Source: Vulcanimicrobiota bacterium
GTDB lineage: Bacteria > Vulcanimicrobiota > Vulcanimicrobiia > Vulcanimicrobiales > Vulcanimicrobiaceae
DNA: 33,365 nucleotides
Direction: 5' to 3'
Assembly (NCBI GenBank): GCA_003135555.1
Contig: PLCF01000054.1
Span: forward strand, 22,058 to 55,422
How positions within the stretch are numbered: position 1 is the first letter of the stretch; each line of letters opens with the position of its first letter. Below the pieces are notes generated by a model that saw nothing but the letters and a program-made list of their open reading frames with translations, was not told where the DNA came from and did not search any database. Shown in pieces: positions 1 to 33,365 of the stretch. The position numbers and the translations under genes are program-made.

Positions 1-1887
1 GACCGCGACGGCGTGCGCACGCCGATGCAATGGTCGCCCGATCGCAACGGCGGGTTCTCGACCGCCGAGCACGTGCGGTTGTATGCGCCCCCGGTGACCG
101 ACCCGACCTACGGCTACGAGGCGGTGAACGTCGAGTCACAGCTGCGAAACACCAGCTCGCTGCTGCACTGGATGCGCCGCATCATCGCGGTGCGCAAGGC
201 CACCAAGGTGTTCGGCCGCGGCACGCTCACGCTGCTCTACCCCGCCAATCGGCGCATCCTCGCATACCTGCGCGAGCACGAGGATGAAACGATACTCGTC
301 GTCGCCAACCTGTCGCATACCGCGCAGGCCGTGCAGCTCGACCTCGCCCAATTCGCCGGGCGGACGCCCTTCGAGATGCTCGGCTCGACGGCGTTTCCGC
401 CCGTCGCGACCGCACCCTACACCGTGACCCTGGCGCCCTATGGATTCTTTTGGTTCTCGTTGGTGCGCGACCCGCACGGCGCTGCGGCGTCGATTCGTTC
501 GAGCGCGTTGCCCGAGCTTCCGACCGTCGTTGTGCCGCGCGACGCCGTCGCGTTCGACGCATGGGCACGAGCGGTGGTCGACCGCGATGTCGTGCCGGTC
601 GCGTTGGGCGCCGCTGAGACCGGACACATGCTCGATGCCTTCGTGGCGGAAGGGCTCGATCCGTCGTTGGCGTTCGTCGTGATCGGCGAACGGACGAATC
701 GCACCTCGCTGGTGCTGCGCTTCGTCTGGGATTCGCCCGTCCGCGAGGACGCGCTGGCACGCGCCCGCAGCGGACCGCGCGAGGGCTGGATCGTGGACGC
801 CGCCTCCGACGCAACGACGGCGCCGCTGGTGGAACGCGCGATGCGCGCCGGAACGGAGCTGCACGACGACGGGCACATCACCTTCGCTTGGGAGGGTGAG
901 GCCCGGCCCGAGGCGAGCTCGTCGCAGCGGTTCGGCTACGAGTCCGGCGCGCAGCGCTGGATCCTCGACGACTCCCGGCTGGTGACGTTGCACCGGCGGA
1001 TGCCGCGTCTGCAGAACAGCGCAGTCGCGTTCCTGCGGCATCTGCGCGAGCGCGGTTTCACGCAGGCGCCGCAGCTGTTCGGAACCGCGCTGATCACCGA
1101 TCGAAGCGGTGAGACCCGGGTCGCCATCACCTCGCAGACCTTCGTCCAGAACCCCACCGACGTCGAAGCGGCACTGCGTGAGATCCTGCGCACCGGTACT
1201 GCCGACGAACGGCTGGTCCGCAGCGCCGAGAACGTCGCCGACGCGCTGGCGATGCTGCACCGCGCGCTGGCCGCACCCGGCAGCGACGCGACCTTCGGGA
1301 CGCGCCCGATCGCGCCGGACGACGTCGCCGGCTGGCGCTCCGCGGCGCATGCGGACCTCACCGCGATCGTCGAAGCGGGCGTCGCGAGCGTCGCCGCGGT
1401 GCGCGAGCAGATCGCCGGCGGGCTCGACGCTCTACCGGCGTCGATCGATGCCGCGTCGTCGCGCGCGCACGGCCGGCTGACGCTCAGCCGCGTCCTGCTC
1501 GTCGACGCGGTCCCGGTCTTCGTCGGCTTCGGCGAGGCCGTCACGCGCCGTTCGTCGCCGCTCAAGGACGTCGCGTCCCTGGCGCGCTCCTTCGACGCCG
1601 TGACGCGCGAGACGATTCAGACCAGCGCGCACGATCCGACCGCCGACCGCGGCATGACCCGCGCGACCATGCTGGAGCTGACGGCGCGCGCCCGCGAAGC
1701 CTTTCTCGCGCGCTACGCCGCCGGCGCGAGCGATCTTGCGACGATGCCGCGCGACCCCGTGGAGCGGGACGCGCTGATCCGCTTCTTTCGCCTGCAGGCG
1801 GCGCTGCACGACGTACGCGACGTTCTGTACGGTCAGCCCGGCGCCTTGGCCGTCGCGGTCGAAGCACTCCACGCCGAGTTTCGATGA
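1..1887 (+). CDS. treS: Trehalose synthase (maltose alpha-D-glucosyltransferase), C-terminal part, fused to a degenerate maltokinase-like domain; 5' end outside window
   Basis: Frame open from base 1 (DRDGVRTPMQWSPDRNGGFS, YGYEAVNVE, SLLHWMRR are typical TreS motifs). The C-terminal Pep2/Mak-like region has SPLKDVA. Confidence 0.9.
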   Translation, partial: DRDGVRTPMQWSPDRNGGFSTAEHVRLYAPPVTDPTYGYEAVNVESQLRNTSSLLHWMRRIIAVRKATKVFGRGTLTLLYPANRRILAYLREHEDETILVVANLSHTAQAVQLDLAQFAGRTPFEMLGSTAFPPVATAPYTVTLAPYGFFWFSLVRDPHGAAASIRSSALPELPTVVVPRDAVAFDAWARAVVDRDVVPVALGAAETGHMLDAFVAEGLDPSLAFVVIGERTNRTSLVLRFVWDSPVREDALARARSGPREGWIVDAASDATTAPLVERAMRAGTELHDDGHITFAWEGEARPEASSSQRFGYESGAQRWILDDSRLVTLHRRMPRLQNSAVAFLRHLRERGFTQAPQLFGTALITDRSGETRVAITSQTFVQNPTDVEAALREILRTGTADERLVRSAENVADALAMLHRALAAPGSDATFGTRPIAPDDVAGWRSAAHADLTAIVEAGVASVAAVREQIAGGLDALPASIDAASSRAHGRLTLSRVLLVDAVPVFVGFGEAVTRRSSPLKDVASLARSFDAVTRETIQTSAHDPTADRGMTRATMLELTARAREAFLARYAAGASDLATMPRDPVERDALIRFFRLQAALHDVRDVLYGQPGALAVAVEALHAEFR

Positions 1888-3686
1888 AGCACGTTCGCTA
1901 CGCGCACGCGATGCCGTTCGGCGCCGAGGTGCGCGACGACGGCGTCGCGTTCCGCCTGTGGGCACCGTCGCGCGAGGCGGCGGCCGCCATCGTCGACGGC
2001 GCCACCTATGCGCTGGAACCGCGCGCCGACGGCTGGTTCGAGCGCAGCGTCCGCGGCGCGCGCGCGGGCTCCCGCTATGCCTTCGCATTCCCCGGGCTGG
2101 AGCGCCACGTTCCCGACCCGGCATCGCGCTTTCAACCCGACGGCGTGCACGCCGCGAGCGAGGTCGTGGACCCGCGCACATACGGCTGGCGCCACCCGGC
2201 TTGGCGCGGCCGGCCCTGGCACGAAACGGTGACGTACGAGCTCCACGTCGGCACGTTCACCAGCGAAGGCAACTACGCCGCCGCCGCTACGCGGCTCGAC
2301 GGGTTGGCCCGGTTGGGCGTGACATCGGTCGAGCTGATGCCCCTCGCGCAGCCGGCGGGCGCGCGCAACTGGGGCTATGACGGCGTCCTGCCGTTCGCGC
2401 CGCAAAGCGCCTACGGCACGCCCGACGAGCTCAAGGCGTTCATCGACGCGGCCCACGCGCTGGAGATGTGCGTGCTGCTCGACGTGGTGTACAACCACTT
2501 CGGCCCCGAAGGCAACTATCTGCACGCGTTCGCCGAACAGTTCTTCACCGAACGCCACCAAACGCCGTGGGGCGCCGCGATCAACGTCGATGGCGAGGGC
2601 GCGCCGGTCGTGCGCGAGATGTTCGTGCAGAACGCCTTGTACTGGTTGCGCGAGTATCGCTTCGACGGGCTGCGGCTCGACGCCGTGCACGAGATTCGCG
2701 ACGACTCGCCGCGCCCGTTCCTCGAAGAGCTTGCGGCGCGCGTGCGCGCGGGGGTCGAACCCGGACGCCACGTCCACCTGGTGCTCGAGAACGACGCCAA
2801 TGGGTCACGGCTGCTCGAACGCTACGACGCGCAGTGGAACGACGATGCCCATCACGCTTTCCACGTGCTGCTCACCGGCGAGACGTTCGGGTACTACCGC
2901 GACTACGCGCGCGAGCCGGCGCGCCTGCTGGGGCGCTCGCTGGCCGAGGGGTTTGCCTATCAGGGCGAACCGTCGCCGCATCGCGGAAACGTACCCCGCG
3001 GGGAGCCCAGCGCGGCGCTGCCCAGCACCGCGGTCGTCGACTTCTTGCAGAATCACGACATGATCGGCAATCGCGCGCTGGGCGAACGCATCGGCGCGCT
3101 CGCGCCGGTCGCCGCCGTGTGCGCGGCGACGGCGATCTTGCTGCTGGTGCCGGCGATCCCGCTCTTGTTCATGGGTCAGGAGTGGGCCGCCTCGACGCCG
3201 TTCATCTTCTTCTCGGACTTCGGCCCGGAGCTGGCGCGGTCGGTGACCGAGGGCCGCCGCCGCGAGTTCGCGGACTGGCCGGGCTTTCGCACCTTGACGG
3301 CGCCGGCCGGGCCGCCCGACCCGCAGGATCCGGCCAGCATGCGCGCGTCGGTGCTGCGCTGGGACGAGCGGTCGGATCCCGTGCACGCGGCGGCGCTCGC
3401 ACTCCACGCCGAGCTGCTCGCGCTGCGTCACGGGGTCATCATCCCGCGGCTCGCCGGCGGCGCGCGTGGCGACGGCTACCAACTCATCGGGCCGGCGGCG
3501 CTGCGGGTGAAGTGGCGTTTCGGCGACGAGTCGCGTTTGGGGCTGATCGCGAACCTGGGTCCCGAGCCAGCGACGGTATCGTACGCGATCGCGGGCACGC
3601 GCATCTTCAGTCTGGGCGACGTCCCCGCGCACGCGGACCAGGCCGCGCTGGCGCCGTGGAGCGTCGGTTGGTTTTTGGACTCGTGA
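1884..3686 (+). CDS. treZ: Malto-oligosyltrehalose trehalohydrolase (GH13)
   Basis: FRLWAP, PDPASRFQPDGVH, YELHVGTF, WGYDG, DVVYNHFGP, GLRLDAVH, QNHD. ATGA overlap with treS. Confidence 0.95.
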   Translation: MKHVRYAHAMPFGAEVRDDGVAFRLWAPSREAAAAIVDGATYALEPRADGWFERSVRGARAGSRYAFAFPGLERHVPDPASRFQPDGVHAASEVVDPRTYGWRHPAWRGRPWHETVTYELHVGTFTSEGNYAAAATRLDGLARLGVTSVELMPLAQPAGARNWGYDGVLPFAPQSAYGTPDELKAFIDAAHALEMCVLLDVVYNHFGPEGNYLHAFAEQFFTERHQTPWGAAINVDGEGAPVVREMFVQNALYWLREYRFDGLRLDAVHEIRDDSPRPFLEELAARVRAGVEPGRHVHLVLENDANGSRLLERYDAQWNDDAHHAFHVLLTGETFGYYRDYAREPARLLGRSLAEGFAYQGEPSPHRGNVPRGEPSAALPSTAVVDFLQNHDMIGNRALGERIGALAPVAAVCAATAILLLVPAIPLLFMGQEWAASTPFIFFSDFGPELARSVTEGRRREFADWPGFRTLTAPAGPPDPQDPASMRASVLRWDERSDPVHAAALALHAELLALRHGVIIPRLAGGARGDGYQLIGPAALRVKWRFGDESRLGLIANLGPEPATVSYAIAGTRIFSLGDVPAHADQAALAPWSVGWFLDS

Positions 3687-6433
3687 CGCCGCGCGCAACG
3701 TACCGGCTGCAGTTTCACGCCGGTTTCCGCTTCACGGACGCGACCGCGCTGGTTCCCTACCTCGCCGCGCTGGGGATCTCGCACGTCTACGCATCGCCGT
3801 ATCTCAAAGCGCGGACCGGTTCGACGCACGGGTACGACATCGTCGATCACGCGCAACTCAACCCCGAGATCGGAACGGCCGCCCAGTACCGCGAGTTCGT
3901 CGACGCGCTACGGGCGCACGGCATGGGGCACATCCTCGACTTCGTGCCCAATCACATGGGCGTGGGCGGGGACGACAACGCGTGGTGGCTCGATCTGTTG
4001 ACGTGGGGCGAGGACTCCCACTACGCCGACTACTTCGACGTCGATTGGAACCCGCTGCGCACGGAGTTGCGCGGCAAGATCCTGCTGCCGTTCCTGGGCA
4101 AGCAGTACGGCGACGTCCTCGACTGTGGAGAGCTGCGCTGGGAGTACGCTGACGGCGGTTTCGCCCTGCGCTACCACGAACATCGCCTGCCGCTCGCACC
4201 GCCCTCGTACGCGCTCGTGCTGCACGACGCAAAGCCGCCGTCCTTGGCATCGTTCGCGCCGCTCTTCGCCGCCCTCGATACGATCGCCGAGCACACCGAG
4301 CGCCGCGGGGCAGCCGCGTCGTTGCGACGCCTGCTCGAGGCGACCGAAGCCCCCGACGCGCGCGCGCGCGCCGAGCACCTCGACGCGCAACGCACGTCCG
4401 CGGCGGGCAAGGCGCTCATCGAGCGGGTGGTCGAGGTGCAGCACTGGCGTCCGGCGTCGTGGCAGGTCGCCGCCGAGGAGATCAACTACCGCCGGTTCTT
4501 CGACATCAACGCGCTCGCCGCGATGCGCATGGAGAATGCCAACTGTTTCGGCGAAGTGCACCGCTTGGTGTTCGAGCTCATCGCGCGGGCCGACATCGAC
4601 GGATTGCGCATCGACCACGTCGACGGCCTATACGACCCGATCGGCTATTGCGATTTGCTGCGCTCGCGCGCCGAACTGCTCGCCCAGCCAATGTACTTGG
4701 TGATCGAGAAGATCTTGGCCCCCAACCAGGAGCTCCTCGCGCGCTGGCGCGTCGACGGGACGACCGGCTATGAGTTCATGAACGCGGTGACCGGAGTTGC
4801 GATCGACCGCAACAACGCCCGCGCCGTCGACCTTCTCTACCAGCGGTTCACCCATGACGCCACGCCTTTTGCCGACGTCGCGTACGCCTCGAAGAAATTC
4901 GTCTTGGAGACGGCCCTCTCGGCCGAGCTCAACGTCCTCGCGCTGCGGCTCGACCGGCTCGCCCAGCACGATCCGCGCACCCGCGACTTCACGTTGGGCG
5001 CGCTCCGCCACGCGCTGGTCGAGACGATCGCGTCGTTCCCGATCTATCGCACGTACGTGACCGGCGCCGCCGTCGAGCCCGCCGACCGGCTGTTCATCGA
5101 GCGCGCGGTTGCGGCCGCACGCGCACACGACCCGTCGAACGAGGGGTCCCCGTATCGGTTCCTGCGCCGCGTGCTGCTGACCGAGCACGACGACGACGAC
5201 GTTCGCGAGCGCTACGTGGAGTTCGCGATGCGTTTTCAACAGCTCACCTCCCCGGTGACCGCCAAAGGCGTCGAGGATACCGCCTTCTACCGCTCGGTGC
5301 GTCTGGTCGCGCTCAACGAGGTCGGCGGCGACCCCGCCCGCTTCGGAACCTCGGTCGCGGAGTTTCACCGCCAGAACGAGCGGCGTGCGGCGCATCACCC
5401 GCACGCGCTGCTCGCGACGGCGACGCACGATATGAAACGCGGCGAAGACGTGCGCGCGCGCCTGGCGGCGATCTCGGAAGTTCCCGATCAGTGGCGGCGT
5501 GCGCTGGCGCGCTGGTCGCGTCTGAATCGTAAGCTGCGCGGAATCGTGACGCCGCTGACCGAGTACTTGCTCTATCAGACGATCTTGGGCGCCTGGCCGG
5601 TGGAGTTGTTCGACGCACCGCTCGAGCCCGGAGCGCTCGCAGCCTTCACCGACCGGATCGCCGCGTACACGCTCAAAGCGGCGCGCGAGGCGAAGCTGCG
5701 CACCAGCTGGACCAATCCGGACGCCGAATACGAGGGCGCGCTCGAAGACTTCACCCGTGCGATCCTGGCCCCGCAACGTGCGCCGGAGTTCGCCGAAAGC
5801 GTCCGCACGGGCGCGCGTAGCTTAGCCGCGACCGGCGCGGCCAACTCGCTCGCCCAAGCCGTGCTCAAGGCGACCTCACCCGGCGTCCCCGACACGTATC
5901 AAGGCGCCGAGCTCTGGGACTTGAGCCTGGTCGACCCCGACAACCGGCGGCCGGTGGACTTCGCCTTGCGCGAGTCGATCCTGCGCGAGCTCGATCGAGC
6001 GCTCGAGGCGGGGACGCCGCGCGAAGCGCTCGCGCGCGATTTGCTCGCCGCGTGGCCGGACGGCCGGATCAAGCTCTACGTGCTCGCGACGCTGCTGCGA
6101 CATCGCGCCGCAGCAGCCTGGGAGCCCGCCAGCTACGCGGCGCTCGAGGCGCGCGGGGAGCGGGCGGAGCACGTCGTCGCGTTCACCCGCGGAACGGCGG
6201 TGGTCGCGGTGCCGCGACTCGTGCGCGGGTTGTGCGGCGAGGAGCTTCCGCTGGGCGCGGTGTGGGGCGACACCGGCCTGATCGTGGCGCCGGACGTCAC
6301 GCGCTACCGCGACATTCTCACCGGCCGCACGGTATCGCCCGTCGAGCGCGACGGCGTGACGCGCGTCCCGCTCGCCGAAGTCTTCGCGGTGCTCCCCGTC
6401 GCGGTGCTCGAACCGGCTACGGCCGGATCGTGA
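3683..6433 (+). CDS. treY: Malto-oligosyltrehalose synthase
   Basis: GTG start overlapping the treZ stop. PRATYRLQF, GSTHGYD, DFVPNHM, INYRRFFD, GLRIDHVDGL, AKGVEDTAFY, PGVPDTYQG, LVDPDNRRPVD. Confidence 0.95.
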   Translation: MTPRATYRLQFHAGFRFTDATALVPYLAALGISHVYASPYLKARTGSTHGYDIVDHAQLNPEIGTAAQYREFVDALRAHGMGHILDFVPNHMGVGGDDNAWWLDLLTWGEDSHYADYFDVDWNPLRTELRGKILLPFLGKQYGDVLDCGELRWEYADGGFALRYHEHRLPLAPPSYALVLHDAKPPSLASFAPLFAALDTIAEHTERRGAAASLRRLLEATEAPDARARAEHLDAQRTSAAGKALIERVVEVQHWRPASWQVAAEEINYRRFFDINALAAMRMENANCFGEVHRLVFELIARADIDGLRIDHVDGLYDPIGYCDLLRSRAELLAQPMYLVIEKILAPNQELLARWRVDGTTGYEFMNAVTGVAIDRNNARAVDLLYQRFTHDATPFADVAYASKKFVLETALSAELNVLALRLDRLAQHDPRTRDFTLGALRHALVETIASFPIYRTYVTGAAVEPADRLFIERAVAAARAHDPSNEGSPYRFLRRVLLTEHDDDDVRERYVEFAMRFQQLTSPVTAKGVEDTAFYRSVRLVALNEVGGDPARFGTSVAEFHRQNERRAAHHPHALLATATHDMKRGEDVRARLAAISEVPDQWRRALARWSRLNRKLRGIVTPLTEYLLYQTILGAWPVELFDAPLEPGALAAFTDRIAAYTLKAAREAKLRTSWTNPDAEYEGALEDFTRAILAPQRAPEFAESVRTGARSLAATGAANSLAQAVLKATSPGVPDTYQGAELWDLSLVDPDNRRPVDFALRESILRELDRALEAGTPREALARDLLAAWPDGRIKLYVLATLLRHRAAAAWEPASYAALEARGERAEHVVAFTRGTAVVAVPRLVRGLCGEELPLGAVWGDTGLIVAPDVTRYRDILTGRTVSPVERDGVTRVPLAEVFAVLPVAVLEPATAGS

Positions 6434-6443
6434 CGCGCCGGCG

Positions 6444-7172
6444 CTAATCTTCGCCGAGCAGTTTGCGTTTGACCGCGTCGAACTCGGCATCGCCGAGCGC
6501 GCCGCCGGCGTGCATCCGGTCGAGCTCGGCGAGCAGCCGCACCGTCTCGGCGGCGTCGCGCGGCGCTGCGGATCCGCCGGGCGCCGCGCCGCCGCCGACG
6601 AACGTCGTGCTGACGCTGGTGATCGTGCGGCTGCCGTCGGGATTGACGACCGCGCTCTCGCCTTGGGTCAAACCGGCTTGCCGCAGCGCGGCGGCGACCG
6701 CCGCTTCGACCCCGCCGGACGAGGCGCCGCCGGCGGCGGGCGCGTCGTCGGCCAGCACGACGTGATCGCGCCGGAGCGGGTCGATCCGCACGCTGAACAC
6801 GGTGCCGCTCGGGGGCGGACTGTAGGTCAGCAGCTTGAGCCTCGTTTCGTAGGTCGCGCCGGCGCCGTCGATGCGCAGCCGCAACGCCCATTGCGGTACG
6901 CCGTTGATGGTCCAACCGGTCGTTTTCGCGTCCAGCAGCGTCGCGGTCGCCGGGGTGCCCTCGCGCCGGATGCGCTCCTCGCCGCGCCGGCCGCGCAGCG
7001 CGCGCAGCGAGAAAAACTCCATCGCGGTGCCCATCAGCAGCCAGATTCCGCCGACGATCGCGCCGGTCGGCGGCGGGGCATACAGGAAGAACGCGAGCGC
7101 GCCGGCCGTGAAGCCGACCCCCATTACGATCAGCATCACGAACGTCCAGCTCGGGACGGTTGCGGAACGCAT
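6444..7172 (-). CDS. Membrane protein with two N-terminal TM helices and a C-terminal SHOCT-like domain
   Basis: Two hydrophobic segments, a beta-rich middle region (TGWTINGVP) and C-terminal LAELDRMHAGGALGDAEFDAVKRKLL matching the SHOCT pattern. Confidence 0.7.
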   Translation of the reverse strand: MRSATVPSWTFVMLIVMGVGFTAGALAFFLYAPPPTGAIVGGIWLLMGTAMEFFSLRALRGRRGEERIRREGTPATATLLDAKTTGWTINGVPQWALRLRIDGAGATYETRLKLLTYSPPPSGTVFSVRIDPLRRDHVVLADDAPAAGGASSGGVEAAVAAALRQAGLTQGESAVVNPDGSRTITSVSTTFVGGGAAPGGSAAPRDAAETVRLLAELDRMHAGGALGDAEFDAVKRKLLGED

Positions 7173-7310
7173 CGCGGCGCCCTTTCCGACAAAGCCCCCG
7201 GGGCTCCCCCGGCACGGACGCGAACGGTCGCCGAAACGGTTTCACCGGGACCAGGGTCGTGGAGCACGGCCCTCGCCCAACGCCCACGCCCAGGAGTTCA
7301 ATCAACAGCA

Positions 7311-8759
<1,449 letters not shown>

Positions 8760-8765
8760 CGCGCG

Positions 8766-9539
8766 ATGGATCCCCGTATCGCGCTCGCGGGGTTCATCGT
8801 GGGAACGATCACCGGAGCGACCGGGATCGGTGGGAGCTCGTTGCTCGCGCCGCTCCTCATCCTCGTCTTGGGCGTGTCGCCCACCGTCGCGGTCGGGACC
8901 GATTTGGTGTACGGCGTCCCGACGAAGCTGCTCGCCGCGTTCGTTCACGCCCGCCAAAAAACGGTCGATCGCCGGCTCACCGGCGATCTGGCGATTGGGG
9001 GCATCCCGGGTTCGCTCGCCGGCCTAGGCGTATTCGCTATGCTCCGGTCGCGCATTCCCACCGCTGCGCTGCAGCCGGTCATGCGCCATGCGATCGGAAT
9101 CGCGATCCTGTGCGCATGCGTCGCGATGGTCACGATGGTCGTGCTCAAACGGCGCGCCGCGGTGCGCGACGCGGGCGCAGCGCTCGACGGAGCGCGGTGG
9201 CGCGCCGTCACGATCGGTTTCGTCGTCGGCGCACTCGTCGCGATGACCTCGATCGGCGCGGGCTCGGTCACGCTGCCGCTGTTGATGCTCGCCGTCCCGG
9301 CCCTGGGTGCGCGCTCGCTGATCGGCTCGGAGATCGCGTTCGCGGCGATCATCCTGCCGATCGCCGCCGCCGGGCACGCCGGCTTCGGGAACGTCGACTG
9401 GCGGATCACGGCGAGCCTCTTGGCGGGCTCGCTCCCCGGCGTCTACCTGGGCAGCCGCCTCTGCCTCTGGCTCGACGACCGGCCGCTCCGCGCGATCATC
9501 CTCGCCGTGCTCGCCTACGCCGCGTACCGCCTGCTATAG
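8766..9539 (+). CDS. TauE/SafE (TSUP) family membrane transporter
   Basis: Two repeats of the G-rich TM motif (GATGIGGSSLLAP; MTSIGAGSVTLP), AVGTDL, GNVDW. Confidence 0.88.
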   Translation: MDPRIALAGFIVGTITGATGIGGSSLLAPLLILVLGVSPTVAVGTDLVYGVPTKLLAAFVHARQKTVDRRLTGDLAIGGIPGSLAGLGVFAMLRSRIPTAALQPVMRHAIGIAILCACVAMVTMVVLKRRAAVRDAGAALDGARWRAVTIGFVVGALVAMTSIGAGSVTLPLLMLAVPALGARSLIGSEIAFAAIILPIAAAGHAGFGNVDWRITASLLAGSLPGVYLGSRLCLWLDDRPLRAIILAVLAYAAYRLL

Positions 9540-9589
9540 GAGCGCGTTTCGGCAACCGACTCGCGCCGCCGAGCGGTCATGTGGTGCAT

Positions 9590-10300
9590 ATGGCGGCGCA
9601 GCGGACACGGCTGCTCGATCTTGGTCGCCGGCGGTATGCGCCGGTGCTCGAGTTTCAGCGCGCGCTTCACGCCGCCGTCGCCGAGGGGCGCGAACCCGAC
9701 ACCTGGATCGTGGTCGAACACGAGCCGGTCATTACGCTGGGCCGCAACGCCAAGCCGGCGCATATTCTTCTCTCACGCGGCGCGCTGGCGGCGCGCGGCG
9801 TCGACGTGGTCGAAGTCGAGCGCGGCGGCGACGTTACCTATCACGGCCCCGGACAGGTGGTGGTGTATCCGATCCGCCGGCTCGAACGCTTCCGCGAGAT
9901 CGTCCCGTTGATCGCGACGCTCGAGACCGCCGTCACCGGCGCGTTGCACCGCTTCGGGATCGCGTCGCAGCCCCGCAAGGAACACCGCGGCGTCTACGTT
10001 CGCGACGCGGCGATTTGCGCGATCGGGATCGCCGTCAAGCGCATGACTTCGATGCACGGACTGGCGCTCAACGCCTGCACGGCGTTGGACTACGACCGTT
10101 TGATCACGCCGTGCGGGACGCCGCAGTTTGGGATCACGTCGATCTCCGCCGAGGCGGCGCGCCACGTCTCGTGGCCCGAGGCGCGCGACACGCTGCTCGA
10201 CGCGCTCGAGGGCGGCTTCGGCATCGAGTTCGCGCGCGAGGTCGTCCCCGCGGGGGCGCCGTTGCCGTTTCCGGCGAACACTGTCGCGGAATCCGCATGA
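9590..10300 (+). CDS. lipB: Lipoyl(octanoyl) transferase
   Basis: EHEPVITLGR, ERGGDVTYHGPGQ, HGLALN, ITPCG. Confidence 0.93.
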   Translation: MAAQRTRLLDLGRRRYAPVLEFQRALHAAVAEGREPDTWIVVEHEPVITLGRNAKPAHILLSRGALAARGVDVVEVERGGDVTYHGPGQVVVYPIRRLERFREIVPLIATLETAVTGALHRFGIASQPRKEHRGVYVRDAAICAIGIAVKRMTSMHGLALNACTALDYDRLITPCGTPQFGITSISAEAARHVSWPEARDTLLDALEGGFGIEFAREVVPAGAPLPFPANTVAESA

Positions 10301-11181
10301 GTACCATCGATCTCATCAACCCGCAACCGCCGCCGCGTAAGCCCGAATGGCTCAAGGTCCGACTTCCGTCGGGCGAAGCCTACGAGAACGTGCTGGGTGA
10401 GGTGCGCCGCCTCGACCTGCACACCGTGTGCCAGGAAGCGATGTGCCCGAACATCGGCGAGTGCTGGGGTGCGGGGACCGCGACGATCATGATCCTGGGT
10501 GACGTATGCACGCGCGGCTGTCATTTTTGCAACGTCAAAACGGGTTCACCCAAAGGCGAAGTCGATTGGATGGAGCCCAAGCGCGTCGCCGAAGCCGTCG
10601 CGCAGCTGGGCTGGAAGTATCTCGTGCTTACCGCGGTCGACCGCGACGACCTCGCCGACGGCGGCGCGGCGATCTTCGCCAACACCGTGCGGATGATTCA
10701 CAAGCAGGTGCCCGATGCCAAGGTCGAATGCCTCACGGGCGACTTCGCCGGTGATCTCGCCGCGCTCGATGTGCTGCTCGCCTCACGCCCCGAGGTGTTC
10801 GCCCACAACATCGAGACCGTCGACCGGCTGCAGTCCAAGGTGCGCGACCGGCGCGCGAACTACCGCCAATCGCTGAGCGTCCTCGAGCACGCCAAGCGGT
10901 CGGGCAAGGTCACCTACACCAAGACGTCGATGATGCTGGGGCTGGGCGAGCACGATTCCGAGATCGAGCAGGTGATGGACGACGCGCGCGCGATCGGCGT
11001 CGACATCTTCACCCTGGGCCAGTACCTGCAGCCGACGAAGCGCCACTTGCGCGTCGAAGAGTTCGTCACCCCGGCCAAGTTCGCGCGCCTCAAGGTGCTC
11101 GGCGATGCAAAGGGCTTCGTACAGGTCGTCTCGAGCCCGCTCTCGCGTAGCTCCTATCACGCCGAGCAAGCCTTCGTCTAG
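10297..11181 (+). CDS. lipA: Lipoyl synthase
   Basis: KPEWLKV, CQEAMCPNIGEC, CTRGCHFC, RSSYHA. ATGA overlap with lipB. Confidence 0.96.
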   Translation: MSTIDLINPQPPPRKPEWLKVRLPSGEAYENVLGEVRRLDLHTVCQEAMCPNIGECWGAGTATIMILGDVCTRGCHFCNVKTGSPKGEVDWMEPKRVAEAVAQLGWKYLVLTAVDRDDLADGGAAIFANTVRMIHKQVPDAKVECLTGDFAGDLAALDVLLASRPEVFAHNIETVDRLQSKVRDRRANYRQSLSVLEHAKRSGKVTYTKTSMMLGLGEHDSEIEQVMDDARAIGVDIFTLGQYLQPTKRHLRVEEFVTPAKFARLKVLGDAKGFVQVVSSPLSRSSYHAEQAFV

Positions 11182-11206
11182 CGGACACGGCACGGTAACA
11201 TCAGCC

Positions 11207-11470
11207 ATGTCCAATGGGAGCGTGACGGACGAGACGATCCTGGCCGGCTTCAAGAGCCTGCACGAGGCGATGGCCGAAGGCTTCGACCGCCTCGATCGCA
11301 AGATCGAGTACGAGATCCACACGCTGCGTGGCGAGATGAACGAACGCTTTGCGGCCGTCGACCGGCGCTTCGCCGAATTCGAAGGCCGGATGATGCGACG
11401 CTTTGACGAGCGCGACGTGCGCCTGGACGACCACGAGCGCCGGATCGTAGCGCTCGAAACGCAGAGCTGA
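11207..11470 (+). CDS. Small coiled-coil hypothetical protein
   Basis: 87 aa with heptad-like charged repeats (FDRLDRK, FAAVDRRF, LDDHERRI). TAACAT lies 5 nt before the ATG. Confidence 0.65.
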   Translation: MSNGSVTDETILAGFKSLHEAMAEGFDRLDRKIEYEIHTLRGEMNERFAAVDRRFAEFEGRMMRRFDERDVRLDDHERRIVALETQS

Positions 11471-11482
11471 GCCCGACGTAGC

Positions 11483-12943
11483 CTAGCGCGTCAGCTGTTC
11501 ACCCGCGAGGTCGAGGTCGGTCGCCTTCACAACCAGCACGTCGGGATGCGACTTGCGCACCGCGTCGAGGAACTTCGACGCGTCGCCGACGAGTACGATC
11601 GTGGGCGGACGCGCGAACGAAGCGCTCGCGAAGCGGGTGACCGCGGCGGGATCGACCGCCGTCAAGGCCGCATTACTCGCGCCCAGCGCGTCGAGCGGCA
11701 GGCCGTTGAATGCGTTCGCAGCGACCGCGCGCACCAACCCGGCGGTGGTCTCGATCGAGGACGCGATGCCGCCCAGCAGCGACGTCCGCCGCGTGCCCAG
11801 CTCGTCGGCCGCGACCGGTGCGGTGCCCAGTGACGCCAGCGTCGTGAGCATCACGTCGAGGGCCTCGGCGGCCTTGGCGTGCTCGACCAGCGTGTTCGCC
11901 GACGTTCCCGCGGCGTAGCGGCCGCTGAGGTAGGTCGAGCTCGCGCCGTACGACAGCCCGCGCTTGACGCGAATCTCCTCGTTGAGCCGTCCGGAGTAGC
12001 CCGACAGCACGGAGTTCGCGATCGAAGCTGCGGCCCAATCGGACGCCGTACGCAGCGGCGCCGGGCGCGCGACGGCGATCGCCGTGCGACCCGCCGCCGG
12101 TTGATCGACGACGATCACGCGCGCCGTCGCCGGCGCGGCGGTCGGGAGCGGCGCAGGTGCCGGACCCGACGCGGTCCATGCGCCGAACAGGTGCTGCGCC
12201 AGCGCGAACGCTTGGGCGGACGTAAGATCGCCCCCGATGGTCAGCACCGAGCCCGACGGCCGGTAGTACGCGCGATGGTACGCGACGACGGCGTCGCGCT
12301 GCGTCGCGGCGACGGATCGCACGGTTCCGGAGATGGGCCGGCCGAACGGGTTCGCGAAGAGCGCGCGTTGCACGACGAGGTTGGCGAGGTTGGAAGGCGA
12401 GCCGTTGGCCAGCAAGATGCCGCTGGATGCCCGCTGCTTCGCGAGCGTGAGCTCGTCCGGCGCGAACGCGGGCTCGGCCACCGCCTCGGCCATGATCGCC
12501 AGCGCGGCGGGAAACCTCGCCGTCAGCGCATCGGTGGTGATGTCGGTGCGCTCGGTCGTCGCGCTCGCGTTCAACGTCGCGCCCAGCGCGTCGAGCGCGA
12601 CCGCGACCTCCTTGGCGGAACGGTGCCCCATCCCGCGCGAAATCAGCGACGCGGTCAGCGCAGCGAGCCCCGGCGCGCCGTCGGGATCGGCGGCCGCTCC
12701 GCCGGTGACCGCCAAGTCCGCCGCGGCGAGCGCGCTGCCGGGCACCCGCACCGCGAGGACGCGCAGCCCGTTGGGCAGCGTCGTTTGGATCGGCGTCGGA
12801 TACCGCACGGCCCGCTGCGGCCGCGGCGGCGGCGGCGTCGACTTCGCGCCGGGGACGATCGGGCTTTCCTGCGCTCGCGCGGCACCCGCGCCCACCAGCG
12901 CGGCGGTCACGAGCAGGACCGCCGACAGATGCGTACGCTTCAC
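11483..12943 (-). CDS. M16 (pitrilysin/insulinase) family peptidase, non-catalytic subunit, secreted
   Basis: GTG start overlapping the upstream stop, signal peptide, TLPNGLRV, RLNEEIRVKRGLSYG. The HxxEH motif is replaced (GLAALTASL). Confidence 0.88.
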   Translation of the reverse strand: MKRTHLSAVLLVTAALVGAGAARAQESPIVPGAKSTPPPPRPQRAVRYPTPIQTTLPNGLRVLAVRVPGSALAAADLAVTGGAAADPDGAPGLAALTASLISRGMGHRSAKEVAVALDALGATLNASATTERTDITTDALTARFPAALAIMAEAVAEPAFAPDELTLAKQRASSGILLANGSPSNLANLVVQRALFANPFGRPISGTVRSVAATQRDAVVAYHRAYYRPSGSVLTIGGDLTSAQAFALAQHLFGAWTASGPAPAPLPTAAPATARVIVVDQPAAGRTAIAVARPAPLRTASDWAAASIANSVLSGYSGRLNEEIRVKRGLSYGASSTYLSGRYAAGTSANTLVEHAKAAEALDVMLTTLASLGTAPVAADELGTRRTSLLGGIASSIETTAGLVRAVAANAFNGLPLDALGASNAALTAVDPAAVTRFASASFARPPTIVLVGDASKFLDAVRKSHPDVLVVKATDLDLAGEQLTR

Positions 12944-14307
12944 TTTGAGGCTCCCGGTGCGTTGGGCGTGGCGGTTTCGTACGCCACGACGGTGCTGTTG
13001 CTCGCGATGAGGTACTTGCGCGCGACGCGCTGCACGTCGGCGGCGGTCACGCGCTCGTACTCCGACGTGGCGCGGTTCACGATCCCCGGATCGCCGTCGA
13101 TGACCGCGGCGCGCACCAGCGCCTGCGCGACGTTGTCGTGCGTCTGCAGCGCGCGCGCGAGCGTCGCGATCGCTTGGATCTTGGCCTTGTCGAGCTCGGC
13201 GGCCGAAACGCGCTCGTCGCGCATCCTCGCGACCTCCTTGTCGAGCGCCGCTTCGAGATCGCCCGTCGTCTTGCCGGCGTTCGCGATGGCAAACACGTAG
13301 AAGAGCCCGGGCTGCTGGCGGGTGTCGGCGTTGGCGACCACCTGCGATGCGACCCCACCGTCGATCAGCGCGACGCGCAGCCGCGAGCTGATCCCGCGGC
13401 CCAGGAGCGCCTCGACGATGTTGAGCGCGGGCGTATCGGCGGAGCGCTGGGCCGGGATGTGGTATGCGATCACCGTCGCCGGGAGCGGCGCGTTCTTGCT
13501 GGTGTACGTGACTCGCCGTTGCGTGGTCTGCGCCGGCTCGACGATCCTGACGCGCGGAATCGGCGCCGCCGGCCTCTTGAGCGGGCCGAAATACTTCTGG
13601 ACCCACGCGAACGCCTGCTTGGGATCGAGATCGCCGACGAGCACCAGCGTTGCGTTGTCGGGGCGATAGAAGGTCGTGTGGAACGCGATGACGTCGGACA
13701 ACTTCGCGGCGTTGAGCTGCTCGGGGTTCCCGATGACGCCGAATTGGTACGGATGCCGCGTGTACGCGGCGTTAACGAGCTGGAACAGCATCCCGTACGG
13801 CTGGGCGAGCACGGACTGGTCGTACTCGCCGATGACGACCTTGCGCTCGGTCACGAAGTTCGGCTCGTCGACGGTCAGGTTTGCCATGCGGTCGGCCTCG
13901 GCCCACAGCAGCCGCTCGAGATGGTTCGACGGAACGATCTCATAGTAGTTCGTGATGTCTTCGGCGGTGTAGGCATTGTTGTAGCCGCCGACGTCTTCGG
14001 TGAAGCGGTCCATCGACTCGGGCTTCACGTTGACGGTGCCCTTGAACATCAAGTGCTCGAAGAGGTGCGCAAACCCGGATTTTCCGGGTGGATCGCTCTT
14101 TCCGCCGACGTTGTAGCCGATGTCGATGGCTACGGTGGGCGTGCGATGATCCTCGACCACGACCACGTGGAGCCCGTTGGGCAGAACGCGCTGCGTGAAG
14201 ACGATCGGCGCCACCGCGATCGGTGCTTGCTGCGCGCGCGCGGAGCACGGCGCGACCAAGCCCGTAGACAGGGCGGCGAGCGCGAGCCCGCGAGCAAACC
14301 TATGCAT
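12940..14307 (-). CDS. M16 family zinc peptidase, catalytic subunit, secreted
   Basis: Signal peptide MHRFARGLALAAL, LPNGLHV, GFAHLFEHLMFKG, NAYT, YRPDNATLVLVGD. Confidence 0.92.
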   Translation of the reverse strand: MHRFARGLALAALSTGLVAPCSARAQQAPIAVAPIVFTQRVLPNGLHVVVVEDHRTPTVAIDIGYNVGGKSDPPGKSGFAHLFEHLMFKGTVNVKPESMDRFTEDVGGYNNAYTAEDITNYYEIVPSNHLERLLWAEADRMANLTVDEPNFVTERKVVIGEYDQSVLAQPYGMLFQLVNAAYTRHPYQFGVIGNPEQLNAAKLSDVIAFHTTFYRPDNATLVLVGDLDPKQAFAWVQKYFGPLKRPAAPIPRVRIVEPAQTTQRRVTYTSKNAPLPATVIAYHIPAQRSADTPALNIVEALLGRGISSRLRVALIDGGVASQVVANADTRQQPGLFYVFAIANAGKTTGDLEAALDKEVARMRDERVSAAELDKAKIQAIATLARALQTHDNVAQALVRAAVIDGDPGIVNRATSEYERVTAADVQRVARKYLIASNSTVVAYETATPNAPGASK

Positions 14308-14408
14308 TCTTGCGTTGTGCGCGATCGGCGAGCGCCGAACCTCGCGCCGCCGCCCGCGGAGCGACCGCCATCGTTCGGTTGGAGCCTCGGCCGGGTACAC
14401 TACCGCCG

Positions 14409-14786
14409 ATGGAGACGACGGTCGACGAACTGCGCGCGCTGGCCGATGCCGGGGCGACGATCCTCAACGTCGGAGCGCGCGGCGGCCGCCGCGAGATCCG
14501 CGGCGCCGTCCGGTATCGCCCCCACGATCTGCTCACCCCCGAGCGCCTGGCGATACCGCTCGCGTCGGACAAGCCGGTCGTCCTCTACGACGAAGACGGT
14601 GCCGGCGACCTGACCTCGCGGATCGCCGACAAGCTACGCGCCGAAGGCTTTGCCGACGTGCGCGTCCTGGGGGGCGGCTTCGCCGCCTGGGAACGCGCCG
14701 GCGGCGTGACCCAGGAGTCCTCGATCGAGCAGGTCGTGCCGCCGATGAGCTCATCCGAGGTCCAAGCGCTGGACCGCCGGATCTAG
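14409..14786 (+). CDS. Rhodanese-like domain protein (active-site Cys replaced by Asp)
   Basis: IRGAVR, PVVLYD, LRAEGF, VLGGGFAAWERAG. Confidence 0.8.
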   Translation: METTVDELRALADAGATILNVGARGGRREIRGAVRYRPHDLLTPERLAIPLASDKPVVLYDEDGAGDLTSRIADKLRAEGFADVRVLGGGFAAWERAGGVTQESSIEQVVPPMSSSEVQALDRRI

Positions 14787-15307
14787 GGAAGCGCTTCGGC
14801 TGCAGGCGCGGCAGCGGCCGGCTTGCGCCGCGCCGCCACGTTGAGCAGCCCGCCTACGATCCCGAGACCGACGAACAGCCAGGCGAGCGCAGGCGTCCAG
14901 ACGGCGCTCCAGCCCAGCGCGGCGTCGAGGCTGTACGCCCCGTAGCCGACGAACGCGAAGGTGAAGCCGACAGCCAGGTACAGGAGCGCCAGTTCGACGC
15001 CCTTCGGCGCGAAGAAGCCGTTGCCGATGTGAATCGCTAGGATCGCCACGACCATCACGGAGATGATCAGCATCGAGCCGATCGGTCCGCCGAGGCCCAG
15101 CGCGAGCAGCACGCCGCCCAGCAGTTCGCCCGTACCGGCGGCGCCGGCAAAGAGCTTACCGGGCTTGAACCCAACGGTTTCGAAGAATCCGCCGGTACCG
15201 GCAAGGCCATAGCCCCCGAACCAGCCGAAGAGTTTCTGGGCCCCGTGCGCGGCAAAGCCGAGCCCGACGACGAGGCGAACGATGAGGAGTGGGAGCGCGA
15301 TTTCCAT
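14783..15307 (-). CDS. DoxX family membrane protein
   Basis: RLVVGLGFAAHGAQKLFGWFGG, GELLGG, GVEL, GAYSLD. Confidence 0.92.
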   Translation of the reverse strand: MEIALPLLIVRLVVGLGFAAHGAQKLFGWFGGYGLAGTGGFFETVGFKPGKLFAGAAGTGELLGGVLLALGLGGPIGSMLIISVMVVAILAIHIGNGFFAPKGVELALLYLAVGFTFAFVGYGAYSLDAALGWSAVWTPALAWLFVGLGIVGGLLNVAARRKPAAAAPAAEALP

Positions 15308-15323
15308 GAGCGGTCTTTCGTTG

Positions 15324-15381
15324 TACTTACGGAGAGTAGGTAGCCAACATCCTATCACCATGCTATACTTACGTCAAGTAG
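15324..15381. promoter_or_regulatory. Two TACT-N7-AGTA operator sites between the divergent doxX and hxlR genes
   Basis: TACTTACGGAGAGTAG (15324-15339) and TACTTACGTCAAGTAG (15366-15381), 42 bp apart in an AT-rich spacer. Confidence 0.75.
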
Positions 15382-15397
15382 CCTCCAGAGATTTCGT

Positions 15398-15766
15398 ATG
15401 AGCCTTCGCAGCGCCCCCGCCCCGGTCCAGACCCCTGCCGCCGACGACCATGCCGGCGAGATCAGCCCGTTCTGCCCCCGCTTCCAGTACGCCATCGAGC
15501 TGATCGGCCGGCGCTGGATCGGGGCGATTCTGCGCGTCCTCGGGGCTGGGCCGGCGCGTTTCAACGAGATCCTGACCGCCATCCCCGGTCTCTCCGACCG
15601 GCTGCTGACCGAGCGCCTGCGCGAGCTTGAACGCGAGGGCCTGGTGACCCGCACGGTCGCCCAAGAGCGCCCCGTCCGTGTCACCTACGAGCTGACGGAC
15701 TGCGCTCGCAGCCTGAGCGCGATCATTTGCTCGATCGCCACCTGGTCCGAACGCTGGGTCGAGTAG
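15398..15766 (+). CDS. HxlR/DUF24 (MarR-type) redox-sensing transcriptional regulator
   Basis: CPRFQYAIELIGRRW, RFNEI, LTERLRELE, PVRVTYELT. Conserved N-terminal Cys. Confidence 0.92.
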   Translation: MSLRSAPAPVQTPAADDHAGEISPFCPRFQYAIELIGRRWIGAILRVLGAGPARFNEILTAIPGLSDRLLTERLRELEREGLVTRTVAQERPVRVTYELTDCARSLSAIICSIATWSERWVE

Positions 15767-15789
15767 AACCCGCCGCCTCGGGTTCGCGG

Positions 15790-16267
15790 ATCGCGGGCGC
15801 ACGGGTCACGCTACGCCCGGCGAGCGCGTCCGATCTCGATCTGCTGACCGCCTGGTTCGGCGATCCCGAGTTCGTGCGCTGGTGGGGCGGCGAGCCGAAA
15901 ACGCGCGACGATGTCGCCGCGGACTACCTCGGGCGCAATTCCGGCAACGAGATCGTCTTCGCGTTCATCGTCCTGCACCAATCGCAGCCGATCGGCTACA
16001 TTCACGCTTGGAGCGACGAACCAAACGTCGGCGGGATCGACATCGTTTTGATTCCCGCGGCGCAAAACCGAGGGCTCGGACCGGATGCCGTTCGGACCCT
16101 AGCCCACTACTGCCGAACTGCGCTACAGTGGACCGAAGTCACGATCGACCCGGCGATCGACAACCACCGTGCGATAAGAGCCTTCGAAAAAGCCGGCTTC
16201 TCGCCCCATCAAATCCATTGAAGACGAACGCGACGGTACGCTTCTCCTCATGAAGTTCCGCGAATAG
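15790..16267 (+). pseudogene. GNAT acetyltransferase (AAC(6')-like), probably frameshifted and lacking a good start codon
   Basis: VTLRP...WWG, PIGYI, GIDI, QNRGLG, IDPAIDNHRAIRAFEKAGF, then an early TGA at 16219-16221. The +1 frame continues IEDERDGTLLLMKFRE* to 16267. No ATG/GTG precedes the domain. Confidence 0.55.
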
Positions 16268-16278
16268 CGATGGTGGCG

Positions 16279-16324
16279 CACCCTTCGACAAGCTCACGCG
16301 CACGTTGACTACGTCAGGGTGACA
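16279..16324. repeat. REP-like palindromic element, apparently interrupted
   Basis: CACCCTTCGACAAGCTCA-[20 bp]-GGGTGACA. The CACCCT/AGGGTG arms pair, and the element lies between convergent genes. Confidence 0.4.
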
Positions 16325-16389
16325 AAAGTCAGACCATGTCGCGAGCCCGTCGCTGTGATGCGGTCGCGCCCGCGACTAGACGGATCGAT

Positions 16390-17667
16390 CTAAGCGTAGA
16401 CTCCGCGGAGTTTTAGCGATTTGACGACGCGATCGATTGCCACCATGTACGCGGCGGTGCGATAGCTGATTCCGCGCGACTCGGCGATCTCGCGCAACAC
16501 GGTGAAATTGTCGAGCAGCACTTCTTTGAGGCGTTCGTTGACCTCGGATTCGCGCCAGAAGTAGCCTTGCCGGTCCTGCACCCACTCGAAGTACGAGACC
16601 GTCACGCCCCCGGCGTTGGCCATGATGTCGGGGATCACCACGATCCCGTTCTTGGCGAAGATGTGGTCGGCTTCGGGCGTCGTCGGCCCGTTTGCGCCCT
16701 CGACGATGAGCTTGGCCTTGATGCGCGACGCGTTGTCGACGTTGAGCACCTTCTCCAGCGCCGCCGGGACGAGCACGTCGCAATCGATCTCGAGCATCGC
16801 CTGATTTGACATCTTTTCGCCGCCGCGATACCCGTCGAGCGAGTGGTGCTCTTGCGCGTAGGCCATGGCGCCCTCGACGTCGAGCCCCTGCTCGTTGACG
16901 TAGGCGCCGGTGACGTCGGAGATTCCGATCACCTTGCAGCCCGCATCGGAGAACATTCGGCCGGCGATGCCGCCCACGTTGCCGAAACCTTGCACGACCA
17001 CGCGGGCGCCCTTGGGATCGATCCCCAGTCGTGCCATCTCATCGAGGGCCACGATGGAGACGCCCCGCCCGGTGGCCTCGACGCGTCCGCGCGATCCGCC
17101 GATCTCGAGCGGTTTGCCGGTCACGACGCCCGGCGTATTCTGCCGAACGTGCATCGAGTAAGTGTCCATGATCCACGCCATGTGCTGCGGCGTCGTGTTG
17201 ACGTCGGGCGCCGGAACATCTTTGTCAGGCCCGATGACTTCGACGAGCTCCGCGGCGTAGCGGCGCGTGATGCGCTCGATCTCGGCCATCGACAAGGTGT
17301 TGGGATCGCAGGTGACGCCGCCCTTACCGCCGCCGAAAGGCAAGTCGACGACGGCGCACTTCCAGGTCATCCAGAACGCCAAAGCGGTGACCTCGTCCAG
17401 GGTGACGCCGGGATGGAAGCGGATCCCGCCCTTGGCCGGCCCGCGCGCGAAGTTGTACTGAACGCGGTACCCGGTGTAGACCTCGATGCCGCCGTTGTCA
17501 CGCTGGAACGGGATGGAAAAGATGATCTGCCGCGACGGGTGCGTCAGGATCGCCTTGATCCCGGGATCGAGGTTGAGCAGGGCCGCCGCCTCGTTGAAGT
17601 AGGCGATCGCATCCCCGAAGACGCTGACCTCGCGTACCGCGGTCGTGCCCGGAACGGCTGTGGACAT
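16390..17667 (-). CDS. gdhA: Glu/Leu/Phe/Val dehydrogenase (glutamate dehydrogenase)
   Basis: GPAKGGIRFHP, MTWKCA, GGGKGG, DVPAPD, EATGRG, QGFGNVG, EGANGP, NAGGVTVSYFEW. Confidence 0.93.
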   Translation of the reverse strand: MSTAVPGTTAVREVSVFGDAIAYFNEAAALLNLDPGIKAILTHPSRQIIFSIPFQRDNGGIEVYTGYRVQYNFARGPAKGGIRFHPGVTLDEVTALAFWMTWKCAVVDLPFGGGKGGVTCDPNTLSMAEIERITRRYAAELVEVIGPDKDVPAPDVNTTPQHMAWIMDTYSMHVRQNTPGVVTGKPLEIGGSRGRVEATGRGVSIVALDEMARLGIDPKGARVVVQGFGNVGGIAGRMFSDAGCKVIGISDVTGAYVNEQGLDVEGAMAYAQEHHSLDGYRGGEKMSNQAMLEIDCDVLVPAALEKVLNVDNASRIKAKLIVEGANGPTTPEADHIFAKNGIVVIPDIMANAGGVTVSYFEWVQDRQGYFWRESEVNERLKEVLLDNFTVLREIAESRGISYRTAAYMVAIDRVVKSLKLRGVYA

Positions 17668-17846
17668 CGAGCAATGGCCTCCTGAGCCGTCCCGCTCCTT
17701 TAGGACATTGGGAGCAAACCCCTGGCTTCCGATTCGCCATTAGGCGAATCATGCCGAGCGAACGGTGGACGTAGTGTTCCCCCGCGCCGGGAGCAAGGCC
17801 GCTCGCTTGGTACCGAAGGGCGCCGTTCGCGCGGCCCCCGGAGCCT

Positions 17847-18941
17847 TCAGACGTTGAAGCGGAACTCGACCACGTCGCCTTCCTGCATTCCGTAGTCCTT
17901 GCCCTCGGATCGCAGCTTGCCCGCGGCGCGGATCGCGTCCATCGTGCGATACGCCACGTAGTCGACGTACGACACGATCTCGGCGCGGATGAAACCGCGC
18001 TCGATGTCGGTGTGGATCTTGCCGGCCGCCTGGGGCGCCCGGGTGCCCTTTTCGATCGTCCAGGCGCGCGTCTCTTTGGGGCCGGTGGTGAGAAACGTCA
18101 TCAAGCCGAGCAGGTCGTAGGCCTCGACGATGAGCCGGTCCAGCCCGCCCGACGTGATCCCGTAGTCGGCGCGGAACATCTGCACGTCCTCATCGCTCAT
18201 CCCCGCGAACTCCGACTCGATCTTGCCGTTGAACGCGATCGCGCGACTGTTCTCGGCCTTCGCGTAGTCGAACACCGCGCGCGCCATCGGGCCGGGGTCG
18301 TTGATCTGCGCTTCGTCGACGTTGGCGACGTACAGCATCGGCTTCGCCGTCAACAGGAACGCGTCGCGCGCCAGCTCCGCCTCGGGCGAGTCGTGCGGGA
18401 ACGCGCGTGCCGGCTTGCTCGCCTCGAGCGCGGCGATCAGCCGATCGAGCGCCCCGAGCTTGGGCGCCTCTTTCGGGTTGACGCGAACCTCACGGCCCAG
18501 CTTGTCGCGGCGGCGCTGGAGCGTCGCGAGATCGGCCAGTGCCATCTCGATCCCGACGATCTCGATGTCGCGCAACGGATCCGGCGAGCCCTCGACGTGC
18601 GAAACGTTGGAATCTTCGAAGCAGCGCACCACCATCGCCACGGCATCGGTTTCCCGGATGTGCGAGAGGAATGCGTTGCCCAGGCCTTGGCCGCTCGACG
18701 CGCCCCGCACCAGCCCCGCGATGTCGACGAAGCGCATCGTCGTCGGGACGATCTGTTCGGAACGGCTCAGCTCGGCCAGGGCACCGAGCCGAGGGTCGGG
18801 GACGGGGACCTCGCCGATGTTGGGTTCGATCGTGGCGAACGGGTAGTTGGCCGCAAGCGCCTGCGCGGACCGCGTCAGCGCGTTGAAGATGGTCGACTTG
18901 CCGACGTTGGGAAGTCCGACGATACCGCACGACAATGCCAC
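17847..18941 (-). CDS. ychF: Redox-regulated ATPase YchF
   Basis: GTG start. GIVGLPNVGKST, ANYPFATIEPN, DIAGLV, APQAAGKIHTD, EGKDY, FRFNV. Confidence 0.96.
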   Translation of the reverse strand: MALSCGIVGLPNVGKSTIFNALTRSAQALAANYPFATIEPNIGEVPVPDPRLGALAELSRSEQIVPTTMRFVDIAGLVRGASSGQGLGNAFLSHIRETDAVAMVVRCFEDSNVSHVEGSPDPLRDIEIVGIEMALADLATLQRRRDKLGREVRVNPKEAPKLGALDRLIAALEASKPARAFPHDSPEAELARDAFLLTAKPMLYVANVDEAQINDPGPMARAVFDYAKAENSRAIAFNGKIESEFAGMSDEDVQMFRADYGITSGGLDRLIVEAYDLLGLMTFLTTGPKETRAWTIEKGTRAPQAAGKIHTDIERGFIRAEIVSYVDYVAYRTMDAIRAAGKLRSEGKDYGMQEGDVVEFRFNV

Positions 18942-19031
18942 GGAGCGCGTTCGTACGCGACACCGTACGAATCGACCTCGCCATGGCTTACCCCGGAGGA
19001 GTTGCCCCCGAGGCCCCCGGAGTACCATGCT

Positions 19032-19505
19032 ATGCGGCAGATGAAGGTCGACAAGCTGGGGATCGATCTCCTCACGCACGACCCCGTCGTCATCCTCAAG
19101 GATCTCGAAGGCAAGCGCTATCTTCCGATTCTGATCGGACCGTTCGAGGCGACCGCCATCGCCCTGGCGCTCGAGGGGACCGCGGTGCCGCGCCCGCTGT
19201 CGCACGATCTGATGCGCACGCTGCTCGAAGCACTCTCCGCCAAGCTCGAGCAGATCGTCATCCACGATATCAAGGACTCCACGTTCTTCGCCAAGCTCAT
19301 TGTGCGCACCAACGGCGAGGTCCAAGAGATCGACGCCCGGCCCTCCGACGGGATCGCGCTCGCGCTGCGCATGGAAGCGCCGATCTTCGTCAGCGACAAG
19401 ATCGCGCTCGAAGAGACCGTGGGCGACAAGAACGCCGAACCCGAGGACGGAACGAAGTTCAAAAAGTTCATCGACGAACTCAAGCCCGCCGACTTCATGG
19501 ACTAG
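19032..19505 (+). CDS. Bifunctional nuclease family protein (DUF151)
   Basis: LPILIGPFEATAI, RPLSHDL, IDARPSDGIALALR. Confidence 0.92.
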   Translation: MRQMKVDKLGIDLLTHDPVVILKDLEGKRYLPILIGPFEATAIALALEGTAVPRPLSHDLMRTLLEALSAKLEQIVIHDIKDSTFFAKLIVRTNGEVQEIDARPSDGIALALRMEAPIFVSDKIALEETVGDKNAEPEDGTKFKKFIDELKPADFMD

Positions 19506-19690
19506 TCTGAGTCTAACGGCGCTCCGCCCCTGGCTCCGCGCCCCCCACCGCTTCGCGTGGGGCCCCCATGCAGCCGCGCGCGGCGACAATGGTCGCAGGG
19601 CGACATGCCCCGGGGCCGCGCGCGAACGTGGATGTTCTCTTGCCGCGCGCGAGCGGGGATTTTCGTCTCGCCGTCCTATCTAGGCGCGCG

Positions 19691-20500
19691 ATGTATATGA
19701 CAGATGACAAGGCTGAGATCGGGGTTTATGGGGGGTCGGGGTTTTACTCGCTCATCGAGAACCCGCGCGAGGTCTGGGTCGAGACGCCGTACGGGATGCC
19801 GTCGGACAAGATCGCGCTGGGCGAGATCGCCGGCAAGCGGGTCGCCTTTCTCCCGCGCCACGGCAAGGACCATCGCTACCCGCCGCAATCGATCAACTAC
19901 CGCGCCAACGCGTTCGCCATGAAGGCGCTGGGCGTGACGCGAATCATCGGGCCGACGGCCTGCGGCTCGCTGCAGCATCACGTCAAGCCCGGCTCGATGG
20001 TCGTCGCCGACCAGATCGTCGACCGCACCACCGGGCGCCGCGACACGTTCTACGACGGACCGGTGACGACGCATGTTTCGTTCGCCGACCCGTACTGCGC
20101 GCAGTTGCGCCCGATCGCGATCGCCGCGCTGCAAGGCCTGGGGATCGAGACGCACGACAAGGGCACCATCGTCGTGATTCAAGGACCGCGCTTCTCGACG
20201 CGGGCGGAATCGAAGTGGTTCAGCTCGTTGGGCTGGGAGGTCATCAACATGACCAACTATCCCGAGTCGTACCTCGCTCGCGAGCTCGAGATGTGCTACG
20301 TCAACATCTCGCTGATCACCGACTACGACGTCGGCCTGGAAGGTCAGACCGGCGTCGAGCCGGTTTCGCACCACGAAGTGATGCAGGTATTCGCCAGCAA
20401 CAACGAGCGCGTGAAGAACGCGATCTTCACCATCATCGAGAAGACCCCGGCCGAGCGCACCTGCGGGTGCGGCAACGCGCTGGCCGGCGCGCGCGGCTGA
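19691..20500 (+). CDS. mtnP: S-methyl-5'-thioadenosine phosphorylase
   Basis: IGVYGGSG, TPYG, LPRHG, INYRAN, QGPRFSTRAES, INMT, TDYD. Start at 19691 or 19697. Confidence 0.92.
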   Translation: MYMTDDKAEIGVYGGSGFYSLIENPREVWVETPYGMPSDKIALGEIAGKRVAFLPRHGKDHRYPPQSINYRANAFAMKALGVTRIIGPTACGSLQHHVKPGSMVVADQIVDRTTGRRDTFYDGPVTTHVSFADPYCAQLRPIAIAALQGLGIETHDKGTIVVIQGPRFSTRAESKWFSSLGWEVINMTNYPESYLARELEMCYVNISLITDYDVGLEGQTGVEPVSHHEVMQVFASNNERVKNAIFTIIEKTPAERTCGCGNALAGARG

Positions 20501-20512
20501 GCGGAGTCGGCC

Positions 20513-21235
20513 GTGAAACGCGCACCGCTGCCGGGAGTCGACCTCATGCTCTACGCCGCTGCGGTCCCGCTGTTGCTGCGCAATCCGTCGATCGTGGTCA
20601 TCCCGTTGCTCATGGCGGTGATCGGGGTGTTTCTCGGGGTCGTCATGACGCCCGGCGGCGGCGGGATCGAGGCCGTGACGCAGAACCTCGCGCAGCTGAT
20701 CGGTTTTCTGCTGACGCTGTTCGGGCTGGGCACGGCGTGCATCATCGCCGACGACGCCTGGCGGCACGGCCAGGCATCGTTCGATCGCGGCTGGACCGAA
20801 GCGCGCCGGCGCGGCGGCGAGATCCTCATGGCCTCGATCGGGTTCGGTTTGCTCGTGACCGTCGGGACGTACGTGGCCGCATGGTTCGGCGTGATCGGCC
20901 TGCTGCTGACGCTGGTCATCATCGTGTTCCTGGTTTGGACGATCCCGGCCGCTGCGGTCGGGGGGGTCCCCGGCGGCGCGGCGATCCAAGTCTCGATCGA
21001 CCGCGTACGCGCGACACCGATTCCCGCCGTGATCGCGACGATCGTCGCCGTCGCGCTGCGGGGGTTCGTCGTTCCGTACGCTCAGGCCGGTCTGGGTGGA
21101 TGGCTGGTGTCATTGGGCTGGGGCAGCACGTTACTCTATAGCCTCGTCGGCGCGCTGCTGCAAGCGATCGCGATCGCGTACATCGCGCTGGTGATCACCA
21201 AGACCTACACCGACTCCGGCGCACGCCGCTGGTAG
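20513..21235 (+). CDS. Multi-pass membrane hypothetical protein
   Basis: GTG after GGAG. About six hydrophobic segments; no recognisable catalytic motif. Confidence 0.75.
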   Translation: MKRAPLPGVDLMLYAAAVPLLLRNPSIVVIPLLMAVIGVFLGVVMTPGGGGIEAVTQNLAQLIGFLLTLFGLGTACIIADDAWRHGQASFDRGWTEARRRGGEILMASIGFGLLVTVGTYVAAWFGVIGLLLTLVIIVFLVWTIPAAAVGGVPGGAAIQVSIDRVRATPIPAVIATIVAVALRGFVVPYAQAGLGGWLVSLGWGSTLLYSLVGALLQAIAIAYIALVITKTYTDSGARRW

Positions 21236-21244
21236 CATACGATC

Positions 21245-22249
21245 TTACCGCGTCGAAGGCGCTAGCGCCATGCGCACCAGGTCGGCGACGAGCGGCGGGC
21301 TGACGTTCGTGCGGGCGATGCGCTCGGCATCACCAATCGCGGCCAGGAGCTTCGCGAACGCAGCCGGCTCCCGTGCGGGCAGCGTCTCGAGCCGCGAGCG
21401 TTGATCGCGCGCCAGCAGCGGAACGCTCGCGCCCAGCCCGAGCGCGATCCAGTCGCGTGCCAGCGTCTTGACCGTCTCGAGCCCGGCTTCAAGCGTCGGC
21501 CGCGTCGCCCAGCCGGCGGCGTCGGCCTCGGCACCTTGCGCGGCGGCGAAGAACCACTCGACCGCGGCGCTACGGGTCGATAACTCACCCTCGTCGAGGA
21601 CGGCCAGCGCGCGTGCGACGCTGCCGCCGGCGATCGTTGCCGCAGCCTGCGCATCGCCCGAAGCGAGTCCGCGCCGCTCGAGGACCTCGGCGACCTCGCG
21701 CTCGCTCAGCAGCGGAAACGTCACCTCCACCAAACGCGAGCGAATCGTCTCCAGCACGCGGCCGGGCGCGCTCGTGGTGACGATCAGCACCACGTGCGCG
21801 GGCGGCTCCTCGAAGAACTTCAGCAGCGCGTTGGCCGCTTCGCGCGTGAAGTCGGCGTCACCGAGGATGAAGACGCGCTGCCCGCCGGCATACGAGTGCA
21901 GCGAGAGCTGCCGGACCAGATCGCGCGCCGTCGCTTCCTCGTTGTCGTGAAAGCCGCCGCCGCCGCCGTCGCGGTCGCCGATCTTGACCTGACCGTCGGA
22001 GAGGTAGAGATCCGGATGCGTCCCGGCTTGGACGCTCGTGCAGCCGGTACAGGTGCCGCACCAGCCCAACAGGGTGCGCTTGGGCGTCGTGCACAGCAGC
22101 GACCGGGCCAGAGCGCGCGCGAAGGTCTTCTTCCCGATCCCCTGCGGCCCGGTGAAGAGATAGCCGTGCGAGAGCGTCGCCGCGGTGAGGCGCTCGAAGA
22201 ACGAGCGCGGGGCGGCCGCGCCGACCACATCGAAGGTTCCCTCGATCAC
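21245..22249 (-). CDS. holB: DNA polymerase III delta-prime subunit
   Basis: HGYLFTGPQGIGK, CGTCTGC, HPDL, AANALLKFFEEPP, TIRSR. Downstream of tmk. Confidence 0.9.
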   Translation of the reverse strand: MIEGTFDVVGAAAPRSFFERLTAATLSHGYLFTGPQGIGKKTFARALARSLLCTTPKRTLLGWCGTCTGCTSVQAGTHPDLYLSDGQVKIGDRDGGGGGFHDNEEATARDLVRQLSLHSYAGGQRVFILGDADFTREAANALLKFFEEPPAHVVLIVTTSAPGRVLETIRSRLVEVTFPLLSEREVAEVLERRGLASGDAQAAATIAGGSVARALAVLDEGELSTRSAAVEWFFAAAQGAEADAAGWATRPTLEAGLETVKTLARDWIALGLGASVPLLARDQRSRLETLPAREPAAFAKLLAAIGDAERIARTNVSPPLVADLVRMALAPSTR

Positions 22250-22250
22250 A

Positions 22251-22290
22251 CGAAGTGTGACTCCGTCATGCGAAGCGTGACTCCGTCATA
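22251..22290. repeat. 20-bp tandem duplication between tmk and holB
   Basis: CGAAGTGTGACTCCGTCATG / CGAAGCGTGACTCCGTCATA (18/20 identical). Confidence 0.9.
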
Positions 22291-22906
22291 GCAGCGGCCC
22301 GGCTCTGCGCTCGGCGAGCACGTCGCGGGCCGCGGTGGCGATGCGCTCGGGCAGCTGCGTTCCGTCCAGGACCACGAACCGGTTGGCGAACCGCTGGGCC
22401 AGCGCGAGATAGCCGTCGCGGACCCGCGTATGGAATGCGGCGTCCTCGCGTTCGAGGCGGTCGGCGCCGCCGCGAGCGCGGACGCGAGCTCGCGACACCT
22501 CGACCGGAAGATCGATCAAGAACGTCAGGTCCGGGGCGATGCGGTGCGTCGCGACTAGGCAGGTCTCCAGCAATGCGTCCACGTTTTGGCCGCGTCCGTA
22601 GCCCTGATACGCGACGGTCGCGTCGAAGAATCGGTCGCACAGGACGACCGTCTTGGCCTTGAGCGCCGGGGCGATGACCTCGGCGACGAGTTGAGCGCGC
22701 GAGGCGTTGAGCAGCATCACCTCGGCGACCGGGTCGACCGCAAACGCCGGGTCGAGGAAAATCGCACGTAAAGAATCACCGAGGGGAGTCCCCCCGGGCT
22801 CCCTGGTGACCAGGACGACATCGCCGCGGGTCCTAAGGTCTTGCGCCAACGCTGCGATGAGCGTCGACTTTCCGGCGGCTTCGATCCCTTCGAAGGTGAC
22901 GAGCAC
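22286..22906 (-). CDS. tmk: Thymidylate kinase
   Basis: GTG start. TFEGIEAAGKST, TREPGGT, LCDRF, AYQGYGRG, DRLERE. Confidence 0.95.
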   Translation of the reverse strand: MLVTFEGIEAAGKSTLIAALAQDLRTRGDVVLVTREPGGTPLGDSLRAIFLDPAFAVDPVAEVMLLNASRAQLVAEVIAPALKAKTVVLCDRFFDATVAYQGYGRGQNVDALLETCLVATHRIAPDLTFLIDLPVEVSRARVRARGGADRLEREDAAFHTRVRDGYLALAQRFANRFVVLDGTQLPERIATAARDVLAERRAGPLL

Positions 22907-22952
22907 CCGGATCTCTTCGCGCTCGCGGCGTCTTGGCCATCGCGGAGGTTCG

Positions 22953-23606
22953 ATGCTCAACGAGTTCGTGAGACGACTCGGCACACGCAAGGCCAACCGC
23001 CGGACCGCCGATCGGGTGCGCAAGCGCTTTCCGGTCGCGTGGCTCCGCGACGGCGAGCTCGTGCGGGGCATAGGCCTGGAGATCAGCGAGAAAGGCGTGC
23101 TGTTCGCGAGCAAGGACGCACCCCCCGGACCCGAAGTCGACGTGGCGCTCGAGCTGGGCGGGCGCCGCGTGCGGGCGCGGCTGAGGATCGCGCGGCAGGG
23201 CCCTATGGCGCGCGACGGCGTGGACTGGGTCGTGGTCGCGGGCGTGTTTGCCGGCATCGCGGCGGACGATTGGGACGCGATCGTGCGGTTTTGCAAGAAC
23301 GTGCCCGAGCCCGCGAACAAGGCCGCCGCGGAGCTCTCCGCGCTAGCGAGCGCCGACGACGACGCGTATCGCCTGCTGCCGCTGCGGATCCAGCAGCGCA
23401 TCGTCGCGGCGCTGGTGGCCGCAGGACGGCTTGCCCCGGGAAGCGATGCAAGAAACCCGCTGTTGCGCATCTCCTACACCGGCAATCCCCGCCCGGGCAC
23501 GCATCGCTTCGCCGTGCACAGCCGGCGCGCGCACGACGGCGACGTCTTGCAGTTCGATTCGTCGGTGACCGTCGACGACGCCGGCCACGTCCATCTCGAG
23601 ACCTGA
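22953..23606 (+). CDS. PilZ-domain protein
   Basis: GGAGG RBS. RRTADR (RxxxR) and EISEKG (DxSxxG-like), followed by a beta-barrel-like segment and an unknown C-terminal domain. Confidence 0.75.
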   Translation: MLNEFVRRLGTRKANRRTADRVRKRFPVAWLRDGELVRGIGLEISEKGVLFASKDAPPGPEVDVALELGGRRVRARLRIARQGPMARDGVDWVVVAGVFAGIAADDWDAIVRFCKNVPEPANKAAAELSALASADDDAYRLLPLRIQQRIVAALVAAGRLAPGSDARNPLLRISYTGNPRPGTHRFAVHSRRAHDGDVLQFDSSVTVDDAGHVHLET

Positions 23607-23668
23607 CTGGCCGGAGCCGGAGCCCGCGACGCGAACATCCGCGAAGCCCCGGCGACGGCCGCCCGCGA

Positions 23669-26362
23669 CTACGGTGCGTCGTGCGCCGCGACCGTGCGCG
23701 GCGCGAGTTTGGTCTTCGGATCGGCCTTACATTGGACTGCGAACTTTCGGCTTGCGCCGTCGATCGTCACCCCAACGAAGAACGCGTGGGTAGAGAGTGA
23801 CGCCGCCGGAACCGGATTCGACTGATCGTTGACGACTTTGTACGAGAAGCGCAACACCGGCTCAAAGGTGGGGCGTCCCCCGAAGTCGAGTCGAGCCTCG
23901 AACAATTTTCCTGGGACGTACGAGCTCCGATTCTCAGCCACGTTCGTGTCGAATGTCGCCGAGGGCTGAACTCGCACGGACGGAAAGCACCAATTCGAAT
24001 AGGTACCGATGGCCTTGACGTCGAGTTGGTTGGACGCCACCGCTTTCTGATCGAACGCCGTTTGGGTCGCGGGCGCTAGACCGGCCTTGACGTCGAGGTA
24101 GAACGCCTTCTGATCCGCGAGCAGCTCGTAACTGAGCTGGCGATTGGGCGATGCCGCGCACTTCGGCGTGGCCGTCGCATCGCATTTCTTGGGGGCGTTC
24201 GTCCAGGCTGGGCCAGCTGAGAAGGTGAAGACGCCGGAGTTCAGCTTCACCGTCGCACTATCGGAGTCGTTCCGCAGCAGCGTGCGCCCCTCGTCCGCGT
24301 CGGTTACGAGCACGCCTGACTGCCGCGCGAACACCGACGTCGCGATGTTCGAGCGCGTGTGCACGAGCGACACGATCGGGGACGCCGTGCCTGCTCCGAG
24401 CTTCATCGAAAAACTCGCGGCCAGAGCGTTGTAACGCGCCTGCACGTCGTCCCAGGAACGGACGCCCGTCAACGAAAGCTCGACCTGGGGATCCTTGTTC
24501 GAGACTCCGGCCGCGACGCGCTGGTACCCCGCTGTCGCGAAGATCGATTTTGTCCCCGTGAACGAGTCGTATTGGGTGCCGAGCGGATCGTAGCCGGCGT
24601 CGACCGCCCGGTAACCCACGCCTGCGAACGGACGCCAATAAGAACCGGCTTTGTTCACCGTATAATTGACGTCGGTCGGAGCGTAGGTCAGTACGCTGAG
24701 CATATCGCGCGCACCGGTATTGTTGCCGAGGAAACCGTACCGGCCGTAGAGCTGGACCGACCGGTCCGGGGACAAGCGCGCGATCGCACCCACGACCGTG
24801 TTCGCAGTGTGAGCGGTGTCGATTTGATACGGATTGGTGACCTGTGCCGGATCCGTGTTGGCAACGACGTGGGTGACTCCGAGCGCGAAGGGGCCGAAGT
24901 CGTGGTCGGCGTGGATGGCCGAACCGGACGCGCCGGCATCGATGTCGCGGTACCAGGCCAGGCCGACACGCGTATCCAGCGGCGCCATCACCAGCTTCGC
25001 ACCGTAGTTCACGCTCGTGATCGTGCTGAAATCGACCGGTTTGAGATCGACTTGGGCGTCGGCGAACTTCGCGCCGACGCCCTTACGGAACGGCGTCGGC
25101 AACACGTCGAAGATACCGGCATCCAAGGTCTTGAACGAGTCGTCCGGGCATTTGCCTTCACAGCCGACGCTTAACGGCTTGGACGCCAACGACAACGCGC
25201 TTTGCGACGCAGTCTGCAGCAGCGCGCTCGCGGCGCCCGATGCGCTTGCATTCTGCTGCAACCGGGCAAGAATCGATCCGACGTCGAGCTTGTCGACGGA
25301 GAAGCTCGCGCGAACCGCGTTGGGGACGATCGGGATGACCGCAGTCCCGCCGTAGAGGCCGCCGGCGCTCGTCTTCGGCTTCGGACTCGCGGCCGGGGCG
25401 GCGCCCGCCGCCCGCACCGCCCGCGCGCGCGCGCTGGATGCTGCCCCGTCGACAGCGCTACCGCTGTTCCCGGACTGTGTTCCGTCGTCGGCTTGGAAGG
25501 TCCCGCGCGCCCGCTCGCCGCTGGCCTGAGCAATTTGCACGCCCTGGGTGCAGCTCGATGCAGGCGGCTCGCTAGTAGCGAGGTCGCGATCCGAGTACGC
25601 CGTACAGATGTCTACGCTCTGGGCATAGGGCTGCCAGATCGCACCGACGCGCAGGCGCTGGGAAAGCAACGCCCACTGAGCAACCACCCGGCCGCAGAAG
25701 GTTGAGTCGTCGGCGACGGCTTGGCACGTGCCGGCTAGCTCGTCGTCCTTGCCGCCGACGTTCTTATCGCCTTTGGGTCGCACGGCACCGTGGCACAAGG
25801 CACGGTCGGTATCGAAAAACTCGGGGCCGTCAACGAAGCAGTGGCCTTTGAAATTCACGTAGACGATGAACGGACGGGCATCACGCGGGCTGCCATTCGG
25901 ACGCACGACGAAGGCGAAACGGTCCTCCGGCGTGGTGCCGGCCTGGCCCGGGGTAAGAAAGCGCACGCCGTCGGTCGTGCGGTAGCCGGTAAACGCGCCT
26001 CCCGCGCGCGTCGCCATGAAGTCGATCGCGAGGCCGTCCTTGACGACCGATACGCTGGTCGTGACCGCCTTTGTCTGCTGGGATGCGTAGACGATTGACG
26101 GCGTCGGCAGTGGTGGAGCTTTCGATATGCAACCCACTCCCACGCCGTCGCTCCATGTGATCAAGACACTCGCAGCGGGAGCTTGCGCCGGAATGACGCA
26201 AGGGGTCGGAGTCGGGCTAGGCGTCGGAGCCGGATTCGGCGTCGCAGCCATTGCGGGGGGCGTCGCCGCGGCGCTCGGAGCCCGGGCCCCCGCCTGGTAC
26301 GTGCCCAGCGCAAAGATCATCGTCATTGCACTCGCAGCAATGATCGATCCAACGTACTTCAT
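23669..26362 (-). CDS. Secreted ~897-aa protein, probable outer-membrane beta-barrel with an N-terminal CBM9/DOMON-like domain (DUF5916-like, divergent)
   Basis: GGAGG RBS 5 nt before ATG 26362. Sec signal peptide ending AGARA, Pro/Thr linker, Cys-paired N-domain and a long C-terminal run of amphipathic beta strands (NYGAKLV, GYRAVDAGYDPLG). The family call is tentative. Confidence 0.6.
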   Translation of the reverse strand: MKYVGSIIAASAMTMIFALGTYQAGARAPSAAATPPAMAATPNPAPTPSPTPTPCVIPAQAPAASVLITWSDGVGVGCISKAPPLPTPSIVYASQQTKAVTTSVSVVKDGLAIDFMATRAGGAFTGYRTTDGVRFLTPGQAGTTPEDRFAFVVRPNGSPRDARPFIVYVNFKGHCFVDGPEFFDTDRALCHGAVRPKGDKNVGGKDDELAGTCQAVADDSTFCGRVVAQWALLSQRLRVGAIWQPYAQSVDICTAYSDRDLATSEPPASSCTQGVQIAQASGERARGTFQADDGTQSGNSGSAVDGAASSARARAVRAAGAAPAASPKPKTSAGGLYGGTAVIPIVPNAVRASFSVDKLDVGSILARLQQNASASGAASALLQTASQSALSLASKPLSVGCEGKCPDDSFKTLDAGIFDVLPTPFRKGVGAKFADAQVDLKPVDFSTITSVNYGAKLVMAPLDTRVGLAWYRDIDAGASGSAIHADHDFGPFALGVTHVVANTDPAQVTNPYQIDTAHTANTVVGAIARLSPDRSVQLYGRYGFLGNNTGARDMLSVLTYAPTDVNYTVNKAGSYWRPFAGVGYRAVDAGYDPLGTQYDSFTGTKSIFATAGYQRVAAGVSNKDPQVELSLTGVRSWDDVQARYNALAASFSMKLGAGTASPIVSLVHTRSNIATSVFARQSGVLVTDADEGRTLLRNDSDSATVKLNSGVFTFSAGPAWTNAPKKCDATATPKCAASPNRQLSYELLADQKAFYLDVKAGLAPATQTAFDQKAVASNQLDVKAIGTYSNWCFPSVRVQPSATFDTNVAENRSSYVPGKLFEARLDFGGRPTFEPVLRFSYKVVNDQSNPVPAASLSTHAFFVGVTIDGASRKFAVQCKADPKTKLAPRTVAAHDAP

Positions 26363-26394
26363 GCTCACCTCCGTCAGGAACGAGCGATGATCGA

Positions 26395-26430
26395 ATCATC
26401 ATCGACGGCGGTGACAAGACGGTTACAAGG
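26395..26430 (-). promoter_or_regulatory. Putative SARP-type operator/promoter of the 897-aa gene
   Basis: CGGTGACAAGA/CGGTTACAAGG direct repeats at 26409 and 26420 (11-bp period). On the minus strand they are followed after 8 bp by GATGAT (26400-26395). Confidence 0.6.
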
Positions 26431-26458
26431 TGCGCCGCGCTAGGTGATGCGCCGCAGG

Positions 26459-27658
26459 CTAGCGATGCCGCTCGAGCCGAGAATGAACTCGCCCATCGAG
26501 CGACGCATAAGCGAGTGACCCTGCAAGGTTGATTTGGACGAACGGGTAGAACGGAGACATCGATTGTCGACAGGGCCGCCATACCAGCGTAGGATGGAGC
26601 GTGTAGCGCCGGTCCGGAATCACCAAAACATCCAAATTGTGCGTCTGGCTTGCATACCGGGCCAGCGCGGCTTTGGCGAAGTCGTACATCTGAGATGGCC
26701 CAGGAACGTCGGACCGCGGGGCCTGCAAGCTCAGGAACCGCCCATCGGCGCACCCGACGCGGACGTTAGCTACAGGCTCGTGACCTCGCCGCAGCATCAC
26801 GAGGTAGTAAGGCTCCGAGCTTCCGAGTTGACCGTTACCGGGCCGCTCGGCGATCGTGTAGACATCCTCGGGGCGTGCTTCCACACCAGCAACCGCTGCC
26901 GCCAAGGGTGAACCGGGATCGCGAAGACCGTACCGCTCGATGCCGGCCATCGCTGCCACGCACGCTTCAGGCTTGCTGAGCACGGAGCCAGCCGGTACGA
27001 CCTGCGGCGGAACGTCGCTGATGGATCCACGGAGCGGGCCCGAGGCTTGAGCCCCCCGACGGATCGATACGAACGTCCCTCGGCGCGACGGCGAACGCCA
27101 GTAAAAGTTCAGCCACTCATACATGGTGACGAATGTATTTCCGCTTCCGTAGTCGGTGCTGCACCGGGGTGGAAAAACGCCGCAGGTATCGTCGATTTGG
27201 TGCGGCCTTGCGATAACGCGTCCGGATTCCGGACATGGGAACCGCGGATTCTGCGGCTCAGGATCGTGGATGAAAAACCCCATGACGCCGCTGGATGCGC
27301 TGCTCGGATCACCGTCGTAGGAAACACCGGTGACCGCGATCCAGTGTCCGCCATCGAGCACCAGAGCGGGTACGGCGGGTCCGAGCTCAGCAATCCCGCC
27401 GGAAATGCGGAGAACCCCGTCTCGCGCAGTGAGATCGCTGCAAACACCGAAATCGGCTCCGCCGGATGCCGGATTCAAATTCAGGCAAAGTTCCTCGGGA
27501 GTCGTGTCGGGGTGCTTGATACTCGCCTGTCGGCGCATGGTGCGCTGGTCACCGAGGTCACGTCCCAAAGACCCAAGCACCATTTGCGCGACGGCCTGGC
27601 CGCAGAAGTCGTAACCGTCTTGCTGATGATACGGCGCACCGGAGTAAACGACGGGCAT
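26459..27658 (-). CDS. Stand-alone C39-like/papain-fold cysteine protease with an unknown C-terminal domain (399 aa)
   Basis: GGGGAG RBS, ATG 27658. PYHQQDGYDFCGQAVAQMVL (Gln13/Cys19), GGHWIAVTG (His), FIHDP (Asp). No signal peptide, no ABC domain. Confidence 0.75.
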   Translation of the reverse strand: MPVVYSGAPYHQQDGYDFCGQAVAQMVLGSLGRDLGDQRTMRRQASIKHPDTTPEELCLNLNPASGGADFGVCSDLTARDGVLRISGGIAELGPAVPALVLDGGHWIAVTGVSYDGDPSSASSGVMGFFIHDPEPQNPRFPCPESGRVIARPHQIDDTCGVFPPRCSTDYGSGNTFVTMYEWLNFYWRSPSRRGTFVSIRRGAQASGPLRGSISDVPPQVVPAGSVLSKPEACVAAMAGIERYGLRDPGSPLAAAVAGVEARPEDVYTIAERPGNGQLGSSEPYYLVMLRRGHEPVANVRVGCADGRFLSLQAPRSDVPGPSQMYDFAKAALARYASQTHNLDVLVIPDRRYTLHPTLVWRPCRQSMSPFYPFVQINLAGSLAYASLDGRVHSRLERHR

Positions 27659-27771
27659 ATCTCCCCCAATCCGACGAATGTGAGCGGGCAATAAAAACGG
27701 TGATCGAACGGCCGGCGTCGTAGAACGCCCCACCTGCGACAAGCCTCCACCGGGCGGGAGCGATCGAGATC

Positions 27772-30588
27772 ATGGTCGACTCGCGTACTCAAAACTTCGC
27801 GAGGTCCCTCGCCGCTGCGGCGGTGGATGTCCTGGTGCTCGAGGCGCCGCCGGGATATGGGAAATCGTCGCTCGCCCGCGTGTATGCGTCGGCACTTGGA
27901 CCGGCCTACGAATGCTGGCTTTCGGCGGAAAGCGATGAGGCGTCCAGGCTGATCCTCGACGCGCTCGTCGGGACCGAGGGATTGCGTGGCGCGCGATTCG
28001 CCGTCGATCGGCTGGCGCGCCGCGGCGGCAGCGCCGCTGCGCACGCCAGGGAAACCCTTCGTCGGGAGTGGGTGTCCGCCGCGACCGAAGATGTTCTCGT
28101 GCTTCACGACTTCTCCGGAGCGCTCGCGACGCGCGCCGGCGCAGACCTGCTGGGCGAACTTCTCGTAACGAAGCCCGCCAAGCGCCGCCTGGTCCTGTCG
28201 ATCCGCAAACCGTTGCCTCCCGGTACGGTAGGAAATCTCCCGATCCGCGGCACGACGACGCTCACGCGCAGTGACCTCGCACTGACGCTGCCGGAAGTCG
28301 GCGACATCGCGGGACGCGCCGGACTCCCGCGCCCGAAGGCTGCCGAGATCTACTCCCTGACACGCGGTTGGCCCCTGGTAACCCGCTTGCTCGTGCAACA
28401 ACTGCAGGCCGACTCCCAGGACCCCGTACTCGATGCCGTGCGCACGCTGCCCCACGACACGATGCTGGCATTCGCGGCGCATCGATTGATCGCGCAGTTG
28501 GACGACCGTTTGCGCGACACGCTCGCCGTGGCCTCGTTCTTTGCCGAGGCCCATTACCTCGATCTTATTCGCATCCTCGGTCCCGAGTGCGACGACGCGG
28601 TGTTCGCTCGAATGTCGGCGCTGCCGTTCGTGTCCCAGGAAGGGGACGGCGTCGCGGTGCACTGCGAGGTCGCGCGACTCTTGCGCGACCGTTTTGCGTC
28701 CATCGTCGAGCCGCTGTACGAGCGAACGTTGGACGTCTTGTGCCGAGCAGGTCGTCACCTCGTCGCCGCGCGCATGGCGCTCGACCGTGGCGATGGGCTG
28801 CGAGCAGCCGAAGTCATCGACAGCGCGCCACCGTTTACCACCCTTCCGGTTCCGCTCGGTGAATATGAAAGAATCATCGAACGGGTGGAACCGCGCCTCA
28901 TCACACGCTTTCCGAACCTTTGGATCGCGACGATCCCATATCGCTCGTTCTCGATCGACCCCGCGACATACATCCGCGAAGCGGAAACGGTTTATTTCTG
29001 CTTGCCGGCAGGAACCGATCCCGATCAGCGAGCGGCCGCGTTGATGATGCTTGCCTCGGCGTATGCGAATGTCGGTCGGTCCCGCGACGCCGAGGTGCTG
29101 CTCGCCGAGGCGTTCGAAGGATTTGCAAGCGCCGATGGCTCCCCACGTGCGTCGCTGCTCAACTTTTTCGCATCGCTGCGTGGCATCGAAGGGCGATTCA
29201 CCGAAGCGCGTGGCCTTGCGGAGCAGGCCGCCCGCGCCTCTCGTGACACCTTCGGTCAGAATCAAACGTTGCACTACATCGATGCGCACGAGGCCGCGTT
29301 TCGCGGCCGCCAAGATAGGCTGGTAGTCATTCTGGATGAGCTCATGCACCGGCGGGCTCGTGCCGATCCGCCGCTCTATCTGGCGTACGTCGCAGAAAAT
29401 GGGGCGTTCTTCTCGTGGGCCAATGGCGACGACGCGGCGTTCGAGCGGTATCAGACGGCCTTCGAGGACTCGATTACTCCGGCGATAGAGCACGCGCTGG
29501 CCACGCTGATCGATGCCGCGCGCGGGCGCGCTGCGCCGTCGGATGACGAGCGTGTGTGGCCCTTGATCGCGGCATTCGCAAATCTGTATTGGATGGCAAA
29601 CGCGCCGACCCATGAGGTCGCGGTTCGGGCCGCGAGCGCCGCCGTCCGAGCCGCCGACCAGCGGGGGGCACCCTATACTCAGACACTCGCACACGTCGCG
29701 CTGTACGTGCTCGATGAGGCCACGCGCGCCCAGCAGGCTGCGGCACTGATGGAGATCGTGCGCAACGTTGAGAGCGAGGAGTTGCGCCAAGCCGTCCGGG
29801 GAGTGATCGAAGGCGGCCCGGCGGGGATGCTGGAGCCTTTCGTTCGGCGACGCGTGCGGCGGCAACGGACACGTTCGGGCCCGCGCCTCGTGGTGGAGCT
29901 GCTGGCCGGCCGCGTCACGGTCGATGGCGCGGCGGCACGGTTGCGGGAAAAGGAGTTCGAGCTCGTAGCCTTGTTGGCTTCGACACGTGGTGCGCTTTCG
30001 CGCGAGCAGATCGGCGAGGCGCTGTGGGAACATCTCGATCCCGATGAGTGGTCGAATAACCTCAAGGTCACGCTCTATCGCGTCCGAAAGGCGCTCACGA
30101 CGCGCGACGTCACGGTCACGGAGGGAAGTCGCTACCGACTGGCTCCAAGCATCGACGTGGACCTGCGGCGAGGCGAAGCGCTCCTTCGCGATCTCGGCCC
30201 GACCATTCGTGACGAAGCCGCGCGAGCGACGTTGGCCGACGTATTGCGGTCGTTTCAGGACGGTGTCCTGGAACGCTACGAGCGCTTCGGATGGTCGCAT
30301 ACCCTGGTTGCGCGCTTGAACGACCTGGCTTGCGGCTGCGGCCTGTCCTTGGCGTCGGACGCGCTCGAGCGCGACGCGGTCGATGATGCGGTCGAGTATG
30401 CGTCGCGTGTCCGTGATCTCGACCCGCTCAATGAAAAGGCCTGCGGGATCACCATCCGCGCGCTGAAGACGCGCGGGGCCGACGACGCGGCCCGGCGCGA
30501 GTTCCAGCGCTATGCGGAGGCGCTTGAACGCGAGTTCGCGGCCGTGCCGTCTGCGGCGCTCTTGGAACTGGTAGTCCATGGCGCGTGA
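27772..30588 (+). CDS. MalT-like STAND ATPase transcriptional activator with C-terminal SARP module (OmpR-type wHTH + BTAD)
   Basis: Walker A EAPPGYGKS, Walker B LVLHDF, TRGWP, helical/TPR middle, wHTH (LREKEFELVALL...SREQIGEALW...LKVTLYRVRKAL) and BTAD (DPLNEKAC...REFAAVPS). Confidence 0.88.
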   Translation: MVDSRTQNFARSLAAAAVDVLVLEAPPGYGKSSLARVYASALGPAYECWLSAESDEASRLILDALVGTEGLRGARFAVDRLARRGGSAAAHARETLRREWVSAATEDVLVLHDFSGALATRAGADLLGELLVTKPAKRRLVLSIRKPLPPGTVGNLPIRGTTTLTRSDLALTLPEVGDIAGRAGLPRPKAAEIYSLTRGWPLVTRLLVQQLQADSQDPVLDAVRTLPHDTMLAFAAHRLIAQLDDRLRDTLAVASFFAEAHYLDLIRILGPECDDAVFARMSALPFVSQEGDGVAVHCEVARLLRDRFASIVEPLYERTLDVLCRAGRHLVAARMALDRGDGLRAAEVIDSAPPFTTLPVPLGEYERIIERVEPRLITRFPNLWIATIPYRSFSIDPATYIREAETVYFCLPAGTDPDQRAAALMMLASAYANVGRSRDAEVLLAEAFEGFASADGSPRASLLNFFASLRGIEGRFTEARGLAEQAARASRDTFGQNQTLHYIDAHEAAFRGRQDRLVVILDELMHRRARADPPLYLAYVAENGAFFSWANGDDAAFERYQTAFEDSITPAIEHALATLIDAARGRAAPSDDERVWPLIAAFANLYWMANAPTHEVAVRAASAAVRAADQRGAPYTQTLAHVALYVLDEATRAQQAAALMEIVRNVESEELRQAVRGVIEGGPAGMLEPFVRRRVRRQRTRSGPRLVVELLAGRVTVDGAAARLREKEFELVALLASTRGALSREQIGEALWEHLDPDEWSNNLKVTLYRVRKALTTRDVTVTEGSRYRLAPSIDVDLRRGEALLRDLGPTIRDEAARATLADVLRSFQDGVLERYERFGWSHTLVARLNDLACGCGLSLASDALERDAVDDAVEYASRVRDLDPLNEKACGITIRALKTRGADDAARREFQRYAEALEREFAAVPSAALLELVVHGA

Positions 30589-30594
30589 CCGGTT

Positions 30595-31257
30595 CTACTC
30601 CTCACCGTTGCCGGAGCCGTCGTCAATCACAAGCCCCATCGGACCAAGCTCGCCGCCGCCATCTTCGGGATCGGGCGGAGGAGGTAGGATGAGCGTGACG
30701 TCGCCGTTCGCCCTGATGGGCGTGAGATCGTCGATCTGAATCCGGTCAGGGTCTACGTTGTCGATGAACATGATTCGGAACGGCGCATCGGGCTCGGAGC
30801 GGTCCCGGAAGGCGACGTAGGTGAACTCGCCCATGTCCGCCTCTTGCAAGCCGGTTCGTCCCGTTTTCTTTTCGAGCCGCGCCTTCATAGAGACAATCGG
30901 TCGGGTGCCTTGCTTCAGGACGAGCGTGACAATGGAGAACGTGCTGTCGAAGCGGGGCTCGAGGATGACGATGTTCGCCTCGAACGTGAACGGTCCGCGA
31001 AAGTCCACCGTGCCCCCGCCGTCCGTTAGGTCAGCGACGACAGACGCACGCTCGAACACTCCCGTGACCGGCTCTTTCGGGCCGGGATCCTCGTCGACGA
31101 CGTGCACGACTAGCAGGTTCGCCGTGGCCTCAGCAAAGCAGAAGAGGCGTCTGCCAAAATAGGGAATCGCCGGGGCGAAGGCGACCGCGTCGTTGCCCAG
31201 CGGAACAAACTTTGCAAAGCCGATCGACGCGTTCGAGGTGGACGTAATGCTAGGCAA
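30595..31257 (-). CDS. Hypothetical 220-aa protein, beta-rich with a Pro/Gly/acidic C-terminal tail
   Basis: GAGGAG RBS 7 nt before TTG 31257, which overlaps the last codons of the radical SAM gene. Ends PPPPDPEDGGGELGPMGLVIDDGSGNGEE. Confidence 0.7.
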   Translation of the reverse strand: MPSITSTSNASIGFAKFVPLGNDAVAFAPAIPYFGRRLFCFAEATANLLVVHVVDEDPGPKEPVTGVFERASVVADLTDGGGTVDFRGPFTFEANIVILEPRFDSTFSIVTLVLKQGTRPIVSMKARLEKKTGRTGLQEADMGEFTYVAFRDRSEPDAPFRIMFIDNVDPDRIQIDDLTPIRANGDVTLILPPPPDPEDGGGELGPMGLVIDDGSGNGEE

Positions 31258-32314
31258 GGCTCTTCTCCTCGTAGGATGCAGCTTTGAGTGATCGTGGCGC
31301 GTCCACGTGCTTGGCTTGGAGTTGCACGAATTGCTCAGCGACGATTGAAGCAACCTCGGCTCCGTATCGTCCGACGATCTCCATTGCGCGATCGTCTCGT
31401 TGCAGGCGGGTGCAGGCGCTGCAGATGGAAGCCGATTGGGGCAAGGTGTATCCTGGGACATATCGTGCGACGAACGCTGCGACCCCGGCGGGTCCGGACA
31501 CGTGCAGCCACATCTTCAGCAATTCATTCGGGCTCGAGTCCAGGACGCTATCGAGAGTGCGTTCCGAGACCGAACCGATGCCCAAATGTGGCAGCTGTTC
31601 TGAAGGGAACCCGCAGCACGCGATCAGCTTTTGATCGGACGTGACCGAGATGACGTCCAGAACTTGGGCACAACGGCCGAGCCCACGCGAACCAACGTCG
31701 TCAAGGTACGCATCGTGAGAAAGGTCCGCCAGCCCGCGTCCTCCAGCGTCCACTATCCAGGGATCGCGTGAGAGATGCACCGACCCTGACGCGACGAGAT
31801 CGGCCAACGATTCGAAGAGAACCGCATCGTCGAACGTCGATTGATCGCAAGCCTCTATGGAAATGCGCGTGAGGATCCCGCTCTCAGCCGCGGCGCGCGC
31901 TGCGGCGATCACACGATCCACGCTAACGAAACGTTGGTGAAATGATCCGGTCGACAGCATCATCTCATCGAGACCGCGTTCGCGGATCGCCGCCACGCGG
32001 TCGCGCGCAACGCGTGGGCTGACCGCCCAGTAACCGTTGGTAATGACGCGCGTGATAAATCCTAGCCGGGATGCGTGACCAACTAGCTCGTCGAGGTCGC
32101 GGCCAAGCAGGAAGCACTCGCCTCCGCTAAACCCAATCCGTTCCAGTGACGGAATGCGGGTTGCCTCGTCGATTAATCGATGAATTCGCTCGACGGGGAT
32201 GGCGTCGATTTCTCGCGGCCCAGCGCCGACCGAGCAATGATCGCAAGCCGCCGGGCAACGGCGGGTCGTGAGGATTGATAGTATGCGAGGCCGCACGAAC
32301 ATCGCGGTTGGCAT
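31250..32314 (-). CDS. Radical SAM protein of YydG/EpeE (peptide epimerase)-like type with a twitch-like auxiliary cluster domain
   Basis: RCPAACDHC, FSGGECFL, TNGYWA, STGSFHQRFV, GRC, IACCG, SICSAC. Start at 32314 or 32302. Radical SAM call is firm; the subfamily is less certain. Confidence 0.85.
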   Translation of the reverse strand: MPTAMFVRPRILSILTTRRCPAACDHCSVGAGPREIDAIPVERIHRLIDEATRIPSLERIGFSGGECFLLGRDLDELVGHASRLGFITRVITNGYWAVSPRVARDRVAAIRERGLDEMMLSTGSFHQRFVSVDRVIAAARAAAESGILTRISIEACDQSTFDDAVLFESLADLVASGSVHLSRDPWIVDAGGRGLADLSHDAYLDDVGSRGLGRCAQVLDVISVTSDQKLIACCGFPSEQLPHLGIGSVSERTLDSVLDSSPNELLKMWLHVSGPAGVAAFVARYVPGYTLPQSASICSACTRLQRDDRAMEIVGRYGAEVASIVAEQFVQLQAKHVDAPRSLKAASYEEKSLA

Positions 32315-32385
32315 CCTCTCTGATAGGCACGAGCGAGCTAACGCTTATCTTGCTACTAAGAGCGACTACGCCTCCCTCTGGAGCG

Positions 32386-32421
32386 ATCTTTTCACGGCTC
32401 GGTTAATAGCCGGTGACACAA
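32386..32421 (-). promoter_or_regulatory. Putative SARP-type operator/promoter of the radical SAM operon
   Basis: CGGTTAA (32400) and CGGTGAC (32411), 11-bp period. On the minus strand they are followed after 8 bp by AAAGAT (32391-32386). Confidence 0.55.
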
Positions 32422-32451
32422 GACGGCCGCCCGACACCAGTCGGGCGGCCG
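32415..32451 (-). terminator. Probable intrinsic terminator of the AAA-R3H gene
   Basis: Perfect 12-bp stem CGGCCGCCCGAC-ACCA-GTCGGGCGGCCG (32424-32451), followed on the minus strand by TCTTGTGT. Confidence 0.7.
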
Positions 32452-32487
32452 CTCGGAAGGCCCTCACGTCCGACAGGCGTCGCCGTT

Positions 32488-33365
32488 CTAGACGTCAGGC
32501 CCCTTGAAAATTCGCACCCGTCTGTTCGGCTCCAGCCCCGTCGAGCGCGACTGTAGGCGGTAACGCTCGGCGAGCTGATGCTGCATCCGCCGGATGTACG
32601 ACGTCTGCGGCGTCAACTCGATCGCGCGGCTGTCGAGCAGCACTTGGTAGACCGCTTCCTCCGCCTCGCGCATCGCGATCTCTTCGACGTCGAGCGAGGG
32701 CAGGTTGAAGACGTCCTTGAGCGCGTTTTGAATCTGCGTCGTGGTGTTGGTCTTGATCGAATAGATCGGGACGTTCTCGGCGGCGATCTGCTTGAGCCGG
32801 TCCGACTCCTTGCGCTCGAGCGTCTTGAGCGTGAGGACCACGTCGGCGTCGTCCCACTTGCGCGCGATCGACGCGTGCACGCGCAGGTTGTGCACGGCGC
32901 GCTCGATCTTGTTGCGTGACACGCCGTAGGGGAAGATCATCAGCGGCCTGGCATCTTCGGGGATCGACTCGCCGGTCGCACCGAAAAGCGCCATCTCGTC
33001 GTCGCGCGACTGCTGCGGCAGCACGCGCACCTTGTCGGGGATCGCCTCGGGGTTGGCATGCTGCAGGATGTCGATGGCGCCGCCGGCGGTGCGTTGACGC
33101 ACCTCGGGTTGCGGCTGGTACCCGCGCAGCAGCGCGTCGACGACCTCACCGACGTTTTGGTGGATCGCCAGCCGATCGCGGTCTTGGATCTCGACCACCA
33201 CATCGAACGTCGGCGGCTGCTTGCGCTCGAGCACGGTCTTGCGGGTGCCGCGGCGGCGCGCCTCCTCGTCGGAGAGCGTCACGGCGCTGATCCCGCCCAG
33301 CAGATCCGAGAGCGTCGGATTCATCAGCAAGTTCTCGAGCGTCTGGCCGTGCGCGGTTCCGATCA
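32488..33365 (-). CDS. AAA ATPase with C-terminal R3H domain (Ycf45/SpoIIIAA-like); 5' end outside window
   Basis: IGTAHGQTLENLLMNPTLSDLLGG, VLERKQPPTFD and R3H motif IRRMQHQLAE...STGLEPNRRVRI. Confidence 0.88.
   Translation of the reverse strand, partial: IGTAHGQTLENLLMNPTLSDLLGGISAVTLSDEEARRRGTRKTVLERKQPPTFDVVVEIQDRDRLAIHQNVGEVVDALLRGYQPQPEVRQRTAGGAIDILQHANPEAIPDKVRVLPQQSRDDEMALFGATGESIPEDARPLMIFPYGVSRNKIERAVHNLRVHASIARKWDDADVVLTLKTLERKESDRLKQIAAENVPIYSIKTNTTTQIQNALKDVFNLPSLDVEEIAMREAEEAVYQVLLDSRAIELTPQTSYIRRMQHQLAERYRLQSRSTGLEPNRRVRIFKGPDV

Follow-up and report, generated by a model that had tools for sequence, protein, structure and literature searches.

A likely new modification cassette in Eremiobacterota: an EpeE-like radical SAM enzyme, a Gly-Pro-tailed partner protein, and a dedicated STAND-SARP activator

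The gene block and its conserved core

Within the window (the whole stretch of 33,365 nucleotides that was analyzed), five genes lie between genes of housekeeping type, with an R3H-domain gene on one side and PilZ-tmk-holB on the other. A previous sequence-only reading had called these five open reading frames and described the flanking genes as housekeeping; we confirmed both. The features are as follows.

23654-23665, forward strand: left copy of the 12-bp direct repeat at the block boundary (exact 12-mer)
23669-26362, reverse strand: gene for the 897-aa barrel protein, with a signal-peptide-like N-terminus
26409-26426, reverse strand: predicted operator of the barrel gene, GTAACCG-N4-GTCACCG, followed after 8 bp by a -10-like GATGAT (26395-26400)
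26459-27658, reverse strand: gene for the C39-like cysteine protease (399 aa)
27772-30588, forward strand: STAND-SARP gene (938 aa), convergent with the gene for protein A
30595-31257, reverse strand: gene for protein A (220 aa), whose TTG start overlaps the stop of the radical SAM gene, with GAGGAG upstream
30595-30657, reverse strand: tail of protein A, residues 201-220, GG/EL-GPMG-LVIDDGSGNGEE (the slash marks the putative cut; GPMG is at 30634-30645)
31250-32314, reverse strand: gene for the EpeE/YydG-like radical SAM enzyme (rSAM, 354 aa)
32400-32417, reverse strand: predicted operator of the rSAM-A operon, GTCACCG-N4-TTAACCG, followed after 8 bp by a -10-like AAAGAT (32386-32391)
32422-32433, forward strand: right copy of the 12-bp repeat, a hairpin arm directly past the R3H gene

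An assembly chimera is ruled out, as single contigs cover roughly 22.9-32.6 kb in three of the four DNA runs examined (the fourth gave short pieces only). No joint that skips the cassette was found among these four runs. The direct repeat that had been reported at the block edges holds up as an exact 12-mer (0 of 40 shuffles gave one as good). That it is a target-site duplication is unproven: the 12-mer is near background in this genome (8 copies, versus a median of about 7 for permuted 12-mers), and it was seen in just 1 of 29 PilZ loci of relatives, at a locus without an adjacent R3H gene. Scans for sigma-70 promoters and terminators gave chance-level output, and a plasmid search gave no match. 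In a PADLOC scan, only the N-terminal core region of the rSAM (residues 16-96) matched viperin models, which is short of a full-length match, and six further proteins gave nothing.

Which of the genes recur in relatives was judged from 23 non-redundant Eremiobacterota loci where protein A directly follows the rSAM gene and the flanking sequence is long enough. The protease is present in all 23 and the STAND-SARP in 21; the barrel gene is present in none. The conserved unit is four genes, not five: rSAM, protein A, the protease, and the STAND-SARP. Thus, the parts that had been named in the window (an EpeE-like rSAM with a protein-sized partner, a C39-like protease, and a dedicated STAND-SARP) do recur together, but the barrel does not. 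Two accessory genes that had been overlooked, B (19 of 23 loci) and U (15 of 23), are usual in the cassette and absent from the window's block. B had no match in Pfam (0 of 11 sequences), the PDB, or NCBIfam (0 of 2); it has homologues in several phyla, and every named one is hypothetical. We rejected B as a homologue of protein A (profile-profile probability of 0.7%), while U against the protein A profile reached 19%, which is a lead only. As had been observed, the block, which holds only the five open reading frames, contains no short precursor, membrane protease, or ABC transporter. Nor did we find an epe-type set of these in the relatives' loci, which hold A, STAND, B, the protease, and U.

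The protease usually travels with the enzyme: all 18 same-genus genomes with a match to the protease also have the rSAM. Two genomes of another genus have members of the protease family with none of the rSAM, A, and STAND genes in the surrounding 9 kb or so. Nor would cleavage be universal: six loci with a shorter GP-tailed partner have the STAND gene and no protease in the DNA examined (just 2.3 kb of flank for one of them), and at seven others, where the GP-bearing partner lies upstream, no such protease was seen. Once divergence of the rSAM is accounted for, the protease and protein A show no further co-divergence (partial rho = 0.12, 80 of 999 permutations).

The enzyme and the Gly-Pro tail of its partner

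The rSAM matches Radical_SAM in Pfam, and its CxxxCxxC motif is C20/C24/C27. Against TIGR04078, the equivalog model for YydG/EpeE, it scored 68.1 bits and did not reach the curated cutoff of 300, but a profile of the family (alignment A2) matched EpeE over its full length (E = 1e-25). EpeE is also the nearest fold to the model of the enzyme (pLDDT of 84), with Z = 24.9 and an rmsd of 3.9 over 307 aligned residues (VIA), as compared to 17.6 for the next match, and it is the only relative with a solved structure that we found for this family. C215, C233, C298, and C301 align with C206, C222, C289, and C292 of EpeE, which we take to be the auxiliary-cluster ligands. The enzyme therefore has both a radical SAM core and an extended twitch domain with auxiliary-cluster cysteines. 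C234 aligns with C223 of EpeE (the chain of the C223A mutant reads PCA at the CC motif) and, by this alignment, is the candidate hydrogen-atom donor. All eight of these positions (C20/C24/C27, C215, C233, C234, C298, and C301) are invariant in 18 of 18 sequences; D210 of EpeE has no invariant counterpart in this alignment. C223 is the proposed hydrogen-atom donor of EpeE (PMC13012085 and PMC8326336).

Protein A consists of a hypervariable beta-rich domain and a flexible C-terminal tail, and it lacks a signal peptide. It is just 12-28% identical to its relatives (alignment A3, 34 sequences); across 19 loci, its mean identity is 23%, versus 59% for the rSAM. The only invariant positions in alignment A3 are the start Met and G205, P206, and G208. 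In the model, pLDDT is about 90 at residues 11-120 and under 50 at residues 200-212, so the invariant G205-P206-x-G208 falls in the low-confidence tail. The sequence-only reading overlooked this Gly-Pro-hydrophobic-Gly motif, which is a key feature of the protein. None of the 34 sequences matched Pfam. Searches with the model gave nothing at E ≤ 0.001 with Foldseek against the PDB and viral libraries, one chain of 48,161 at Z ≥ 2 (Z = 2.3), and no usable match in the Atlas; because the model was built on 34 divergent sequences, these searches do not establish a new fold. Cys40 is semi-conserved, within Y-x-G-x-x-L-x-C. An internal Cys as crosslink donor was rejected, as it is not invariant in alignment A3.

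The consensus for the tail is G-[GSA]-Φ-x-G-P-Φ-G-x3-4-P. Of 40 tails, 29 have GG, GS, or GA at -4/-3, and the other 11 lack it at the predicted cut site; the tail is Gly-rich overall. Position -2 is V, M, or I in 29 of 40, and 37 of 40 end in Pro. The copy in the window lacks the terminal Pro and ends in an acidic extension. From the sequence, the putative double-glycine cut would be after G202. Cysteine proteases of RiPP pathways cleave behind GG, GA, or GS (PMC10885120).

The GP motif tracks the enzyme. In counts that were made independently of the protein A profile, the motif was found downstream of 39 of 48 rSAMs that scored at least 480 bits, 0 of 7 at 400-480 bits, and 0 of 75 below 400 bits (39 of 48 in the clade versus 0 of 82 distant rSAMs). 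The background was 29 of 18,411 open reading frames. We propose that protein A is the substrate or precursor of the rSAM. Complex prediction for the two proteins gave no answer (a score of 0.01, against a mark of 0.32) and is neutral on whether they interact.

In two related clusters, L070 and L071 (rSAM 39% identical), the GP motif recurs as the core of classic multicore RiPP precursors. These precursors lie on either side of the enzyme, with DEDA-like acidic spacers in front of 26 x-x-G-P-[MFIL]-x cores; the clusters also contain genes for a caspase-family protease and an MFS/HlyD exporter. In a quick and provisional tree of the rSAMs, this pair branches apart from the enzymes whose partner has the protein A tail. 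More distant rSAM relatives are often beside large precursors with Val/Ala/Asn-rich cores (judged by eye in part of 38 loci).

The activator, its operator, and the other proteins

The STAND-SARP has an N-terminal P-loop (APPGYGKS), a TPR-like middle, and a C-terminal OmpR-type winged helix with BTAD, which is the domain pair of SARPs. In Pfam, Trans_reg_C (PF00486) and BTAD (PF03704) are above the cutoff and TPR is below it. Its mean pairwise identity between loci is 52%, and its partial correlation with protein A is weak (0.19, 96 of 999 permutations). The rSAM genes have a predicted SARP-type operator upstream, GTAACCG-N4-GTAACCG, spaced 8 bp from the -10. With a matrix trained on 29 sites, all from other loci, the operator at the rSAM promoter scored 15.4 bits (rank 4 of 7.13 million genome positions), and the one at the barrel promoter scored 21.2 bits (rank 1). 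Scores of at least 12 bits were found in 29 of 37 upstream regions and 0 of 37 coding controls, and 8 of 9 held-out loci with a long protein A have the operator. So, the motif that had been noticed at two promoters is real, lies upstream of the rSAM and barrel genes, and is conserved in relatives. No operator was found upstream of the protease gene in the window. The predicted sites have the geometry of SARP sites: heptamer direct repeats with an 11-bp period and 8 bp to the -10. Known SARP sites are heptamer repeats that overlap the -35 and lie 8 bp from the -10 (PMC10972967 and PMC11301090). By analogy with known SARP promoters, we infer that the STAND-SARP binds this motif.

The protease is a stand-alone, papain-fold cysteine protease with an unnamed C-terminal domain. 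Its catalytic set is Q13, C19, H105, and D132, and these positions are Q in 106, C in 109, H in 115, and D or N in 104 of 116 sequences (alignment A1). Peptidase_C39_2 (PF13529) matches 39 of the 116 relatives and not the window protein itself, so its assignment as a C39-like peptidase combines its own Gln-Cys-His-Asp/Asn set with a family match via relatives. The family also carries a conserved insert, PPPH-x3-D-x-C.

The N-terminal part of the 897-aa protein contains Cys, and its C-terminal region resembles an outer-membrane beta-barrel. In the Atlas, residues 335-880 come closest to models of outer-membrane proteins, of DUF5916 type among others (TM of 0.55-0.65, on a low-confidence model with a pLDDT of 0.41). 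This protein had been read as an export or display step, which the comparisons do not support: its gene is absent from all 158 non-redundant rSAM loci, and full-length homologues are found in 3 of 43 same-genus genomes, all in neighborhoods without the cassette. A homologue at locus L077 is also directly preceded by the operator, and unrelated genes take the operator-led position in L019, L030, and L179. The cargo varies by locus and includes secreted proteins, caspase-family genes, and weakly HBL-like and Vps62/Toxin_10-like genes. The barrel looks like co-regulated cargo, or a regulon passenger, rather than a conserved member of the pathway.

A possible modify-and-cut pathway

The cassette likely encodes a new peptide- or protein-modification pathway. 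We found no description of it in the main texts of open-access papers, in agreement with its having been called undescribed; the clade might still appear in an existing atlas of RiPPs or rSAM enzymes. The explanation that we prefer, and to which we give about an even chance, is a SARP-activated, RiPP-like pathway that modifies and cuts the tail of protein A, with the barrel as cargo. The STAND-SARP would bind the heptamer pair placed 8 bp ahead of the -10 and turn on the rSAM-A operon, usually along with gene B or the protease and any cargo gene under an operator (here, the barrel). The enzyme would then take the C-alpha hydrogen from a residue of the Φ-x-G-P-Φ-G tail, most probably a hydrophobic one (Met207 in the window), and C234 would give a hydrogen back from the opposite side, leaving a D-residue. 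The tail is very probably the target of the rSAM, and epimerization is its likely reaction. The protease would cut after G-[G/S/A], so that the beta domain of roughly 180 aa serves as a large folded leader, and would release a peptide of 10-11 residues that ends in Pro (18 residues in the window); we lean slightly toward this step. As the cassette has no exporter, the product is probably active inside the cell or on lysis.

Alternatively, the rSAM might mark the tail and the whole of protein A might do the work, for instance as a ligand or inhibitor of the STAND protein, in a feedback loop with variable cargo. The protease would then have another target or only turn A over. The widest shared unit is STAND, rSAM, and a GP-bearing partner, including in the groups without the protease, which fits this idea, as do the well-predicted beta domain, the lack of an exporter, and the locus-specific cargo. 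However, all 23 long-A loci have the protease, 29 of 40 tails have a double-glycine-like site, classic multicore precursors repeat the GP motif as their core, and the correlation between A and STAND is weak, so we consider this rather unlikely. Less likely still is a cytoplasmic D-amino-acid switch in which epimerized A, or the peptide released from it, acts as ligand for the STAND-SARP and feeds back onto interchangeable cargo such as secreted proteins, barrels, proteases, and toxin-like genes.

Another chemistry might act on the same target: a thioether from Cys to the tail, modification of Pro, or radical cleavage of the backbone at Gly. Cys40 is common in protein A, and the invariant residues are the Pro and its flanking Gly, not the hydrophobic residue. 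Abstraction of the C-alpha hydrogen is common to epimerases and sactisynthases (PMC8326336). Yet several A proteins have another residue at the Cys position, the multicore precursors lack this Cys, the equivalent of C223 does not vary, and EpeE is the clear top structural match, which makes a different reaction improbable. The least probable reading is the original one, a five-gene pathway that modifies, cleaves, and exports or displays via the barrel. No site in the genome matches the operator better than the barrel promoter does, and the L077 homologue has the operator as well, but this model has to contend with the absence of the barrel from 158 rSAM loci, unrelated genes in the same operator-led position, a protein A without a signal peptide, and the lack of an inner-membrane exporter.

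The preferred modify-and-cut pathway resembles several known systems in part. Bacillus subtilis epeXEPAB (EpeE/YydG, PDB 8ai1-8ai6) shares the fold, radical SAM motif, extended-twitch cysteines, and C223 equivalent, and hydrophobic residues are likely targets in both. However, EpeE is just 18% identical to the window's rSAM and acts with a 49-aa peptide rather than a folded protein of 190-220 aa with a Gly-Pro tail, and epe has a membrane protease and an ABC transporter where this cassette has a soluble C39-like protease, no ABC transporter, and a dedicated STAND-SARP. Proteusins (epimerases PoyD/OspD/EreD and protease PoyH), whose long leader ends in GG, also have a large leader, a double-glycine-like site, and a C-terminal core, and they combine an rSAM epimerase with a stand-alone cysteine protease, as proposed here from sequence. 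But their leaders are nitrile-hydratase- or Nif11-like, whereas none of the 34 protein A sequences matches either family in Pfam, the model is beta-rich, and the core is about 10 residues. SARPs (AfsR, ActII-ORF4, PimR) and MalT-like STANDs share the winged helix and BTAD, with heptamers at an 11-bp period and 8 bp from the -10; here, the SARP module is C-terminal, behind an NTPase and TPR region, the heptamer is GTAACCG, and the host belongs to the Eremiobacterota. C39 peptidases (the PCAT domains of LahT and ComA, and Peptidase_C39_2) have the same Q-C-H-D/N set, with a candidate GG/GS/GA site in the partner, but this protease lacks a fused transporter and has the PPPH-x3-D-x-C insert and unnamed C-terminal domain.

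The rSAM clade is diverged, and dozens of putative natural substrates, otherwise dissimilar, share a sharp motif that may be its recognition site, Φ-x-G-P-Φ-G; these candidate substrates occur in both folded-carrier and multicore forms. To our knowledge, the inducers of STAND-type sensors are mostly unknown, and the cassette offers a candidate ligand for this class; it also yields predictions of the operator and regulon of such an activator, a STAND-SARP, from a phylum with few cultured members. If epimerization is the reaction, then these six residues would be a portable tag for placing a D-amino acid in the tail of a protein, and the family would show how peptide RiPPs and the modification of proteins can be connected.

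The radical SAM enzyme and the Gly-Pro motif of its partners

The 354-aa radical SAM protein of the window had been described as YydG-like, and both profile and structure comparisons agree. EpeE is its best sequence-profile match (E = 1e-25, full length) and the best structural match of its model (Z = 24.9, rmsd 3.9, 307 residues aligned), followed by PqqE (Z = 17.6). Its CCG motif aligns with the cysteine pair of EpeE, and comparison with the C223A chain makes Cys234 the equivalent of Cys223, the proposed hydrogen donor in epimerization (accessible text of PMC13012085 and PMC8326336). At 68 bits, against a cutoff of 300, it is not a YydG equivalog.

The gene directly after the radical SAM gene, the position by which we first defined this slot, encodes protein A (220 aa in the window). 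All 14 aligned slot proteins, including the window's, have a G-P-[MIVF]-G ending, and across an alignment of 34 A sequences, no position other than the start methionine and G205, P206, and G208 is invariant. The tail consensus is G-[GSA]-Φ-x-G-P-Φ-G-x3-4-P; the predicted model combines a confident beta domain with a low-confidence tail. Counted without a profile of A, and dropping loci with less than 750 nt of flank, the final 22 residues of a downstream ORF contain the motif for 39 of 48 radical SAM proteins scoring at least 480 bits, 0 of 7 at 400 to 480 bits, and 0 of 75 below that (background: 29 of 18,411 ORFs). The nine misses comprise one multicore precursor that ends in GPML, seven members of a subgroup with a GP-[M/G/V] motif in the upstream gene (read for six; L065 from DNA only), and one with neither.

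The most telling evidence for the pairing of motif and enzyme comes from two loci in genomes G017 and G012:

L070:6543-8767, multicore RiPP cluster, radical SAM gene between two precursors
L071:9257-11866, multicore RiPP cluster, radical SAM gene between two precursors

These precursors hold 26 x-x-G-P-[MFIL]-x cores in a repeat unit FDEDATGTR-x-x-G-P-Φ, and the loci also carry a divergent caspase-family protease gene and MFS/HlyD exporter genes. This is apparently an undescribed multicore RiPP cluster. It occupies a MATE/U/sugar-ABC site (U is an accessory gene) where L032 has radical SAM, A, and protease genes; L025 has these three at a MATE/sugar-ABC site with U not detected. Since the motif tracks the enzyme across unrelated carriers, it is likely to be the enzyme's recognition site.

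Other arrangements were seen. In L062, L063, L064, L171, L181, and L183, a protein of ~120 to 150 aa ending S-G-P-[IV]-G-x4-P lies between the radical SAM and regulator genes; neither protease nor operator was found at these loci. A sister cassette (L065, L066, L067, L068, L069, L174, and L176) has a divergent STAND gene, a ~170-aa upstream gene with a GP motif near its end, and the radical SAM gene, followed by an operator-like site and then cargo that varies (B-like, Vps62/Toxin_10-like, weakly HBL-like, or caspase-family). The wider EpeE-like family (L100 to L158; CCGL[TH] motif) spans Chloroflexota, Acidobacteriota, Verrucomicrobiota, Actinomycetota, Bacillus, and Photorhabdus. In many phyla, distant relatives (28 to 43% identity) often adjoin large precursors whose cores are rich in Val, Ala, and Asn, in some cases with a methyltransferase (judged by eye in part of 38 loci), as expected of a peptide maturase family. 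In L073 (G001:C293), a more distant enzyme (30%) is followed by a short Cys/Ser-rich precursor and a gene that by eye resembles a cyclodehydratase, which is a different class of RiPP.

A recurring cassette and its insertion site

The sequence-only reading had listed five ORFs, their flanking genes, a direct repeat at the boundaries, and a shared promoter motif, all of which are in the window. It took the five genes for one system; this holds for the radical SAM enzyme, A, the 399-aa protease, and the 938-aa STAND-SARP regulator, which recur together, but not for the secreted 897-aa barrel protein, which is absent from all 158 radical SAM loci. Of 43 genomes of the same genus, 24 have a radical SAM match; 18 of these 24, and no others, match the protease, and barrel matches occur in 3 of the 43. 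A single-sequence search with A matched one. The usual order is rSAM > A > < STAND < [B >] protease, with the protease in both orientations across loci. Among 33 nonredundant long-A loci, the 23 whose downstream DNA extends for 5.5 kb or more contain the protease (23), STAND (21), accessory genes B (19) and U (15), and never the barrel, although these loci are kin rather than independent samples. Across 19 loci, mean pairwise identity is 59% for the radical SAM enzyme, 52% for STAND, 25% for the protease, and 23% for A.

Both B (~210 aa) and U (~100 aa, upstream of the radical SAM gene) are missing from the block. The contig carries a U gene ~70 kb from the block (G000:C66:124005-124334); B was not found in this genome, which is 84% complete. 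Column identity in U averages ~50%; U matches no family and shows a weak likeness to one beta unit of A. The B family (L034:8454-9074 and relatives) is unnamed and operator-led, and its distant homologues span several phyla. L026 (G011:C14) has A, the protease, and a strong operator, and neither radical SAM nor STAND within 19.5 kb; a separate radical SAM-A-protease locus in that genome suggests action in trans. Frameshifts in L022 (radical SAM, STAND, and protease), L031 (STAND), and L077 (barrel) reflect either decay or sequencing error.

The block lies between an R3H gene and PilZ-tmk-holB, and its GC content at third codon positions is 0.66 to 0.78, versus 0.83 to 0.90 in the flanks. In 15 of 29 relatives' PilZ loci (14 of 28 without the unpublished genome G032), R3H ends just 6 to 91 bp from PilZ, which marks the block as an accessory insertion. 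The cassette occupies the same site in L018, L020, and L169, and the 12-bp repeat is a candidate target-site duplication. This junction (equivalent to 23607-32487 of the window) is a hotspot for insertions, and in about ten relatives it holds another long gene, chemoreceptor-like by eye.

Operator and protease

Upstream regions share GTAACCG-N4-GTAACCG, then 8 bp, then xAxxxT, the layout of SARP sites (accessible text of PMC10972967 and PMC11301090). A matrix built on 29 sites at other loci reaches at least 12 bits in 29 of 37 upstream regions and in none of the 37 controls. Most of the loci compared had served in training; among held-out long-A loci, it finds 8 of 9. Across 7.13 million positions of the window's genome, the barrel and radical SAM promoters rank 1 and 4, which bears out the shared promoter motif. 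The matrix scan found no operator before the window's protease. In relatives, operators also precede B, the protease where it is inverted, and unrelated cargo genes. A second STAND-SARP paralogue (G000:C98:9035-11830; 29% identity) has no cassette genes or operator within ~8 kb.

The protease family has 343 representatives at E ≤ 0.001. Its Q/C/H/D-N set is conserved and 39 of 116 relatives have weak C39-like matches, consistent with the earlier description as C39-like. C39-type RiPP proteases cleave after GG/GA/GS (accessible text of PMC10885120), and such a pair stands two residues before the motif in 29 of 40 A tails.

A modify-and-cut model and its alternatives

Given the gene linkage, the motif, the EpeE-like fold with its donor cysteine, the protease's catalytic residues, and the operator, we propose that the enzyme would act on the A tail, presumably by epimerization, that the protease would free the tail, and that STAND may bind the operator. 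Three observations speak against a dedicated role for the protease: family members also occur alone, none was found in the fetched DNA of the short-partner and upstream-partner groups, and no extra codivergence with A was found. That A instead acts as an intact-protein switch is a less probable but serious alternative. Some other radical chemistry is unlikely. Export through the barrel is very improbable: its C-terminal region resembles an outer membrane barrel on a low-confidence model and its promoter has the top operator, but it is in none of the 158 radical SAM loci, and its homologues occur without a cassette alongside (one with an operator upstream).

We found no description of the cassette in the main texts of the open literature; the accessible text of PMC9259500, the single paper on Eremiobacterota RiPPs that turned up, treats other pathways. 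We give the full modify-and-cut model an even chance of being correct. The cassette would work like an epipeptide or a proteusin pathway but belongs to neither.
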